Source: an uncultured Candidatus Saccharibacteria bacterium
Lineage (GTDB): Bacteria; Patescibacteriota; Minisyncoccia; Phycocordibacterales; DATDWN01
Assembly: GCA_964576615.1 (NCBI GenBank)
Contig: CAZNUU010000001.1
Location: 95,309-159,308 of the forward strand
Direction of reading: 5' to 3'
Length of the DNA stretch: 64,000 bases
The translations under genes were made by a program, and so were the position numbers. This document shows, in pieces, positions 1 through 64,000 of this stretch. Below the pieces are notes generated by a model, which made no database searches, was not told the DNA's origin, and worked only from the letters and a program-made list of their open reading frames with translations. Within the stretch, counting starts at the first letter, position 1. Each line of letters opens with the position of its first letter.

Positions 1-28
1 GTCATGATAAAATTTACTTGGAGGTGAA

Positions 29-376
29 ATGATGATTTACGCCATGCGACCGCGCGGAAACGAGCAAGTCTGCACGAGGATTGAGTTCCGAGGGTTCGAG
101 ATCAGCATCGCGATGGATGCGTTCCACGCGGGATCTCCTGCCCTGATGCGACGAACGCTTGCGGTTTATTACAACGACCGCGACGTCACCGCGAACTTCT
201 ACCCGTCGGAAGGTGTGAGGATGACCCTCGACGGAGTGGTCGACTGCACCGGCGACGACCTCTTCGACATCATGAAGCAAATCGTCGAAGCGACGCCGAA
301 CTTCAAGTCCCCACACCCCAAGAAGAATACCGACTGCGATGTCTGCCACGGTCCCTGCATCGGCGCCGACGCATAG
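29..376 (+). CDS. Hypothetical protein (GC-rich cassette gene)
   Basis: ORF in a GC-rich segment. GGAGGTG SD at 20-26 lies just upstream of ATG 29/32. The opposite-strand ORF 14..409 is probably a high-GC artefact. No recognisable motif. Confidence 0.45.
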   Translation: MMIYAMRPRGNEQVCTRIEFRGFEISIAMDAFHAGSPALMRRTLAVYYNDRDVTANFYPSEGVRMTLDGVVDCTGDDLFDIMKQIVEATPNFKSPHPKKNTDCDVCHGPCIGADA

Positions 377-470
377 ACCAACACAGATCCCTGCCCCCAA
401 GGCCGTCACAACCTGACGGCCTCTTCTTATTTATAAAATTTTAATGGCTCGTCGTTTGCACGATGAGCCA

Positions 471-1070
471 TTAGTTTTTCCACCACAGTCGGAGCATGAG
501 CACCATGACACCGAATGTGAGAACGAAGGAGCGACCAGCATACGTTGCGGCCAGCCAATTTCGTTGCCGAAGCGGAATACTCCAGGCAATCCCAGTTACC
601 ACACCCATCAGTCCCCAGAGTACAAATGACTCTGAGTTCTGAGTTGCTGTCCAGAGATGATAAAGAGTGGGTACGTAACCGAGACCCATCACAACATTAA
701 TCGCGATGTTTGTCCGAAATGCTTTCTTGCTCGTGTAATAGTAGACTAGTGTCCCTAAAACGGAGAGCAAACAAAACTTTTGGACAAAGTTTTGGGCAAA
801 TGGACTACGAGCCCAAAGCAGTGCAAGCGACACCAAAGACGTCTGAACTACACTACCAATGTTCGACATGTTAGCTAGAAAATCTGGCTTACGCCCTTCT
901 TTCTCCTCATGTCGAATATAGGTAAATAGACTGGCTGACGAACCAATAAAAAAGGTCAGCCACGTTGCCAGAACCGGTGCACTTAGCCCCACAACAATCT
1001 GGTAGACATACCAGGAAGTTGTGAGACAGAGCGCAGCACTGTAGACGAAAGCGAAGCGTTGTTTACTCAT
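471..1070 (-). CDS. Polytopic membrane protein, hypothetical
   Basis: Multiple hydrophobic helices. GAGGAGG SD sits 5 nt upstream of ATG at 1070 (the ORF track extends to a GTG at 1073). Confidence 0.55.
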   Translation of the reverse strand: MSKQRFAFVYSAALCLTTSWYVYQIVVGLSAPVLATWLTFFIGSSASLFTYIRHEEKEGRKPDFLANMSNIGSVVQTSLVSLALLWARSPFAQNFVQKFCLLSVLGTLVYYYTSKKAFRTNIAINVVMGLGYVPTLYHLWTATQNSESFVLWGLMGVVTGIAWSIPLRQRNWLAATYAGRSFVLTFGVMVLMLRLWWKN

Positions 1071-1132
1071 CACAACCTCCTCTATTTTTCAGATTACACT
1101 AAATCGTTTAAAGATCAATATTTACTTAACGA

Positions 1133-1166
1133 AAATGCGCGCACCGTTCGAAAACAGTGCGCGCTT
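1133..1166 (-). terminator. Intrinsic terminator downstream of the TrxR-like gene
   Basis: GCGCGCAC-loop-GTGCGCGC stem, followed on the minus strand by ATTTTCGTT. Confidence 0.5.
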
Positions 1167-1171
1167 GAACA

Positions 1172-2155
1172 TTACTTGGAGTTCATCATCTTGAGATAGC
1201 TGAGGATGTTCTGCACAGCTATCGTCCCCTCCGCCGAGGCCGAGGCGAGACGTTTGATGGAACTGTGCCTCACATCCCCCGCCGCGAAAACACCGGGAAT
1301 TGAGGTCTCAAGAAAGAGCGGAGAGCGACTCGCAAGATTCCACCAGCCTGTGGGAATATCGTTCCCAGTGCAGACAAACCCCTTCTCGTCGCGGGAAAGT
1401 ATCCCGGCCATCCACTCGGTGTTGGTCACCTCTCCGATACAGATGAAGAGGTGCTGGCAGATGATCTGGCTCTCGCCTTCCGGCTTCAAGACCAGAATTT
1501 TCTCGAGCTTGCCATTGCCGACTGCCTCTCGAATCTGACAGTTGTAGTGGATCCGGATCTTGGACTTCTTGATCCGGTCGATGAGATAGGCGGACATGCT
1601 GGCAGAGAGATCCGACTTCTTGATCAGCATGTGAACATCACACCCCGGCTGCTTGGAGAGGTGAAGTACTGCTTGTCCGGCGGAATTCGCTCCGCCGATG
1701 ACCACAGCTGCACCCTCAAACGGGTGAGTAAGCGGTGGTGAGCCGTATTTCACTCCCTTGCCCAGAAGATGGGCAATCCCAGGAACGTCGTCCAGACGAC
1801 GATGAGTCGCGCCGAGCGCCAGGATGACCGTCTTGGACGGAATGACAGTGCCGTCATCCGCAGTAACGAGTACCCTGCCGTCCGACTGCTTGAGGCTCAC
1901 GATATTGCACGGCCCCAAGAACTCCGTCCCGAACTTCAGCGCCTGGGCGATCCCGCGAGAAGCGAGCTCGGCACCTGTGAGACCTTCGGGAAACCCGAAG
2001 TAGTTCTCGATCGCTGAGCTCTCGCTCGCCTGACCTCCACAGCCATCCTTCTCTCTTTCGATGAGAAGGGTCTTCAAACCCTCCGACTCTGCAGTAATGG
2101 CCGCGCCAAGTCCGGCCGGACCACGACCCACAATCACAACGTCATAGTTGTCCAT
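1172..2155 (-). CDS. Thioredoxin-reductase-family FAD/NAD(P)-binding flavoprotein lacking the CxxC redox centre (possible ferredoxin-NADP reductase type)
   Basis: N-terminal VVIVGRGPAGLGAA FAD motif, a GGQ...IENYFGFPEG segment and a second VVIGGANSAG dinucleotide motif. Where TrxB has CATCDG this protein has GSPPLTHP. GC-rich, with GGAGG SD and a TTGACT-17-TAATCT promoter upstream. Confidence 0.8.
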   Translation of the reverse strand: MDNYDVVIVGRGPAGLGAAITAESEGLKTLLIEREKDGCGGQASESSAIENYFGFPEGLTGAELASRGIAQALKFGTEFLGPCNIVSLKQSDGRVLVTADDGTVIPSKTVILALGATHRRLDDVPGIAHLLGKGVKYGSPPLTHPFEGAAVVIGGANSAGQAVLHLSKQPGCDVHMLIKKSDLSASMSAYLIDRIKKSKIRIHYNCQIREAVGNGKLEKILVLKPEGESQIICQHLFICIGEVTNTEWMAGILSRDEKGFVCTGNDIPTGWWNLASRSPLFLETSIPGVFAAGDVRHSSIKRLASASAEGTIAVQNILSYLKMMNSK

Positions 2156-2250
2156 GACAACCTCCGCGAATGAGATTACAATAGATTTATTGTAAAGTCA
2201 ATATCAAATAAATTTTAACTTTATGAAACAAAAAATGCTAGTATTTTTGT

Positions 2251-3834
2251 ATGTCTGAAGAAAATTTACCAAAGACTATATCTGGTGCTACGCCAGAAAT
2301 TCCATTTCAGATGTATGAAGTTTCTGGTCAAGACACGATTAGCCAACATGCTTTCGAGAGATATATAAAAGACAGAGACCAGGATGAGAGTATTTCAAAA
2401 AGTGCGGAAACACGAGAAGAAAAAAATTTACTTAAAAAAATAGACGCAGTCAATTATGCAAATAATTTTGGCCTTATTTCAGAGAACTTAGATAATCCGG
2501 ACCCTATTATGCAAGAAAGGGCAGCTGAGCTTATAGCTTTTATTCCCTCGGATAAACGACTTGAGCTTATAATGCGTTTCCTTGAAAAAGGTCCGAATGT
2601 ACAGGTTGCGGCACTTGAAGGTCTTCAACATTTAAGCCCAGAAGTGTGGGAAAATATTTTACCAGTGATCAAGGATAGAATTGATCTTGGACTAAATAGT
2701 AATGAGGAAGAAAAAGTGATAATGGCAATAAAAATGATTCACTATATATACAGTAGCGATGATACATCAAAATTTATAATGCGGGTTCTGACAGATAAAA
2801 TTGAGTACTGGGAATTATTAAGAAGTTCACTTTTTGATGCAAACGAGGAAGTAAAAAATTTTATCGACGAACTAGTGTTGAAAAAACTGAATTCAAAAGA
2901 CAATTCAGATAAAAAAATGGTAGTGGGTTTACTTCAGTTTGGACATGCCGAGAAAATACTTGAAACTATAATGAAAGTCACATTAGATGATGATGAATTT
3001 GCTTTTAAAATGTCCACTATAATATTTTCAGCTCCAGAAAAGGATCAGCTTAAATTTATTAGGACCATATTAGATAGGGACATTCGCTATCACGAACTGG
3101 CCGCGGAACTCATTAGTTACATGCTTGTAAATGCTCCGGTGGAAGAGGATGAACCTGAATTTAATGCAGTTTTAGATGAGACTATGAAAAAAGCCAAGGA
3201 AGATCTACTAGATGAGAACGTAGAAGTTCGACGAACTGGGGCTAGGATAGCAGTCTTACTTGATCCCAGTAATGACAATGAATTGACGAGCTTGGCAATT
3301 GAGAGAGGAGTCAGCGATGAGCTAGTTAAAGCACCTATTTATGCTAACACTGGGGTTAATAAACAGAAATTCTTTCGGGCTGATTTTTTCAAAACTGGAT
3401 CAGAGACAACTTTATTAGGGGGAGAACTAAAAGATAAAACTATTGTAAGACATATTGAACCAGGGGCATTCCTCACCTGGCAGAAGTTATTTGAGAATTA
3501 TAAATTGTGGCAGGACAATGGTTTCGATTATGTCCCGATCGAGCCGATTCACTCATATAGACTTGATAATAATGGTCTGGTAGATGTTTTTTGTGGAGTG
3601 CTTGATCTTAATCTAGAAGACTGGATGGAAAGAAGCAAGGCACATAATAAAGAATTGACAGAGCAGATGGAAAGAATAACAGGGGTATTAGAAAAGTCTG
3701 GCATAGAGCATGGCCACCCCCATGAGAAGAATTTTTGTTTGCGCTTTTGGCGAGATTCAAGCGGACAAGTAGATTTTAATAGAATCCCCAGACTTTATTT
3801 GATTGATTTTGATATGGCTGCATCACTACCTTAA
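2251..3834 (+). CDS. Hypothetical protein: helical-repeat N-terminus plus C-terminal atypical kinase-like motifs
   Basis: AT-rich native-style gene. The C-terminus has HGHPHEKNF, resembling the HGDxHxxN catalytic loop of APH/CotS/RIO kinases with Asp replaced by His. It is followed by LYLIDFDMA, a DFG/IDFD-like motif. Confidence 0.6.
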   Translation: MSEENLPKTISGATPEIPFQMYEVSGQDTISQHAFERYIKDRDQDESISKSAETREEKNLLKKIDAVNYANNFGLISENLDNPDPIMQERAAELIAFIPSDKRLELIMRFLEKGPNVQVAALEGLQHLSPEVWENILPVIKDRIDLGLNSNEEEKVIMAIKMIHYIYSSDDTSKFIMRVLTDKIEYWELLRSSLFDANEEVKNFIDELVLKKLNSKDNSDKKMVVGLLQFGHAEKILETIMKVTLDDDEFAFKMSTIIFSAPEKDQLKFIRTILDRDIRYHELAAELISYMLVNAPVEEDEPEFNAVLDETMKKAKEDLLDENVEVRRTGARIAVLLDPSNDNELTSLAIERGVSDELVKAPIYANTGVNKQKFFRADFFKTGSETTLLGGELKDKTIVRHIEPGAFLTWQKLFENYKLWQDNGFDYVPIEPIHSYRLDNNGLVDVFCGVLDLNLEDWMERSKAHNKELTEQMERITGVLEKSGIEHGHPHEKNFCLRFWRDSSGQVDFNRIPRLYLIDFDMAASLP

Positions 3835-4476
3835 ATCAAACATCCACCACTCTTCACTTTGATGAGGAATCATGTGAGAATGAACTATTCTATAGTCATA
3901 CTCTTTAACCATACTATGAAATTTTTCAATCGAACCACCGATGTTGACCCAACATGCGTAAATAGTTCCTTCTTTATTTAAATAATTTTTGGCAACTTGC
4001 AAAAAACGACGAAAAGTATTGAACCCGGGATCATAGATTGCTTTTTCGCGCAGCTCATTTACAGGAGCATCAATAGAGGGTAAATAAGCAACGATTGAAT
4101 CAAACTTTTCGAAAATATTTTGAAATAGATCCGATTCAATTACTTTAGATTTTGTGACACTATATTTTTTAAAATTTTCGTTTGTGTTCCCACATGCCCA
4201 AGGGTTAATGTCGACTGCCACCACTTCTCTTTCACCAGCCTGGTGAGCAATAATGCCTTGAATTCCTGTTCCCGACCCCATGTCCAAAACTTTCTTATCT
4301 CTGTACATTAAAATATTTTTTGGAGAGACACCTTCTATTTTTGAAATCTGCCTAGGCACAAACACATTTGGAAAAACAACGAGTCTAAATCCACGATAAA
4401 TTATTTCTTGCTCTTTATCGTAGAAGTGCTTGTGCACTTGTGCACCTTTGGCTGATCGTGTTCTTACCTGCGTCAT
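3826..4476 (-). CDS. Class I SAM-dependent methyltransferase (small-domain MTase)
   Basis: VLDMGSGTGIQGI motif I, VVAVDINP post-I and FDSIVAYLPS motif IV-like segment. Confidence 0.75.
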   Translation of the reverse strand: MTQVRTRSAKGAQVHKHFYDKEQEIIYRGFRLVVFPNVFVPRQISKIEGVSPKNILMYRDKKVLDMGSGTGIQGIIAHQAGEREVVAVDINPWACGNTNENFKKYSVTKSKVIESDLFQNIFEKFDSIVAYLPSIDAPVNELREKAIYDPGFNTFRRFLQVAKNYLNKEGTIYACWVNIGGSIEKFHSMVKEYDYRIVHSHMIPHQSEEWWMFDLR

Positions 4477-4532
4477 CCAACTAATATTACCTATGACTGA
4501 AAAAAGTCAAACATTATTCACGTATCTAACAA

Positions 4533-4561
4533 TTGACATACTTATAAAAATAGGTTAGTAT
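4533..4561 (+). promoter_or_regulatory. Sigma70-like promoter for the 4583 cassette gene
   Basis: TTGACA (4533-4538), a 17-nt spacer, then TAGTAT (4556-4561). GGAGG SD at 4574-4578. Confidence 0.4.
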
Positions 4562-4582
4562 CTTCAACAGATTGGAGGCAAG

Positions 4583-4882
4583 ATGAATCTGAACGGCAGA
4601 AGTTACAAGGCCGGGAAGGTGACTTTCAAGGTCCTCGAGGGTGAGGACTACCCGGCAAAGAAGGTGAGCGATCGATACGCCAAGATCCTCAACATCAAGG
4701 CGGGGTGTCTGGTTGGGGTGAAGTTCCATTCGACAGTAATTACGAACATCACCTACGACAAGGGTGTTGTACGCCTCAATAAGATCGAGGTGGACGGCAA
4801 GGTGATCGACAAGGCGGGCAAGATTTCCGAAGCTCTCGGCGTCGATGCACCCCTCATCCCCTACGACCTCTCGGAGCTCTAG
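4583..4882 (+). CDS. Hypothetical protein (GC-rich cassette gene)
   Basis: GC-rich ORF with consensus promoter, GGAGG SD and a hairpin spanning its stop codon. No known motif. Confidence 0.5.
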   Translation: MNLNGRSYKAGKVTFKVLEGEDYPAKKVSDRYAKILNIKAGCLVGVKFHSTVITNITYDKGVVRLNKIEVDGKVIDKAGKISEALGVDAPLIPYDLSEL

Positions 4883-4898
4883 TGAGCTCCACTGCCCG

Positions 4899-4932
4899 AG
4901 GCTGACCGGTATACCCGGCCAGCCTTTTTTAT
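4899..4932. terminator. Bidirectional intrinsic terminator between convergent genes
   Basis: GGAGCTC-TAGT-GAGCTCC hairpin at the stop, then a GGCTGACCGG...CCGGCCAGCC hairpin followed by a T-run (4925-4931). Confidence 0.5.
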
Positions 4933-7900
4933 TTAATGATCACGCCACCTTGATTTCTTTTCATACGCCTAAATAGTTTGTAGCTTTTCTTGGGCCTGTA
5001 CCTTACAAAGAGATTATCGATTACCTCATCATCTGGTATTGCCTCAATGCTGCCATGTTCCTTCTTCATCCCCTCCCCCTTGGCAATAATCTCTTGCTCC
5101 TCAACATATGTCTTTTGATCTTCCTCGTTAAAATCGATATGAAACTGCTTACCGCCTAGTGAAAAATCAGTAATTAGTCTTCTAGAATCTTTTAACCCTG
5201 CACCTTTTTTCGATTTCTTCGCTCGTCTTTTAATTTTCTCGCCTTTCTCGTTTACCTCGATAAGCTTAAAACTATTAGGCTCTCCTTTGGACATGTGGCC
5301 AACAAAGTCCTCGACAGAAAAATTATCATCAATATTTTCAACTTTCTCCAAAGTAATGAATTTAGACTGATAGGATTTCCCGACAACAATCTTCCCGGTA
5401 TAGTCCTCGACCACCTTAAAACCAAGCACTCTTATGTTTTGCTTAAAACCTTCCCAATCGCTAAAGTCATCTGTGTGAACAAGATCAATAATAGCTCTCC
5501 CCCCAACTTTCAAAACTCTGGACATCTCCTTCAGAACTTCCACCCGATCAATCCTACCTTTTGTCGGTTTGAAGTCAAAATAATGCAATGCGAATGTTAG
5601 ATTTAGATAATCAAATGAATTATTTTCGAACGGCAAACGAGTTAGCTGCCCTATGACCCTTTTCATACCTTCTTCTTTTTTAAAATGAGCTGGGTTAATA
5701 TCTGTGGCTGTAATTCTCCCAGCCAGTTCATCCCCACTATGCCTCTTTAACATCTCCGGTCCCGATGCTAGATCTAATATGCTTAAGCTATCAACGGGTT
5801 CGCCATTGTCTTCTATAAACTTTTTCAGAACAGTAGTAGCTATTCTGTTGGCATTCGACTGATAGTTACGTCTGCCTAATTCTTGGTAGGCATCCGCATA
5901 CTCTTCTCCTCTGGTCATCTCTTTACCTTGGATATCGAGATAACGCATGAATTCTTTTTCTCCAATCTCCCAAACTTCGCCGAATATTTGCATCAATTTT
6001 TCCCACTTGTTGAAATAATACCTTGCGAGTTCCGGATTAATTTCCTTATTCTCATCTTGATCTTCTGTCTTTTCAATTATTTCTCTCTCAAGTTCTGTCA
6101 AAGGAACTCCGCGGAGCAATTTTTCCACAGCTCTCTTTTTCATGGCGATAAATTGGTGAATCCCTTCTTCAATAGTACCCTTACCAATAAAAGTTTTGCT
6201 CTCGAGCTCATGCTTCAATCCGGGACGATAAACACGAGCTAGCTGTTGAGCTTTGATGTATTCAGTCCATGGCTCGTTATAAAAATAAACCATCTCCCCA
6301 CCTGAAAAATCAACTCCTTCGCTAGCTGTTTGACCTGAGACAACAACCAACATTTTTTCATCTGAACTATTCAACCTATCTTGAATTTCTTGTCTTGTCT
6401 TCTTTGAAGTATTCTTTTCACCCTCGATAATTTCAACATTTACATTCGGTGGTAAATTTATTTTTTCAATAATTGAACCGGGCCCTCGAATTATATTTTC
6501 AACATAATCATTAACGAACATAACAATTTTGTCGACCTTTTGAAAATCATCCTGTAATTCCTTCTCTACTCTCTTAGCTTTTGAGCAAATCACCCCTGGG
6601 GTCGGATCTACTATTTCGGGGTTCATTAGAAACTGGCGTAGTTTTTGGATTTTTTGTGTCGCGGTAAGCTCATCCTCTTCTTCCAAAATCGCCCCATACA
6701 CATCTCTCTCTAATTCAGTTAAATCTACATAAATTGGTTCATGTTCTATATGCTGGGGCATCTCAACACTCTCTCTCAAACTTTTCATCTGCATTCTAGG
6801 AACAAGCAGACTTCTCAGATCTATGAGATCACCGTTTATAATACTCCTGACCATCTCAGAGTTTTTCATTTCATTAAATTTCTCCGGATAAAGTAATCTT
6901 AGTATTAGAGCAACATCCTCGATCTTGTTTGGTACTGGAGTACCAGATAAAATAGCTAAGTATTTATCGTCCCCTTCAATTTTCTTAGCTAAAGAAAGCA
7001 GGAGCTGCGACCTTACCCCCTCATTTACATTTTTAAACTTGTGAACCTCGTCTACAATTAGCATACCTGGGTCAAGCTTCATGAGCTCAGTGGTATACTC
7101 CTCTGTCATTCTTTCGTGGGAGATAACTATATAATCATAAGTTGATGTATCCCGCTGTAGATCTTCTATACTTTCTACAACTAAAACGCTTGGATTCTCT
7201 CCAGGTTTAAAATAGGTGTGCAGATAACCTTTCTTTTTTTTATTATCCACCCAAGTTGAAACTACATTGCTAGGTACAACAACTAGAGCCTGTTTAATAC
7301 CGAGTGATTCTTTGGTTAAGATCGCAGACGCACTTTTGCCGAGACCCATTTCATCCGCGATTAGTATTTTCTTTTTATCTGAAAGCTCTCTTATATTTAT
7401 ACGCTGGTTTAGATCTGGAAAATCTCTCCCCTCTTTCAGTCCTAGAACTATTTTCTCTGGTTTTTCTATAGACAATAGTCCTGAGTAATACTTTTCAAGT
7501 TCAGTGATAACAAAATCGATATCTGTACTTCCTAGATTCGCTGACTTTTGTCTTACCCCCCCGATATATTCCTCAATGATTTCCTTGTCTTGCCTGTCTT
7601 TATTTTTTCTCTTTTCGAGGTGGTAATATTCCAGACAAGCTTCTTTCATTATCTCAAGAAGCCCTTCGCGTAACTTCGGATCTTTGACAAACTCAACTGC
7701 AATTGGTAAATCATCCACTCTGAAGCCATGCCTTACAACCAAAAAATCTCCGATGTAGTCCGCCATAAGACTTTTAACATATTCCTCTTTGACTGGAAGA
7801 CCTCGAAACTCTGGCCTAAATTTGTATAGAATATCTAGGACTTTGGATGGACCAAAGAGCCCGATAAGACTTCTAAACTGCTGGGCAGTTAAGCTATCGC

Positions 7901-9089
7901 CTTTTTCTACATCTTTTAACAGATCCTCTAAATCGGTTTCTAATTTTTTATTCTTATCTTCTTTATTTAGTTCATCTTTCCTTAGGCTTACTTGTTCTCT
8001 AATAAAATCAGCTAGGGGTTTATGTATAAAAAGAGTTACTGTATTATTCTTTTCCTTATTGTAATAGAGTTTTGCTTGTCCTGGAAAGTTTGCATCAGCT
8101 TCTGCAGCTATCCTTTTAATTACTTTCTTTTTTATGGATAGTTCATCAGCTAAATTGTCAATCGAAATAGAACCCTCGGGAGGAGCCTGCATTTCCTTTA
8201 TATCAATTTTAATTTTATCGATGAGTTCAGGTGAGAAATAAGTATGCACACCGTTTAAATCCCGGTGTTTCTTTTCTAAACTTTCGTCCTTTTCAGTATA
8301 TTTTTTGGCAGCCTTTGTTATGGTCGAATAAGATACAGCAAGTTCTTCAGCTAAATCAGGCACGGTTCTCCAACCTTCCGGTGGTGGGGGATATTGCCTA
8401 AAGTTCTCTAATATTTTTTCAACTAATTGATTGGAATAAAGCTCATCGCCCTGACCAATATCCTGCGATGTTCTCTCCAGAAACCAATCTGGGTGTGAAT
8501 GTTTATATGTCCTAGCAAATGAACGGATTGAGTTATCCGAGATTGTGATCCCTTCACTTGCTAATTCCTCTTTTATCTCTACAGCAGTTTTCCATTTCTG
8601 AAACTCCCGCACTTTTTCTTTTATTATCTCCTCTAAATCTGGATGAATATATTCATGAGTAGTTTTTCCTTTTATGTCTTTACGAGTTAAGATCCAGTCA
8701 GGATTGGATTTTCTGTATGGTTCGATTATCTTATTTATCCAGTTGTCACTAATACCAAGTCTATTGGCAATTTGATTTTTGGTATGCCATTTTTCCTCTA
8801 TTTCTTTTATTTTTTCTTTTTTTTCAATTTCACCCTTGAACCTATCATGGAGTACTTCTGCTAACTCAGGTGAGACGTATTCACTTTTTTTCCCATCCCT
8901 GGGTGTAAATTTTCTAAAATATTCTTCATGTTCAGATCTATACTCTTCGGCAAGTCTTGCTACTTTGGTAGGGCTAATTCCCCATTTTTTAGCTAATTCG
9001 ATCACGGTGTACCAATTTTCTGGAGGTGGTAAACCTTCCATATAATCCAGAACTGAAACATTTTGTGGAGTTGGAAATCCTTCTGTCAT
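4929..9089 (-). CDS. Multidomain protein: 4-5 repeated HTH-like modules, SNF2-family helicase, class I SAM methyltransferase and a basic C-terminal tail
   Basis: SNF2 motif I LIADEMGLGKS, motif II LIVDEVHKF, motif III LSGTPVPN and helicase-C QQLARVYRPG. MTase motifs ILDLASGPE, TATDINP and LPFENNSFDYLNL (Methyltransf_11-like). The N-terminal third carries repeats of roughly 60 aa of the form W-T-x3-LA-x2-LG-IS...HPDW. Confidence 0.85.
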   Translation of the reverse strand: MTEGFPTPQNVSVLDYMEGLPPPENWYTVIELAKKWGISPTKVARLAEEYRSEHEEYFRKFTPRDGKKSEYVSPELAEVLHDRFKGEIEKKEKIKEIEEKWHTKNQIANRLGISDNWINKIIEPYRKSNPDWILTRKDIKGKTTHEYIHPDLEEIIKEKVREFQKWKTAVEIKEELASEGITISDNSIRSFARTYKHSHPDWFLERTSQDIGQGDELYSNQLVEKILENFRQYPPPPEGWRTVPDLAEELAVSYSTITKAAKKYTEKDESLEKKHRDLNGVHTYFSPELIDKIKIDIKEMQAPPEGSISIDNLADELSIKKKVIKRIAAEADANFPGQAKLYYNKEKNNTVTLFIHKPLADFIREQVSLRKDELNKEDKNKKLETDLEDLLKDVEKGDSLTAQQFRSLIGLFGPSKVLDILYKFRPEFRGLPVKEEYVKSLMADYIGDFLVVRHGFRVDDLPIAVEFVKDPKLREGLLEIMKEACLEYYHLEKRKNKDRQDKEIIEEYIGGVRQKSANLGSTDIDFVITELEKYYSGLLSIEKPEKIVLGLKEGRDFPDLNQRINIRELSDKKKILIADEMGLGKSASAILTKESLGIKQALVVVPSNVVSTWVDNKKKKGYLHTYFKPGENPSVLVVESIEDLQRDTSTYDYIVISHERMTEEYTTELMKLDPGMLIVDEVHKFKNVNEGVRSQLLLSLAKKIEGDDKYLAILSGTPVPNKIEDVALILRLLYPEKFNEMKNSEMVRSIINGDLIDLRSLLVPRMQMKSLRESVEMPQHIEHEPIYVDLTELERDVYGAILEEEDELTATQKIQKLRQFLMNPEIVDPTPGVICSKAKRVEKELQDDFQKVDKIVMFVNDYVENIIRGPGSIIEKINLPPNVNVEIIEGEKNTSKKTRQEIQDRLNSSDEKMLVVVSGQTASEGVDFSGGEMVYFYNEPWTEYIKAQQLARVYRPGLKHELESKTFIGKGTIEEGIHQFIAMKKRAVEKLLRGVPLTELEREIIEKTEDQDENKEINPELARYYFNKWEKLMQIFGEVWEIGEKEFMRYLDIQGKEMTRGEEYADAYQELGRRNYQSNANRIATTVLKKFIEDNGEPVDSLSILDLASGPEMLKRHSGDELAGRITATDINPAHFKKEEGMKRVIGQLTRLPFENNSFDYLNLTFALHYFDFKPTKGRIDRVEVLKEMSRVLKVGGRAIIDLVHTDDFSDWEGFKQNIRVLGFKVVEDYTGKIVVGKSYQSKFITLEKVENIDDNFSVEDFVGHMSKGEPNSFKLIEVNEKGEKIKRRAKKSKKGAGLKDSRRLITDFSLGGKQFHIDFNEEDQKTYVEEQEIIAKGEGMKKEHGSIEAIPDDEVIDNLFVRYRPKKSYKLFRRMKRNQGGVIIK

Positions 9090-9283
9090 AAAATTGATTT
9101 TAGCACATTTTTAGCATGTATTTGTTCGAAATGATTTACTGTCGAATTAATGTTGACAAAATCTGTAAAATATGCTAGTGTTGCCCCAGCACTGCATTCC
9201 TGCAGTCAACTCGGGCATAAGACGCCTTAGGCGCACTGCTCCCGGGTATCGTTCGTTAACATCACCCAACTAGGAGTGATCGT

Positions 9284-10414
9284 ATGGGCAAGAGTTCGTT
9301 CGTCAACATGACGCATGCGGCTCTGGACGAGACACCCGCGAAGGAAATCATTCTTCGTGGCGTCGTCTCGCCGGCATCGCTTGGCTCACTGATGGTCGAT
9401 GACTATCAGCGAGAAGCGGCACCGCTTTCGTCGCTCAAGGGCATGCTCAAGGCGTTTGAGCAGGGCAGAACCCTGCCGGACATCGAGCTGGGCATGCGCG
9501 GTCAGCGTTTCGAGGAGAGCAAGACCGAGTCAGGTCTTTTTGTCCTCATGGACCCCGTCTACATCGTCGATGGGTTCCAGCGCGTCACCGCCGGGATGCA
9601 CCTTCAGGCTACCAAGCCCGAAGTGCCGATCCGCCTCGGTGCCACGATTCATTTCGGCACCACCAAGGAGTGGGAGTCCGAGCGCTTCCACATCTTGAAC
9701 ACGCTTCGGATGAAGGTCTCGGCCAACGTCCTCCTGCGCAACAAGCGGGAGACGAGCGAAGCCATCGCCATGCTCTACAGCCTGTCGACGACGGACAGGG
9801 GCTTCGCCCTCCACGATCGCATCAGCTGGAGACAGCGGATGACACGTGGGGAGCTCATCTCGGCGCTTTCCCTGGCAAAGGTCACGGGGTTGCTCCATTC
9901 TCACAAGGCGCCGAGTCGCCGTGTGCAGATGGACGAGCTCGTGCCGGCCCTGGACAGGGCTATCGAGATCTTCGGTTCCCACATCATGCGTGCCAACGTC
10001 GCGACGTTCTTCTCGCTCATCGACGAGTGCTGGGGCATCAAGCAAGTCCAGTATCGCGAGGGAGCGATCTACATGCGCGGCGCATTCCTGCACGTCCTGG
10101 CCCGGATTCTCTCCGATCACCACGACTTCTGGCGCGAGACCGATGAAAAGCGGCTCCTCGTTGAGGCACCGCTCCGTCGCAAACTCGCCCAGTTCCCGAT
10201 CCACGACCCGGGCGTCGTGAATCTGGCAAGCTCCGGTGGCAAGTCGAAGGACATTCTCTACGACCTCATCCGCAACCACATCAACAGTGGCAAGCGGTCG
10301 AAGAGACTGACCTGTCGTTACGGCGAACGGAGCGTCCCGGGTCTCGACGACGAGACGGATGATCAACCGGAATCGTCTAGCGTCGAGGAGCCGGCGACCA
10401 TCGTCTGCTCGTAG
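9284..10414 (+). CDS. DUF262/DGQHR-like (ParB/Srx-fold) domain protein, GC-rich cassette gene
   Basis: DDYQRE and IVDGFQRVTAG segments match the QR and DGQ(Q/H)R signature pair of DUF262/DndB-like domains. AGGAGTG SD, TTGACA-17-TAGTGT promoter and a perfect terminator. The many overlapping opposite-frame ORFs are high-GC artefacts. Confidence 0.6.
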   Translation: MGKSSFVNMTHAALDETPAKEIILRGVVSPASLGSLMVDDYQREAAPLSSLKGMLKAFEQGRTLPDIELGMRGQRFEESKTESGLFVLMDPVYIVDGFQRVTAGMHLQATKPEVPIRLGATIHFGTTKEWESERFHILNTLRMKVSANVLLRNKRETSEAIAMLYSLSTTDRGFALHDRISWRQRMTRGELISALSLAKVTGLLHSHKAPSRRVQMDELVPALDRAIEIFGSHIMRANVATFFSLIDECWGIKQVQYREGAIYMRGAFLHVLARILSDHHDFWRETDEKRLLVEAPLRRKLAQFPIHDPGVVNLASSGGKSKDILYDLIRNHINSGKRSKRLTCRYGERSVPGLDDETDDQPESSSVEEPATIVCS

Positions 10415-10428
10415 AGTGAAGGTGATGA

Positions 10429-10462
10429 GGGCGTTCACATCGCGTGAACGCCCTTTTCTTTT
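10429..10462 (+). terminator. Intrinsic terminator
   Basis: GGGCGTTCAC-ATCGC-GTGAACGCCC perfect 10-bp stem followed by TTTTCTTTT. Confidence 0.7.
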
Positions 10463-10521
10463 GCATAAAATAATTGACAAAGTTTTAGGAAAGGAATTTA
10501 CTTAAGAAAGAAGGAGGTGCG

Positions 10522-10839
10522 ATGGACATCGACACCTTGATCATGATCGCTGCAAGTTACATGGAAGACGATGAGTGGGATGAATTCGTCAATCTCGTTC
10601 AAGATCCTCAGCTGCTAGTCGCTGCTGCTCGTGTACTGCTTCTCGTGGACAACCTATGGGCTAAAGGGAAAATATCTGCACCTGTCGCCCAGGCATATTA
10701 CACCTCAACCGGACTCAGTGCAGTCTCAAAGGAAAAGCTTCGAACTAAATTTCTCCAGAATGAATACCTGGGAGAAAGATCAGGGAGAGGCGGAGCTGAA
10801 GAGACTCTCGTAGCTGCTGAACCGAAACTGGTGTGCTGA
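10522..10839 (+). CDS. Hypothetical protein
   Basis: GAAGGAGGTG SD directly upstream. TTGACA-17-TTTACT upstream. Moderately GC-rich. No motif recognised. Confidence 0.5.
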   Translation: MDIDTLIMIAASYMEDDEWDEFVNLVQDPQLLVAAARVLLLVDNLWAKGKISAPVAQAYYTSTGLSAVSKEKLRTKFLQNEYLGERSGRGGAEETLVAAEPKLVC

Positions 10840-10870
10840 AGGGCGGACGGTCCGAAGACCGTTCGCCTTT
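10840..10870. terminator. Hairpin terminator shared by convergent genes
   Basis: GGCGGACGGT-CCGAAG-ACCGTTCGCC followed by TTT. Confidence 0.5.
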
Positions 10871-10882
10871 GATGTTTATAAA

Positions 10883-11455
10883 TCAATATGCTCTCTTTCC
10901 GTAACTTCTAAACTTCGCTTTCCATCGTGCACGTCTTTCTGGAGAAATTTTTTTCATTGGTCCACATTTCTTTATCTTTGGAGAAAAACCAGCAAACCAA
11001 AGTATACCGTCTCGAATTTCATTTACATTATCGCCAAATAAAAACCTGGCAACCCAAGGTGGTGAATCCGATGTGACGAAGACGGTAGCGGTTCGTCCTT
11101 TTAATAACCTTTTCCACAACATACCGCTCGGCATAAACTTGTAAGCCATGCCAGGCAACCAGGCACGATCGAATAGGCCTTTGAGGAGTGCTGGCATAGT
11201 TGACCACCAAGAAGGGTAAACAATAACCAAGTGATCACACCATTTCACATCTTCTTGGAATTTTAACAAATCTGGCTCAAGCTCCTGGATAACTTTGTAA
11301 CCATGATGGAGAATTGGATCGAATTTCATATCACCCAGATTAGTTCGCCTGACTTCATGACCAGATTCGCGTGCACCTGCAGCATACGAGTCAGCAAACT
11401 CGCAGCACATACTAATAGTGTCAGGGTGACCTAGGAGAACAAATACTTTTTTCAT
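10883..11455 (-). CDS. NAD(P)H dehydrogenase (quinone), flavodoxin-like fold (KefF/MdaB-type)
   Basis: VLLGHP near the N-terminus, DLLKFQEDVKWCDHLVIVYPSWWSTMPALLKGLFDRAW signature. Confidence 0.8.
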   Translation of the reverse strand: MKKVFVLLGHPDTISMCCEFADSYAAGARESGHEVRRTNLGDMKFDPILHHGYKVIQELEPDLLKFQEDVKWCDHLVIVYPSWWSTMPALLKGLFDRAWLPGMAYKFMPSGMLWKRLLKGRTATVFVTSDSPPWVARFLFGDNVNEIRDGILWFAGFSPKIKKCGPMKKISPERRARWKAKFRSYGKRAY

Positions 11456-11503
11456 TTACTTTATTTTATCTAATTCTGGAAAACTGGTCTATGGAAAACT
11501 TTT

Positions 11504-12322
11504 TTGAGGTGCTATATTTTAAATATGTTTAAATGGAGATACCTGGTCGGACTGCTCCTCTTCGGTGCGGCTTCACTTACTGGACTGGTCTATTACTATC
11601 ATATCGACCCACAACTACTCACTACACTATCTTTTTACGAAAACCTAGCGAACCCTTATGTGAGAATCGTTCGAGTACAGGAGGGCCTGCGCAAGGAACA
11701 AATCGCGGATTTGATGGCAGAGAAGTTGGGTTGGGATGATGAGCAAAAACTGGAGTTTATAAACGCCCATCTGGCCTTAAATAGTACAAATCTAGAAGGT
11801 CACTACTTCCCAAAAACATATATGATACCGAAGGACGCCGATCCAATTGGTGTCACTGCGACAATGCTTCACGAATTTAGCACAGAGACCTCCAAGATTT
11901 CCAAGCCTAAAAAAAGCGACGTGGTAAATCAAGATACAGTTTTAAAAATTGCCTCGATAATTCAACGAGAAGCTGCTGGCAAAAGTGATATGAAGCTTAT
12001 CTCCGGCATAATTTGGAATCGCCTTTTTAGTGGAATGAAACTCCAAATTGATGCAACACTTCAGTACGCCAAAGGCACAGAAGAAAACGGCTGGTGGGAT
12101 GAAGTGAATTCAGATGACAAAAATATAAACTCATCCTATAACACATACCTTCACGCTGGGCTTCCTCCATCCCCCATCGCAAACCCAGGCTTGGCTGCTA
12201 TCGATGCGGCATACAACCCTCAAAAGACCAGCTGCCTATTTTACCTTCACGACAAATACAAGAGAATTCATTGTTCAGCTACCTACAACGGCCACCTGAA
12301 AAATATTGCGAGGTATTACTAA
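11504..12322 (+). CDS. mltG: Endolytic murein transglycosylase MltG (YceG family)
   Basis: N-terminal TM helix, EGHYFPKTY, ASIIQREA and YNTYLHAGLPPSPIANPG motifs. Confidence 0.85.
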   Translation: MRCYILNMFKWRYLVGLLLFGAASLTGLVYYYHIDPQLLTTLSFYENLANPYVRIVRVQEGLRKEQIADLMAEKLGWDDEQKLEFINAHLALNSTNLEGHYFPKTYMIPKDADPIGVTATMLHEFSTETSKISKPKKSDVVNQDTVLKIASIIQREAAGKSDMKLISGIIWNRLFSGMKLQIDATLQYAKGTEENGWWDEVNSDDKNINSSYNTYLHAGLPPSPIANPGLAAIDAAYNPQKTSCLFYLHDKYKRIHCSATYNGHLKNIARYY

Positions 12323-12371
12323 CTCAAAGAAACATTTGAACATCTAAGCATTTAAGCACCTGAGCACAAAA

Positions 12372-12404
12372 TACTCAGGGGTCTCCAGAGTATTTTGTTA
12401 TATG
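12372..12404. terminator. Palindromic hairpin, candidate bidirectional terminator
   Basis: ACAAAATACTC-loop-GAGTATTTTGT 11-bp stem. Confidence 0.4.
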
Positions 12405-12437
12405 TTCCTTGCTTAAACGTTTGTATGCTTCTGTGCT

Positions 12438-13121
12438 CTACAGTGGAGTTGTCGTTGTGGAGATCTTTGCTCCAGCCCGTAGTGTGTTTAGAAGTGCGTT
12501 GATGAGAGCTTGCTGTTTGTTAGCAATAAGTTGTTGCCTGATTTGTTCTGCAACAGCGTTTAGGGCCGGAGGGTTTTTCTGACCGTTAATTGCTTGCTGG
12601 TAATAACTTTTTATCTCCTGGACTGTAGCAGTAGCAGAGTTCATGTCGATTTTTGAGATTAGATATGATCGAACTGCAAGTTGCTTTGCTATATTTGCCC
12701 TTAGTTGAGCATCTGTTAGATTAGCGGCTGCAAGTTGACTTGCAAGCTTATCTGTTCCCCCAGCTTGCGAAACTAGTGTCTGGTATTGAGCATCAATTTG
12801 TTGCTGTGTTGCTGCAATTTTTGCCTTAGCAATTTCTTGGGAAACTAGTGCATCGTTTACCATGTCGTTAAGAACTTGAACTTTTACCTGAGCAATGATA
12901 GTTGAACTAGCAACATCAACCCCTTGAGATTTGAGGTTATTTAAAGCCGTTGTAACCTGAGCATCAAAAGCGTCTTTTGTAATTGGAGCATCATTTACAT
13001 AAGCTACGGCTACTGGGGCCTTACTTAGAGATGCCTTCTTACCACCATAGACAGCGATACCTGCAATACCTGCAATCACGACCACAATCACCACTATCGA
13101 AACTATTTTTTCTTTACTCAT
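12438..13121 (-). CDS. Membrane-anchored SurA-N-like chaperone domain protein
   Basis: N-terminal TM helix followed by a helical region resembling the SurA/PpiD N-terminal domain. Confidence 0.5.
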   Translation of the reverse strand: MSKEKIVSIVVIVVVIAGIAGIAVYGGKKASLSKAPVAVAYVNDAPITKDAFDAQVTTALNNLKSQGVDVASSTIIAQVKVQVLNDMVNDALVSQEIAKAKIAATQQQIDAQYQTLVSQAGGTDKLASQLAAANLTDAQLRANIAKQLAVRSYLISKIDMNSATATVQEIKSYYQQAINGQKNPPALNAVAEQIRQQLIANKQQALINALLNTLRAGAKISTTTTPL

Positions 13122-13182
13122 TTATTTTTGATTAATTAATACTGTAAAATCTATCTTAACATGCAAGCTTATCGTTGCAAGC

Positions 13183-13419
13183 CTAGTCATTATGCTCTAG
13201 TGCTTTTTTCCTTTCTTCGTACTCCTCCTTTGAAATTTCACCCTTAGCATAGCGCTCCCGTAACGTATCCATAGCGGGATCATAGAACATATGTCTGCCC
13301 CGCTTCATCCAACGATCGTGCCTGCTGCCACGTAAAAGCCAGAGAATAATCGCGATAACTAAAATCCAACTAATAATGGAGAAGAGAAAATGAAATGGAC
13401 TGTAATAGTAATACATCAT
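13183..13419 (-). CDS. SHOCT-domain membrane protein
   Basis: N-terminal TM helix. C-terminal RERYAKGEISKEEYEERKKAL matches the SHOCT motif. Confidence 0.65.
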   Translation of the reverse strand: MMYYYYSPFHFLFSIISWILVIAIILWLLRGSRHDRWMKRGRHMFYDPAMDTLRERYAKGEISKEEYEERKKALEHND

Positions 13420-13580
13420 GATAATTTTATTAAGCTAATAATAAGACGAAGGAATTATAGTTCCGCAGTATGAAAATAGCAAGAATGGTGTGGTCAGGGA
13501 TATTTTGCTCGTCGCCACTCGCAAAATTCCACGACCCTGCCTCGCCTGTTTTGTTTGCTAACAAAACATAGCTCCGGCTT

Positions 13581-13613
13581 CCACAAATCACAAAAGTCCC
13601 GAGCAGTCGGGAC
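13581..13613 (-). terminator. Intrinsic terminator of the minus-strand tRNA-Ala
   Basis: GTCCCGA-GCAG-TCGGGAC stem, followed on the minus strand by TTTTGTGATTTGTGG. Confidence 0.55.
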
Positions 13614-13628
13614 GTTTTGTGTGTTTTG

Positions 13629-13701
13629 TGGACCCTACCAGATTCGAACTGGTGACCTCCTCATTGCAAATGAGGCGCTCTACCAACTAAGCTAAGGGCC
13701 C
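13629..13701 (-). tRNA. tRNA-Ala (anticodon TGC)
   Basis: Canonical cloverleaf on the minus strand. Acceptor stem GGGCCCT/AGGGTCC with the G3:U70 Ala identity pair. Anticodon loop TTTGCAA, T-loop TTCGAAT. 73 nt, CCA not encoded. Confidence 0.9.
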
Positions 13702-13768
13702 AATGCGAACAAGATTAACAAATTTTGCAAATCTTCACAAGAAAAATATAATAAGAATCTACATATTT

Positions 13769-13839
13769 GGGCCCATAGTTAAGTGGTATAACACATCCAT
13801 GGCATGGATGTAGCGGGGGTCCGATTCCCCCTGGGTCCA
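13769..13839 (+). tRNA. tRNA-Ala (anticodon GGC), T-loop slightly atypical
   Basis: Acceptor GGGCCCA/TGGGTCC with G3:U70. Anticodon stem CATCC/GGATG with loop ATGGCAT. T-arm GGGGG-TCCGATT-CCCCC has C at position 55, which is unusual. Confidence 0.7.
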
Positions 13840-13840
13840 C

Positions 13841-13882
13841 TAAAAAATAAATCGCACTCACAGCCGGGGCCATGAGTGCGAT
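13841..13882 (-). terminator. Intrinsic terminator of the 13906..14607 gene
   Basis: ATCGCACTCA...TGAGTGCGAT 10-bp stem, followed on the minus strand by TTATTTTTTAG. Confidence 0.5.
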
Positions 13883-13905
13883 GTAAAACGTGAACAGTAT
13901 TCGTT

Positions 13906-14607
13906 TCAAGCGAGTGGGATGAGCCCACGTTCGCGGAGCGTCTTAACCAGGTACAGGCCATCCTCCAGACTGCCGACTGGTCTCTGCGGTTCGCCGTCGT
14001 GCTCCGTGAGCATGGCGTAGAGAGACCGATCGGGCACCGGTCCCCACAGACCGTGCTCCGGATGGTAGTTCCACCAGTTGCGACCGCAACTGCAGGTGAA
14101 ACACTTTTTCGGGAACTGTCCTCCCCCGGTCATGGACTCCCACGGAAACGGTGCTGAGGCGTTAGCCCTCAAGAGTTCCTGACAGACACACGGCCCGGTA
14201 TACGCGAGCTTAGGACCGTCGTATCTCTTGACCGGTCTCGATTCTACGACCCCGTGTTCGTCCTTCGCAGAGGACATGTAGAGACCGATTTGGGTCTTCA
14301 CGAAAGCTTCGATCGCGTCATCGAAGACCTTCGCGAGCGTGAACATCGGGCGTCCAGCCTTGTCCTGCCACGAGAAGTGCCCTCGCGGGTCGTGTTGGAC
14401 ATCCCAGATGATGTCATCGGATTCGCGACGCCCCTCAGCGACCCATCTGTGGCTTGAAGCGCAGTTCTCGGCGTAATCCATTGTGTAGATCTGGCCAGAG
14501 ACCTTGGTAGTGCCCTCAGCTTCTGCGAAGGTCTCGATGCACAAACGCTGGGCCGTATAGACAGGTGAACCGAGGGGCTCTTCTCTGCCCATCCACTGAT
14601 AAAGCAT
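13906..14607 (-). CDS. Hypothetical Cys-rich protein (GC-rich cassette gene next to the tRNA-Ala genes)
   Basis: TTGACA-17-TAGTCT promoter and AAGGGAG SD on the minus strand. Cys cluster CVCQ...CFTCSCGRNWW. No family recognised. Confidence 0.5.
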   Translation of the reverse strand: MLYQWMGREEPLGSPVYTAQRLCIETFAEAEGTTKVSGQIYTMDYAENCASSHRWVAEGRRESDDIIWDVQHDPRGHFSWQDKAGRPMFTLAKVFDDAIEAFVKTQIGLYMSSAKDEHGVVESRPVKRYDGPKLAYTGPCVCQELLRANASAPFPWESMTGGGQFPKKCFTCSCGRNWWNYHPEHGLWGPVPDRSLYAMLTEHDGEPQRPVGSLEDGLYLVKTLRERGLIPLA

Positions 14608-14642
14608 GATGTCTCCCTTTCTGGAAACTGATTTCCGACCAC

Positions 14643-14671
14643 AGACTACCAGTTATATTGCCTTATGTCAA
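14643..14671 (-). promoter_or_regulatory. Sigma70-like promoter (minus strand) for the 13906..14607 gene
   Basis: Reverse complement gives TTGACA (14666-14671), a 17-nt spacer, then TAGTCT (14643-14648). Confidence 0.4.
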
Positions 14672-14711
14672 AAGACAGATTTCTCACATAGTTTGCTAAT
14701 ATATATTTATT

Positions 14712-15215
14712 ATGGACATTATTTCTCATGGACTATACGGAGGGGCAGCGTTTGGCAGAAAAAATAAAAGAGATTACATCATCAGTTTTTTGTTTGGTAT
14801 GGGACCAGACCTCATGTCCTTTGGCGTTTATTTTGTTCTAGCGATTCTCGGCTTACAACCTTGGCCAGGTAAATTTGAGCCGCCCAACTACCCTGCTATT
14901 CCAGAGTATGTTCACAAGCTATACAACGCAAGCCACAGTCTAGTTATATACGCAATATTTTTTGGAATAATTTGGTTTCTAGGCTACAAATCTTTTGCCA
15001 AACTGACTCTAGCTTGGCCACTTCATATTTTGGTTGATATCCCAACTCACTCTACAAATTTCTTCCCAACCCCCTTTCTTTGGCCAATTTCAAATCTGCA
15101 TGTAAACGGAATCCCTTGGAGCGAGCCCGCTATTTTTATCCCAGATATTATAGTTATAGCTATAATTTATATTTATTGGTATTTGAAAAATAAACGCAAA
15201 CTACAAAAACAATAA
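14712..15215 (+). CDS. Hypothetical membrane protein
   Basis: Several hydrophobic segments. AT-rich native composition. Confidence 0.55.
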   Translation: MDIISHGLYGGAAFGRKNKRDYIISFLFGMGPDLMSFGVYFVLAILGLQPWPGKFEPPNYPAIPEYVHKLYNASHSLVIYAIFFGIIWFLGYKSFAKLTLAWPLHILVDIPTHSTNFFPTPFLWPISNLHVNGIPWSEPAIFIPDIIVIAIIYIYWYLKNKRKLQKQ

Positions 15216-16466
15216 ATTTCTATCTTTATCATCCGCATCAGTTCCCTTCACCTTATGATCCAGGGACTTGTGAGTCGAAGCGAGGTAAACCACATTTTTG
15301 CCAAATTTTTCCTCGAGAGAATCGATCTGTTCGTGCACGGCATCAAATTTATTTATTTTTTCCACCTGGCCAAACAGATCAAGTTGCTGGGCTTCGATTG
15401 GCACCAGCTCGCGCAGAACAACTCCAGTGGTTCGATATAAAATCCCAGTTTTGTGCATTCTGGAAAAATACTTCCTAGCTAGAGTTGTTATTGCTTCGGG
15501 ATTATTTGATCTTATTTCAAGTGGCAACTCAGTGACGTGGTATTTAAACTCTTGGGTCTTGAGGAAAAATAAAACTTTCTTAGGTACAAGTTTGTAATAC
15601 CTAGCCTTATCACAAGCCAGTTCGATATTTTTGGAAAGTTGGGAGAGAAGAAAAATTTTATCGTCAGTCGCTGGCCAAAAAGTCCTAGTTTTTTGAATCG
15701 AGGAATAATCTTCCTTGCGACTAGAGTCAATTTTCATAATCGGAGTACCGCGAAGTTCCTGCCAAATAACTTCATACGGTTTCGACATATTCTCTCTTAT
15801 CCACCCAATATCTTTATTTATAAAATCTAGTGCAGTCAAAACTTGTTTTGTACCTAAAAATTCTGAAGTCCTTCTACCAATCCCCCAAATTTTTCCTATA
15901 GGAGTTTTGACTAGAAAATCCGGAATCTTTTCTTTGGTTATTTGGGTTAAACCATCCGGCTTTTGCCATTTTGATGCAACCTTGGCTAAAGACTTGGTCG
16001 AAGCAACACCGAGCGAGATAGATAAATCCAATTCCTTATTTATTTCTTTTTTTATTTGTTTTGCTATTTCAAAATAAGTCATCTTAAAAGGAACATCCCA
16101 ACCCGTGAGATCTGCGAAACATTCGTCGATAGAATACTCCTCGACTTCGTCCGCATATCTACGAACAACATTGAACATCTCACGTGAAAATTTTGCATAA
16201 GAAGCATAGTCCCCTGGCAAAACAATTACTTGAGGAAAATATTTTTTGATTTTATAAATTGGAAAGCCCCGAGATAATCCGAGCGCCTTTGCCTCATACG
16301 AGAGAGCTGAGGCAATCCCGCGTTCTTCGCCCGTAACCACAGGTAAACCTCTTAATCTTGGGTTTTTAGCCACCTCACAGGCGACAAAAAAAGCATCTCC
16401 ATCCATATGTAAAATGGTTTTTTCTTTCACCTCTATATTATAGGTGAACTCTAGTTCACCATGCAA
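15201..16466 (-). CDS. dinB: Y-family DNA polymerase (DinB/Pol IV-like)
   Basis: ILHMDGDAFFVACE and SIDECFADLTG catalytic motifs. Confidence 0.85.
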   Translation of the reverse strand: MHGELEFTYNIEVKEKTILHMDGDAFFVACEVAKNPRLRGLPVVTGEERGIASALSYEAKALGLSRGFPIYKIKKYFPQVIVLPGDYASYAKFSREMFNVVRRYADEVEEYSIDECFADLTGWDVPFKMTYFEIAKQIKKEINKELDLSISLGVASTKSLAKVASKWQKPDGLTQITKEKIPDFLVKTPIGKIWGIGRRTSEFLGTKQVLTALDFINKDIGWIRENMSKPYEVIWQELRGTPIMKIDSSRKEDYSSIQKTRTFWPATDDKIFLLSQLSKNIELACDKARYYKLVPKKVLFFLKTQEFKYHVTELPLEIRSNNPEAITTLARKYFSRMHKTGILYRTTGVVLRELVPIEAQQLDLFGQVEKINKFDAVHEQIDSLEEKFGKNVVYLASTHKSLDHKVKGTDADDKDRNLLFL

Positions 16467-16471
16467 CTGGA

Positions 16472-17155
16472 CTAGTCACGCAGAACTTGACCTATTTTGT
16501 CTAAAACTACTTTAGATGCAGCTTGGAAATCCTCAGCTTTAGGATTCTGTTTGTTTATTAAATCCTTAGCTTTTATTTGGGGAAGTATAGTTAAAACTAC
16601 TTTTCTACGTCTCAGTAAAAAATCTTTCCAGGTCATACCAAAAAAAGTATCGATGGCAATGGGCAGGACAGAAACTCCAGTTATATAAACCATGTATCCT
16701 ATGCCACCGCGTGGAGGATTTAGACTGCCGTCAACCGATCTTTTGCCTTCTGGAAAAATAAAAACAGTTCTGCCTTTAACTAGAAGTTTTAGATGATCCT
16801 CTAAAGAAATCCCATAATTCTTATAACCAGTGTGAATTGAATAAGCGCCGAGCATATTAAAAAATCTGCCACCGTATATATAACCTCGCCAACCAAAAGT
16901 CTTGTACCTCTCCGCTGGATTGGAGACATAAAACAGAGGAAATAGTTTGGAAAAAAATGGTAAAGCCAAGCCAAATGCAGTCGGATCTATCTCACTTGTG
17001 TGATTGGAGGCGATGATGATGGGCGACGATAGCCCTTCTAAATTTTCTTGCCCTTTTATTTCAAGTCTTACAAAGAACTTATATATGGGCCAGAAAATTA
17101 TATACCCCAGTTTCTGTAAGAGAAACGGAGTGTAATAGTAGTAGTGTTTTTTCAT
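16472..17155 (-). CDS. plsC: 1-acyl-sn-glycerol-3-phosphate acyltransferase (PlsC family)
   Basis: NHTSEIDP (HX4D) and FPEGKRS motifs. Start placed at the internal Met to avoid an 80-nt overlap with trhO. Confidence 0.8.
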   Translation of the reverse strand: MKKHYYYYTPFLLQKLGYIIFWPIYKFFVRLEIKGQENLEGLSSPIIIASNHTSEIDPTAFGLALPFFSKLFPLFYVSNPAERYKTFGWRGYIYGGRFFNMLGAYSIHTGYKNYGISLEDHLKLLVKGRTVFIFPEGKRSVDGSLNPPRGGIGYMVYITGVSVLPIAIDTFFGMTWKDFLLRRRKVVLTILPQIKAKDLINKQNPKAEDFQAASKVVLDKIGQVLRD

Positions 17156-17165
17156 CCCGTACGAA

Positions 17166-18059
17166 TTATGTGACAGCCGATAAGATTTTATCTCTACAAA
17201 TTTTACCACAAAAGGCTCTGCCATCCTCTTCCGAACAATCCACACAGCACAAAAAATGTTTGTTACACTCCGGATTTTTGCAATTTACATATCTCTCAGA
17301 GAGAATGCCGCATTTATCGCATCTTCCTACCACCTTGTGCTTTTCGCTTGGGTCAAAGTCCATGGTAATCCTGCCATCAAAAACATAGAGTGTGCCTTCA
17401 AATTCCTGAGCTGGAAATTTTTCCATGTATGTCACAATTCCTCCATCCAGCTGATAGACATCTTTAAACCCTTCTCGGACTAAAAGACCCGAAGATTTTT
17501 CACACCTAACCCCACCCGTGCAGACGGTCAGAATAGTTTCATTTTCAAATTCTCGCAAATCTTTTAGTGCACTCGGTACATCCCGAAAATTTTCAAGATT
17601 TGGTATTATGGAATCCTTGAATCTACCGACTTTATACTCATAATCATTTCTCATATCCACAATGTGGAATTTCTTACCGGATTCATACCATTGTTTGAGT
17701 TCCTCTGGTTTTAGATGTTTTCCGGTAACTTCATTTGGATTTATATCTTTTTCTAAGTGGAGCGAAACTATTTCTGGACGAACTTTTACAGAAAGCTTTG
17801 GAAAAGCATCGCCTGTGCCCACACTCTTTTTTATATGTGTGCCCGCAAACCTTTCATCAGAGAGAAATTGGTCTAAATATTTTTGTATATTTTCATTTGT
17901 ACCCTCTAAAGTTGCATTGATTCCCTCCTGCGCCACAATCACTCGCCCTTTTAAATTTAGTTTTGTGCATAAATCAAATTGCTCATCCCGAAGTACTTTG
18001 GGAAAAGCGATATTTACATATTTATAAAATAGGATGATTGTGTATGGTTCCATCGTCAA
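17166..18059 (-). CDS. trhO: tRNA uridine(34) hydroxylase TrhO (rhodanese-domain, YceA family)
   Basis: Rhodanese active-site CTGGVRCEK and a Cys-rich C-terminal tail. Confidence 0.8.
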   Translation of the reverse strand: MTMEPYTIILFYKYVNIAFPKVLRDEQFDLCTKLNLKGRVIVAQEGINATLEGTNENIQKYLDQFLSDERFAGTHIKKSVGTGDAFPKLSVKVRPEIVSLHLEKDINPNEVTGKHLKPEELKQWYESGKKFHIVDMRNDYEYKVGRFKDSIIPNLENFRDVPSALKDLREFENETILTVCTGGVRCEKSSGLLVREGFKDVYQLDGGIVTYMEKFPAQEFEGTLYVFDGRITMDFDPSEKHKVVGRCDKCGILSERYVNCKNPECNKHFLCCVDCSEEDGRAFCGKICRDKILSAVT

Positions 18060-18197
18060 AGACTACCAAAAAACCGGAGAACATCCAAATTTGGATGAAA
18101 TCCGACGTGAGAATTTGAAAAGGCGAGGAGCCTTATCGAGTATAAGGTGACAAGCATTTTCAAATTGGGAACGAGGAGTTCGTCAAATTTGGATGTT

Positions 18198-19676
18198 CTA
18201 TTGTGTAGCTACTACTTTTATTGTATCTCCTTCAGAAAGTCCAGATAAAACTTCCACCATTCCATCTTGACCCTTCAGACCAACAGTCACAGGAACTTCA
18301 GTAAAATTCTTACCGCTACCTTTTTCGACAAATGTGCCACTATCTCTAGTTACGATTGAGTACTGAGGAGCAATCAGAACATCATTTTTGGTGCCTGTAA
18401 TAATATCTAGCTTCGAGGTAAGCCCGCTTTTCATCTGGGGATATTTTTCACTAAATGCTACTGTCACTTTATAATTAACTACCCCATCGACAATGGTCTC
18501 GCCTGGTTCTATGTAAGTAACGACTCCCTTGAAAACTTCTCCTGGAAAAGCATCGAACTTTAATTCCACTGGATTGCCCAGAGCAACTTTGCCTATGTTT
18601 ATCTCAGAAACATTCGATTCAATCTCTAAATCATTGTCTGATATGACAGATATAACTGGCTTCCCCGCAGTAACAGTTTCTCCAACTTTTGCATCCTGAA
18701 TTGTGACTAGACCATTTTGAGGTGAAAATATTATTGTCTTTGAAATATCCGCTTGAACTTTTTTAACCTGAGCTTGCATTTGAAGCACCACTGCTTCTTG
18801 TGCTGAAATTGCCTCCGGAGTACTGCCACTTTGCTTTAAGGATAAATTCTTTTGAGCCAAGGTCAAAGCAGAGAGTGCAGAGTTATATGTTTCTTTTGCA
18901 GAAATCAAAGCACTTCTTGCAGATGATAAGTTTGATTTATAGCCATCTAGTGTCGTTTGGGAGAGTGAAGAGCTTGTGGTTTGGGTGTTAACTGCTTTAG
19001 CTACATTTTCAATCAAAGTCTGGATCTTTGATATTTTAGTATTGTTAATATTACTTCCTGTAAGAGTTATAAGTATACTCTCCACTTCCAGGCGGCCGGA
19101 TTGTATATCGTTTCTAAGCTGGGCATCCGAAAGTTGTAAATTGAAAACAGGCGAGGAGGAATGTGGGTTACTGAAAAGTCCATCTATGTCATTATTTACA
19201 ATATCAGTTGCTTTATCTACCAAACTTTTACCCGCATCATCAAAAGTAACCTGAGCATTTTCGACTTCTGTTTGAGCAATAGAAATTTCTTCTGGCCTGG
19301 TACCCTTTTTCAATTCATCCAGTCTAGCTTGTTCGCTCTGAAGATTAGCTTGGGCTTTTAGCAAATCAGCTTGTAGACTGCCCTGGGACAAAACAGCCAG
19401 AGTCTCACCCGCAAAAACTCTCGAGCCAATTTTTACATAACTGCCTGTAACTGTGCCAGAGACTTCAAAAGCCAAATCAACCGCATTTACTGGTTTTGTT
19501 TTACCATTAACAATGACTTTCTGGACCACATCACCTCTTTTAACCACAAAAAGTTCTGCTTTTTTACCGCCCACAAAGAATACCCGATAACCTAAAAGCA
19601 AAACTGCAGCAGCGATTATACTCGAAATAATATAGTGTGCTTTTACGAAATGTTGAACTTTTTTTACGTGTTTCAT
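18198..19676 (-). CDS. Periplasmic adaptor / membrane fusion protein (MacA/HlyD-like) of an ABC efflux system
   Basis: N-terminal TM helix, biotin-lipoyl-like segment, long coiled coil and beta-barrel C-terminus. Last gene of the permease-ATPase-adaptor operon. Confidence 0.75.
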   Translation of the reverse strand: MKHVKKVQHFVKAHYIISSIIAAAVLLLGYRVFFVGGKKAELFVVKRGDVVQKVIVNGKTKPVNAVDLAFEVSGTVTGSYVKIGSRVFAGETLAVLSQGSLQADLLKAQANLQSEQARLDELKKGTRPEEISIAQTEVENAQVTFDDAGKSLVDKATDIVNNDIDGLFSNPHSSSPVFNLQLSDAQLRNDIQSGRLEVESILITLTGSNINNTKISKIQTLIENVAKAVNTQTTSSSLSQTTLDGYKSNLSSARSALISAKETYNSALSALTLAQKNLSLKQSGSTPEAISAQEAVVLQMQAQVKKVQADISKTIIFSPQNGLVTIQDAKVGETVTAGKPVISVISDNDLEIESNVSEINIGKVALGNPVELKFDAFPGEVFKGVVTYIEPGETIVDGVVNYKVTVAFSEKYPQMKSGLTSKLDIITGTKNDVLIAPQYSIVTRDSGTFVEKGSGKNFTEVPVTVGLKGQDGMVEVLSGLSEGDTIKVVATQ

Positions 19677-19677
19677 T

Positions 19678-20388
19678 TTATTTTTTATTGATTATATCAG
19701 AAATAATTTTTCCATCCGACAGCAGAACTACCCGATCAGTGAGATCAGCATATTCCGGCTCATGAGTAACCATAACAATCGTCTGACCTTGCTTGTGAAG
19801 TTCCAGAAATGCATCCAGGACGCTTCTGGATGTCTCTGTATCAAGATTTGCAGTAGGCTCATCCGCAAAAATAATAGTTGGGTCATGTGCAATTGCCCGA
19901 GCTATTGCCACTCTTTGCTGTTCTCCACCTGAGAGTTGATTAGGCTTATTATAAAGTCTGTCTCCCAAGCCAACTTTATTAAGTGCAGTGATAGCCTTCT
20001 CCTCTGCTTCCTTTGCTTCCTCCCCTAGCATAAGAAGTGGTAAGAGAACATTTTCAAGCGAGTTCAACTCTGGGATTAGAGCATAATCCTGAAAAATGTA
20101 GCCTAACTTTTTTAATCTAAATTGAGTTCGGCTATCCGCATGAATCGAGGAAACATCGGTGCCAGCAATTTCGATAAAACCACTATTGGGATGATCCAAA
20201 AGTCCCATTTGATAAAGAAGAGTTGATTTACCTGAACCAGACTTTCCAGTTATGGAAAGAAATTGGCCCTTCGGCACAGTCAGGTCAAGATCTTTCAAGA
20301 CGAACAACTCGCCTTGTCCGCTCTTGTATGATTTCACTAAATTTTTTACTTTAATAATTTCCATATATTTACCTGCCCAAGATGGCAT
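19678..20388 (-). CDS. ABC transporter ATP-binding protein (MacB/LolD-like)
   Basis: Walker [10 protein letters not shown], signature [14 protein letters not shown] and Walker B IIFADEPT. Confidence 0.9.
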
Positions 20389-21631
20389 CGAGAGTATTTT
20401 GTTTTACAACCAGTCTCGCTGGAATATAGCCTGCAATGATAGTGGCTACAATGAGAAGAACGGCTCTCAAAGACGTGTTGTAGTACTCAGCCACAATAAT
20501 TCCATCACTAAATGGAAAATTAATCGGGTGAGCATTTACAAACGGCACCAGAAATCCATACAAGACAATCGCTCCACAAGAAACTCCCATCACGGCGTAA
20601 AATATTGATTGCAAAATGTATGAAATTTCTATAGCTCTAGAATCAATGCCAATGCCTTTTAGAATTCCAATAAATTTTCTGCGCGTAATTGCATTAATGT
20701 AGATAACAATAAAAATAGTAATCATTGCCACTGCCAAACCAATTGAACCAATGACATTTCCAAGTAGTGCAAACGTGTCCTTGATATCTTTCAAAAATTT
20801 AGGCAATGCCTCACCCGAAACTTGAACTCTGGCAGTATCTCCTACCCCACTTGAAAGCAAGGCATTCTTTACTAAATATGGATCTACCCCAGGTTTCGTT
20901 TTTATCGCAATTTCATCTACGTTATAGTCAGTTCGGCCAATAAGCGTGCGCATAGTCGAGTCAAGCATGAAAATCCTAATATCCAGTTCATCCACCTTAC
21001 TTTTTATCACACCTTTTATTGTTACCTCACGGGTATTACCCCCAATGGTAAGCCTGACCTGTGAGCCGACTTCCACCTTGTCTAGATTACTAAAAGCTGG
21101 AGACTCAAAGGCCAGGTACTTCTTTAAGAGATTTGCCCCAACCAAGATCGAATCTGTGTCGTCCTTATTTAAATATTGCCCTTCAATTATTTTGGATGAA
21201 AGATGAGTTGTGGCATCCTCCTTTTCTGGGTCAATACCTGCTACAAGTGCACCAGCTTCATTAGACTTTTCTGTAAAATCAATTCTCTCTTTGTATGTTC
21301 CCTCGATTTTTCCAGCTTCCACATACCGCGCAGAGTAATTCTCCGTCCAAGGCATGCCTTTAACAATTTCAATTATAGAAGGACTATTTTCGATATAATC
21401 TTTCTTCGGTAAATTAGAAATTAAGACATCACCAGAATAATGCTCCCGAAATGTGCTGGTTGAGCCCTCCAGTAATCCCACTAATACACCTCGAATTACC
21501 ACCAAGTTAAGAAAAGTCAGCATCATGACAAAAACAATAAGGGTAGTGGTACCTATGCTCGATCCTCGTATTTGTCTCCACGCAAGGAAAAAACCAAGCT
21601 TGATAGAAGTAAGGAGATTCTTAAAACGCAT
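20369..21631 (-). CDS. ABC transporter permease (FtsX/MacB-type)
   Basis: N-terminal TM helix, a large periplasmic domain and C-terminal FtsX-like helices. Overlaps the ATPase gene by 20 nt. Confidence 0.8.
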   Translation of the reverse strand: MRFKNLLTSIKLGFFLAWRQIRGSSIGTTTLIVFVMMLTFLNLVVIRGVLVGLLEGSTSTFREHYSGDVLISNLPKKDYIENSPSIIEIVKGMPWTENYSARYVEAGKIEGTYKERIDFTEKSNEAGALVAGIDPEKEDATTHLSSKIIEGQYLNKDDTDSILVGANLLKKYLAFESPAFSNLDKVEVGSQVRLTIGGNTREVTIKGVIKSKVDELDIRIFMLDSTMRTLIGRTDYNVDEIAIKTKPGVDPYLVKNALLSSGVGDTARVQVSGEALPKFLKDIKDTFALLGNVIGSIGLAVAMITIFIVIYINAITRRKFIGILKGIGIDSRAIEISYILQSIFYAVMGVSCGAIVLYGFLVPFVNAHPINFPFSDGIIVAEYYNTSLRAVLLIVATIIAGYIPARLVVKQNTLDAILGR

Positions 21632-21667
21632 TAGCCTACATTAACTCAAAATTAGCGTTTGGTCAAA

Positions 21668-22060
21668 CTAGTAAAGTCCCTTGCAGTTGCCCCCAGGTAC
21701 AAATCCAGCAGCCTTTGCCACAATGATCGAAGCAAAATGAATCTGGTTTTCTGGCTTTATTCTTTTAACTGTTCCGCACCAGGGATAATAGTATTTCTTG
21801 CCACTGCGTGAGCCTATAACCGGACCGTCCTTCGGAATCGGAGCTTCCACCTTTGGAATAACTTTTTCTGTCGAACTTGCCACACCCAAGACATCACTCG
21901 AGGAAGTTGCGATCACATTATTATATTCAATTTTAATGGGTGGACGGTGTTCTTCTGTGTACGAGAGCCTGCCGATTGCAAAGAAAATCGAAGCAACAAC
22001 CAAGATTAAAATAAGAGTATAGTATGGCTTTACTTTTTCAAGTATTTCATTTATACTCAT
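21668..22060 (-). CDS. Membrane-anchored protein with Ada Zn-binding-like C-terminal domain
   Basis: N-terminal TM helix. KYYYPWCGTVKRI...HFASIIVAKAAGFVPGGNC resembles the Ada metal-binding domain pattern. Confidence 0.5.
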   Translation of the reverse strand: MSINEILEKVKPYYTLILILVVASIFFAIGRLSYTEEHRPPIKIEYNNVIATSSSDVLGVASSTEKVIPKVEAPIPKDGPVIGSRSGKKYYYPWCGTVKRIKPENQIHFASIIVAKAAGFVPGGNCKGLY

Positions 22061-22079
22061 AGCGCTTTAATTATATACC

Positions 22080-22355
22080 ATGGCTCATAAGAAATCCGCA
22101 GGAACATCAAAAAACGGCCGGGATTCAAACCCAAAATACCTTGGGGTTAAATTAACCGATGGTGATATTGCAGAGGCCGGTTCGGTTTTAATCCGCCAGA
22201 GAGGTACGGATGTTTTGCCAGGACGCGGAGTTTCTATGGGCAGAGACCACACTATTTACGCCCTTGTTTCTGGGAAGGTTAGATTTAGTACAAAAAGAAA
22301 AACTCATTTTGATAATAGATCTGTCGTAAAGAAGACAATAAGTGTAGTTGCCTAA
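22080..22355 (+). CDS. rpmA: 50S ribosomal protein L27
   Basis: [24 protein letters not shown] is a canonical bL27 N-terminus. Confidence 0.95.
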
Positions 22356-22377
22356 GGGACTCGAACAAATTTCGGGA

Positions 22378-22417
22378 ATAAAAATGGTGCCGATTGCACC
22401 ATTTTTATTTTATTTTT
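22378..22417 (+). terminator. Intrinsic terminator of rpmA
   Basis: AAAAATGGTGC-CGATT-GCACCATTTTT stem followed by ATTTTATTTTT. Confidence 0.7.
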
Positions 22418-22422
22418 CTATA

Positions 22423-22450
22423 TTGACAAATTACGGTTTAGTGCTATAAT
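22423..22450 (+). promoter_or_regulatory. Consensus sigma70-like promoter of a GC-rich three-gene cassette
   Basis: TTGACA (22423-22428), a 16-nt spacer, then TATAAT (22445-22450). AAGGAGA SD lies before the GTG start at 22492. Confidence 0.5.
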
Positions 22451-22491
22451 ACACATAGATACGGGGTAAGTCCCCACAATCAAGGAGACAG

Positions 22492-22881
22492 GTGTTGAAA
22501 AGACACAAACGTGCATGGCGTGATCGAATCGGGCAGAAGTTCGTCGATCGACTGCCGGAAACGGTGGTCAAGGTCGGAAGTGACGAGTTCACTCGCCGTG
22601 ACCTAGTGATCGACGTTGAATCAGCCAACTTCCAGGCGGCTGCCGCTCTGGACGAGGCGATTCAGCACTTCCATCCGAAGGGCGTCGTGGAAGTCTCGAA
22701 GAGAGTCGATCAGCACATGCTTCGCGCCCGTGGCTACATCGGAGATACCGCCATCTTCGTTTGGTGCGGAATTCTCGAAGCCAAAGGCGTGAACGTGGAT
22801 CGCTGGCTCGACCAGGACTTCACCGAACGCAACAAGGAACGCAGGCGTAGACGCCTCAAGCGTCGCAATCGCAAGCGCTGA
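22492..22881 (+). CDS. Hypothetical protein with Arg/Lys-rich C-terminal tail
   Basis: GC-rich, GTG start, SD present. C-terminus NKERRRRRLKRRNRKR. Confidence 0.5.
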   Translation: MLKRHKRAWRDRIGQKFVDRLPETVVKVGSDEFTRRDLVIDVESANFQAAAALDEAIQHFHPKGVVEVSKRVDQHMLRARGYIGDTAIFVWCGILEAKGVNVDRWLDQDFTERNKERRRRRLKRRNRKR

Positions 22882-22957
22882 CCGCCGAACATGAAGCCGC
22901 CGAACAGGCACTTCAGGTTCGGCGGTTTTCATATATAAAATTTAGTTTACAAGCCTT

Positions 22958-23347
22958 TTGTACCATGCTAGTTTGATTTACGGAGGGCTCATGCCTAAAA
23001 TCGATATTCTGTTCGTCGTGGCTCTGGCACTTTACTCAATCGCGATCTGGTCAGCCAACCAGACCCGGATTGGCCTTTCACCTTTGAAGGTCATCGTCTT
23101 CGGACTCGCACTTGTCGCTGACTACACCGGCACTGTTGTCGTCTGCATGACGGCAAAAAACTGGTCTTGGAACGCTCATGCCATCCTGGGCTTCACTGCG
23201 CTAGGAATCATGGTCGTTCACTTCCTCATTGCTTTCTGGGCTGTCCTAGGAAACGAGGATGCCAAGTGGAAGTTCGAGAAGTATTCCATCCCAGCCTGGT
23301 TCCTGTGGCTAATCACATTCCTGAGTGGCATCTTTGTCCAGAGGTGA
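22958..23347 (+). CDS. Hypothetical four-helix membrane protein
   Basis: Four hydrophobic helices. Moderately GC-rich. Confidence 0.5.
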   Translation: MYHASLIYGGLMPKIDILFVVALALYSIAIWSANQTRIGLSPLKVIVFGLALVADYTGTVVVCMTAKNWSWNAHAILGFTALGIMVVHFLIAFWAVLGNEDAKWKFEKYSIPAWFLWLITFLSGIFVQR

Positions 23348-23350
23348 CTT

Positions 23351-23545
23351 ATGGGACATTCCAGGCCAAGAGTCATCTGCGCAGTCTGTAACCTCTGGGT
23401 CTCAACAAGAAACAACAAAAGCCCAGAACCATCGCGGCATCTTTGCCCACACAGGCGAAGCTGTTCCGGTAAAGAGGTCAACTGTCCAGAATGCAGGAGG
23501 GCAATAGAAAAGAGAACCCGCCAATCCGAAGCAAAACCCGGGTGA
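23351..23545 (+). CDS. Small Zn-ribbon-like protein (two CxxC pairs), candidate
   Basis: GAGGTGA SD overlaps the upstream stop. CAVC...CPEC motifs. The terminator hairpin begins within its stop codon. Confidence 0.35.
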   Translation: MGHSRPRVICAVCNLWVSTRNNKSPEPSRHLCPHRRSCSGKEVNCPECRRAIEKRTRQSEAKPG

Positions 23546-23563
23546 CAGGCGGGTTTTGTGTTT
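23531..23563 (+). terminator. Intrinsic terminator
   Basis: AAACCCGGGTGACAGGCGGGTTT hairpin followed by TGTGTTT. Confidence 0.5.
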
Positions 23564-24005
23564 AGATAGATTCAACCACGACCTTAAATTCTGCTTTTTT
23601 ACCTTCGACTTCAAGACGAACAACATGTTCCCCTACTTCTTTAAGCGGTTTTGCAAGTTCTATCCATTCTGGATCAATATTTAAGTGAATCGACTTAAGT
23701 ATTTCCTCCGCCAGTATTTCTTTTGTAACCCCAGCAAATAAATGGCCTTTGTCATTTGCCTTTTCTTTTATGCGTAGAACAAGTTCTTTTATTTTGTCTA
23801 AATTTTTAGATAAAAGTTCCATTTGAACTCTCTTGCTATCGGTATCTTTGGCTTTCATTACCTCTATCCTTTGGACTGCTGCAGGAGTTGCTAACTGCGC
23901 AAGTTTTCTGGGAATAAGCATATTTAAAGCAAAGCCATCTGCTACATTTTTTATTTCGTATTTTCGTCCCACATTTGGAACATCTTTAATAAGAATGACT
24001 TTCAT
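23562..24005 (-). CDS. rplI: 50S ribosomal protein L9
   Basis: MKVILIKDVPNVGRKYEIKNVADGFALNMLIP is a canonical bL9 N-terminus. Confidence 0.9.
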   Translation of the reverse strand: MKVILIKDVPNVGRKYEIKNVADGFALNMLIPRKLAQLATPAAVQRIEVMKAKDTDSKRVQMELLSKNLDKIKELVLRIKEKANDKGHLFAGVTKEILAEEILKSIHLNIDPEWIELAKPLKEVGEHVVRLEVEGKKAEFKVVVESI

Positions 24006-24099
24006 GAAAACTAATATAACAAATATAATATAAATAGCTAATTTGGTGACAGAAAATAGCGCAAAACACGGGCCTGGCTTTCCTGTTATAATCTACCTC

Positions 24100-24756
24100 A
24101 TGAATAATACGGAAAAGCTGATAGAGATGTTTAAGGAATTTCCTGGAATAGGCCCGAGACAAGCAAAAAGATTTGTATACTTTCTCCTAAATAGAAGTTC
24201 TGGCTACTCTGAGAGTTTGGCTAGATTAATAATGGAGGTCAGATCAACGGTCCATAATTGTGATACCTGTTTTAGATTTTTCTCCCTAAACTCCAACGGA
24301 GTCGGGCGATCTGCTAAGGCAGATGTAGCCAACTCAAAAAATAAGACCTGCCCAATATGCCTAGACCAGAGTCGCGAAGACAGTTTACTTATGCTTGTTT
24401 CAAATGATGTCGATCTAGAAAATATAGAAAAAACAAAAGTCTACAATGGATATTATTTCGTCTTGGGGGGAAACATTCCAATCCTCGAAAAAAATCCTGA
24501 GAAAAGAATAAGACAAAGTGAGCTTTTAGATATTGTTGAGAAAAGAGTGAAAAATGGACTAAAGGAGATCGTAATCGCCCTCAATTATAATCCTGAAGGT
24601 GAAAACACTTTGAGTTATCTGGTGGAGATCTTAAAGCCACTTATCACTAAAAACAAAATTAAAATTTCCACACTTGGGCGAGGACTCTCAACGGGCACAG
24701 AACTGGAATACTCTGACACAGACACCATAAAAAACGCTTTCAAAAATAGACAGTAG
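24100..24756 (+). CDS. recR: Recombination protein RecR
   Basis: HhH FPGIGPRQAKRF, C4 zinc finger (CDTC...CPIC) and Toprim region. Start taken at the internal Met; the ORF track begins at 24043. Confidence 0.85.
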   Translation: MNNTEKLIEMFKEFPGIGPRQAKRFVYFLLNRSSGYSESLARLIMEVRSTVHNCDTCFRFFSLNSNGVGRSAKADVANSKNKTCPICLDQSREDSLLMLVSNDVDLENIEKTKVYNGYYFVLGGNIPILEKNPEKRIRQSELLDIVEKRVKNGLKEIVIALNYNPEGENTLSYLVEILKPLITKNKIKISTLGRGLSTGTELEYSDTDTIKNAFKNRQ

Positions 24757-24780
24757 TGCTAGTATAGAGCTGGAGGGACT

Positions 24781-24870
24781 GTGACCAAAACAAAAAAAGC
24801 GGCACAAACCGACGGCGAGATATATGTGAAGGCGATCAAGCCGATTCTTATCGGCAAGAGGAAAACCTGA
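24781..24870 (+). CDS. 29-aa micro-ORF, candidate leader or small protein
   Basis: GGAGGG SD 3 nt upstream of GTG 24781. Its TGA stop overlaps the ATG of the next gene (TGATG). Translation is MTKTKKAAQTDGEIYVKAIKPILIGKRKT. Confidence 0.3.
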   Translation: MTKTKKAAQTDGEIYVKAIKPILIGKRKT

Positions 24871-25064
24871 TGAAGCGATTCCCTGATTGGCCAGAAGACC
24901 CGGTTGGAGTGATCTCGGCCAAGTATGGCTGGGACCGCTCAACAACCTTGCAGAAGATCCGACGGACCAAGCAGATCCTGGGCCTCACATCCGTTTTCGA
25001 CGCAGCCGATTTCTTGCTGGCGACTTACATACCCAAGCAGGAAATCAGCATCAGCACCGAGTAA
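24870..25064 (+). CDS. Hypothetical small protein (GC-rich cassette)
   Basis: Translationally coupled to the micro-ORF. GC-rich. Terminator follows. Confidence 0.45.
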   Translation: MKRFPDWPEDPVGVISAKYGWDRSTTLQKIRRTKQILGLTSVFDAADFLLATYIPKQEISISTE

Positions 25065-25077
25065 GTGGATCCATTTG

Positions 25078-25122
25078 AAAAGGCGCCCCTTCTGGGGCGC
25101 CGAATTCGTTGTTTATTTATTG
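25078..25122 (+). terminator. Intrinsic terminator
   Basis: GGCGCCCC-TTCT-GGGGCGCC stem followed by a T-rich tract. Confidence 0.55.
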
Positions 25123-25155
25123 TCTTGAGTTTCGTAAAATAAAATTGGAGAGAAC

Positions 25156-25341
25156 ATGAGGTACAAAATACCTGACAGTGTGAGTCGAGTTGCTCGTCGC
25201 CATAGCTGGGGCAGAGCAACGGCAAGGCGGCGAATCGTTGCCTTTGCAAAGGACCATGGCTTTACGATTCTCGAAGCTATCGAATGTCTAATGGTCATCC
25301 AGCCCAGAAAGTTGGGCGAGAACCTAATTCTTCAGTTCTGA
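25156..25341 (+). CDS. Hypothetical small basic protein (GC-rich cassette)
   Basis: GGAGAGAAC SD before the ATG. Arg-rich sequence. Followed by a bidirectional terminator. Confidence 0.45.
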   Translation: MRYKIPDSVSRVARRHSWGRATARRRIVAFAKDHGFTILEAIECLMVIQPRKLGENLILQF

Positions 25342-25371
25342 AAAGGCACTCCGCGCGGAGTGCCAATTCAT
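25341..25371. terminator. Bidirectional terminator shared with rplU
   Basis: GGCACTCC-GCGC-GGAGTGCC stem with T-runs on both sides. Confidence 0.6.
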
Positions 25372-25686
25372 TTATTTTATTTCGCCAATCTTTACTTTAA
25401 AAAATGGTTGTCTGTGTCCCCTTCTTTTAAAATATCTGCTCTTTGGTCTGTATTTGATAACTTCAACTTTTTTATTTCTGCCAACTTCTTCTAGTGTTCC
25501 TGTAACTGTAGCTTTCAAATAAGGAGCGCCAATTGTTGTCTCTTTACCATCATCAATAAGCATGACTTTATCAAAAGTTACTTTATCGCCCACCTTGAAA
25601 TCACCTTTGATTTTCTCAATTTTTAGGGAGTCTCCGGGAGAGACTTTGTATTGTTTTCCGCCTGTGCTAATAATTGCAAATGTCAT
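25372..25686 (-). CDS. rplU: 50S ribosomal protein L21
   Basis: MTFAIISTGGKQYKVSPGD is a canonical bL21 N-terminus. Confidence 0.95.
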   Translation of the reverse strand: MTFAIISTGGKQYKVSPGDSLKIEKIKGDFKVGDKVTFDKVMLIDDGKETTIGAPYLKATVTGTLEEVGRNKKVEVIKYRPKSRYFKRRGHRQPFFKVKIGEIK

Positions 25687-25736
25687 ATTTAGTCCTATAA
25701 AACTACCAAATATGGCTTAAAATTGCAAGTATTTGG

Positions 25737-26774
25737 CTATTCCAAGTCTGGCTTGTCCAAAAGAGAGGGCTCAAATTCAATTGATTCCCCTGTTATACGA
25801 ACTACATCTTTGTCTATTTTTTTGAATTCTTTGTTTGAGTTGTTGTAGTGGTTCACAACAGTTCCGAGAGAAACACCGAGTTTGCTCTGGTATTCCTCGT
25901 AGCTTTTTAGGTGGTTCATCAGATTTACAATATTTTTTTGAATCTCCTTTGTCTTTTCTTCTATTTGCATTGCCTTAAGGCCTTGCAAAACTGTCTGCAG
26001 ATAAGCCAAGAAAGATGTTGGGGAAACAATGATGACTTTATACTTACCTGCGGCTCTTTGAATCAGATTTTCTGTATCATCTGTAACTGCACCGATTTTG
26101 TTTATGAGCAAATCATAATAAATCGCCTCGTGGGGAATAAACATAAAAGCAAACTCCATTGTCCCCTCTGCTGGTCGAATGTATTTTGCTGTTTCTTGGA
26201 TACGAAGTTTTAAATCATTTAGGAAAATCTTTTGCAGTCTTTCTTTTTCCGTAGAATCATTTGTTTCTGAAATACGGTTATAGTTCTCTAGCGAAAACTT
26301 TGAATCAATGGGGATGACTTTATCTTTAACAAAAACTGCTGCATCCACAATCTCACCATTTTTGAAAGCGTATTGCATCTGGTAACCACCAGGCGGTAAG
26401 ACATTTTTCAGCAGTGTTTCCAGATAATACTCACCCAAAACACCTCTTTGTTTTGGATTCTTTAGGATGTCTTGAAGATTCTGAAGTTGATCTGCAAAAG
26501 AAACAACTTGGCGGTTAGTCTCGTCTAACTTGGTGAGGCCCTTGGTTACTTCGCGAATTAGGTTTGCGGATTCGCCTAATTGCGACCTGACTGATTCATT
26601 CATTTGCTTTGTACTCTCGCCTATTTTTGAATCCACTACCCGGTTTAACTCGTTTATTTGCTCTAGAATGAGTTTGAGACCAGTTTCATCTCCCCCTTTT
26701 GGACGAAAAAAATAAACTAGGACTGCACCAACTGCAAAAGCCAGCAAAATTAGAATTATCGAAATACCATCCAT
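25737..26774 (-). CDS. rmuC: DNA recombination protein RmuC
   Basis: N-terminal TM helix, coiled coil and the conserved RmuC C-terminal region (FAFMFIPHEAIYYDLL). Confidence 0.85.
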   Translation of the reverse strand: MDGISIILILLAFAVGAVLVYFFRPKGGDETGLKLILEQINELNRVVDSKIGESTKQMNESVRSQLGESANLIREVTKGLTKLDETNRQVVSFADQLQNLQDILKNPKQRGVLGEYYLETLLKNVLPPGGYQMQYAFKNGEIVDAAVFVKDKVIPIDSKFSLENYNRISETNDSTEKERLQKIFLNDLKLRIQETAKYIRPAEGTMEFAFMFIPHEAIYYDLLINKIGAVTDDTENLIQRAAGKYKVIIVSPTSFLAYLQTVLQGLKAMQIEEKTKEIQKNIVNLMNHLKSYEEYQSKLGVSLGTVVNHYNNSNKEFKKIDKDVVRITGESIEFEPSLLDKPDLE

Positions 26775-26819
26775 AAGGCCATTCTACCAAAAAAGATATT
26801 GTTGTGATAATCTAGTCTA

Positions 26820-27275
26820 ATGTCATTACATACCCAAATAAAAGAAGAAATCAAGGAAGCGATGAAAGCCAAGGACTCTGTTCGACTGGGGGTAGTCAAA
26901 GGCCTGGTTGCTGCATTTACGAACGAACTTGTTAGCTTAAAGAGAATGCCAACTGAGGAGCTCCCAGACGAAGAAGCCTTAAATGTTATAAGGCGTGCAG
27001 TTAAGCAGAGAAAGGACTCGATTGAGCAGTTTGCTAAAGGTGGGCGTGAAGATCTAGTTTCAAACGAAAAATCAGAACTTGTAATTTTAGAGAGATACCT
27101 GCCTCAAATGATGTCGAAAGACGAAATCATGAAAGTCGCTCAGGCCAAAATGGCTGAGACGGGTGTAACTGACAAATCCAAAGCAGGACAATTTATGGGT
27201 ACACTTATGAAAGACCTCAAGGGTAAAGCGGATGGAGATGATGTAAAACGAGTTGTTGATGAGTTGCTAAAATAA
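26820..27275 (+). CDS. yqeY: GatB/YqeY domain protein
   Basis: Full-length similarity to the YqeY family (IKEEIKEAMKAKD ... GKADGDDVKRVVDELL). Confidence 0.85.
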   Translation: MSLHTQIKEEIKEAMKAKDSVRLGVVKGLVAAFTNELVSLKRMPTEELPDEEALNVIRRAVKQRKDSIEQFAKGGREDLVSNEKSELVILERYLPQMMSKDEIMKVAQAKMAETGVTDKSKAGQFMGTLMKDLKGKADGDDVKRVVDELLK

Positions 27276-28517
27276 CTATTTTGAAAGAATTTCTAAAGCT
27301 TTTTCCATCTGGGTATCCGTACCTTTCTTAAACAAATCCTCATCCAGTTTTACAACTACATCCGGAGTTAGACCTTGGTGCGAAATAGAAATCCCGTTTG
27401 GAGTAAGCCATCTTGCTACAGTTACCTTGAGCGAAGTCTTGTCAGTAATATCAACTAATTCCTGAACCGAACCTTTGCCAAAGGACTGCACTCCAACAAG
27501 TTTTGCCACGCCGTGATCATGCAGGGCACCAGAGAGAATCTCCGATGCACTAGCTGAACCGCCATCAATTAGGACCACTAGTTTTAGTTTGTCGCTGAAA
27601 ATATTGTAACCTTTGCTCCTGAAAATCTGATTCTCGGCTTTGTTTCTAAAGTCTTCCTGAACAATCACCTGCCCGGTTGGTAAAAACCAAGATGCCATAT
27701 CTTGGGCTGCTTCGAGGTAACCCCCGGGGTTGCCTCTCAAGTCTATGATCAATTTATACTTCCCGGACTGAACAAAATCACGCAAGGCATTTCGGAAAAG
27801 ATTTGGTGAAATAGCCGAGAAACTATAAAGGTGGATTACAAAAACATCTCCTTTCGTTTCTGTATCAACTGTCGGCATATTTATAACATCTCGTGTAATG
27901 CTAAGCTCAAATGGTTCCTTCACCCCTGCTCTCGCGAATGTAATTTTAACTGTTGTACCTTTTTTACCCCGGATAAGTTTTATGGCCTCCTCTGTGTTAA
28001 GAGAGCTAGTAACTGTATCATCAATTTTAAGAACTTGATCTCCAGCTTTTACCCCCGCCCTGTAAGCCGGCGTATCTTTTATTGGAGCAATAACTGTTAA
28101 GACTCCATCCTTCATCCCAACTTCCATACCAATCCCTTCGATAGTACCGCTTATTTCCTCGTTGAAACTTTTAGATTCTGCAGGTGGAAAAAAGATAGTA
28201 TATGGATCACCTAATGACGAGACCATCCCCGATATCGCGCCGTAAACTCTGGTCTGATCATCTACTTTTTCCGGCGTAGTGCTGCTGGATGGCAGATATT
28301 TTTCATTAATTATATTCCAAGCTTTCCAGAAAGGCGCAAAATCAACCTGGCTAGAGGAGGTATCGTCCTTGTTTATTATTGTGCTAATTTTGGACTCAGC
28401 TGGTAAATTGTTTTTGCCAGTATAAAAACCAGAAACAAACGCCCCCACTACAAGTAGGAGGGTTACAATTACATACGAGCGATATTTCGGAAAATCCGTC
28501 ATTAATTTTATCCGCAC
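27276..28517 (-). CDS. ctpA: Carboxyl-terminal processing protease (S41 family) with PDZ domain
   Basis: PDZ segment, LRGNPGGYL motif, catalytic Ser GSASASEIL and Lys FGKGS. Confidence 0.85.
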   Translation of the reverse strand: MRIKLMTDFPKYRSYVIVTLLLVVGAFVSGFYTGKNNLPAESKISTIINKDDTSSSQVDFAPFWKAWNIINEKYLPSSSTTPEKVDDQTRVYGAISGMVSSLGDPYTIFFPPAESKSFNEEISGTIEGIGMEVGMKDGVLTVIAPIKDTPAYRAGVKAGDQVLKIDDTVTSSLNTEEAIKLIRGKKGTTVKITFARAGVKEPFELSITRDVINMPTVDTETKGDVFVIHLYSFSAISPNLFRNALRDFVQSGKYKLIIDLRGNPGGYLEAAQDMASWFLPTGQVIVQEDFRNKAENQIFRSKGYNIFSDKLKLVVLIDGGSASASEILSGALHDHGVAKLVGVQSFGKGSVQELVDITDKTSLKVTVARWLTPNGISISHQGLTPDVVVKLDEDLFKKGTDTQMEKALEILSK

Positions 28518-28694
28518 ACTAAATTTGGCTTAGTTGCAGGTGTTTTGTAAAGATTGAATAAATTGTGTTTTTGTCAAGAATCACAGACATACAACGCATA
28601 GGTAATTGGCAACAAAAACACGAAGCTAAAATTAGTGTGCGGATTAATTATCTCACCCTATTAAAGTTTTTTCAACAACAAAATCTCGTCGAGT

Positions 28695-28846
28695 CATGTT
28701 TCGAGGAGAGCCTTGAGAGCGCACTTTCGCAATCACGAGGTGAGAAGCGGAGCTTCGCAAGACCTTGAGCACGTAGTAGCGAAAGGTGTACAGCTTCTGT
28801 AAGAAGATTTTTAGCAAGAAAATATCCGTGCTCTCTGAGAAACATG
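28695..28846 (+). repeat. Dispersed structured repeat, copy 1 (modules A-B-C, 152 nt)
   Basis: Near-identical to 54716..54867. The outer arms CATGTTTCGAGGAGAGC and GCTCTCTGAGAAACATG are largely complementary. A 67-nt core B (28741..28807) is shared with 47147..47213. Confidence 0.6.
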
Positions 28847-28899
28847 ATGAGAAAGAGATTCCGATTGTGGTCTAATATTTCATACGATATAATTTAAAG

Positions 28900-29820
28900 A
28901 TGGTAAACGAGTACAAATACGAGAATGAGAAGTGGATTGATATTGACCACGGTACACCTGAAGAAATCCACAGAATTATGGACCAGTATGGTATTCACCC
29001 CTTTGTTGCCAAAGAACTTACCTCTGCCACCCCCAAGCCCAGAATAGAAGTTCATGATAAATATATCTATTGTATCCTCCATTTCCCAGCTTGGAAGCAC
29101 ACTCACGCCAAAGAAAATAAAAACCAAGAAGTCGATTTCATAATCGGCCGCGATACTCTAATAACCGCTAGATATGACACTATCGACGCCCTCCACAAAC
29201 TCTCCAAGGACTTGGAGGTAAACGAAATCTTGGGTGGGACATACACCAAGAGAGCCAAGAGTCATATTATTTTCGTCAGCATGCTAAGGACTTTGTATGA
29301 ATCACTTTTTCAAGAACTAGAATATGTGGAAGATTTGACAGATGATATCACTAGCAGGATTTTTAAGGGTGAGGAAAAAAAGATGGTGGTTACAATTTCT
29401 CATGTCACCAGAACTCTTCTTAATTTCAAAAAAACAACAGACTTACATCACGAAATCCTGGAGGAACTTAACAATCGTGGCAAGGAAATGTTCGGTGCTG
29501 AATTTTCAAGGGAGATTGAAAATATAATTCTGGAATATCTCAAAATAAATACGAACATAAGGTCAAACCTCGACATGTTACGAGAACTTCGGGATACCAA
29601 TAACTCACTTTTGACATCGAAGCAAAATGAAACAGTCAAACAATTGACTGTTGTTGGCGCAACACTTCTCCCCCTCAACCTTCTCTCCTGGATATTCGCT
29701 ATGAGAGTCGGAGGCCTGCCTCTAGTTGATAATCCTGCAGGATTCTCTATTGTTATTGGGATGATGCTTGTTTCTGCACTGGTTACCTTAGTCTTTGCGC
29801 GCCATCAAAAATGGATATGA
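28900..29820 (+). CDS. CorA-like divalent cation transporter (degenerate GMN motif)
   Basis: Cytoplasmic domain plus two C-terminal TM helices. AMR stands where the GMN motif is expected (WIFAMRVGG). Confidence 0.6.
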   Translation: MVNEYKYENEKWIDIDHGTPEEIHRIMDQYGIHPFVAKELTSATPKPRIEVHDKYIYCILHFPAWKHTHAKENKNQEVDFIIGRDTLITARYDTIDALHKLSKDLEVNEILGGTYTKRAKSHIIFVSMLRTLYESLFQELEYVEDLTDDITSRIFKGEEKKMVVTISHVTRTLLNFKKTTDLHHEILEELNNRGKEMFGAEFSREIENIILEYLKINTNIRSNLDMLRELRDTNNSLLTSKQNETVKQLTVVGATLLPLNLLSWIFAMRVGGLPLVDNPAGFSIVIGMMLVSALVTLVFARHQKWI

Positions 29821-29948
29821 GACAAGTAAAATTGCATCATCTGCGTTGTTGTAGTTCAATTTTGCTCGTTCACCTTATTACGTATAAGGCTCACTCGCAA
29901 AATCTCCTACGCCTAGCATCTAAAGCAATTTAATTTATCTCATAAAAA

Positions 29949-31322
29949 ATGGATATACACCTAAACAACACCTTAACTGGAGAAAAAGAGGTCTTTAAGC
30001 CGCTAAAAAATGGCTCTGTTTCAATGTATACTTGCGGGCCGACAGTTTACAACTATGCCCATGTCGGCAATCTACGCAGTTATATTTTTGCAGATATCCT
30101 AAGACGAACTCTGGAATACAGTGGTTACAAAGTAAAACAAGTTGTAAACATTACTGATATTGGTCATCTAGCGAGTGATGCGGACGATGGCGAAGATAAA
30201 ATGACAAAGGCCCTGAAGCGTGAAGGTAAACCGCTTACATTGAAAGCGATGCGTGAAGTTGCAGATTTTTATTTTGGAGAATTTAAAAAAGATTTAGAAA
30301 GTTTAAATATAGAACTCCCAGAAACTTTCCCTTTTGCCAGCGAGCATATTTCTGAAGATATAGATATCGTGCAGGAACTTATAAAAAAAGATTTTACTTA
30401 CAACATATCGGATGGCATTTATTTCGATACCAGCAAATTTCCTGATTACGGCAAACTTGGCAATACTAGAGCTGGTTTCGGGGGTGAGGAATCCCGTACT
30501 GGTTTAAATCCTGAGAAGAAAAATCAAAGAGATTTTGCTATTTGGAAATTTAACAGTGAACTTGGCTACGATGCGCCTTTTGGCAAAGGTTTTCCTGGTT
30601 GGCATATCGAGTGTTCTGCCATGTCCCGAAAATATCTTGGCCAACCTTTTGATATTCACACTGGTGGGATCGATCACATTCCTACTCACCACACAAACGA
30701 GATTGCTCAATCCGAAGCAGCATATGGCGTGCCCCTTGCCAACTATTGGCTTCATAATGCGCATTACAATATTGGTGAAGGTAAGATGGCCAAGTCTGGT
30801 GAGAATTTTATACGACTTGAATCATTGCGAGAAAAAGGTGTTGACCCTTTGGCTCTAAGATACTTATATTTAACTGCCAGATATTCTTCACCAATACAAT
30901 TTAGCTGGGAAGCACTGGAGGGTGCACAGTCCGCCTGGAAGAAGTTAAGAACTTTTGTTGGCGGAGAAGTTGGGAATGTAAAAATTAATAATGATTATAA
31001 AAATAAATTTTTGGAGTTAATTAACGATGATCTTGATACACCAAAAGCACTAGCTTTGGTTTGGGATATTTTGAAAGACGAGAAATTGAGCGAGGATGAA
31101 AAAAAAGCTTTAGTTCTGGATTTCGATAAAGTTCTGGGCTTAAAACTAGATGAGAAAAACAAATTTGAAATACCTGAAAAAGTTAAGAAACTTTTACTGG
31201 AACGTGACAAGGCAAGAGAGAATAAGGATTTTGAGAAAAGCGACAAACTGAGAGTTGAAATTGAATCGCTTGGTTTTGAAGTAAAAGATACTACAGAAGG
31301 TACTGTGCTCGAGCCCAAATAG
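29949..31322 (+). CDS. cysS: Cysteine--tRNA ligase
   Basis: MYTCGPTVYNYAHVGN (HIGH-type) and KMAKSG (KMSKS) motifs. Zn-binding Cys present. Confidence 0.95.
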   Translation: MDIHLNNTLTGEKEVFKPLKNGSVSMYTCGPTVYNYAHVGNLRSYIFADILRRTLEYSGYKVKQVVNITDIGHLASDADDGEDKMTKALKREGKPLTLKAMREVADFYFGEFKKDLESLNIELPETFPFASEHISEDIDIVQELIKKDFTYNISDGIYFDTSKFPDYGKLGNTRAGFGGEESRTGLNPEKKNQRDFAIWKFNSELGYDAPFGKGFPGWHIECSAMSRKYLGQPFDIHTGGIDHIPTHHTNEIAQSEAAYGVPLANYWLHNAHYNIGEGKMAKSGENFIRLESLREKGVDPLALRYLYLTARYSSPIQFSWEALEGAQSAWKKLRTFVGGEVGNVKINNDYKNKFLELINDDLDTPKALALVWDILKDEKLSEDEKKALVLDFDKVLGLKLDEKNKFEIPEKVKKLLLERDKARENKDFEKSDKLRVEIESLGFEVKDTTEGTVLEPK

Positions 31323-31373
31323 GCTTGATTTTTGAGAAAAAGTATGTTTATATAGTATCAGAGGTGAGTCAAA

Positions 31374-31883
31374 ATGCTAAGAGAGGGCCATTTAATCGCT
31401 GTCTGCAAGAGCAACCATGGCGGCTTGTACAAGGTGCCATGCGAAGGAGCAATCATCGACCCGTTCGGACTTCGCGGCGATTTTCATTGCCGTGAAAGGT
31501 ATTCCAGATTCCCTGGGATCTGGAAGGAGAACACCGATCGCCACATTCTCATCCTGGGGTGGGAAGCGATCGCGGCAGTGAACGAAGAGCTTGGCCTTGA
31601 TCCGCCACTCGTATTCGGCACTCTGGCCGAGAATTTCACTTCTTACGGCTTGGGTGACCTCTCAGACGTGCTGCCGGGCAGCAAGGTCATCATCCGTGGT
31701 CGTATTGAGTTGCGGGTGACCAAACAGAACAAGCCGTGTGGAAATACGGCTGTCCTTCATCCACTCTTCAATCGCACCATTTACAACAACGAGAAGAAGC
31801 GACGAGGAATCCTCTGCGCAGTTGTAAGGGGCGTGGGAGAGCACGTCGCACCAGGCGATGAGATCACCATCATTTCCCCGTAA
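31374..31883 (+). CDS. MOSC domain protein (GC-rich cassette)
   Basis: AENFTSYGLGDL...RIELRVTKQNKPCGN...GDEITI follows the MOSC beta-barrel pattern. GAGGTGA SD. Terminator downstream. Confidence 0.7.
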   Translation: MLREGHLIAVCKSNHGGLYKVPCEGAIIDPFGLRGDFHCRERYSRFPGIWKENTDRHILILGWEAIAAVNEELGLDPPLVFGTLAENFTSYGLGDLSDVLPGSKVIIRGRIELRVTKQNKPCGNTAVLHPLFNRTIYNNEKKRRGILCAVVRGVGEHVAPGDEITIISP

Positions 31884-31885
31884 AA

Positions 31886-31921
31886 GACGGGTACGCCGGC
31901 CATCGCGGTCGGCGTTTTACT
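31886..31921 (+). terminator. Intrinsic terminator
   Basis: ACGCCGGCC-ATCGC-GGTCGGCGT imperfect stem followed by TTTTACTTT. Confidence 0.5.
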
Positions 31922-32004
31922 TTCCCCACATTCCTAACAGCTTGTTCTATATTTGCAGAGTTGTTGCTATTTAGTCTGGTGGTAAAATATAAGTAATACC
32001 CCGT

Positions 32005-33396
32005 ATGCCCCAAACAATAATAACTCAAACCATCCAAAATCGACTCAGGATTCCTCCCCAAAACCTGGAGGCTGAAATGGCTCTTCTTGGTTCCGTCATG
32101 CTTCGTCCTGACGCGCTCTATGATATTTCCGAAATTGTAACTGCAGATTCTTTTTATTCCGAAAAACACAGGATTATTTTTGAAACGATGATGGAACTCC
32201 TATCTAAGCGCTCCCCGATCGACCTTTTATCTATTTCATCCAAACTCTCCGAAAAGGGCTGGCTAGACCAAATCGGCGGGAACACATATTTAACCGAGAT
32301 CGTAAATTCAGTTCCGTCCTCTAGTAACGCTCAGTACTACGCTCTCATTGTTCAGAAGAAATACATGATGAGAAGGCTAATCGAAGCAGCTGATCATATT
32401 TCCCAAATTGGTTATGACGAAGTAAAAGAGCTAGAAGAAATGCTCGACAGTGCTGAAAAAAAACTTTTTGAAGTTACCAATTTTAATACCTCCCACAAAT
32501 TTATTCCGATTAAAGATGAGTTAGCCGAGGCCTGGGAGAGACTAGATAGACTGCATACCCACGGCAATGCTTTGCGAGGAATTCCGACTGGTTTTCAGGA
32601 TTTAGATAATAGAATTTCCGGACTTCAGAAATCTGATCTCATTATTTTGGCCGGCAGACCAAGTACGGGCAAGACTTCCCTAGCGCTAGACATTGCCCGT
32701 CAATCTGCTGTAAATCACAACAGCCATGTTGGAATTTTTTCTTTAGAGATGAGCTCGCAGCAACTGGTAGATAGAATGCTGGCTGCCCAATCCAATGTAG
32801 ATGCCTGGAAAATGAGGACAGGGACTCTCTCTAGGCAAAACGATTTTGAAGCCATCCGCGAATCGCTCGATAAACTAAATAAAGCTCCGATTTATATTGA
32901 TGACCAGCCTGGAAACAATATTTTGAAAATGAGATCAATCGCTAGAAGGCTAAAAAGCGAGAAGGGGCTCGATCTTATTGTCGTAGACTACTTACAACTC
33001 ATGGTGCCGACAAACACAAAAAGCGATAACGTTGTCCAGCAAGTAACCGAAATTTCTCACTCCTTAAAAAATCTAGCTCGGGAACTAGATGTTCCTGTTC
33101 TCGCTCTCTCTCAGCTTTCTCGTGCAGTCGAGCAGCGTGGGGGCAGGCCTCGTCTTTCGGACCTGAGGGATTCGGGAACAATTGAGCAGGACGCAGATCT
33201 TGTTATTTTCATCCATCGGGAAGATAGATACAAAGAACAAGAAGAGAAAACGAATATTGTCGAATTACTCATTGAGAAACACAGAAACGGCGAGACAGGT
33301 AAAGTGGAACTATTTTTCAACGATAAAAAGGCCACCTTCCAGTCCATGGATAAATCAAAATACGGCGGCGCTGAAAAGGAGTTCAGTGATTTCTAA
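32005..33396 (+). CDS. dnaB: Replicative DNA helicase DnaB
   Basis: PPQNLEAEMALLGSVM N-terminus, Walker A GRPSTGKTSLAL and a RecA-like C-terminal domain. Confidence 0.9.
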   Translation: MPQTIITQTIQNRLRIPPQNLEAEMALLGSVMLRPDALYDISEIVTADSFYSEKHRIIFETMMELLSKRSPIDLLSISSKLSEKGWLDQIGGNTYLTEIVNSVPSSSNAQYYALIVQKKYMMRRLIEAADHISQIGYDEVKELEEMLDSAEKKLFEVTNFNTSHKFIPIKDELAEAWERLDRLHTHGNALRGIPTGFQDLDNRISGLQKSDLIILAGRPSTGKTSLALDIARQSAVNHNSHVGIFSLEMSSQQLVDRMLAAQSNVDAWKMRTGTLSRQNDFEAIRESLDKLNKAPIYIDDQPGNNILKMRSIARRLKSEKGLDLIVVDYLQLMVPTNTKSDNVVQQVTEISHSLKNLARELDVPVLALSQLSRAVEQRGGRPRLSDLRDSGTIEQDADLVIFIHREDRYKEQEEKTNIVELLIEKHRNGETGKVELFFNDKKATFQSMDKSKYGGAEKEFSDF

Positions 33397-33408
33397 ACTA
33401 ATCAAAAC

Positions 33409-33436
33409 GCCACCTATTCCTAGGTGGCGTTGGCCG
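33409..33436 (+). terminator. Intrinsic terminator of dnaB
   Basis: AACGCCACCTA-TTCC-TAGGTGGCGTT 11-bp stem. Confidence 0.6.
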
Positions 33437-33474
33437 GTGTCAAAATCCACCGACCAACTTGCGCTTAGCGGCTT

Positions 33475-34197
33475 CTAGCGAGGCCCGCTAATTAGTTTTC
33501 TTATTGCTTCTCTGAACTCGGGACACTGAGGCTTGTCGCCGCAACCCTTGAGAATCCCATCGAGTCTCTCAAAGTCGTGCATCATCGGGAATCCATTGGC
33601 CACCATTGGCCTAACGGCTTCTAGACTTGCACGTGAATAGGCCCTCACCTCCTCGTCCAAATGATCTCCCTTCTTCATGATCGAATCCATCTCTGGACCG
33701 AGTTCTAGGTGCACTGTCTCGTGGTAGAAAGCAACCACGAAAGCAGCGAAGAACTTCTCTGCACTTACCTGGTGCGCACCAGGAAAAAGATTGGCGGCAT
33801 GCACAATAATCCTGGGAACTGACCCGCGATAGCCCGAAGACATCATCGCAGTCTTGTTGTACAGATCATCCTTTATGTTGATCTCCAGTGAAAGTGCCTT
33901 ACCTTGTGACATCCCCACGATCCCAGATATACGGTTCTTGACCATCGCGGGTAAACGGTCTGACCAAGGATTGCTCGTGAGAATGAGACCAAGTTCTTCT
34001 TGCACTTTTGTGTAAACGAACTGAGCTTCCTGGTCTGAAACGACCTCATTCTTGCTACTCACCGTCTTGCTCGAACGAACATACAGAAGAGCCGGCAGTC
34101 CCACCATGAGCATGGCTGACAGGATCACCAGATAGTAACCCTGGCGACACCTCTTTCCAGCGGCGCTCTGCCTCGCCTTTTTACTTTTTGATGCCAT
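33475..34197 (-). CDS. Membrane-anchored HExxH-motif protein (putative metallopeptidase-like), GC-intermediate cassette
   Basis: N-terminal TM helix. VVAFYHETVHLE contains HExxH. GGAGGTG SD present (the ORF track start is a GTG lying inside the SD). Confidence 0.5.
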   Translation of the reverse strand: MASKSKKARQSAAGKRCRQGYYLVILSAMLMVGLPALLYVRSSKTVSSKNEVVSDQEAQFVYTKVQEELGLILTSNPWSDRLPAMVKNRISGIVGMSQGKALSLEINIKDDLYNKTAMMSSGYRGSVPRIIVHAANLFPGAHQVSAEKFFAAFVVAFYHETVHLELGPEMDSIMKKGDHLDEEVRAYSRASLEAVRPMVANGFPMMHDFERLDGILKGCGDKPQCPEFREAIRKLISGPR

Positions 34198-34246
34198 TGG
34201 CACCTCCTATTTAAACTGTAGCACAAATACCCTGATATGTAAATAC

Positions 34247-35143
34247 CTATTCTAAGGCCAGCAATAGCACGTGGTGAACGAAATCTTTTGTAGATAGGCC
34301 GACAAAATCCATTGATTTTAGGGCGAGAGATTTTTCAGTGAGTTTAGGTAGAGAGTTAACTTCCAGAAAGTAAATTCCCCTTTTTGGAGAAACAATGAAA
34401 TCCGACTGAGAATACTGGCCGAGCCCCAGAATCTCGTGAATTCTTCTAGCTAGATTTTCAACTTCTAGGGCTTCTTCTTTTTTCAATTGCTTGGTTGGAG
34501 GAAATGCATAAATATCTTGTCCCCGAAATTTATTCAAAACAAGACAGGAGACAGAATGCCCAGGGATAAATTCCTCCACAATTGCATTACCATGATCTGA
34601 CATAACTGTCTGGAGTGCCCCAACGAGATCAGGCAAAGTCTCGACAATTGCAAAACCGAAAGCTGAGCCGCCCCTTGAAGGTTTAACCACGAGCGGATGT
34701 GTAATCGAATTCCATATTTCTCTTGCCCTTCTTTTAAACGAACCGCTCGTACGAACCAAAAAACCAATGGGCGTTTTTATGCCTCCAGAAATTGCATGTT
34801 CCTTGGAAAGCCACTTATTCATAGCCACCATTGAGGCATACTTTGGAGAACCTGTATACCTAACCCCATGAGTATCTAGAATAGTTTGAACTCCCCCATC
34901 TTCCCCATAGGTACCATGTAAAGCATTGAAAACAACATCCACATTTCTTAAAATCCTTTCCGGCGGACGCTCTAGACCCTGCATGTGCCATCTGCCGTCG
35001 CTAGAAATAAAAATATCAATAGGTCTGTGAGTTTCAGATAAAATATTTAAAACATTTTGGCCGCTCTTCAAAGAGAGATCATACTCAGGAGAAGGTCCTC
35101 CGCGCAAAACTCCGATACGTAATGAACGAGGTAAAACTTCCAT
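34247..35143 (-). CDS. ddl: D-alanine--D-alanine ligase
   Basis: IGVLRGGPSPEYDLSL, HGTYGEDGGVQTILD and the ATP-grasp C-terminus. Start placed at the internal Met MEVLPR. Confidence 0.85.
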   Translation of the reverse strand: MEVLPRSLRIGVLRGGPSPEYDLSLKSGQNVLNILSETHRPIDIFISSDGRWHMQGLERPPERILRNVDVVFNALHGTYGEDGGVQTILDTHGVRYTGSPKYASMVAMNKWLSKEHAISGGIKTPIGFLVRTSGSFKRRAREIWNSITHPLVVKPSRGGSAFGFAIVETLPDLVGALQTVMSDHGNAIVEEFIPGHSVSCLVLNKFRGQDIYAFPPTKQLKKEEALEVENLARRIHEILGLGQYSQSDFIVSPKRGIYFLEVNSLPKLTEKSLALKSMDFVGLSTKDFVHHVLLLALE

Positions 35144-35500
35144 CCTATTAGTATAACAAAAAAATTTTACAGATAAAAAGAAAAGAGGCCCTGCAGTGAC
35201 GCGGAGCCCCCAACGTCCCCCAGAGGTGACGGTCAAGCTGCATGTCGAGTGGACACGCGATTTTGTGTTGTGGTGTCCTCGGCTTGCGCCCAGAACTCCT
35301 CGAGTTCATTTTCGGGTGTGACCCCGAACCTGAGACCCAAGACCTCAACCCATCCTCGCTGCGCCCATCGGCCGCTGCTTGAACCGTTCACTCCTGTGGA
35401 ACATTGACAACTATATACCCATGAAAAAATAAAGTCAACATTTTTTTACAACAGAAAACAAATTATTAATGTTTGTCAAAATATCTAAAATTTGTCGAAC

Positions 35501-35589
35501 CATGTTTCGAAGAGAGCCTTGCGAGCGCGACTGGCGCGAGCACGAGGAATTTTTCAGCAGAAAAATATCCGTGCTCTCTGAGAAATATG
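35501..35589 (+). repeat. Structured repeat, copy 2 (modules A-C only, core B absent)
   Basis: CATGTTTCGAAGAGAGCCTTGCGAGCGCGACTGGCGCGAGCACGAGG is joined directly to the C arm ...ATCCGTGCTCTCTGAGAAATATG. Confidence 0.5.
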
Positions 35590-35688
35590 GTGAGAAAAAA
35601 TTTTAGATATTCAGGTCTATAGTTCTTTCTCACACTTTTCTTTTTGGAAACACTCATCTTTTCCAGCGAAAAGACTCGTTCGGTCCTC

Positions 35689-35737
35689 GGCCTCTACTTG
35701 TCAAGAAAGGTGCCTTGACAAGACCATGCTAGAGGCC
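35689..35737. repeat. REP-like nested palindrome (inverted copy of 47109..47133)
   Basis: GGCCTCTA ... CTTGTCAAG-AAAGGTGC-CTTGACAAG ... TAGAGGCC. Confidence 0.4.
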
Positions 35738-35775
35738 TGCGGATGTTCCAAAAAGGAAAAGTGTTCAACGAAACC

Positions 35776-37014
35776 CTAGACCAACCTCTCTCTTAACTTT
35801 TTATGATACGAAATCCCAAACCTATGTGCTTCACTGTTAGAGAGAATTATTTCTCGCTCGCGATCTAACCATTTTTTATCCCCCAAAATTTGCTTCGGTC
35901 TATGATATTCATCTTTTACCACGGAAACGACTGGAACTTGTACATTGTTTTTAGCTAAGACTCTCTCCATCGCTCGCTTCTGGATAAGTCCCCCGTCTAC
36001 GACGATAAGATCCGGCATTCTCCATTCGATGTGCCCCAGACGCCTAGATAAAATCTCGGATAAAGCTTTGGTATCGTTTATACCCGGGTCTTCTTTTATT
36101 CTGAACTTACGGTATTCTGATAATTTTTTCTCCCCGTCCTCGACTACAGTCATTACCCCTACAACATTTGTTCCAGCCATGTGAGCAATATCATACGACT
36201 CTATTCGAAAACCAGCTAAAGAGAGGAGTGAATCCTCCTTTATAAGAGAGATATCCTGGATATGTTTTAATGAGAATAAAGTACGTTTAGTAATGTTAGC
36301 TTTTTCGAATTCTTTTTTCTTTGCAAAACCTCTCATTTGTTTCTCAAGGTTTTTCACCAAGCGTTTTTTGTTGCCTTCAAAAAATAAAACTATATTTTCA
36401 ATTTGTCTTGCATAATCCTCCTGTGAAATTTCTCCAGTGCACACCCCAGGGCAAAGTCCAATCTGGCGATTAAAACATGGCTTAGGGGGTTGTTTTTTCT
36501 GCTCTGGGGCTGGGGTGCACTTCTCATCCCTGTATGGAAACATTTTACGAATTATCTTTAGCCCCTCCCGAAGCTGACCCCCGTTCGGAAACGGCCCGAA
36601 TGATTTTAGTATTTTCAGCCCAGAGATATTTTTTGTCTTAAGTAATTCGCGTCCACGAATAATTATCAGCTTCGGATAATCTTCTTTGGTTATAATCACA
36701 AAATTAAAACTCCTATTATCTTTCTCCTTTACATTGGCCTCTGGCTGAATTTTTTTTATAAGGTTTGCCTCCAAGATCAATGCCTCCAAGACTGAATCTG
36801 TTTTTATGTGTTCGATCGTATCAAATTGCAAAAGCATCTTAGATATGAGCGGGCCGCGAGTTGCTTCGATATCACCATTAAAATAACTTTTTACTCTATC
36901 CCGCAAAGATGTTGCTTTCCCGATATATAGTATTTTTTGTCCACGCTTAAAAATATACACTCCTGGGGAATCGGGTAAACTGGTTATTTTCTTTTTTTTG
37001 TTTATACTTGACAT
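35776..37014 (-). CDS. uvrC: Excinuclease ABC subunit C (short form, no C-terminal HhH)
   Basis: GIY-YIG motifs GVYIFKRG...ILYIGKATSLRDRV, a UvrB-interacting region and an RNase-H-like endonuclease domain. Confidence 0.85.
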   Translation of the reverse strand: MSSINKKKKITSLPDSPGVYIFKRGQKILYIGKATSLRDRVKSYFNGDIEATRGPLISKMLLQFDTIEHIKTDSVLEALILEANLIKKIQPEANVKEKDNRSFNFVIITKEDYPKLIIIRGRELLKTKNISGLKILKSFGPFPNGGQLREGLKIIRKMFPYRDEKCTPAPEQKKQPPKPCFNRQIGLCPGVCTGEISQEDYARQIENIVLFFEGNKKRLVKNLEKQMRGFAKKKEFEKANITKRTLFSLKHIQDISLIKEDSLLSLAGFRIESYDIAHMAGTNVVGVMTVVEDGEKKLSEYRKFRIKEDPGINDTKALSEILSRRLGHIEWRMPDLIVVDGGLIQKRAMERVLAKNNVQVPVVSVVKDEYHRPKQILGDKKWLDREREIILSNSEAHRFGISYHKKLRERLV

Positions 37015-37053
37015 TTATACTTTAGTATGCTACTATCAAAGTGGGAGGTTTTC

Positions 37054-37248
37054 ATGACCGAAAAAGAGTCGAAAGAAGTTTCAGCCCTCGTCTTCATCCT
37101 GCTGCTGTGCTCCTTCGTTGGCCTTGCGGTTCACTACCAGACCTACGGAATTGCAGCTGGAATCGCCGTCTTCACCATCATTGGCGGAATCGGCGAGGTC
37201 GGGGCGTCCATCGAAAGGAAGCTGGACGAGCTCAAGCAGCCCAAGTAG
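37054..37248 (+). CDS. Small two-helix membrane protein (GC-rich cassette)
   Basis: TTGACA-17-TACTAT promoter. GGGAGG SD 4 nt before ATG 37054. Confidence 0.45.
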   Translation: MTEKESKEVSALVFILLLCSFVGLAVHYQTYGIAAGIAVFTIIGGIGEVGASIERKLDELKQPK

Positions 37249-37296
37249 TTCCACGTAGGCGTCGGGTAACCCCCGGCACCTTGTCTATTTTACACC

Positions 37297-39996
37297 TTAT
37301 TTTCTATAAGCTCTGTACTGTTTCAGTGCTTTTTTCAAATAATGCCCCGTATGACTTTTTTCATTATTGGCGACTTGTTCCGGTGTTCCTTTGGCAATAA
37401 GCTGACCCCCGTCGTCTCCCCCTTCGGGACCAATATCTAAAATATAGTCAGTCGATTTTATTACATCCATATTGTGTTCGATAACCAAAACTGTATTGCC
37501 TTTGTTCACCAATTTCTGCAAAATTTCAATTAACTTTTTTACATCCTCGTAGTGAAGCCCGATGGTTGGCTCATCTAGTAGGTAAATGGTTTTCTGTAAG
37601 TGCGGCCTGTACAACTCTGATGAGATTTTTACTCTCTGGGCCTCACCACCAGAGAGGGTGGTAGCTGATTGACCCAGCTCAAGATATCCCAGACCTACCT
37701 CATCTAGAGTTCTTAATCTGTCTGCGATCGCAGGAATATCTTCAAAAAATTTAAGAGCCTCTTCTACTGTCATTTTCAAGACATCATGAATATTTTTCTT
37801 CTTGTAGTGAACTTCCAGAGTCTCTCTCATAAATCTTTTACCTTTACAGACATCACAGGGCACATAAACAGTCGGCAAAAAATGCATTTCAACCTCAATC
37901 ATGCCATTACCTTGGCAGACTTCACAGCGTCCGCCTTTCACGTTAAATGAAAACCTATTGGCCTTCCACCCACGTGCACGAGCCTCTACAGTTTCTGCAA
38001 ACAAATCACGAATAAACGTCCAGGCACCAGTGTATGTCGCAGGATTAGATCTTGGGGTTCGACCGATGGGAGACTGATCGATCAGAATTGCTCGACCTAA
38101 ATACTCTGTGCCATTGAAGGAAGAGCAATTGAAAATCTGGTTTGATCTGTACTTTCTTTCAAATCTGGCCTGTAGGTTTCTATGCAAAATTTCGTAAACA
38201 AATGACGACTTACCTGAACCAGAGACCCCTGTTACCGCTATAAATTTACCTAAGGGAATATCGACGTTTAGATTTTTGATGTTAAATATTTTTCCGCCCC
38301 GAATCTGAATCGCTCCCCTTTGTTCCTCTCTTCTTTTTTCTGGAACTTCTACTACTTCATCTCCCCTTAAATAATCTAGTGTAAGAGAACCGGAATTATT
38401 TTTCTTGGCAGTAAGTAAATCGTCGAGATAGCCGCTTACCACCACATCTCCCCCATGCACACCAGCTCCTGGGCCAATATCTACAATATAGTCCGAGGCA
38501 AAAATAGTATCTTCATCGTGTTCCACAACTATTATTGTGTTCCCAAGGTCACGTAAGTTCAGCAAGGTCTTAACCAAACGATCGTTATCGCGAGAATGTA
38601 ACCCAATGGTCGGCTCATCCAAGACATATAGCGCGCCAACCAAGCCAGAGCCAAGTTGAGAGGCAAGTCGTATTCTTTGAGCCTCCCCACCAGAAAGAGT
38701 GTGCGCTCTACGGTTTAGCGAAAGATACTCAATACCAACATTTATCATAAAGAGAAGTCTGGATTCGATCTCTTTTATCACTACTTTTGAGATACTTTTT
38801 TCCCTTTCTGTAAGTTTCGCTTTTGTTATAAAATCATATGCATCTTTTATGGACATAGCGGTAAACTCAACAACATTTTTTTTGCCAATTAAGACATGCA
38901 GAGCCTCTGGACGTAGTCTTGCACCTTTACAGACGGGACAAGGCTCATTGCCAAAAAAATGCCGTGTACCTAGACCATTACACTCGGGACAAGCACCATA
39001 GGGCGAGTTAAACGAAAAAAGTCTTGGTTCAATTTCTGGGAAAGAGTAGCCATCTCGCGGGCAAGAGAGTTTAGATGACATGAAAAATTCCTCCCTAAAC
39101 CCAGGCTCTGCCTGGGTCGGGCGATCATCCCTTAGGGATGATTTAGCCCTAAATCCTTGGTCGGATCGGGCGACCGAGCTAGCACTCGGTTTAGCCTTAT
39201 TCATATCCTCGAATACTATTTTTACGAGTCCCTCAGATTCATGTAGAGCTTTTTCTAAATCTTCCGAGAGTCTCTCTTCTGCACTTTTCGGATCAGATTT
39301 GAAATCTAAAATGGAGATCGAATCAACCAGGACATCTATTTCATGTCTTTTTGTCTTGGACAGTTCGACTCTCTCTCGCAGGGATCTTTTAACACCATCA
39401 ACTAAGACATATGAATAACCCCTACCCAATAGATCATAAAGAAGTTGGTAATACTCCCCTTTTCTACCCCGGACAACTGGAGAATATATTTCAACATTTA
39501 AAGGTAAGGGAATTTTTCCTGCCTTTGGACTAGTCTTTTTCTTTTCGTTTATTTTATCTAAAACGAAATTTTTTATTTCTTCATTGGAAAGTTTCTCTAA
39601 CTCCAGACCACAAATAAGGCAGTGCGGATGGCCTATTCGCGAGTATAAAATACGTAAGTAATCATAAATCTCTGTGATGGTGGCTACAGTCGAACGCGGG
39701 TTATTGGAGCGGGACTTTTGATCAATAGAAATTGCAGGAGATAACCCCGCTATCTCATCTACTTCTGGTTTTTGCATCTGACGTAGGAACTGCCGAGCAT
39801 AGGAAGAGAGTGATTCTACGTATCTTCTCTGACCTTCAGCAAAAATAGTATCGAAAGCCAAAGACGACTTGCCTGACCCTGAAAGACCAGTGAAGACGAT
39901 CATTTTGTTACGCGGCATCTCAACCGTAATGTTCTTAAGGTTGTGGGTACGCGCACCTTTAACTATAATTTTTTCTTCTTTTTTATCACCTTTCAT
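37297..39996 (-). CDS. uvrA: Excinuclease ABC subunit A
   Basis: Two ABC modules with Walker [12 protein letters not shown] and GVSGSGKSS. Zn fingers present. Contains an in-frame low-complexity insertion. Confidence 0.95.
39090..39195. repeat. In-frame palindromic insertion within uvrA (RPE-like)
   Basis: Nested palindromes CCCAGGCTCTGCCTGGG, ATCCCTTAGGGAT and CCGAGCTAGCACTCGG. Shares CTGGGTCGGGCGA with uvrB 41400..41412. Encodes ...[14 protein letters not shown]... Confidence 0.5.
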
Positions 39997-40107
39997 ATAA
40001 TAAAATTTGCCCTGCGTTTGAGATACAGGGTTGTAGGGAACACGAGTAATGCTAGCACATTTATGTAAAAACGAAAACCGGCGAGCCTTCGGGCACGCCG
40101 GTCGAAA

Positions 40108-40362
40108 CTAGATCCAGGATTCCCCTTGTCGCCTCTTTTTCAGAGCCGCAAGTGCCGATTTTGCAACTTTGACAAGATACATCACGAGATCTTCAATGAG
40201 CTGGGTCACCACAAAGGCGAACCCGATCACCCCGAGAAGTGCTGTAACTGCCAAAAGTGCGAAAAGGACTACAGCGACAAGGAAGACAACTAGGATCGCA
40301 GCCAGCACACTCACCGTCACGATGAGCATGATAATGGAATCAGCGAGTGATCCTTGGTCCAT
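40108..40362 (-). CDS. Small hydrophobic membrane protein (GC-rich cassette, second gene)
   Basis: The ATG overlaps the upstream TGA by 1 nt. Very hydrophobic. Confidence 0.4.
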   Translation of the reverse strand: MDQGSLADSIIMLIVTVSVLAAILVVFLVAVVLFALLAVTALLGVIGFAFVVTQLIEDLVMYLVKVAKSALAALKKRRQGESWI

Positions 40363-40601
40363 CAGGCCCTCCTCTTGCGACGATGGTGTTCGATCGCCGA
40401 AACCCCAGCACTTCCGGCAAATGTGACTAGTGCCAAGAGCTCACCGATCGCAACGGCCGCCGGCGTCCCCGTCTTCACCAACTGCCATCTGGCCGAGACT
40501 GGCGGCCGAACCACAGCCGAGTTACGGTTTGCGTAGCCCACGAGAAGCGTGACTGCCATGATAAGAGCAAACCTTAATGCCAATAGGCACCTCCAATTCA
40601 A
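40362..40601 (-). CDS. Small membrane protein (GC-rich cassette, first gene)
   Basis: TTG start in the track, or an internal ATG. GGAGGTG lies upstream. Hydrophobic. Confidence 0.4.
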   Translation of the reverse strand: MNWRCLLALRFALIMAVTLLVGYANRNSAVVRPPVSARWQLVKTGTPAAVAIGELLALVTFAGSAGVSAIEHHRRKRRA

Positions 40602-40631
40602 AAAATAATACTTTTTTAGCAGTTCGTCAAG

Positions 40632-42812
40632 CTACTGCAGTAGATCTCTATTTCTTGGATTTCTTACCTTTTTTTCTTTTTTGGGCAGTGTAAGTCTTTG
40701 TAATTCCATAATTTCATCTCGTAAAATTGCTGCTGTTTCGAAATCAAGGATTTTTACTGCACCATCCATTTGCTTCTCCTTTTGTTTAATCAGCTTTTCC
40801 GGATCTTTTTCCATCATTTTCTTATCGATTCTCAAAAGCTCATCGACTGTCTTGGTATGTTCTGACTTTATTTGATCCGTAATGTCTTGAATCTTTTTTA
40901 TAATCGTCTTTGGGGTAATGCCATGCTTTTTATTGAATTCTACTTGCAAGTTTCTCCTGCGATTAGTCTCATCAATTGCATACTTCATGGAACCAGTAAC
41001 GTTATCAGCATAAAGAATAACTCTGCCATTTACATTTCTCGCCGCTCTACCAATTATTTGGATAAGTGATGTTTCGCTCCTGAGAAATCCTTCCTTATCC
41101 GCATCCAAAATCCCAATAAGTGTTACCTCTGGCAAATCCAAGCCTTCTCTAAGTAGATTTACCCCAACCAAAATATCGAACTCCCCCTTTCGAAGTCTAG
41201 TTAAAATCTCAATTCTCTCTATTGTTTTTATATCACTGTGCAAATACTCCGCTCGGATTCCTTTCTCTTTTAGATACTCACTCAAATCTTCCGCCATTTT
41301 TTTGGTAAGAGTTGTGGCAATTGCTCTCCCTCCTGCCTTGATCGCTTTATCTGCCTCGGAAATAAAATCTGCAATTTGGCCCCTATACCCAGACTTTGTC
41401 TGGGTCGGGCGAATATTTGCTTCTGCAAATGTTTTAGCCTGATCATCTGAAGTAATTGGTCTAACTTCTATCATTGGATCAACCAATCCCGTTGGCCTTA
41501 TGACCTGCTCCACAATCCCCGACGTTTCAGTCGGGGCTCCGACCTCCGATCTCAGCTGATCGGAGCGTCGGAGTTGCTTCACCGACTCTTGGCTCTTTTT
41601 AATTTCATAATCGCTGGGCGTTGCAGAAGTGTAAATAACCTGGCCAACTCGTTCTTCGAACTCTTCGAACTTAAGTGGCCTGTTGTCTTTGGCACTTGGA
41701 AGTCTAAAGCCGTAGTCAATCAATGACTGTTTTCTGGATGCATCCCCTGCATACATTGCCCCAAGCTGAGGCACCGTGACATGCGACTCATCAATTATTG
41801 TCAAAAATTCAGCTTTGCCTGCTTTGTCATGAGGAAAATAGGAAAGAAGCGTATCTGGCGGCTCACCTGGTGCTTTACCCGAGAAGTGCCTGGAATAATT
41901 TTCAATGCCGTTGCAATAACCCATCTCTCGAATTAAAGCTAGGTCATTTGTCGTTCGTCTCTTTAGTCTCTCTACCTCAAGTAACTTGCCTTCTTTTTCG
42001 AGTTCCTTAAGTCTAACTTTCAATTCTTCTTTTATGGATTTAAAAGCTCTCTCAATTTGCTCTTCGCTTGAAATAAAGTGCTTGGCCGGAAAAAGAAAGA
42101 ACAAATCGAGTTCTTTAATGATTTCGCGAGTTATAGCGTTTATAAGTAGGATTTGTTTTATTTTGTCTCGCTCTATCTCTATTCTATAAATAACTTTTTC
42201 CGATACAGGCATAATCTCAATCATGTTACCGATTGCTCGAAACAAGCCAGGAGTTAAATCTGCCGTGGTTCTTTCAAAGTGAATATTTATTAGCCGCCTT
42301 ATAAATTCAGCTCTCGAAATAGCTTGGTCTACAGCTATCTTCATGTTCACCTTTTCATATTCAACTGGAGAGCCGAGACCATAGATACACGAAACGGAAG
42401 CCACAATAATCACATCTTTCCTTGTAAGTAGTGCCTGAGTGGAGGCATGGCGGAGTCTTTCAATTTCCTCATTTATCATCGCTTCCTTCTCTATATATGT
42501 ATCAGAGACAGGCATGTAGGCCTCGGGCTGATAGTAGTCGTAGTAAGAGACAAAGTAGTGCACGGCATTTTTTGGAAAAAATTCTCTATACTCTTGCGCC
42601 AGTTGAGCCGCTAGAGTTTTGTTGTGAGCAATAACAAGGGTTGGCTTTTGAACCTCTGCAATCACATTCGCGGCAGTAAAAGTTTTACCTGAACCGGTCA
42701 CGCCCAAAAGAGTTTGGTGCTGAAAGCCCTTTTTTATACCAGAGACAAGCGCCTCAATTGCTTTGGGCTGATCTCCGGCCGGTTTTAGTTCTTTGTTGAG
42801 TTCGAATTTCAT
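40632..42812 (-). CDS. uvrB: Excinuclease ABC subunit B
   Basis: Walker A GVTGSGKTFT, helicase motifs and a UvrB C-terminal domain. Carries palindromic in-frame insertions. Confidence 0.95.
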   Translation of the reverse strand: MKFELNKELKPAGDQPKAIEALVSGIKKGFQHQTLLGVTGSGKTFTAANVIAEVQKPTLVIAHNKTLAAQLAQEYREFFPKNAVHYFVSYYDYYQPEAYMPVSDTYIEKEAMINEEIERLRHASTQALLTRKDVIIVASVSCIYGLGSPVEYEKVNMKIAVDQAISRAEFIRRLINIHFERTTADLTPGLFRAIGNMIEIMPVSEKVIYRIEIERDKIKQILLINAITREIIKELDLFFLFPAKHFISSEEQIERAFKSIKEELKVRLKELEKEGKLLEVERLKRRTTNDLALIREMGYCNGIENYSRHFSGKAPGEPPDTLLSYFPHDKAGKAEFLTIIDESHVTVPQLGAMYAGDASRKQSLIDYGFRLPSAKDNRPLKFEEFEERVGQVIYTSATPSDYEIKKSQESVKQLRRSDQLRSEVGAPTETSGIVEQVIRPTGLVDPMIEVRPITSDDQAKTFAEANIRPTQTKSGYRGQIADFISEADKAIKAGGRAIATTLTKKMAEDLSEYLKEKGIRAEYLHSDIKTIERIEILTRLRKGEFDILVGVNLLREGLDLPEVTLIGILDADKEGFLRSETSLIQIIGRAARNVNGRVILYADNVTGSMKYAIDETNRRRNLQVEFNKKHGITPKTIIKKIQDITDQIKSEHTKTVDELLRIDKKMMEKDPEKLIKQKEKQMDGAVKILDFETAAILRDEIMELQRLTLPKKEKKVRNPRNRDLLQ
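41385..41585. repeat. In-frame palindromic insertions within uvrB (RPE-like)
   Basis: CCCAGACTTTGTCTGGGTCGGGCGA at 41388..41412. GC-rich nested hairpins CCCCGAC-GTTTCA-GTCGGGG and CTCCGAC...GTCGGAG at 41505..41580. Confidence 0.45.
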
Positions 42813-42961
42813 ATTGTTTAGAACTTCCAGATTCGGCCAATTTCTTTGTCAAAGTTCAAAAAATAATTCTCGTCTTATACTCGATAAGCCTCCAATTATT
42901 TTTCTCCTTCTTCGCGAACTTGTCTCAAATCTGAAAGTTCTAGGTGACGTTGAGTATACAA

Positions 42962-43002
42962 TATTTAAATAAAATGACGAAGGCGGCCACAATGGCCGCC
43001 TT
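42962..43002 (-). terminator. Intrinsic terminator of the 43006 gene
   Basis: AAGGCGGCCA-CAA-TGGCCGCCTT perfect stem with a T-rich tract on the minus strand. Confidence 0.6.
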
Positions 43003-43005
43003 GAT

Positions 43006-43332
43006 TCAAACTCCGAGAGCTTTCCTTTCCGCATCGGTCAGCTTCGCGATTGCATTCTTCCGAACCTCGAGCCTTGCAGCCTCGTCATCAGCAAGACTAA
43101 CTGAGGAAGGATTGATCAGGAAGGCTTCAGCACCATTCGTCAGGACCCACACCAATCGCATCTGATGGAAATCTTTGTCTCTGAGGGTACCGCGCCACCC
43201 CTCGGCGACATCCGGGTCGGCTAGGTAGGCAACTGGACGTGGATTGAGACCATCCTGATCAGTTCTGTAGACCTCCGAGACCTGACCAACTGTGAACTGC
43301 TTCAGAACACCCCTCAGTTCATTGATATCCAT
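43006..43332 (-). CDS. Hypothetical protein (GC-rich cassette)
   Basis: CGAGGTGA SD 5 nt before the ATG. No known motif. Confidence 0.5.
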   Translation of the reverse strand: MDINELRGVLKQFTVGQVSEVYRTDQDGLNPRPVAYLADPDVAEGWRGTLRDKDFHQMRLVWVLTNGAEAFLINPSSVSLADDEAARLEVRKNAIAKLTDAERKALGV

Positions 43333-43392
43333 GTATCACCTCGCAATAGTCCTAGCCGAATATAGCCAAGACATCTAATGAAAGATTACTCA

Positions 43393-44631
<1,239 letters not shown>

Positions 44632-44649
44632 CTATCACTTGTACATAAA

Positions 44650-44690
44650 TATCGAAAGCCGGGAGTGTTACCTCCCGGCTTGATTCGCTA
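44650..44690 (-). terminator. Intrinsic terminator of the 44699 gene
   Basis: AGCCGGGAG-TGTTA-CCTCCCGGCT stem. Confidence 0.5.
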
Positions 44691-44698
44691 TCTGCGAT

Positions 44699-44977
44699 TC
44701 AGATGTGGACGCCTGCAGCCAGCAACTCCTGTCGCTGAGCAAACACAGGAAACGCCCCAGGCCAAGCGTGATTGAGTAACTGCCCGCGGTTGCCGTAGGC
44801 AACCTGGCCTCGACGCTTGCTTTTCCAGCCAACCTCCCAGAAAGTTTCCTCGTCGGCATTTGTGATCCACACTTCGCCGGGTTGAATTTCAGGGTGATTG
44901 TTCTGGCTGAACTTCACTGAACCTGCTTTCCTCCAACGGCGCCAGAAGCGCTCGTCGTGCTTTTTGCACTGATTCAT
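44699..44977 (-). CDS. Hypothetical Trp/Arg-rich protein (GC-rich cassette)
   Basis: TTGACG-17-TACTAT promoter. GGAGGA SD 5 nt before ATG 44977 (the ORF track extends to 44995). Confidence 0.45.
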   Translation of the reverse strand: MNQCKKHDERFWRRWRKAGSVKFSQNNHPEIQPGEVWITNADEETFWEVGWKSKRRGQVAYGNRGQLLNHAWPGAFPVFAQRQELLAAGVHI

Positions 44978-45062
44978 GCCTATCCTCCAACCCAATAGTA
45001 ATATATAAATATAAATACGTCAAGGGCAGAACTTCTCAACTCAGTATTAGTAAACAGTACTA

Positions 45063-45518
45063 TTATTTCTCTACCTTAAGTAGCTCCACTTCAAAAACAA
45101 GAGTCGAACCACCAGGAATAGGACCATAATCATTTGCCCCATAACCGAGTTCAGGAGGAACAACTATTGTTCGCTTCCCCCCTACTCTCATACCCAGAAG
45201 ACCTTGGTCCCACCCTTTAATTACTTGATTAGTTCCCAAGACAAACTGAAATGGCTCATTTCTTGCAACAGAACTGTCAAATACTTTGCCATCTGTAAAT
45301 CTTCCCACATAATTTACTGTAATCCTGCTACCGGCGACTGCAGGCTCACCTCCTCCCACTACATTATCTTGAATCTGAAGTTGTGGTGTAGTCACTTGTA
45401 ATACATTAGTTTTATTTGTAAATAATGAAATCAATCCCTGGCCAAAAACAAAAAAGAATCCGATAACAAAGATAGCGACAATAACTGCCACCCATTCTTT
45501 TTGATTTAAGTGTGTCAT
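45063..45518 (-). CDS. FKBP-type peptidyl-prolyl cis-trans isomerase, membrane-anchored
   Basis: N-terminal TM helix. FKBP core VNYVGRFTDGKVFDSS...GWDQGLLGMRVGGKR. Confidence 0.85.
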   Translation of the reverse strand: MTHLNQKEWVAVIVAIFVIGFFFVFGQGLISLFTNKTNVLQVTTPQLQIQDNVVGGGEPAVAGSRITVNYVGRFTDGKVFDSSVARNEPFQFVLGTNQVIKGWDQGLLGMRVGGKRTIVVPPELGYGANDYGPIPGGSTLVFEVELLKVEK

Positions 45519-45617
45519 ACATAAATTATATTACATCACAAAAACCTGTAAACGGAAAAATCTACTTTGACACTCACGCACGCATGTGTTATTTTCCATG
45601 CAGAATGGAGGCGGAAC

Positions 45618-46232
45618 ATGTTTGATAAGGCCTCGAGAATGCCGAAGACCTTCCTGCCCAATGTCATCACCATAACCGGCGCATCGGGCACTGGTAAGGG
45701 AACCTTGGTCGAGAGACTCCTCGAAGAGAAGATATTCGAGCGCTACAGACCAGTAAGCGGTGGGAGCATCATGCGCGATTTCGCAAGAAGCCGCGGGATG
45801 GATATCGAGCCATTCGTTGCCTACTGTCGGGAACATCCGGAGGAGGGCTGGGACAGGAAATGCGACGAGGCGCTTGCGAGGGAGGGTGAAATCGACTATG
45901 TGGTCATCGAGGCAAGACTTGGACACGTCTTCGCCCCGAGAGGATTCCACGTACTTCTCAAGTGTCCTTTGGAAGTCCGCGCGCAATGGATGAGGAAAAA
46001 CGAGAAGCGTAAGGAATATTTCGGAAAACCACTGGACCAGATTCAGGCGATGATGCAGCAGCGAGACGTAGATGACCAGACTCGCTACCAAAGAATCTAC
46101 CCTGGATCGCTGTGGCCGGAGGAGGACTTCGACCTCGTAATTGAGACAAACAAACAGAGTCTCTATGACGAGGTAAGACTCATCCGGATCCGGCACAGTT
46201 TCTGGCGGGCTACACAAAACATCAATTGGTAA
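45618..46232 (+). CDS. P-loop NMP-kinase-like protein (cytidylate-kinase-like), GC-rich cassette
   Basis: VITITGASGTGKGTL matches the Cmk-type P-loop. TTGACA-17-TATTTT promoter. GGAGG SD 6 nt before the ATG. The opposite-strand ORF 45531..46313 is rejected. Confidence 0.6.
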   Translation: MFDKASRMPKTFLPNVITITGASGTGKGTLVERLLEEKIFERYRPVSGGSIMRDFARSRGMDIEPFVAYCREHPEEGWDRKCDEALAREGEIDYVVIEARLGHVFAPRGFHVLLKCPLEVRAQWMRKNEKRKEYFGKPLDQIQAMMQQRDVDDQTRYQRIYPGSLWPEEDFDLVIETNKQSLYDEVRLIRIRHSFWRATQNINW

Positions 46233-46317
46233 TAGCAGGGCTGCTGACGAAAGTTGGCAGCCCTGAAATTTTACTTGAACTTGCTTACGAATTTTTATCC
46301 AAGTAAAATACAAGCCA

Positions 46318-47069
46318 TGAACAAAAAAATAATTTTAAACGTCCCGGAGAAACATCTGCCTATTGAACCCCTCACCAAAAAGGAACTGCACGACACGGCG
46401 GTGGAGAGAGTACACCTCATATCCCGAGAATTCACAGATGGCTTTAATTTCCTGAGCAAATACCCAAAATCTGTGACGATCTTCGGTGGAACGCGCTTTA
46501 AGGAAACTGACCCGGAATACGAGAAGGCGAATTCCCTAGCAAAAAAAATCTCAAGTGAACTGAAATACACCATTTTCACAGGTGGCGGGCCTGGAATCAT
46601 GGAGGCGGCAAATCGGGGGGCAAAAGACGCTGGAGGTGGATCAATTGGAGTAACAATTGAGCTAGAGCGCCACCAAGTTAGAAACCAATACTTAACTGAT
46701 CATATTAGCTTTCATTACTTCTTTTCTAGAAAAGTCTGCTTGGCATTTTCTGCTGAAGCTTACATATTCTTCCCGGGTGGTTTTGGAACACTAGATGAGT
46801 TTTTCGAGATTATTACCCTGGTTCAGACAAAAAAGATCGAGAGGGTGCCAATTGTATTGGTAGGCAGCGAATACTGGAATGCTCTTGAAACCTTCATGAG
46901 AAAGGAACTGCTCAACAGAAGTACAGTGGATGAGGATGACTTGAACCTTTTTACTATTACTGATGACGAAGACCAGATTGTAGAAATAATAAAAAACGCT
47001 CCGATCCATGTTGGTGTTAGATTTACGCATAAAAACCTGGAGAAATCAGGAATTGTAGTGGAGAATTAG
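46318..47069 (+). CDS. LOG family protein (Rossmann-fold nucleotide-binding, TIGR00730-type)
   Basis: GGGPGIMEAANRGA and PGGFGTLDEF motifs. Start taken at the internal Met MNKK. Confidence 0.85.
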
Positions 47070-47261
47070 GGTTCTTGTTTTCGAGCCTCCGCAGGCCGCA
47101 AACACGGTTTTGTCAAGGCACCTTTCTTGACAAATTGTGGCCGAGGTGAGAAGCGGAGCTTCGCAAGACCTTGAGCACGAAGTAGCGAAAGGTGTACAGC
47201 TTCAGTAAGAAGAGCCGAGAGCTTCGCTGGAAGCTTGAGGGTAGCAAGAAAACAAGAACCC
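47069..47261. mobile_element. MITE-like non-coding element with 14-bp terminal inverted repeats
   Basis: TIRs GGGTTCTTGTTTTC and GAAAACAAGAACCC. Contains a REP-like palindrome (47109..47133) and a core-B copy (47147..47213). Exactly fills the gap between convergent stop codons. Confidence 0.5.
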
Positions 47262-47264
47262 CAA

Positions 47265-47474
47265 TTACGACTTGGATGTTTTTTGTATATCTTTCTTTAT
47301 CTCTTTGAATTCGTTTTCAATTTGGGAGAGCCTTTCTCTGGATTGTTTTATTAAATATCCTCCTTCCTTTACATATTCTAGTGCTTTTTCAATATCTAAG
47401 TCTGACTGATTATCGAACCAGGACACAATCTGATTTATTTTTTTCAAATTTTCGCTTAAGTTATTTTTTTTCAT
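47265..47474 (-). CDS. xseB: Exodeoxyribonuclease VII small subunit
   Basis: Small helical protein immediately downstream of xseA and overlapping it by 4 nt. Confidence 0.75.
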   Translation of the reverse strand: MKKNNLSENLKKINQIVSWFDNQSDLDIEKALEYVKEGGYLIKQSRERLSQIENEFKEIKKDIQKTSKS

Positions 47475-48577
47475 ATCACTTGTGATTTTAATTCTCCATC
47501 CGAAAGGATAACGTCAATTTTATCATTTTTCCTCACACCCCTTACACTTTTCAGAACCTTACCTCTGTGTCGAACTATGCTGTAGCCTTGAGACAATCTC
47601 TTTTTGGGATTATACAGATCGATACTCTTCTCTGATTGTTGAATAAAATCATTTATACCCCTAAATACATCCAGAAACCCTCTCTCTATTTCTCTTGCAC
47701 TTAAATCGATCGACTCCCCCACTCTATCTATTTCTAACTCAATCGAGGAAAGAATTTTCTCCTCTGCAAGTCTAAGTTCAGATAAGACTTCGTTCCAACC
47801 CGAATTTAGAAGATTTGCCACTGCGGTAGGAGTAGAGACATTTTTATCCGAAACCAAAGAAACTAGCGACACATCCTTATCATGACCAATACCTGTTAAG
47901 ACTGGAACTGGAAAATTTAAGATAGCCCTCACAAGAACCTCGTTATTGAAAGCTTGAAATGATTCCAGTGAACCGCCACCCCTCATAATGACTAGGACAT
48001 CAATGTCTTTGTGCTTCAAAGTCTCGAGGGCAAGCAAAAGATCTTTGGTGGCTTCAGCCCCTTCCACCCTTGAGTCAACAAACAATATTTCAAAACCAAA
48101 TTTACCAATATTCGATAAAAAATCGTTTATTACAGCCCCAGATTTGGAGGTAATAACTCCAATCCGGTGTGGAAATCTCGGAATATTTCTCTTACGATTC
48201 TCCAGAAATAAACCCTCTGCTTCAAGTCTTTTCTTCAGCTTTTCATAGGAAATTTTGAGCGCACCTTCGCCCACCAATTCAACTGAATCAACTTTAAATG
48301 TTAATCTTCCTGTTGGCTTATAAACCTCTGGATAGGCGGATATGACAACCTCCAAACCATCTCGAAGTTCCACCCCAGAAACTCGGTAATCATTTTTCCA
48401 CATTATACAGGTAATGACCCCATCGGCCTTTGTGTCTTTTAATGAAAAGAATAGATAATTTTTGCCATCATATAATTTCAATTCGGATACTTCCCCAATT
48501 ATTCTCGCACCTTCTACTTTCAAGCGGTTATTTAGAGAATTTAGATACTCAGCAACCGACAGTACATTTTTAGACAT
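47471..48577 (-). CDS. xseA: Exodeoxyribonuclease VII large subunit
   Basis: N-terminal OB fold. Catalytic region VITSKSGAVINDF...RGGGSLESFQAFNNE. Confidence 0.85.
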   Translation of the reverse strand: MSKNVLSVAEYLNSLNNRLKVEGARIIGEVSELKLYDGKNYLFFSLKDTKADGVITCIMWKNDYRVSGVELRDGLEVVISAYPEVYKPTGRLTFKVDSVELVGEGALKISYEKLKKRLEAEGLFLENRKRNIPRFPHRIGVITSKSGAVINDFLSNIGKFGFEILFVDSRVEGAEATKDLLLALETLKHKDIDVLVIMRGGGSLESFQAFNNEVLVRAILNFPVPVLTGIGHDKDVSLVSLVSDKNVSTPTAVANLLNSGWNEVLSELRLAEEKILSSIELEIDRVGESIDLSAREIERGFLDVFRGINDFIQQSEKSIDLYNPKKRLSQGYSIVRHRGKVLKSVRGVRKNDKIDVILSDGELKSQVI

Positions 48578-49199
48578 TTTTATTTCTACTATGTCGTAAA
48601 TACTCGATGAGTAGTGGTAACTGCGAAACAAAAACAATAAGAAGTATCATGGGAGTTAAGTACCTATCTGCTCCAGGAATAGATCGGCCAAGATAATAGC
48701 CAATTGAGGTTACCCCAACTGTCCAAATAAATCCCCCTAAAATTGAATCCCGGATAAATTTACCATAAGTCATGTCAGCTGTACCGGCCAAGGTTGGAGC
48801 AAAGGATCTGACTATCGGCACAAATCTACTAATAATTATTGTCTTATCCCCGTACTTTTTGAAAAAATCTTCGGTATAGTCAAGATGTTTTTTCTTAAAC
48901 CAGTATCTATCATTTGTTTTCAATATGAAAGTCCTGATCCTCTCGCCCATTCTGTAACTAAACATAAAACCAAAAACCGCTCCTAGAAAAAAAGTGAGGA
49001 TGAGAAGAGGCAAGCTAAAGTATCCCTGGGAAGCCAGCAGCCCAGCTGCAAAAAGTAAACTATCGCCGGGCAAGAAAAAAGTGAATGGGAATGATTCAAA
49101 AAAGATAATAAGAAACAGGACTATGTAGCCCAAATAACCAAGATTTCTTATAAAATCGGTAAGATATTCCATCCGAATAATCTCAGCTAAATAATGCAT
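48570..49199 (-). CDS. dedA: DedA family membrane protein
   Basis: FFLPGDSLLFAAG and SRFVPIVRSFAP DedA motifs. Confidence 0.8.
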   Translation of the reverse strand: MHYLAEIIRMEYLTDFIRNLGYLGYIVLFLIIFFESFPFTFFLPGDSLLFAAGLLASQGYFSLPLLILTFFLGAVFGFMFSYRMGERIRTFILKTNDRYWFKKKHLDYTEDFFKKYGDKTIIISRFVPIVRSFAPTLAGTADMTYGKFIRDSILGGFIWTVGVTSIGYYLGRSIPGADRYLTPMILLIVFVSQLPLLIEYLRHSRNKNV

Positions 49200-49502
49200 C
49201 GAGCTATTTTACCATAAAATGAAGATTGTCTCGTTTTTAACAGTTTGTGCACAGCTTGTTAACAGTTAAAAGGAAAATGTTGATTGACTTTCAAAAACAG
49301 TTAATAAAAAATTAATACCGGTAGCTAGCTCTTGGAGATTCCTTAACAATTTTTTAGAAAATCCCACTTGTGCTCAGTGTTGAGCACTGAGCTAGGGATA
49401 AAAATTCAAACAATGCGGAACTCCTTGGCACTAAGAGTTACCAGCAAAAACAAAACCTCTCGTGAACTCACGGAGGTTTTGTTTTTGTACTTAAGCTGTC
49501 AC

Positions 49503-50600
49503 CTACCAGATGAAGTAGCTCCACCACGGTCGAGAGACTTGGACCGTCGCACCCGTCTGTGCATTAATCATGTATGTAACATCTGCATTAACAGGAACAA
49601 TAAATAATAGATAGCCTCTTTTTATTCCCTTGATTCTATACAGATCAACCGTTGTCTCATCAGTTGTGGTAGCTTTAAATTCTGTAACAACACTAACTTC
49701 CACATTCTTATCCGGTAAAGTCACTTTCTGAATTAGACCCTTTGGCATAGGTAAAATAGATGAGTTAGTAGAACTGCTCATTTCGCAACTATTGCCGTTA
49801 CAAACTTTACAGTTCTCTGAGCCTAGCGGACAAACTGTTACTGTGCCAGAAATTTTAATGACACCATTTAAAGCTGCGCTACCCCCCGAACTCGAGTTAT
49901 ACCCGTAGCTGTTTTTTACAACCGTAAAAACAACCGTGTCACTTGTAATAGCAGTTACTTTTATATCTACACCGTAAACATTAGTAGTCTGACCCTCTGA
50001 GACCTCAATAATTCTAACTGGTGCATTCATCATAGGACATGGGGTGATGGATGTATTTGATGTTCCTCCGTTTTGTGTGCTTGTAGTTTTCAGACCACAT
50101 CCACTATTAATGCTTACATTTAAAACTGCCGTAGAATCCTTAATATTGTCTAAGGTTACTGTCATATTTGTACCATCTATCTTTATACTATTGTGCAATT
50201 TCAAGGTGTACTCGGCTTGAGCTGGCGCAGGAGCGGGCTCCGGCTCGGGTGGAGTTACTTTAATTGTAATCATTGAATCGGTAATCGAGACCACATGAAT
50301 TTTGTATCCAGCAATTTCTATATCCTGATTCACTAAAAACTTATAATTTTGAATTTTGCTTGGCATGGCTGAAAGTAACGGACAAGGTTTTGTGCCTGAA
50401 CAATCCGGACCAGAAACAACTGACACGTTCGCTACTCCCGATGAGATACTATTTAAAGTCACAGAAACAGAGATTATGGAATTACTGGTTAGTTTTACCG
50501 TTTCTCCAACCGCCATTGAATACTCCCCGTTTGCAGTAATGGTTGATGCCGAAGCTAAACTAGCACTCAATAATATGGCTAAGAATAAGACTTTTTTCAT
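49503..50600 (-). CDS. Secreted Ser/Thr-rich hypothetical protein
   Basis: Signal peptide MKKVLFLAILLSASLASA. Low-complexity mature region. Confidence 0.55.
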   Translation of the reverse strand: MKKVLFLAILLSASLASASTITANGEYSMAVGETVKLTSNSIISVSVTLNSISSGVANVSVVSGPDCSGTKPCPLLSAMPSKIQNYKFLVNQDIEIAGYKIHVVSITDSMITIKVTPPEPEPAPAPAQAEYTLKLHNSIKIDGTNMTVTLDNIKDSTAVLNVSINSGCGLKTTSTQNGGTSNTSITPCPMMNAPVRIIEVSEGQTTNVYGVDIKVTAITSDTVVFTVVKNSYGYNSSSGGSAALNGVIKISGTVTVCPLGSENCKVCNGNSCEMSSSTNSSILPMPKGLIQKVTLPDKNVEVSVVTEFKATTTDETTVDLYRIKGIKRGYLLFIVPVNADVTYMINAQTGATVQVSRPWWSYFIW

Positions 50601-50671
50601 ATTTTTAATTAATAGCTAAATTATGAAGACGGTTAAAACTCTGGGCTCTTACACCTGGATTATACAACATG

Positions 50672-53428
50672 TCAAGGTCTGGGTGTGAGTTTGTCATTAA
50701 TTTCTGCTCTTGTTATAGGACCTAGATTGCCATAACCATTGGTTGAAGGTGAACCTGAGCAAATTGAAAGTTTGTCACATTGGAACTTTTGGAGAGCGAC
50801 TCTAGTTAAATTGCCGAAATAAGTTGTTTCATTGCCAGCAGAGCCTGGGCCAGATTGTGAGATAGGGTAATTTAGATAGTTTAAGGCTTGTTGGAGATAT
50901 TCAACTTGAATGTCATCTGATCCTGGAGAAAGATTCGTGGTTAGCTGGGATACCAAGTTGTTATTTGTTGACACAATGACTTGTGGATCAGACTCCACAA
51001 TGGATTGACCTAAAACGGCAGCCGCAGTTGTGCTGGAGGGCTTAACTATGATTGTTAGTATATCTTCGCCGGGCGATGTCGCGTTAAGATTATTCATTAC
51101 CACTGCTTGTGTATAAGTGCCAGGTGTAGTTGGAACACCGGAAATAATACTCTGCCCATCAAAAGATAGACCAGGCACATTAAATGAACCAGATTGTAAA
51201 TTGGGGGCAAAAATAGAAAATCTAACCTCGCCAGGTCTTGCTAGTCTCTTTTGAATGGAGGCTTTTAAGGAATACTGGAATTGCTGGCCAATTATGCCAG
51301 TTGCAGTTCCGGGGCTAGATAACCTTGGCACACTTGGGTCATTGGAATTAACCCGAAGGAATACATGGGGGCCAAAACTAGGGCCACTTTTATTGAATGC
51401 AAATGGCTGGAAAGACCAGTCTCCGCCTAGTCCAGATGCAACCCTTTCAGGGGTGGCAACAATAGTACCAGAGACGATACCTGTTATTTTGTTTACAGAT
51501 AAACCACTAAAAGCACCATTCTCAATATTATCCACCAGAACATCATATGATGTGGGATCTTTCGTCCCGATTATTTGATAACTAAAAGGCAAACCTATAG
51601 TACCCACAGCAATTAACGGACTTGTTATGACAGGTACAAATGGAGAGGAAGTACCAATTATCAAATCAAAACTGCTTAAACCTACCACATTACCTAATGA
51701 ATCCTTGACATTTACAATAATTGGAAAAATTCCAGCAACGGTTGGAGTGCCAGAAATTCTGGCTGAGCGGCCACAGGGCGCGGCAAAACATTGGATATTA
51801 GTGAGTATAAGCCCAAAAGGTAAACCCCTGGAAACACCCCAAGTGTAAGACTCGGTAAAACTACCACCTGAAATTGACATGTTTATATCATAGAACTGCC
51901 CGACCTTACCATTTGGTAGAGTTGAGTTATCAATTGAGACAGACGAATTAGATATGGTAATATTTTCAACCGCCACAGCATTTGTATTACCAACAGCGTC
52001 ATGAGCGGTTGCGGTGATCCTGTGAACTCCATTTGAGAATTGTCTTGAATCAAAAGTTATTGAGTATGGGGGAGATGTAAGGGTCGGACCTATTTGGACA
52101 CCCTTTGAACCATCCAAACGAAACACTACATCCTTTACACCTACATTATCTGTAACATTGGCCGTAACTGCGACACTCGATCCGATAATGGTTGTGCTGG
52201 CAATAGGTGCTGTTATTAAAATTTGAGGTGGGATGGTATCAGTGAGGGGCTGCATTAATACTATCTCTGACAGAAATGTCCACCACCAGTTGTAGACTCT
52301 TAATACAGGCTGTGTACAATTGGCTGGCAAAGGAGAGAGAACAATTTGATAAAGACCATCCTGAGTAGCGGCAGGTACATTCCAAATCATAGTCTGGTTA
52401 TTACATGTAACTGACGCTTTAGTCATCATTTTTATTCCAGAGCCATTTGAAACCAAGGTGTGTAAAACTAAACTAGTTACCGGCTGTAAACTTGCTGGAG
52501 TAATGGTTGCATCAAAAATGCCAGGGGCTTGGCCGACAATACCAACCCAATTTGGATCTCTAAAATCCATACTGGCAAATTTTCCATCATTTAGTTCCCC
52601 ACCAGAATCTGGATAACTGGGATGAATACCGGGAGAACCTATTGAATACGAAAATGGTGCACGAGGTACAGCTTCATAGCCATGCACATATTCTATATTC
52701 ATAAAATCTGGCAACACAGCATTAGCAATACTTCCAGCAAATGTACCCACTTCATCGGTTAAGAGCAAATAACCAGGAGTTTGGGCAATACCAGGACCGT
52801 TGTAAGAAAAGGTATTGGAGCCATCGACATAATAATCATACTGAGTTGGCTGCCAATTTATGCCAATCTCATGGTAGTTTCCGTCGTTGACTACAACATT
52901 ACTTGTCTTATTTGCTACTTGTTTAGTAACAAACCGATCAAAGATGGTACCTTGGCCAATTGTATTGTTTGCAAAATTCTCAACCATATCAACTTCAGCC
53001 GTATCTGCTAACATCCAAAATCCACCCCAATGACCGATTGGGGTATTAAATTTTATCTTTGAACTAAAATATCCAAACTTTGCATTAAATTTTCCATTTG
53101 TATCTATAGCTCCACTTCTATAGGCCGGGATTGAACTATCTAGGTCTGTTTTCAGGCTAAGCTGCCCGGAATTATTTAACGAGGCATTATCTTGCCACCA
53201 CCATCCTGGGGGAGTAGTCTCGTTTCTTCTTAAATAATTTCCCAGTTTATTCCATTTTGATTCATCTAAGACACTTCCATCAAAATCATCATTAAAATTT
53301 AATTGCCAGACTTTATTTATGGGCGAATCAGGTAATTTTTCTTGAGGAATAACCTGGGCTAGATTTACTGCAAATATTACGCCTGGAAATAAAACGAGGA
53401 CAATTGCAATTAGAAATTTTGTTTTCAT
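50672..53428 (-). CDS. Large surface protein: GH16-like glycoside hydrolase domain, Ig-like repeats and C-terminal peptidoglycan-binding domain
   Basis: Signal peptide. EVDMVE matches the GH16 E-x-D-x-x-E catalytic motif. C-terminal TRVALQKFQ...GYGNLGPITRAEI resembles PG_binding_1. Confidence 0.75.
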   Translation of the reverse strand: MKTKFLIAIVLVLFPGVIFAVNLAQVIPQEKLPDSPINKVWQLNFNDDFDGSVLDESKWNKLGNYLRRNETTPPGWWWQDNASLNNSGQLSLKTDLDSSIPAYRSGAIDTNGKFNAKFGYFSSKIKFNTPIGHWGGFWMLADTAEVDMVENFANNTIGQGTIFDRFVTKQVANKTSNVVVNDGNYHEIGINWQPTQYDYYVDGSNTFSYNGPGIAQTPGYLLLTDEVGTFAGSIANAVLPDFMNIEYVHGYEAVPRAPFSYSIGSPGIHPSYPDSGGELNDGKFASMDFRDPNWVGIVGQAPGIFDATITPASLQPVTSLVLHTLVSNGSGIKMMTKASVTCNNQTMIWNVPAATQDGLYQIVLSPLPANCTQPVLRVYNWWWTFLSEIVLMQPLTDTIPPQILITAPIASTTIIGSSVAVTANVTDNVGVKDVVFRLDGSKGVQIGPTLTSPPYSITFDSRQFSNGVHRITATAHDAVGNTNAVAVENITISNSSVSIDNSTLPNGKVGQFYDINMSISGGSFTESYTWGVSRGLPFGLILTNIQCFAAPCGRSARISGTPTVAGIFPIIVNVKDSLGNVVGLSSFDLIIGTSSPFVPVITSPLIAVGTIGLPFSYQIIGTKDPTSYDVLVDNIENGAFSGLSVNKITGIVSGTIVATPERVASGLGGDWSFQPFAFNKSGPSFGPHVFLRVNSNDPSVPRLSSPGTATGIIGQQFQYSLKASIQKRLARPGEVRFSIFAPNLQSGSFNVPGLSFDGQSIISGVPTTPGTYTQAVVMNNLNATSPGEDILTIIVKPSSTTAAAVLGQSIVESDPQVIVSTNNNLVSQLTTNLSPGSDDIQVEYLQQALNYLNYPISQSGPGSAGNETTYFGNLTRVALQKFQCDKLSICSGSPSTNGYGNLGPITRAEINDKLTPRP

Positions 53429-53447
53429 ACTTTGGGTTTATTATTTT

Positions 53448-53840
53448 CTATTTTTTCTCCTCTAAATCTAGGCAAACTGAATTCAAACAATACCTCTTCT
53501 TGGTTTTAGTTGGACCATCATCAAAAACATGCCCAAGGTGTGAACCACAATTACTGCAGATAATTTCGGTCCTATGCATACCCATTGATTGATCTTCCTT
53601 GAGTTCCACTGCTCCAGGCAAAGCCTTGTCGAAGGACGGCCAGCCTGTACCGGAATCAAATTTAGCATCCGAGGAAAAAAGCTGTTGTCCGCAAACCTTA
53701 CATTTATACATCCCTTCCCGTTTATCGTGCAGCAAGTCCCCCGAGAATGGAGCTTCAGTTCCCTGTTCGCGTAAAACATGATACTCCTCTGGGCTTAACT
53801 TCTTTTTTAACTCTTCCTCGCTTACTTTCATTTTGCTCAT
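53448..53840 (-). CDS. msrB: Peptide-methionine (R)-S-oxide reductase
   Basis: CxxC pairs with GTGWPSF and RTEIICSNCGSHLGHVF. Confidence 0.9.
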   Translation of the reverse strand: MSKMKVSEEELKKKLSPEEYHVLREQGTEAPFSGDLLHDKREGMYKCKVCGQQLFSSDAKFDSGTGWPSFDKALPGAVELKEDQSMGMHRTEIICSNCGSHLGHVFDDGPTKTKKRYCLNSVCLDLEEKK

Positions 53841-53860
53841 ATTATTTTTTTATCCGCACA

Positions 53861-54127
53861 CTAATTCTCGTTTTGCGCTAGTGTACTTCTTAACCTACTT
53901 TTTAATTGGTTCCTGGCTTGTCCTCTTAATTTTAACATCTTTTCCCTCCTACGCGCATCATGCTCTGCCTTATATGCTTCGTAATAAATCAAATTATATG
54001 GTCCTTTGAGTCTGGTAGACTCGACCTTACCCTTATTATGTTCTATCATCCTTCTCTTTAAATTATTGGTAGAACCAATATAGAATTCACTCGACTTAGG
54101 ATTATTTAGAACATAGACATAGAACAT
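53861..54127 (-). CDS. GIY-YIG nuclease superfamily small protein
   Basis: FYVYVL...YIGSTNNLKRRMIEHN matches the GIY-YIG motif. Confidence 0.8.
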   Translation of the reverse strand: MFYVYVLNNPKSSEFYIGSTNNLKRRMIEHNKGKVESTRLKGPYNLIYYEAYKAEHDARRREKMLKLRGQARNQLKSRLRSTLAQNEN

Positions 54128-54140
54128 AATAAAACGAGAT

Positions 54141-54689
54141 TTAGTGTGCGGATGAATTATCTTTTAATAAATCCGCGTATTCCTTCTGCACCTTCTCCAA
54201 TTTCGGGCTTATCACCAACTGACAATAGGCTGCATCAGGATTTTTAGCATAATAATCTTGATGATAATTTTCAGCCACATAAAAAACATCTAATGGCAGG
54301 ACCTCCGTAACGACTGGTTTACCTTCCTTAGTAGAACTATTGAGTTCTTTTATAAAATCTTCTGAAATCTTTTTTTGCTCGGGAGTGGTATAGAAAATTG
54401 CTGACTTGTATTGAGTTCCGACATCATTACCTTGCCGATTTAAAGTTGTCGGATCATGGGAAGCAAAAAAAATAGTAAGGAGTGTTTTATATTGAACCTT
54501 AGTTGGATCAAATTCAACTTTTACTGATTCTGTATGACCAGTTGTACCAGTGCTAACTTGTTCGTAAGTAGGATTTTTGGTTGTACCCCCCGTATACCCC
54601 GGCAAAACACTAGAAACACCCTTTAGCATCTTAAAAACAGCCTCGGTACACCAAAAACAACCACCCCCAAAAACTGCTGTCTCTTTCAT
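54141..54689 (-). CDS. msrA: Peptide-methionine (S)-S-oxide reductase
   Basis: GGGCFWCTEAVF active site. Confidence 0.9.
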   Translation of the reverse strand: MKETAVFGGGCFWCTEAVFKMLKGVSSVLPGYTGGTTKNPTYEQVSTGTTGHTESVKVEFDPTKVQYKTLLTIFFASHDPTTLNRQGNDVGTQYKSAIFYTTPEQKKISEDFIKELNSSTKEGKPVVTEVLPLDVFYVAENYHQDYYAKNPDAAYCQLVISPKLEKVQKEYADLLKDNSSAH

Positions 54690-54715
54690 GAAATTATTAT
54701 AACACTAAAACGAAC

Positions 54716-54867
54716 CATGTCGTGAAGAAAGCCTTGGGAGCGCACTTTCGCGAACACGAGGTGAGAAGCGAAGCTTCGCAAGACCTTGAGCACGTAGTAG
54801 CGAAAGGTGTACAGCTTCTGTAAGAAGACTTTCAGCAGAAATTTATCCGTGCTTTCTTCACGACATG
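54716..54867 (+). repeat. Structured repeat, copy 3 (modules A-B-C, 152 nt)
   Basis: Outer arms CATGTCGTGAAGAAAGC and GCTTTCTTCACGACATG are perfectly complementary over 17 bp. Compensatory changes relative to copy 1. Confidence 0.6.
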
Positions 54868-54879
54868 GTGAGTACACTC

Positions 54880-55845
54880 TTATGCAATCAAAAGCGGTGC
54901 AAACAGAATTGACTGATATATATACAAAAGACCCAAGATAATGACTAGTAGCCCTATGCCAAGGAAAATCATTCTAGGATGTTGTAGCTTGATCTCAATA
55001 AATATCATTAAGATAAGACCTAAGACAATTATGAATGAGAGAATGAAGTAAATAAAGCTTAGTGACTCATCTGGATTAGTTAAAATCTTTTGCCAGGCAC
55101 TTGAATATTTTGAAGTTGGAGTGTTGGTCGAGTTAGCTGATTTTTTACCGACAGCGATGAACAATTCATTGGTGGATGTCGATTCAGCCAAAACAACTTG
55201 AGTGGTTGTAGCCGGTTTTGAAACTGTAGTTTTCGGAGGCTTTACCGTGGTAGTCGGTTTAACTACTGGTAGCACAACCTCTTGTTCTGCAGGTGTACCG
55301 AACAATTCCACAACAAAAACAGTGTGTCTCCCTTGATAGACTCCTTCCGCAGTAGCAATACCAATTTCGGTGAAATTTTCATTCATTATGTTTGCTCTGT
55401 GCCCTGGAGAATTCATCCAGGCCTGATTTACTTGAGAGGAGTCATCAAAGTTAACTGCCAGGTTTTCACCGGCATAACTGAAATCATAACCAACCTGTCT
55501 AAACCAATACCAAGGGTTTCGCCCCTCTGGAGAAGTGTGCGCAAAATAACTTTTTTCAGCCATGTCATTGGCTTTAAGCTGAGCTGCTCTCTCCAAGGTA
55601 GAATTTATTGCGAGCTGTCTGTAATTACTTGTGGCTCTGTCTTCGTTTGCATAATCGACAAGAACCTTAGGCAAAACTAGGGCAGTTAAGTTTGTTCTGA
55701 CTAGAATTACCCTATTAGACAGAACCGCAACAAAAGCGACAATAACCAGTGAAAGAAGTCCTAAGACTCCTGCTTCTCGGAATAGGTGGGGTTTAAAGTC
55801 GTTTTCCTTGTGAGGGATGAAGTATTTCTTAAACCACTTTTTCAT
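54880..55845 (-). CDS. CAP (SCP/PR-1-like) domain protein with C-terminal membrane anchor
   Basis: YFAHTSPEG and SPGHRANIMN CAP motifs. Pro/Thr linker and C-terminal hydrophobic helices. Confidence 0.75.
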   Translation of the reverse strand: MKKWFKKYFIPHKENDFKPHLFREAGVLGLLSLVIVAFVAVLSNRVILVRTNLTALVLPKVLVDYANEDRATSNYRQLAINSTLERAAQLKANDMAEKSYFAHTSPEGRNPWYWFRQVGYDFSYAGENLAVNFDDSSQVNQAWMNSPGHRANIMNENFTEIGIATAEGVYQGRHTVFVVELFGTPAEQEVVLPVVKPTTTVKPPKTTVSKPATTTQVVLAESTSTNELFIAVGKKSANSTNTPTSKYSSAWQKILTNPDESLSFIYFILSFIIVLGLILMIFIEIKLQHPRMIFLGIGLLVIILGLLYIYQSILFAPLLIA

Positions 55846-55924
55846 TGTGTAATATTATATAACAAAAACGGGAATATTACAAGCATAACTAAAAACCCTG
55901 GAAACTCCAGGGTTTTTAGTTTAT

Positions 55925-58900
55925 TTACTGTGCGTTAGGGTTCTTTGACCAAGGTACAAGTGGTGGAAGTTTTAAGGCTAGATCTGGACACTCTAGATTG
56001 TTGATTTGTCGTAGTGTCGAAAGATAAATAATTCCAGTTGGCTTACTCTCACCCCAAGGCCTTAGAATTTCATCTGAATATTTTGCTTGGAATGCGAGAG
56101 CCACGTTATAAGTTTGTGACCCGTAAAAACCAGTTATTGGTAAGGCTGATTTCATCCATTTATTTAGGAAAGTCTGAAGTTTCTTAACTTGAGTAATGTT
56201 GTTTTTACTTGAACCAAGTCTTACGTGCTTATCCATATAAAGTCCACACGATTCTCCCAAGACCTGACCTAAAACCTGACCTCCACCATTGTTTGGTACA
56301 AAAGTAGAGATTGGACCATTGCCACCGCCTCCTCCGCCATATCCACCTTGTGAGTAAACTGGAGGCGCTGGAGGATTGTCGTTATTTGTAATTGTACATG
56401 TCTTGTTATCACCTGCAGCTAAAGTTACGCTCCCATTTGAGTCACAGTCACCGCTAAACGAGCCGGTGTAGCTAGGATCTGAAACCTCTGCCACAGCATG
56501 GACTCCTACTGTCGAAGTTGTTGCAACGCTAGATGAGGCTAGGACGCCATCGATATAGAGTGGGAAGTCCGAAACAACCTTAGTTCCACCATTATCATTT
56601 ACCACAACTTTTGTGACTGTAAGTTTTGGTAAGAAAGCGGAACAATCTGGATCGTTAAGATCAACTAACCCGTCACCGTCATTATCTTGACCATCTGTAC
56701 AAAGCTGCAATGTAGTTTCATTACCTTCGCTTTGAGCATTTGGGGTATAAGAGTCAGGATTATTTGCATCTTTATCGCTGTGACAACCTGGGTCATGGGA
56801 GTCGATTAGCTGGTCTTGATCGTTGTCTAAATTATCAGAGCAAGCTGGAATGTCATTGTTTGTAATTACACAAGTTGCAGAGTCCCCTAGACCAAGCGAG
56901 ATCTCGGAGCAACTACCATAAGTAGTGCTGTAACCAGGAGCTGAAACTTCACTTACGGAGTAACCTCCTGGACCAACGATTAGAACGTCCTCGCCATCTG
57001 CTTCAAAAACATAAGGATTTTCAGTATCACCATTTACTATAAATGAGAACGAAGTAGTTGCTTGAGATTTACCACTATCATTTATAAGTACTTTTTGGAC
57101 AATGAGCTTGGTTTGTTTGTCATTATTTGTAATCGTACAATTTTTTGTTTCCCCAGCAGCAATTGTTCCTGAGCAATCATCTGAGAGCACTGATGTATAT
57201 CCAGAATTGGCTACTTCCGTAATTGAATACTCGCCCGGGTTAACTGTAACTTGATTTGAGCCATCTGATTCAAATGAGATAGCATCTCCACCGTTTACCT
57301 TGAATGAGAAGTCAGATGTTGTAGCTGTACCATAATCGTCATTGATCACAATTTTATTAATAACCAACTTTGGTATGAATTGCGAACAATCTGGATCGTT
57401 AAGATCAACTAACCCGTCACCGTCATTATCTTGACCATCTGTACAAAGCTGCAATGTAGTTTCATTTCCTTCAGATGCACCGTTTGGTGTGTAGGAGTCA
57501 GGATTACTTGCATCCTTATCACTGTGACAACCTGGATCCTGAGCATCGATCAACTGGTCACCGTCATCATCTGCACCATTGGAACAGACTGGAAGTGGGT
57601 TATCGTTGTTTGTAATTGTACAAGAAACATTCTCGCCTAGACCAATGGTTAACATGTTGCCAACAAGTATTCCGCCACCATTACATGACCAAGCAGAAGC
57701 TGTGTAACCAGATGGACCTGATTCGGAAAGAGTATAGATCCCGGCGGAGAAACCTGGAGTGTTTGAAACTGATGGTCCAGGACCAGAAAATCCTGTTGGG
57801 CCGGCAGCTGTTAGTGTCCAAGCGGAAGCAGGAGTAGTACCGTTGTTGTCGTTATCATCGATTACAATCTTGTTTAAAGTAAGGGAAGGCTCATTGTCAT
57901 TGTTGGTAATCGTACAATTCTTTACATCACCCAAGTTAAGTGTAACTGAACCGTTAGCTGCACAATCACCTGAGATTGCGCCGGTATAACCAGCACTACC
58001 TTGTTCGCTTACAGTAGTGGTAGTCGCATTAAACATATTCTGAACTCCAGATAGAACTGACTGTAAACCAACGAGCAAAGTAAAGGTAGAAGTTGTAGCA
58101 GTACCTCCGTTGTTATTTACAACAACTTTTGTGACAGTAAGCTTTGCAGCTACGTCATCATTTGTAATAGTACAAATTTTTGCACCACCATTTACAACTG
58201 TTACATTTCCATTTGAGTCACAATCACCCGAGTAAGTTCCGGCATAGCCTGAGACAGAATCTTCACTAACATTGTAAGAACCGCCAGCAAGAGTATAAGT
58301 TTTACCAGTAGTTGATCCAACAGCTGGAGAACCTGTGACATCAACATTGTTTTGTTTTACATGAAGATTGAAATCTGAAGCAACTTTTGTTCCACCATTG
58401 TTGTTTGTCACAAGTTTAACAACCTTAAGTGTGCCATTCGTTGGGGCCACATCATCATTAGTTATAGTACAGGTTACTGAGCCATTTAATGGCACTGCTA
58501 TATTTGTACAATTACTATAAGAAGTGTTGTAGCCAGCTGCTGCAACTTCTGTAATGGTGTAATTACCAACTGCTACAACTAGGTGATTTTCACCGTGAGT
58601 GGAATCAACCTGAATAAATGGTGTGGATGTACCATTATTTACTTTAAATGAGAATTTGTTTGGTGTACTTGTGCCACTGTTATCATTCACCACTACCTTC
58701 TTAACAATAAGATTGCCTTGTGGTGGTACAACAACAATAGTTGTGTCAGTCGAATCTCCAGAACCTTCAGAACCAGTACACGTTTGGTGACAAATATTTA
58801 CAATTATTTTGAAACTAGATGTTGTAGCATTGGTATAAGAGTGTGTTAACGGTCCCCAATTCCAATTAAATCCTCCGCCAGAAAATGTTCCGGCTGGCAC

Positions 58901-59158
58901 AGTAACATCCGTATTAGCAGAACCATCGCCCCAGTTAACAACTAGATGCTGCGCACTTTGCTGACCCACATAGTTCGTAGAACTTGCGTTCCCACTAATT
59001 GAGAGAGGGTTAGCAGAAACTACTGGTTGATTTATCTTTACGTGATAATCCGGAGAAGCTGCGGTAGCTACAGCTGGAATTAAAGTAGCTACAGCTGGAA
59101 CTAACGAATATGGCAATACCATCGCCAATGTCACAAGTGATGTAATTATTTTTTTCAT
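55925..59158 (-). CDS. Giant surface adhesin-like protein with tandem beta-domains, Ca-binding D-x-D-x-DG repeats and C-terminal peptidoglycan-binding domain
   Basis: Signal peptide from MKKIITSLVTLAM; start chosen there. More than 8 domains each ending ...CTITNNDN. Duplicated segment CTDGQDNDGDGLVDLNDPDC. C-terminal PG-binding-like region. Confidence 0.7.
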   Translation of the reverse strand: MKKIITSLVTLAMVLPYSLVPAVATLIPAVATAASPDYHVKINQPVVSANPLSISGNASSTNYVGQQSAQHLVVNWGDGSANTDVTVPAGTFSGGGFNWNWGPLTHSYTNATTSSFKIIVNICHQTCTGSEGSGDSTDTTIVVVPPQGNLIVKKVVVNDNSGTSTPNKFSFKVNNGTSTPFIQVDSTHGENHLVVAVGNYTITEVAAAGYNTSYSNCTNIAVPLNGSVTCTITNDDVAPTNGTLKVVKLVTNNNGGTKVASDFNLHVKQNNVDVTGSPAVGSTTGKTYTLAGGSYNVSEDSVSGYAGTYSGDCDSNGNVTVVNGGAKICTITNDDVAAKLTVTKVVVNNNGGTATTSTFTLLVGLQSVLSGVQNMFNATTTTVSEQGSAGYTGAISGDCAANGSVTLNLGDVKNCTITNNDNEPSLTLNKIVIDDNDNNGTTPASAWTLTAAGPTGFSGPGPSVSNTPGFSAGIYTLSESGPSGYTASAWSCNGGGILVGNMLTIGLGENVSCTITNNDNPLPVCSNGADDDGDQLIDAQDPGCHSDKDASNPDSYTPNGASEGNETTLQLCTDGQDNDGDGLVDLNDPDCSQFIPKLVINKIVINDDYGTATTSDFSFKVNGGDAISFESDGSNQVTVNPGEYSITEVANSGYTSVLSDDCSGTIAAGETKNCTITNNDKQTKLIVQKVLINDSGKSQATTSFSFIVNGDTENPYVFEADGEDVLIVGPGGYSVSEVSAPGYSTTYGSCSEISLGLGDSATCVITNNDIPACSDNLDNDQDQLIDSHDPGCHSDKDANNPDSYTPNAQSEGNETTLQLCTDGQDNDGDGLVDLNDPDCSAFLPKLTVTKVVVNDNGGTKVVSDFPLYIDGVLASSSVATTSTVGVHAVAEVSDPSYTGSFSGDCDSNGSVTLAAGDNKTCTITNNDNPPAPPVYSQGGYGGGGGGNGPISTFVPNNGGGQVLGQVLGESCGLYMDKHVRLGSSKNNITQVKKLQTFLNKWMKSALPITGFYGSQTYNVALAFQAKYSDEILRPWGESKPTGIIYLSTLRQINNLECPDLALKLPPLVPWSKNPNAQ

Positions 59159-59358
59159 TAAAATATTGTTTGTTATTAAATAAACCCTTAATATTAGCCA
59201 CAAAATACCAATAACTAACCTTGGACCAAAACTACCACAGAAGACAAGATAAGGCAAGCCCCTCGCACTATACACAGAAAACTACTTTTTTGGAAAAAAA
59301 CCATAAAGCTGCGAGGTGTTTTTTTAAAAAAGTGGATAAGACGTGGACAAACTGTAGA

Positions 59359-60870
59359 TTAGACATAACCAGGAAAGAAATCGACTTTAATATTTGAACT
59401 CTTCACCCCCATTTTTTTAAGTGTTGCCTCAAAAGCATCTACCATTACATGCGGACCAGAAATATAAAATTTTCTCTCCATAAAATCTGGAGTTTCTTTT
59501 TTTATACTTTCCTCTGAAATAGTCCCGACTCGAAAGTTTGCTAACATCACTTTTCCAGATGGATCACCAAAAAAATAAACTGCCTTTAGGCCAACTTTTT
59601 TTTCGGCATTGTCAAAAACATCTTTATAAACTATGTCATTTGCTGTCTTATTTGAAAAAAACAATACTGCATCCCGGGTTTGGTTTCGATCTAGAAGATC
59701 TTGAACTATAGATCTAAATGGTGTAATCCCTATTCCCCCTGCAATAAAAGCAAGTTTTTGATCCTTGTCCTGTGGTAAAACAAACTCGCCCGATAGCTGA
59801 GAGGCCATTATTCTATCTCCTGGTGATAGGCCCGCTAATTTATTCTTAAAACTGGAACCGTTGGGATAGAATTTAACACCAAGCCTCAAGTTCTCCTCCA
59901 TCGGGGAGGAAGCAATAGTAAAATATCTTCTATTTCCTCTCATATCGGCTTTATCGTGTCCCAAAGTCCATTCCAAATATTGCCCAGCTTTAAAATTAAT
60001 CTTTTTTCCTTTCCAAACAAACTCGTACACATCGGAAGATAATTTGTTTTTTTGAACAAGTGTTAGAACTAATCGATCTTTTGGACTAACGATATATGCA
60101 AAAATATTCCCAATGATTAGCGCAAATTCTGGCGTGGAATACAATGGCCCAAAGTGAAACTGCACCCCATATAAGATACCGACAATTGCCCCATAAATAA
60201 CTTGAAGCCTTCTAGTTGGTGGAGTAGTGGAAGGCTCGGTGAGCATTATTACCCCAAGGAAAATCAGTGGACCATGAGAGAAGATTTGATCTAATGTATC
60301 AACACCCAATTTCAAAGAAAAGCCGAAATAGAGAGCGGAAAGAAAGCCAAAAATGGCAAAAGAGAAAAACATTGAGAATCTCTTCACTTTTCTTAAAACC
60401 AAAATACCTAGGATGGCTACCGGTATGATAAGAGCATCGCCTCCTACCCACCAGGCAGACATGCCACTACCCAAAAGACCAGCAATAAATATTGCTATAG
60501 CGGTGGGGTTAAATATATGTTTCTTTTTTATAGCTAATATGTACTTTGAAGCCATTGCCCCGACTCCGACTAAAACTGTGACCCATAAATCATTCAGAGT
60601 AGATATGGGAAAAAGAATAAAAAACAAAATAAAAGCCGTGATTAAGTAAGACTCTGAGTTAGCATCTACTTTAAATAATTTGGCTAACAACAAATTGGCG
60701 AGATAGCATGAAACAGATAATGCGAGAGCTGAATATATTAAACTTAAGGGACTGAAGGCGACAAAACCAAAAAAACTCATCCCTACAGAGTAAACAATCA
60801 AAACTAGTAGTCCGTACAAGACAAGCTTGTATATGGTAATTTTATTTAAAAAATCATCAACATATTTCAT
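59359..60870 (-). CDS. Membrane-bound FNR-like oxidoreductase (polytopic N-terminal domain fused to an FAD/NAD(P)-binding reductase)
   Basis: About 8 N-terminal TM helices. RRYFTIASSP (FAD RxYS-type motif) and AGGIGITPF (NAD GGxGxxP motif). Confidence 0.7.
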   Translation of the reverse strand: MKYVDDFLNKITIYKLVLYGLLVLIVYSVGMSFFGFVAFSPLSLIYSALALSVSCYLANLLLAKLFKVDANSESYLITAFILFFILFPISTLNDLWVTVLVGVGAMASKYILAIKKKHIFNPTAIAIFIAGLLGSGMSAWWVGGDALIIPVAILGILVLRKVKRFSMFFSFAIFGFLSALYFGFSLKLGVDTLDQIFSHGPLIFLGVIMLTEPSTTPPTRRLQVIYGAIVGILYGVQFHFGPLYSTPEFALIIGNIFAYIVSPKDRLVLTLVQKNKLSSDVYEFVWKGKKINFKAGQYLEWTLGHDKADMRGNRRYFTIASSPMEENLRLGVKFYPNGSSFKNKLAGLSPGDRIMASQLSGEFVLPQDKDQKLAFIAGGIGITPFRSIVQDLLDRNQTRDAVLFFSNKTANDIVYKDVFDNAEKKVGLKAVYFFGDPSGKVMLANFRVGTISEESIKKETPDFMERKFYISGPHVMVDAFEATLKKMGVKSSNIKVDFFPGYV

Positions 60871-60890
60871 AAATATATTTTAGCATTTCC

Positions 60891-61757
60891 CTAAATAAAC
60901 ATCTCTGCGTTAAAACCGAGGGATCTCTTTATGGAATAGTCTGAAAAGACAATCAGATATTCGAATTTATGGTTATTTATTTTTTCTGGAGGGACAAAAA
61001 ATAAGGCAGTCGTAACCAAATCAGCTAAAATTGTGCTCTCTGCTATTGCCCAAACAGCTAATACATCATTAGCGGATGAAAGTGTCTCGGGATTTATTAT
61101 ATGATGAAAATTTCCCCACTTTCTTCTATTCCCTGCTGAACCACAAATTGATTTGTTTAGAATTGGGATAACCCCAATTACTGAACCAGCATCATCTGGG
61201 TGTTCTAGTCCGACCTTAAGAACCTCCCCGTCCTCACCTCTCTGTCTAATATCTCCCCCCGCATCCACACAGTACGACTTCATTCCTTCTGTTTCTAGAA
61301 GCTCAGATACGATATCAACCAGGTATCCCTTACCTCCTGCCCCAAAGTCCAGAAGTACAGGTTCTTTTATAGTAAGCTTTGGTTCTTGCCAAGACATTGT
61401 GTCTTCCCACTTTTTTGGCTTGGTTAGGATTTTTTCTTCTAGCGAATACCTCGAGTCATAACCAGCATCAACCAGAACTTGCCCAATTAGAGGTGTAACT
61501 AGACTATCAGTTGCGTCATAAAATTCTTTATAAAGCGAAACCATCTTGTGAGCATCAGAAGGTAATACAAATTCCCCTGATTCCTTGGACATTTTGGTTA
61601 CAAGCGAGTCATCTCTAAACCTGGAGTAGTCTTTATCAAAAATATCTATCCGTTTTATTATTTTTTTTAAAAGCAAGTCTTCACTTTCTTCTGAAAGAGG
61701 ATCTTTAATATCAATCACCCAGGAAGTCCCGATGGCTGGAAATCCGAACTTTGTCAT
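60891..61757 (-). CDS. apbE: FAD:protein FMN transferase (ApbE family)
   Basis: GAGGKGYLVD, DAGGDI and HHIINPET ApbE motifs. Confidence 0.85.
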   Translation of the reverse strand: MTKFGFPAIGTSWVIDIKDPLSEESEDLLLKKIIKRIDIFDKDYSRFRDDSLVTKMSKESGEFVLPSDAHKMVSLYKEFYDATDSLVTPLIGQVLVDAGYDSRYSLEEKILTKPKKWEDTMSWQEPKLTIKEPVLLDFGAGGKGYLVDIVSELLETEGMKSYCVDAGGDIRQRGEDGEVLKVGLEHPDDAGSVIGVIPILNKSICGSAGNRRKWGNFHHIINPETLSSANDVLAVWAIAESTILADLVTTALFFVPPEKINNHKFEYLIVFSDYSIKRSLGFNAEMFI

Positions 61758-61963
61758 TTTTTTATTTAGATGAATAATTACTTTTTAAAACATTGCGCAG
61801 GAAATTAGAAAATAACGACGATATGTACCAGTCTGGAGACACTGTCTGAGCGAAGCGGGTTTGCGAAAGGACCAGCATAGAGGAGATTATTTTCTTGATT
61901 TCCGAGCATAGCAAAAGTTCACCAGAACTTTATGCGTGTTTTAAAAAGTAATTACTCATAATT

Positions 61964-62467
61964 CTAGACCTTTGCTTGTACTTCTACTTTAGCCAAAGCG
62001 TCCATAAAACCTTTCGGCGCAAGAGACGAACCGGAAACCTTGTCGAGTTGTACATCATCAATCTTTTTGCCGATAACAAGTGGTTTATAACCAGAAATGA
62101 ATAAACCTTGGTAGTGAATGGAGTTTGGCCTAAATGCCTTCGAGACAACATCTGCACTAACTATCACATCATCTTCCAGAGTAATCGTCACTCCTAACTG
62201 TTCAGCTCCACCTGGAGAGTAATAGTCGCCTACCACAGAATAAGTTCCATCTTTGTATTTATTTTTTTGATCCGAAACTGTGCCGTCTTCCATCTGAACG
62301 TCATTGTTAGTGGTTGTAGTAGTTGCTACAGCGTCATTCGAATCCGATAAAGTATCAGTTGTGTTTTTCTGTTTGAGATATCTGTACCCTCCATACCCGA
62401 TTAAAGCCAAAATAATAACCACTGCAATCCAAATTAAAGCCTTGCTTCCTTTTTTTTGTTCATCCAT
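61964..62467 (-). CDS. Membrane-anchored FMN-binding domain protein (candidate ApbE substrate)
   Basis: N-terminal TM helix. YKDGTY...VSGSSLAPKGF resembles the FMN_bind domain with its (S/T)GA(T/S) flavinylation-site region. Confidence 0.65.
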   Translation of the reverse strand: MDEQKKGSKALIWIAVVIILALIGYGGYRYLKQKNTTDTLSDSNDAVATTTTTNNDVQMEDGTVSDQKNKYKDGTYSVVGDYYSPGGAEQLGVTITLEDDVIVSADVVSKAFRPNSIHYQGLFISGYKPLVIGKKIDDVQLDKVSGSSLAPKGFMDALAKVEVQAKV

Positions 62468-62478
62468 TGTTTTAATTG

Positions 62479-62826
62479 TTAACTATTATTTTTCCAGCCT
62501 TTTTTCATTCCCCTCTTTGGCGCAAATTCTTGGCTAACCTCGCTTGGCACAATATTGTTTTGCTGCAAAATTTGCTTCATAGTTTTGCCGGATCTTAATT
62601 CTTGTTTTATTTCATCTTTATTTAACCCTAAAGTTCCGGCAATGCCATTGGAATTCCAGTGGTGCATCATTTGCATACCGGTTGGCGCACTTCTCTCACT
62701 ATAATGAGAATCGAGGGTTTCTGCTAAAGCAACATTACTTGAGCCCATAAGGATAATTCCAGTGGCAATAGCAGAACTTGCTCCAGAAATTATCGCTTTT
62801 TTTAATTTTCTATATTTTTTCTTCAT
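62479..62826 (-). CDS. Secreted small hypothetical protein
   Basis: N-terminal signal/TM segment. No motif. Confidence 0.45.
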   Translation of the reverse strand: MKKKYRKLKKAIISGASSAIATGIILMGSSNVALAETLDSHYSERSAPTGMQMMHHWNSNGIAGTLGLNKDEIKQELRSGKTMKQILQQNNIVPSEVSQEFAPKRGMKKGWKNNS

Positions 62827-62965
62827 TTCAAATTTATATACTTAATTTTATTTTAACAATATATTTATTTTTTGAAGTATTGATCCCATCACTTACATAT
62901 GTCAGAATATTAATAACAGGTTCATTAATTAATACGTTTAAAACGCCCAAATCGTTGCACCTATA

Positions 62966-63361
62966 ATGGCAAGATCGATCATCAACGACAGGTTCTGGAG
63001 ATATATCACAAATATTTGGTGCTTGATATGCTATGCGGCTATCATTTACGATTTTATTTACGATCATGCTTTAGGGGACGTACTGCCTTCCGTCCTAGTT
63101 ATCTATGTGGCGCTTCTTACTATCTATGCTGGGGTAAAGGAATTTGAGAGATGGTTTGAAAGACATGATGGTCGCCATCCTGGGGAGTGGTTTGTAATCG
63201 GCTGGACAGTCATAGTTATGGGTCTATTTTTAGCCAAGGTGTTTACTCACAAGAATTACCCTATTCCAGGCGAAGTCCTATCTACATACATAGCGGTCCT
63301 AAGTATTATGGCTATTACCCAAAAATCTAAGAGGTTAAAATCCGAGAGAAAAAGACGTTGA
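62966..63361 (+). CDS. Hypothetical membrane protein
   Basis: Four hydrophobic helices. Confidence 0.5.
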   Translation: MARSIINDRFWRYITNIWCLICYAAIIYDFIYDHALGDVLPSVLVIYVALLTIYAGVKEFERWFERHDGRHPGEWFVIGWTVIVMGLFLAKVFTHKNYPIPGEVLSTYIAVLSIMAITQKSKRLKSERKRR

Positions 63362-63406
63362 TTGACTTTTCTATATTTTGTACCATTATATTAGAGGGAG
63401 GCTTCC

Positions 63407-63754
63407 ATGAAGACGACTGCGACGCGAGATGTCGGCGGCTTCACATTTGAAGCCGAGCTAATTGACTCACCCGCGGCATCGTGTACCTTACCCCAGGACC
63501 TAAAGTGCCTTCTTTCAGTTGCAAGAGCTGGCAAGGTGCTTTACCTGGGTCAAGAAGTCATGCCCTCAGGCCATCCTAGTCTGCCCATACCGAGAACACT
63601 TCGAGGCTGGATTGCGGGAATTCACTTCCCCAACCCAGAGGATCGCAAGAATCGCATCCTCGATGTGTACTGGTTGGGCACGAGCAGGATCATGCAACTC
63701 AAGATGGAGATGGTCGAGGGATGCTCGTACGAGAACGAAAGAGGGGTCGCATGA
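63407..63754 (+). CDS. Hypothetical protein (GC-rich cassette)
   Basis: TTGACT-17-ATTATA promoter. GGGAGG SD. Two terminator hairpins downstream. Confidence 0.5.
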   Translation: MKTTATRDVGGFTFEAELIDSPAASCTLPQDLKCLLSVARAGKVLYLGQEVMPSGHPSLPIPRTLRGWIAGIHFPNPEDRKNRILDVYWLGTSRIMQLKMEMVEGCSYENERGVA

Positions 63755-63832
63755 GGCGACCCCTTTAAATTTCTCCATATTTTCAATATATATCAAAACA
63801 ACCTCTCCTTTTTAGGGAGAGGTTGTTTTGAT
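63755..63832. terminator. Tandem hairpin terminators (bidirectional)
   Basis: AGGGGTCGC-ATGA-GGCGACCCCT, then CAAAACAACCTCTCC-TTTTTA-GGGAGAGGTTGTTTTG (15-bp perfect stem). Confidence 0.6.
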
Positions 63833-63839
63833 TAAGAAA

Positions 63840-64000
63840 TTAAGATAGGTGCTTAGATACCAGTTTTGTCATTTCAAACATACTGACTGTTCCCTTTCCA
63901 CCGAATACTTTCTTTAAAGCCTCGTCAGCATTGATATTTCTCCTATTCTTTGCATCCTGAAGACCCTCTTTTTTTATATATACCCAGAGCTTCTTTACCA
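63840..64000 (-). CDS. SWIB/MDM2 domain protein (C-terminal part; 5' end beyond window)
   Basis: Minus-strand translation ...KKLWVYIKKEGLQDAKNRRNINADEALKKVFGG...MFEMTKLVSKHLS matches SWIB-domain proteins. Confidence 0.7.
   Translation of the reverse strand, partial: VKKLWVYIKKEGLQDAKNRRNINADEALKKVFGGKGTVSMFEMTKLVSKHLS

Follow-up and report, generated by a model that had tools for sequence, protein, structure and literature searches.

Composite palindromic repeats carrying a nested structured module in the intergenic DNA of a Patescibacteria genome

The 64,000-nt stretch of DNA analyzed here (the window) contains two unrelated families of small palindromic, non-coding repeats, X (three copies) and Y (two copies), and a nested module, B, that is found in copies of both. 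We interpret these as BOX/ERIC-like composite small interspersed mobile repeats in which B is an independently mobile module, with a probability of roughly 0.6. X is approximately 113 nt long without B and 176 nt with it, and Y is approximately 160 to 200 nt. All three X and both Y copies in the 64 kb are intergenic, as the earlier note on this DNA had reported for its repeats. X and Y insert in the intergenic DNA of a Patescibacteria (Minisyncoccia-like) genome, and their presence varies among relatives. They resemble MITEs, or small interspersed mobile repeats, in being short, dispersed, and intergenic, with paired ends and insertion polymorphism.

X copy 1 (28683..28862, + strand) carries B and has its core stem at 28695-28846. 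It matched R2, a covariance model of X without B, at 28683-28858 (68.9 bits), and its stem runs outwards through a tandem G.A motif (CGAGU/AUGAG) and then ATCTC/GAGAT. X copy 2 (35489..35601, +) lacks B (R2, 107.7 bits), and X copy 3 (54704..54879, +) carries it (R2, 72.9 bits). Fold z-scores against shuffles were -2.5 for copy 1, -5.45 for copy 2, and -4.45 for copy 3. The earlier note described copies 1 and 3 as 152-nt repeats (28695-28846 and 54716-54867) with an identical 67-nt core; coordinates, length, and content were correct, but the cores agree at 66 of 67 positions, with a G to A change at core position 10 of copy 3. Copy 2 (35501-35589) keeps the arms and lacks the core, as described, reading CACGAGG-AA-TTTTT where the others have 67 nt between CACGAGG and TTTTT. 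The core also recurs at 47147-47213, in a different palindromic element, with two differences. A 24-nt core probe (up to three mismatches) found three matches in the window versus none expected from 100 shuffles. X copies 1 and 3 (repeat family D2) are 85% identical across 162 nt, and their arms have indeed diverged, being only 83% (left) and 73% (right) identical.

The internal order of X is best seen in copy 2. The outer stem (17-24 bp) extends outwards via a conserved tandem G.A motif (CGAAC...GUGAG), and inside it are hairpin hpA (GA-GCGC-loop-GCGC-GA), CACGAGG, hairpin hpC (AAUUUUYC-AGCA-GRAAAAU), and AUCCGUG. B lies exactly between CACGAGG and hpC. Copy 3 forms the perfect 17-bp stem that had been proposed (CATGTCGTGAAGAAAGC / GCTTTCTTCACGACATG), in which four positions differ from copy 1 on both strands, and the covariation of the arms became stronger as copies were added. 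Among six X copies, 17 of the 24 pairs of the outer stem and 5 of the 7 in hpC were doubly changed; with nine copies from five sequence sources (the window and four loci), 18 of 21 outer pairs had changed on both sides and 91% of cells pair. The stems of the six copies contain approximately 10 G.U pairs and no A.C pairs; therefore, the given strand is the folding strand of X. Repeats of the AAATTT type (7-9 nt) surround three of six X copies and may belong to the inverted termini, and the X copies of locus L070 have no flanking repeats of the target-site type. The hpA of the B-bearing X copies (28714-28735 and 54735-54756) reads GCGCACUUUCGC, which is complementary to GCGAAAGGUG of B (28781-28790) and pairs with it in MFE folds; the B-less copy has GCGC-GACUG-GCGC in this place.

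Y copy 1 (Y1; 47066..47266, +) has terminal arms GGGTTCTTGTTTTC / GAAAACAAGAACCC and a fold z-score of -5.79, and carries B after GGCCGAGG. Y copy 2 (Y2; approximately 35615..35775, - strand) is inverted and lacks B, with an empty B site at GGCCGAGG / ACCGAACGAG. Of its sequence, 69 nt are 84% complementary to 47078-47146 (inverted repeat I1). Y arms are 14 bp, and in Y2 approximately 38 nt form an imperfect inverted repeat. The outer stems of Y1 and Y2 differ in sequence and have kept their complementarity.

B is a discrete 66-78-nt module of three hairpins separated by invariant single-stranded joints. Its general layout is GUGA, hp1 (variable), GCAAG, hp2, GUAC(A/C)G, and hp3. The second hairpin, ACCUU-GA-GCAC-loop-GUGC-GA-AAGGU, is nearly invariant and contains a symmetric tandem G.A loop, while hp3 has 5-6 bp and a GUA triloop. 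In X copy 1 the module (28739..28808, +) matched R1, a covariance model of B, with 77.7 bits; the inserted unit is approximately 28741-28806 and consists of GUGA, hp1 GAAGC-GGA-GCUUC, GCAAG, hp2 ACCUU-GA-GC..GC-GA-AAGGU, GUACAG, and hp3 CUUCU-GUA-AGAAG. The modules in X copy 3 (54760..54829, +) and Y1 (47145..47214, +; 65/67 compared to X copy 1) scored 77.2 and 71.0 bits, respectively. Ten B sequences had 90% of cells paired versus 26-55% in slid registers, and nine pairs were doubly changed. The earlier note had proposed a covariance model as a check; in 67 distinct sequences, 92% of cells were paired versus 30-55% when slid, 21 of 23 pairs showed compensatory double changes, and none of 500 shuffles reached the observed covariation. 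Eight of the nine top column pairs by mutual information are proposed base pairs, and the mutual-information columns revealed no tertiary covariation outside the helices. Counts of G.U versus A.C inside B showed no strand bias and are uninformative on the functional strand. Diverged variants include some with a long hp2 (ACUCAUUGAGGAAUUUU...AAAAUACCCAAUGAGU) and B'-C composites, in which the hpC module of X makes up the 3' half. Thus X, B, and the variants share modules.

B has a defined insertion site directly behind a purine-rich GAG(G) motif, CGAGG^A in both X and Y, and each host is also known empty (X copies 1 and 3 versus copy 2; Y1 versus Y2 and Y3). Zero to three nucleotides are lost at insertion, and no target duplication is detectable. 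Filled junctions read GAGG-(B)-A in X and Y, GUAGAG-(B)-UUCGACUGA versus intact GUAGAG-CA-UUCGACUGA in tRNA-Ile, and AACGGG-(B)-GACCUC versus intact AACGGG-UGU-GACCUC in 5S. R-R-G precedes UGAG in 35 distinct B contexts, frequently as CGAGG; the empty sites have these bases as well, which reflects a target preference. The three B copies in the window have in common a derived short hp1 (GAAGC-GGA-GCUUC) even though their hosts are unrelated, so B has moved or been homogenized recently and independently of its hosts. They are 97-99% identical, compared to 73-83% for the X arms. At L032, both B copies have an A-U base of hp1 in common. Every host element seen has either no canonical B or one, and tandem B-like units were found only beside tRNA-Ser in L058.

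The distribution of B extends well beyond this genome. An exact 20-mer scan (one genome per species) returned 12 loci, 10 of them true B, from MAGs of Saccharibacteria, Kaiserbacteria, Nomurabacteria, the Parcubacteria group, and unclassified bacteria. The two non-CPR matches (Planctomycetota and Bacteroidales contigs) were excluded by the covariance model as chance. A metagenome scan found B on 55 contigs, and R1 matches numbered 89, of which 67 are distinct sequences. Identity of 20-27 nt is kept exactly across deeply divergent CPR classes. IMG/VR contained no exact B match, and a phage origin was set aside. Rfam 15, a search that the earlier note had called for, yielded no family at gathering score in the window and 20 loci and nothing at E<=10 on X copy 1; weak matches far below gathering score in the L064 and L024 composites were taken as chance. 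No publication containing B sequence strings describes the element, those matched being unrelated, none of the papers listed connects MITEs or ribozymes to Patescibacteria, and B-type inserts are unmentioned in the paper on tRNA group I introns (PMC13011429). Many Nomurabacteria-like contigs share a conserved, composite, non-coding region of approximately 400 nt in which B'-C, canonical B, and additional GC-rich hairpins are combined; it was seen at L003, L010, L057, L064 (7000-7450, minus), and approximately 20 metagenome loci, often near tRNA-Ser, and matches nothing in Rfam.

Elsewhere among CPR genomes, B is found by itself (beside a helicase gene in L070, for example), at the tips of many unrelated hairpins, and within incomplete tRNA and 5S gene copies, and both orientations are represented. 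Occurrence of solo, hairpin-tip, and tRNA/5S copies in both orientations indicates insertion at the DNA level and argues against RNA-level invasion. At least 10 of 35 B contexts are within 500 nt of a tRNA, versus roughly 5% expected as estimated from tRNA density. Some of these loci are elaborate. Nested tRNA-Ile constructs occur at L030 (2180-2603), L036 (2200-2640), L044 (1380-1800), and L024 (1250-1699, minus), where a tRNA-Ile copy has a sense B at 25/26 and an antisense B-like module at anticodon-loop 35/36. The long hairpin of the B-like module has an intact tRNA-Ile gene at its apex in L030 and L036, and a second copy of the tRNA 3' part comes next. In L025 (3940-4385), the real 5S gene (4120-4225) lies between two 5S half-copies, the 5' one with an antisense B in loop B and the 3' one with a sense B'-C in the helix IV loop; a group I intron is present in the adjacent 23S gene. 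B-like units directly downstream of tRNA-Ser in L058 (5308-5697; two in tandem) and of tRNA-Arg in L006 (1932-2133) are followed by a direct duplicate (17-22 nt) of the tRNA 3' end. The tRNA 3' duplicates after B-like units in L006, L030, L036, and L058 resemble integrase att duplications, and these elements are approximately 110-140 nt. In L032, a B-like module (6593-6681) and a canonical B (7266-7341) lie in sense orientation in the rpsL-rpsG gap and just past rpsG in the str operon.

The CorA protein encoded in the window has a fully identical (100%) counterpart among recorded proteins, and its nearest relatives (68-73%) are from Patescibacteria / 'Minisyncoccia' MAGs; an exact-protein look-up of MsrA returned no record. 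The gene order S41 protease, CorA, CysS, DnaB is conserved in relatives. The spacer between the S41 protease and CorA genes is 382 nt in the window versus 74 nt in L069, where X and the repeat family Z (below) are both absent, making it an empty site. In L070 the same spacer has a Y-family element between 12-nt AGATTTTAAAAT repeats, and in L072 it has another hairpin element. The R2 search also found two B-less X copies in L070 that are identical at 117 of 118 positions and lie at different loci, and L009 has one B-less X approximately 1 kb from a B-bearing X. L068, a short-read assembly made independently, is interrupted within the B module of X copy 1 and at the CACGAGG of X copy 2, an outcome expected of repeats. 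The earlier note had suggested a composite mini-mobile element with a nested core, and it is borne out by filled and empty core sites in two unrelated host elements, by the outer element missing from orthologous spacers, and by near-identical copies at different loci of a relative. No consistent target-site duplication was found for X, and none was detectable for B. Among the ORFs screened, none was identified as a transposase, integrase, or reverse transcriptase with ends like those of the repeats; a Pfam scan of 20 of the approximately 61 window ORFs and 12 ORFs of other loci found no transposases, and no Y1/RAYT gene was among the screened genes.

Neighbors of X and Y in the window (S41 protease, CorA, Ddl, UvrC, MsrA, CAP, LOG, XseA, FAD oxidase, and PAP2) are unrelated housekeeping genes, and this is also true at other loci. 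A LOG-like gene and xseA converge on Y1. Relative to the genes beside them, the elements lie in either orientation, antisense being the more frequent. X copies 2 and 3 are antisense to both neighbors, and copy 1 is between the divergent S41 and corA promoters, outside both transcription units. A consensus scan of the + strand found no sigma-70-like promoter at any X copy, and no terminators or U-tracts. With the folding strand antisense to most neighbors and copy 1 between divergent promoters, co-transcription as a structured RNA is not evident, and the context gives no support to independent sRNA genes. A riboswitch or leader was rejected, as the neighbor genes are unrelated and the orientation is mixed. 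A promoter-like site for msrA (54696-54723, minus) has a -35-like ACGACA that falls within the left arm of X copy 3 and precedes TG-n-TATAAT, and the ACGACA hexamer was created by the compensatory arm changes of copy 3.

Alternatively, X, with or without B, would be a family of structured ncRNA genes, small, paralogous, and transcribed independently, if its copies were duplicates rather than transposed, and B would then be a modular functional RNA domain, for example one that binds protein via tandem G.A or k-turn-like motifs. We consider this unlikely. The strong covariation in X and B, the strand-specific wobble in X stems, the tandem G.A motifs conserved in hp2 and the X outer stem, and the deep conservation of the B joints across CPR lineages are all what such genes would predict, and an A-rich, TAAAAT-like motif lies 7-9 nt upstream of several X copies. 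However, the 3' flank pairs with this motif, which is part of the pre-existing host spacer in copy 1. The consensus scan for promoters and terminators, the Rfam search, and the presence of B in both orientations within one tRNA copy also tell against ncRNA genes, and orthologous presence/absence with near-identical copies in one genome is typical of mobile repeats. The covariation claim of the earlier note holds; conserved promoters and terminators were not found, and there is no evidence of a discrete small ncRNA gene. Cis-acting RNA structures kept for host benefit, like REP/BIME or rRNA processing stems, could stabilize transcripts, direct processing by RNase III or RNase P around stable RNAs, or insulate operons from one another, and this appears improbable. 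Relatives manage without the element at the same spacer, U-tracts are absent, and the mixed, mostly antisense orientation, including that of copies 2 and 3 and the location of copy 1 outside transcription units, is unfavorable. Such a role would fit the enrichment of B-like modules beside tRNA, 5S, and rRNA-spacer genes, the intact tRNA-Ile at a hairpin apex in L030 and L036, the antisense B and sense B-like module around 5S in L025 (which could pair together), the sense modules within the rpsL-rpsG operon, and Y1 between convergent genes.

B could also be a tiny catalytic or self-excising RNA, a self-cleaving ribozyme or mini-intron that spreads through RNA loops and reverse transcription. 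Invariant joints with covarying stems are a ribozyme-like pattern, and the insertion points of B include hairpin loops, the D/anticodon junction and anticodon loop position 35/36 of a tRNA, and loops of 5S. Self-splicing group I introns are unusually abundant in Patescibacteria, tRNA position 35/36 being one of their sites; however, the same source reports that these bacteria lack group II introns, which implies that the reverse transcriptases of such introns are missing too (PMC13011429). Rfam ribozyme and intron models were unmatched even at E<=10, insertions antisense to the host RNA (L024 and L025) are unexpected for RNA-level invasion, and B-bearing tRNA and 5S copies are partial or lie beside an intact copy, as if B stays unremoved. 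We regard a catalytic B as very improbable. Hammerhead, hairpin, twister-sister, SRP, RNase P, tmRNA, and 6S RNAs were considered by eye and rejected; the tandem G.A of hp2 forms a continuous helix with no hammerhead core, and a tmRNA-like 5' end in L024 was unsupported by ARAGORN or Rfam. Two points also count against the mobile reading itself. Compensatory evolution of inverted repeats is unusual for protein-recognized TIRs, and the 20-27-nt identity of B, far above that of typical MITEs, points to a function in the cell or at the RNA level and away from a purely selfish element. We propose only tentatively, as a rather doubtful extension, that B and B'/C together are an undescribed CPR-wide structured nucleic-acid module with catalytic or protein-recognition joints that invades hairpins, including those of its own kind and of tRNA and 5S, with 'Russian-doll' nesting.

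Under the composite mobile-repeat reading, the hairpin folds of X, Y, and B may be kept by selection on one strand, because X stems have G.U but no A.C pairs and tandem G.A pairs are conserved. The folded strand (RNA, or single-stranded or cruciform DNA) would likely be recognized by a putative trans-acting enzyme for mobilization, with the invariant joints and hp2 of B probably serving as a recognition or tertiary core. Effects on neighboring genes, such as promoter spacing and transcript ends, would be side effects.

BOX repeats of pneumococci and S. suis are the closest architectural parallel drawn here. Their boxB is optional and self-folding apart from boxA and boxC, and in S. suis it is common to two flank families, as B is to X and Y (PMC3049150). 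The modular A-B-C and A-C forms are a likeness of architecture only, with A and C closing a stem and B folding alone in both systems (PMC3049150). Both are intergenic and non-coding, with different repeat families clustered, and BOX repeats are thought to be non-autonomous mobile parasites (PMC3049150, which also names Correia elements). BOX is confined to a few streptococci and its TIRs are similar to those of an IS (PMC3049150), whereas no cognate IS is known for X, Y, or B. B also differs in being single, with tandem arrays never seen in host elements, in occurring solo and inside tRNA and 5S copies, and in being conserved, with strong covariation and invariant joints, among CPR lineages of class rank.

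ERIC/IRU and Correia (CREE) elements of enterobacteria and Neisseria are imperfect, intergenic palindromes of approximately 100-160 bp, similar to X and Y. Their size classes differ by a discrete internal segment of approximately 50-70 bp, like the presence or absence of B, and ERIC is reported to show compensatory substitutions that preserve its hairpin. We know of no case in which these internal segments are independent, widely conserved structured modules, and to our knowledge neither element has been reported in Patescibacteria. Correia elements differ from X, Y, and B in their TA target duplications and defined 26-bp TIRs. IS200/IS605-derived PATEs and REP/RAYT systems use hairpin-dependent, single-strand HUH transposition. 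They resemble the present elements in strand-specific hairpins with covarying stems and in motif-adjacent insertion without target duplication, as B after GAG(G). They differ in that hp1 and hp3 of B are unrelated in sequence, that B occurs in both orientations within 100 nt, and that the folding strand here is not the one expected to be single-stranded as lagging-strand template. GC skew is negative across 1-64000, placing the window on a single replichore; the genes are mostly on the minus strand, and the three X copies and the B of Y1 are on the plus (C-rich) strand. Archaeal BHB introns are a further comparison among mobile introns of stable-RNA genes. Occupation of anticodon loop 35/36 is shared with Patescibacteria tRNA group I introns (PMC13011429), and insertion in other tRNA and 5S loops and nested insertions are shared with mobile stable-RNA introns. 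B is too small for a group I intron and unmatched by Rfam intron models, and the antisense inserts and the partial or duplicated host copies, which are not restored by splicing, set it apart from mobile introns.

Compared to these systems, B is unusual in its deep CPR conservation, its purine-motif target without duplication, its recursive nesting, and its enrichment at stable-RNA genes. Patescibacteria have tiny, streamlined genomes usually called poor in classical mobile DNA; here, three to four small palindromic insert families crowd single intergenic spacers of such a genome. B is common to Saccharibacteria and Parcubacteria-type lineages with ribozyme-like conservation and has no Rfam entry. 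If B has a dedicated enzyme or is catalytic, it would represent a new mobilization mechanism, and it would help explain fragmented or duplicated tRNA and 5S loci and assembly breaks in CPR MAGs. If it is a hairpin-invading module, it would be a new hairpin-targeting mobile or miniature integrative element, one that might take part in duplicating or processing the stable-RNA genes of ultrasmall bacteria. Even on a conservative reading, R1 and R2 allow practical annotation of a recurrent, unannotated CPR feature.

Other features of the window may be noted. Two small GC-rich ORFs (24870-25064 and 25156-25341; 64 and 61 aa) without a Pfam match are each followed by a GC-rich inverted repeat, a possible terminator, and both lie within a 615-nt gap beside rplU. 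A third repeat family, Z, has terminal inverted repeats of 26-36 nt (TTTATCCGCACACTAA...), with two pairs in the window. The pair at 53849-54156, between msrB and msrA, encloses an ORF for an 88-aa stand-alone GIY-YIG nuclease (53861-54127, minus), and the inverted repeats of this ORF are its own, different from the ends of X and Y. The pair at 28507-28647 delimits an ORF-less, 141-nt copy directly next to X copy 1; the syntenic L069 spacer lacks this copy. Z looks like a TIR-bounded GIY-YIG mini-element with a miniature derivative, and both B-bearing X copies sit 40-560 nt from a Z copy.

Follow-up and report, generated by a model that had tools for sequence, protein, structure and literature searches.

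The uvrA and uvrB genes of this uncultured Saccharibacteria genome carry palindromic segments within intact reading frames, which raises the question of what these segments are. A sequence-only reading had described them as in-frame palindromic mini-elements analogous to Rickettsia palindromic elements (RPEs). We analyzed the whole stretch of 64,000 nt (hereafter, the window), which we place in a Paceibacteria/Parcubacteria genome, and its relatives. We propose, with a probability of about 0.75, that the palindromes belong to two families of non-autonomous palindromic repeats, which are very small and act at the DNA level.

Palindromic elements in uvrA, uvrB and recR

All sequences quoted in the sequence-only reading were found in place, and the frames of uvrA and uvrB both run through the segments. 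The uvrA segment is GC-rich as claimed, with 58% GC at 39100-39199 compared to 42% in the whole window. We identified four units of the first family (family 1) in the window: two in tandem in uvrA (37297..39996, minus strand, 899 aa), one in uvrB (40632..42812, minus strand, 726 aa), and one in recR (24043..24756, plus strand, 237 aa; Pfam RecR_HhH and Toprim_4). Their architecture is GG-CTAAA-palindrome1-TCG-CC-CGA-palindrome2-TTTAG-GG, with a length of 44-80 nt. The framing motifs are constant, and the two perfect palindromes inside them differ from copy to copy.

In uvrA, unit B (39093..39148, minus strand) reads GGCTAAA TCATCCCTAAGGGATGA TCGCCCGA CCCAGGCAGAGCCTGGG TTTAGGG, matches covariance model R1 with 59.7 bits (E 3.5e-13), and translates to 18 residues. 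Unit A (39149..39196, minus strand; R1, 32.2 bits, E 3.8e-06) reads GGCTAAA CCGAGTGCTAGCTCGG TCGCCCGA TCCGACCAAGGA TTTAG, has a degenerate hairpin 2, and translates to 16 residues. What had been described as about 100 nt of nested palindromes is thus real, and is better described as two tandem units with one GG in common (39093-39196). The uvrB element (site 2; 41381..41439, minus strand; R1, 48.1 bits, E 3.3e-10) reads GGCTAAA ACATTTGCAGAAGCAAATAT TCGCCCGA CCCAGACAAAGTCTGGG TATAGGG and is translated as AKTFAEANIRPTQTKSGYR. The recR element, not noticed before, lies antisense to its gene (24284..24330, minus strand; R1, 33.9 bits, E 1.4e-06) and reads GGCTACA TCTGCCTTAGCAGA TCGCCCGA CTCCGTTGGAG TTTAGGG. 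Read on the plus strand, it encodes the insert SLNSNGVGRSAKADVA, which lies in the zinc finger of RecR with one of the two Cys pairs on either side.

The copies in uvrA and uvrB share the 13-mer CTGGGTCGGGCGA, which encodes RPTQ in the same frame in both genes and has exact matches in the window only at 39112 and 41400. Their homology extends beyond the 13-mer, with GGCTAAA, a hairpin, TCGCCCGA, a second hairpin and TWTAGGG all in common. A match to CTGGGTCGGGCGA with two mismatches at 24297 is the recR copy (0.49 chance matches are expected at ≤2 mismatches). We also considered a match to TCGCCCGA at 59786; there are no hairpins at this position, and we regard it as a chance match.

A second palindrome cluster in uvrB (41505-41580) had been grouped with the other copies. 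It is not homologous to them, and instead belongs to a separate second family that the sequence-only reading had not recognized. The element (site 1; 41517..41573, minus strand, 57 nt) has no R1 match, reads CTCCGAC G CTCCGATCAGCTGAGATCGGAG GTCGGAG CCCCGAC TGAAAC GTCGGGG, and is translated within ...LRRSDQLRSEVGAPTETSG. Two other loci (L125 and L126) have the same family-2 frame with a different nested palindrome or none, so that family 2, like family 1, combines a conserved frame with a variable interior. We found at least 120 family-2 loci in metagenome contigs, and 22 of 31 ORF copies among the matches listed are of 3n length. Judged from these matches, family 2 is dispersed and distinct from family 1.

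Family 1 in orthologues and across Patescibacteria

Alignment with orthologues bore out the proposal that the segments are lineage-specific insertions missing from close orthologues. The 43 residues of the window's UvrA at this place correspond to 7 in solved UvrA structures, and solved UvrB structures lack both uvrB blocks. An RPTQ-type insert is present in 3 of 120 UvrA sequences, 85 of 120 UvrB sequences have no insert, and most Paceibacteria orthologues (75-89% identity) lack the window's inserts in both genes. A structure model places the uvrA insert as a low-confidence coil (pLDDT ~30) between two beta-strands. The uvrB family-1 element is missing from the L002 and L005 orthologues, and the same site is filled in L045 and P0129; the recR site is also filled in L025, and uvrA of L003 and L005 again shows the family-1 architecture. 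At the uvrA and uvrB sites, the insert takes the place of several native loop codons instead of being cleanly added, and the element boundaries given there are approximate. In UvrA, UvrB and RecR the same sites are filled in distant lineages, with compensatory changes in the stems; such occupancy needs either strong target specificity or long retention combined with many losses. The same UvrA and UvrB loops are hotspots for many unrelated inserts. Two UvrA-loop inserts, SSAG..FSSKNTAS (L127) and RSESNK..ATTDY (L128), were considered as family 1 read in another frame and rejected, as they have at most one weak hairpin.

Searching for further copies revealed a dispersed repeat family whose members lie either way round, in many genes and more than one frame, as well as in non-coding DNA. 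A pattern scan that fixed the three constant motifs and left the hairpins free, and therefore overstates motif conservation, detected at least 119 family-1 loci, almost all in Patescibacteria. Family 1 is dispersed through the genomes of this phylum, mainly in Paceibacteria. Another ~13 copies lie in 746 kb of flanking sequence, where tandem arrays are present. A scan of viral contigs gave 0 matches and no sign of phage carriage. No Rfam 15 family matched the element at the gathering score, either in the window or across 28 loci, the only matches being to neighboring tRNA, tmRNA, RNase P and rRNA genes. Literature searches on the element motifs, on RNase P insertions in Parcubacteria, on MITEs in the CPR and on palindromic repeats in Patescibacteria found nothing relevant, and both families are apparently undescribed.

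Although the scan left the hairpins free, they are a regular part of family 1. Among the matches listed, both outer stems are at least 4 bp long in 110 of 132 copies, mean stem length is 6.4-6.8 bp compared to 1.8 bp in shuffles, and only two matches (L034 and L120) lack hairpins. Each stem position varies by double changes. Of 1797 stem pairs, 1764 (98%) are Watson-Crick, 14 are G.T, 9 are A.C, and 10 are other pairs; this composition, without a G-U excess, indicates that the palindromes are DNA-level. The loop sequences TACT/AGTA and GAA/TTC occur about as often in one orientation as in the other. Every copy also has a reverse-strand R1 match, reflecting its symmetry as a unit, CC, and the reverse-complement unit. 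The flank-centre-flank dinucleotides are GG/CC/GG in 90 of 92 cores listed and CA/TG/CA in L008. Flank and centre therefore covary, meaning that the flanking GG may belong to the element itself instead of being a duplicated target.

Between about one-quarter and one-third of the family-1 copies among the matches listed lie within protein-coding genes. These have a mean length of 56 nt, compared to 60 nt outside ORFs (range 44-80 nt). In ORFs of at least 600 nt, 27 of 31 copies among the matches listed fall into one length class modulo 3, whereas the 65 listed copies in no long ORF are spread 28/19/18 over the three classes. As read from these lengths and frames, ORF copies are filtered for 3n length and an open frame, and are consequently translated as extra loop residues. 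A 53-nt subfamily is near-identical in genes for FtsK, SecA, ThrRS, IleRS and an ExoX-like exonuclease, with a variant in ArgRS, and its presence in unrelated genes argues for mobility. Other host genes encode RecG, RNase R, BipA, MnmA, LeuRS and an ExoIII-like nuclease. These data show that family 1 is multi-copy, lies in both orientations, is present or absent among orthologues, and occurs with near-identical sequence in unrelated genes. That the element is "selfish" and "integrates", in the words of the sequence-only reading, is something that we infer.

Copies at stable-RNA genes and alternative explanations

Within 2 nt of a tRNA or tmRNA boundary lie 31 of 130 listed family-1 copies. Every one of the 27 listed copies at the 5′ end of a tRNA or tmRNA directly adjoins position +1, to within 2 nt in ARAGORN coordinates, and none stands at an intermediate distance, a placement that the sequence-only reading had not noted. 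The outer GG (or CC) of the element at tRNA genes forms tRNA nucleotides 1-2. The 5′-end copies are found in both orientations, and 3′-end copies also occur. Genes for tmRNA, tRNA-Glu and tRNA-Ser bear the element in many lineages, with hairpins that are diverged yet perfect, and two copies lie inside the RNase P RNA of L040, in peripheral parts. By inspection of the flanks, we found TGnTATAnT promoter-like boxes 10-30 nt upstream of the element, which would therefore be transcribed. Copies in 5′ leaders are presumably transcribed and then cut off by RNase P.

The exact abutment to +1 could also mean a function. We weighed whether the main role of family 1 is that of a functional nucleic-acid module in stable-RNA genes, with the ORF copies as secondary spill-over. 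Such a module would act as a structured 5′ leader of pre-tRNA and pre-tmRNA, in transcription, folding, protection or RNase P processing, and as an accessory domain in RNase P RNA. The abutment of all 27 listed 5′-end copies, the perfect but diverged hairpins at the same three RNA genes across many lineages, the promoter-like boxes and the two copies within RNase P RNA itself all fit this explanation. Yet RNA-selected helices would not be expected to lack a G-U excess or to have their loops in both orientations, and the element is quasi-symmetric, stands both ways round at tRNA 5′ ends, and also occurs at 3′ ends. The window's two tRNA-Ala genes are without a family-1 element, and many copies lie in ORFs or unrelated intergenic DNA. 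Bacterial RNase P, moreover, is not known to prefer a leader that is base-paired up to -1. Overall, we consider a primary role in stable-RNA genes unlikely, although it is the strongest of the alternatives.

A slightly smaller chance attaches to a related possibility, that family 1 is guided by structure and linked in its biology to the substrates of RNase P, and not just junk tolerated at safe sites. Its placement at +1 in either orientation, the terminal dinucleotide that it has in common with the mature RNA, and its copies within RNase P RNA would fit such a link. If so, its target might be chosen by pairing of GG with the central CC beside tRNA-like DNA or RNA folds, and hairpin-templated correction would keep the variable palindromes perfect. 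Alternatively, RNase P cleavage might set the 3′ end of the element, which would imply either RNA-mediated spread or a CPR-specific leader module recognized by the processing machinery.

Much less probable is that the palindromes arose by local, repeated template-switch (quasi-palindrome) mutation in tolerant loops, as immobile sequences whose common motifs are convergent. The two arms of a palindrome match each other perfectly and change together, and stems expand symmetrically, as in hairpin 2 of recR, where CTCC-GTT-GGAG of the window corresponds to the longer CTCCAGC-GTT-GCTGGAG of L025; the hotspot nature of the UvrA and UvrB loops would also fit. Template switching can keep palindromes up in this way, but it cannot make the common framing, in which the three constant motifs follow one another in an unchanging order at more than 130 sites whose contexts are unrelated. 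Nor does it explain a 53-nt copy that is near-identical in non-homologous genes of different genomes, and the full pattern is far rarer by chance, with hairpins present at all but two of the matches listed. Least credible, and very improbable, is that the inserts are adaptations of the proteins, such as an RPTQ...GFR motif through which UvrA and UvrB would interact, and that the palindromic DNA is incidental: while RPTQ is common to both proteins in the same frame and inserts are kept at the same sites in some other lineages, the element is elsewhere read in other frames or on the opposite strand (AK..SPD..FRE, WLK..SPD..DLG, LN..GR/SGE..LA), is also found in non-coding DNA and RNA genes, and is absent from most orthologues, and the uvrA insert is modelled as disordered.

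We also rejected hammerhead and other ribozymes, integron attC sites, terminators, translational bypass elements and mini-inteins on sequence grounds, based on the lack of conserved catalytic cores, the placement upstream of tRNAs, the open 3n frames, and the size of the elements.

Possible mobilisation and comparison with known systems

Under our preferred explanation, that of two dispersed repeat families, family 1 is a head-to-head pair of one unit, CTAAA-palindrome-TCG, with both flanking GG dinucleotides complementary to the central CC and the inner palindromes free to vary. It persists in tolerated places: ORF loops, the periphery of RNase P RNA, intergenic stretches, and positions directly upstream of a tRNA or tmRNA +1. 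Spread may occur by transposition of a folded single-stranded DNA form, carried out in trans by a structure-specific enzyme, and would then resemble REPIN/RAYT or IS200/IS605-type mobilisation. The element may pick a target GG that lies beside stem-forming DNA, possibly through pairing with the central CC, and the complementarity of the arms would be maintained by hairpin-templated correction, not by RNA-level selection.

We identified RAYT-like Y1 transposases in L126, L093 and L119 (Pfam PF01797, E 8.6e-10), two of the three in element-bearing loci. They score 41-47 bits against NCBIfam REP_Tyr_transpos, under its cutoff of 80, and the RAYT-like protein has no solved-structure relative by sequence. 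The flanks of the three genes contain no adjacent family-1 copy or half-unit, and the L119 gene is flanked by different palindromes of its own. There is no RAYT-like gene in the window. We also used the L126 Y1 protein as a tblastn query, to see whether the GC-rich spacer between uvrB and uvrA contains the remains of a transposase, and nothing in the window matched. A RAYT-like transposase as the mobilising enzyme of family 1 is thus only a lead.

CPR/Patescibacteria have tiny, gene-dense genomes that are thought to hold few repeats. Our findings add at least one abundant mini-element family in Patescibacteria, and a second in the source genome. These reshape essential proteins (UvrA, UvrB, RecR, RecG, FtsK, SecA and several aminoacyl-tRNA synthetases) and stable RNAs, and account for some of the puzzling differences in length, and of the low-complexity inserts, seen among CPR proteins and in RNase P and tmRNA genes. 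The families could serve as a lineage-tracing marker, and they caution annotators and structure predictors that such inserts may be parasitic DNA and not functional domains. With its constant frame, free but perfect palindromes and placement at tRNA +1, family 1 offers a tractable case for structure-specific DNA transposition and for concerted evolution of hairpin arms.

Family 1 resembles MITEs and IS200/IS605-derived palindrome-associated elements in being small and non-coding and in forming hairpins; its ends are a 5-bp inverted repeat (CTAAA/TTTAG), flanked by GG..GG. These flanks covary with the central dinucleotide, however, and may not be a target duplication as in a MITE; among the loci examined, we found no parent insertion sequence with matching ends. 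The guide sequences of IS608 recognize flanks by pairing with internal sequence, and the GG/CC pairing of family 1 is reminiscent of this. Unlike IS200/IS605 elements, family 1 shows no sign of strand-specific insertion 3′ of a fixed tetranucleotide. The very small dispersed repeats (SDRs) of cyanobacteria are comparable, as tiny mobile hairpin sequences able to nest within one another that turn up inside conserved genes and stable RNA genes; family 1 differs from them in sequence, size and host phylum.

REPINs consist of two short palindromic units in inverted arrangement, are multi-copy, and mostly persist vertically (PMC3337134, PMC3116915), while REPs combine a GTAG or CGTC tag with a conserved palindrome (PMC3733652) and are extragenic. 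Family 1 is likewise an inverted unit pair with a tiny spacer, is multi-copy, apparently non-autonomous and for the most part vertically persistent, can form single-stranded-DNA hairpins, and has RAYT-like Y1 transposase genes in related genomes. Its tags are CTAAA and TCG, however, its palindromes vary from copy to copy, many of its copies are intragenic and translated, and the RAYT-like genes score under the cutoff of their family and have no copy of the element at their flanks.

RPEs are interspersed palindromic repeats of 100-150 bp in intergenic and protein-coding DNA, and lie in frame in conserved housekeeping genes, including those for aminoacyl-tRNA synthetases; their families proliferated in specific lineages, and some insertions are old and shared (PMC1779305). 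The analogy to RPEs holds functionally, in the in-frame survival of family 1 in housekeeping genes and in its intergenic and RNA-gene copies (31 ORF and 65 non-ORF copies listed), and the host genome is likewise small and reduced. It is an analogy only. Family 1 is about half the size of an RPE, its constant parts amount to only ~22 nt framing two palindromes of free sequence, and its Patescibacteria hosts belong to a different phylum, making homology unlikely. To our knowledge, exact abutment to tRNA or tmRNA +1 is not a described property of RPEs. The elements work like RPEs and look like REPINs, and belong to neither.

Palindromic inserts in uvrA, uvrB and recR

Both uvrA (37297-39996; 899 aa) and uvrB (40632-42812; 726 aa) lie on the minus strand of the window, and the names on the nearest UvrA and UvrB relatives identify the source as a Parcubacteria/Paceibacteria (CPR) bacterium. 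The palindromes that a sequence-only reading had quoted from both genes are present as described, and the 13-mer it found common to them, CTGGGTCGGGCGA, matches exactly at 39112 and 41400 and nowhere else in the window. GC content is 58% across 39100-39199 and 41.8% for the window. In alignments to solved structures, UvrA residues 259-301 face just 7 reference residues, and UvrB shows two additional blocks, at residues ~412-430 and 454-476 (site 2). Most of 120 UvrA orthologues (79-100% identity) carry the insert-free reading FRDMAQEKNKDYVPEEFFMS, and among them only P0003 and P0013 have the RPTQ...FRE block in common with the window protein. None of the three inserts is present in the closest relative, locus L002 (89% UvrA identity), and 85 of 120 UvrB orthologues lack an insert at both sites. 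Because most close orthologues are without them, the segments are lineage-specific insertions, as had been suspected; orthologue alignments and solved structures agree on this. The databases searched contained no near-identical strain without an insert (closest UvrA 89%, closest UvrB 83%). At the uvrA and uvrB sites the element takes the place of a few native loop codons and is not a pure addition.

UvrA was modelled with AlphaFold from 44 aligned sequences, at moderate quality (mean pLDDT 65). The model maps the insert to a loop at a hairpin turn, in line with the surface loop that had been proposed: residues 268-300 are modelled as coil (pLDDT ~30) flanked by strands 257-264 and 302-307. In other lineages, several inserts unrelated to these sit in the UvrA loop (residues 259-301) and at UvrB site 2. 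Recurrent peptides there include SSAGxAxFSSKNTAS, RSEGNK...ATTDY, GKGR..GPGQ..ALCQP, SSPRGTLG and TRVTLA, in P0031, P0037, P0056, P0083, P0096, P0103, P0104, P0148, P0171, P0216 and other orthologues; in the sampled loci L127 and L128 such inserts are barely palindromic at the DNA level, and we rejected them as members of either family described here. The ~115-residue insertion domain of class I UvrA is also missing from UvrA of this lineage (query residues 344/345 align to 9gxk residues 304/420), and close orthologues are likewise short (855-948 aa in 120 of 120). The UvrA of locus L005 (P0013; 10001-12814) has an extra 27-residue insert, KKKVKLSADTNANTHAESNLSAKGAKG, elsewhere, after LIGKK, which is not in the window protein. 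Patches of 57-67% GC lie at 37050-37300, downstream of uvrA, and at 40000-40600, in the uvrB-uvrA spacer (genome 42%); neither gave an Rfam match, a tRNA or similarity to a RAYT-like protein, and the annotation of L001, a same-genome contig, places two small ORFs, of 73 and 84 aa, in the spacer.

In uvrA the insert consists of two units in tandem, and at uvrB site 2 of one unit of the same design, which in gene sense reads GGCTAAA, hairpin 1, TCGCCCGA, hairpin 2 and T(T/A)TAGGG. Loci L003 and L005 have this design at the identical uvrA site, and among them hairpin 2 varies by compensatory pairs (ACCCAGGC/GCCTGGGT, ACCCAGAC/GTCTGGGT, ACTCAGGC/GCCTGAGT). Searching with TCGCCCGA revealed another copy in recR (24284-24330, minus strand), antisense to the gene, which was identified by Pfam RecR_HhH and Toprim_4; the copy is translated as SLNSNGVGRSAKADVA, which falls within the zinc finger, between its two Cys pairs. 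With 48 copies we built a covariance model; an unfiltered search of the whole window with it matched exactly four units (two in uvrA, uvrB site 2 and recR) and no further ones. The proposed homology of the uvrA and uvrB palindromes holds for uvrB site 2; the model does not match the second uvrB cluster. By folding and inspection, the family-1 element is quasi-symmetric, GG-CTAAA-pal1-TCG-CC-CGA-pal2-TTTAG-GG, with the unit CTAAA-palindrome-TCG placed twice, head to head, and the outer GG complementary to the central CC. In a search without constraint on these dinucleotides, 90 of 92 cores had GG/CC/GG, and a divergent core, CA/TG/CA, keeps the complementarity of flank and centre.

The window also contains a second, unrelated intergenic repeat system, without an Rfam match (28674-28865, 35480-35608, 35685-35753, 47078-47260 and 54695-54886). 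Directly after CGAGG, a 72-nt block, GTGAGAAGCGGAGCTTCGCAAGACC...GTAAGAAGA, is 97-99% identical at 28736-28807, 47142-47213 and 54757-54828 and the paralogous copies at ~35.5 and ~35.7 kb cleanly lack it. The block may be a further mini insertion element or else an optional domain of an RNA.

Dispersal and reading frame of two families

We collected family-1 loci through their fixed constant motifs, using one genome per species and the pattern GGCTAMA-N(8-34)-TCGCCCGA-N(8-24)-TWTAGGG, in which the hairpin sequences are unconstrained. At least 119 stretches match; among the matches listed, almost all are Patescibacteria MAGs, from many candidate lineages. Both variable segments are palindromic, with outer stems of at least 4 bp, in 110 of 132 parsed copies (mean stems 6.8 and 6.4 bp, versus 1.8 bp in shuffles), and only L034 and L120 look chance-like. 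Every stem position varies, always by double Watson-Crick changes, in a set pre-selected for good stems. The covariance model found ~13 additional copies, tandem arrays included, in 746 kb of flanking DNA. A 53-nt subfamily, GGCTAAA TCCAGCGAAGCTGGA TCGCCCGA CGCTTCAGAAGAAGCG TTTAGGG, is near-identical in non-homologous genes of different genomes, which does not fit orthologous inheritance and therefore argues that family 1 is probably mobile.

The further in-frame copies that the sequence-only reading had proposed to look for occur in recR and, in other genomes, in many more ORFs. Hosts are large housekeeping enzymes (FtsK, SecA, ThrRS, IleRS, LeuRS, ArgRS, RecG, RecR, RNase R, BipA, MnmA), with ExoX-like and ExoIII-like nucleases, UvrA and UvrB. 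A single length class (measured length minus 2 divisible by 3) accounts for 27 of 31 copies in ORFs of at least 600 nt, and copies outside ORFs fall into classes of 28/19/18; the skew in ORFs is what selection against frameshifts produces. The main ORF reading uses one orientation and phase (AK...SPD or RPT...FRE), and other phases and the opposite strand are also found.

Pooled over all copies, the stems contain 1797 pairs, of which 1764 are Watson-Crick, 14 G.T and 9 A.C. The 3-4 nt loops are about equally frequent in both orientations (TACT 16, AGTA 14; GAA 16, TTC 11). In an RNA helix selected as RNA, G-U pairs are expected to build up on one strand. The scarcity of G.T pairs and the balance of loops between orientations point to inverted repeats at the level of DNA, with arms that change together, and the arms may be kept matched by templated correction, through a hairpin or template switch.

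The second uvrB cluster (site 1, 41517-41573, minus strand) represents another dispersed family, family 2, which follows the same principle. A related peptide, LRR...VGAPTE[TA]SG, occurs at this site in P0123, P0221 and P0226. The constant DNA frame is CTCCGAC-G-[x]-GTCGGAG-CCCCGAC-loop-GTCGGGG, in which x varies: the window and locus L126 each have a perfect palindrome of their own there, and L125 has only a short loop. At least 120 metagenomic stretches carry the frame, some contigs with two copies; among the matches listed, 22 of 31 ORF copies have lengths divisible by 3, versus 20/22/15 outside ORFs. Its link to tRNAs is loose.

Family-1 copies at stable RNA genes

Many non-coding copies run precisely up to the 5' end of a gene for a stable RNA. 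A tRNA or tmRNA boundary lies within 2 nt of 31 of 130 copies: 23 are sense at the 5' end (tmRNA, tRNA-Glu, tRNA-Ser, tRNA-Ala), 4 antisense at the 5' end and 4 at tRNA 3' ends. In the antisense case, tRNA-Lys starts with CC, the element's flanking dinucleotide on that strand, so the core CTAAA...TTTAG abuts nucleotide +1 in both orientations. The seeming exceptions, at 84-284 nt, are 5' fragments of tRNAs with another insertion behind them. At L015 (3360-3450), L048 (4100-4324), L072 (4037-4325), L066 (318-402) and L113 (975-1100), the tRNA-Glu or tRNA-Ser 5' acceptor strand directly follows the element and ARAGORN puts the remainder of the tRNA 84-284 nt downstream; an insertion or intron seems to split these genes shortly past the acceptor/D region. 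RNase P RNA holds two copies in peripheral regions in L040, and one just ahead of the conserved P4 strand in L016. The covariance model, run over the whole window, found no copy at its two tRNA-Ala genes.

Inspection of flanks revealed TGnTATAnT promoter-like boxes upstream of tRNA-abutting copies, which suggests that the element may be transcribed as a leader and would then be cut off by RNase P. At L077 (7050-7480), a tandem family-1 pair directly precedes a tmRNA-like sequence, with a third unit ~215 nt further, apparently within or just past the tmRNA. At L010 3154-3454, ~1.3 kb from a family-1 copy, the sequence matches the Rfam group I intron model (RF00028, 57.8 bits).

Probable movement and relation to known elements

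Family 1 is a palindromic repeat that occurs in multiple copies, in either orientation and filtered for reading frame; it occupies permissive protein and RNA positions and varies in its presence. How it moves we infer: the closest mobilisation models would be REPINs with RAYT transposases, along with other systems of single-strand transposition that recognise hairpins. In the relative L126, a Y1 transposase of 237 aa (Pfam PF01797, E 8.6e-10; 2703-3416) adjoins uvrB, and homologues occur in two element-bearing loci, L093 (5763-6464) and L119 (1437-2096). The sole NCBIfam match of these RAYT-like Y1 (HUH) genes from Paceibacteria relatives is the REP-associated tyrosine transposase model, at 41-47 bits versus a cutoff of 80. 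None of the three is flanked by a family-1 element, and the window has no RAYT-like gene. Two near-identical perfect palindromes, TTACAGAGGTTTAACCTCTGTAA (1398-1428 and 2108-2134), bracket the L119 gene, an arrangement like that of REP-RAYT systems but with an element distinct from family 1. Two transposase matches in 119 loci of 8 kb are about the chance rate for one gene per genome, and the RAYT-like transposase as mobiliser is therefore a lead, not evidence.

Rfam has no family for these elements, and we found no description of them in the literature searched, which excluded most subscription journals. We class them among in-frame palindromic mini-elements. Rickettsia palindromic elements (RPEs) are repeats of 100-150 bp that occur both between genes and within coding sequence (PMC1779305); the analogy to them drawn by the sequence-only reading is borne out in functional behaviour, but the present elements differ in the defining size and taxon. 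REPINs, two inverted REPs (PMC3337134, PMC3116915), are alike in architecture, whereas the GTAG/CGTC tags of REPs (PMC3733652), their conserved palindromes and their extragenic location are not shared. Distinctive here is the constant frame around free perfect palindromes, combined with exact placement at tRNA/tmRNA +1.
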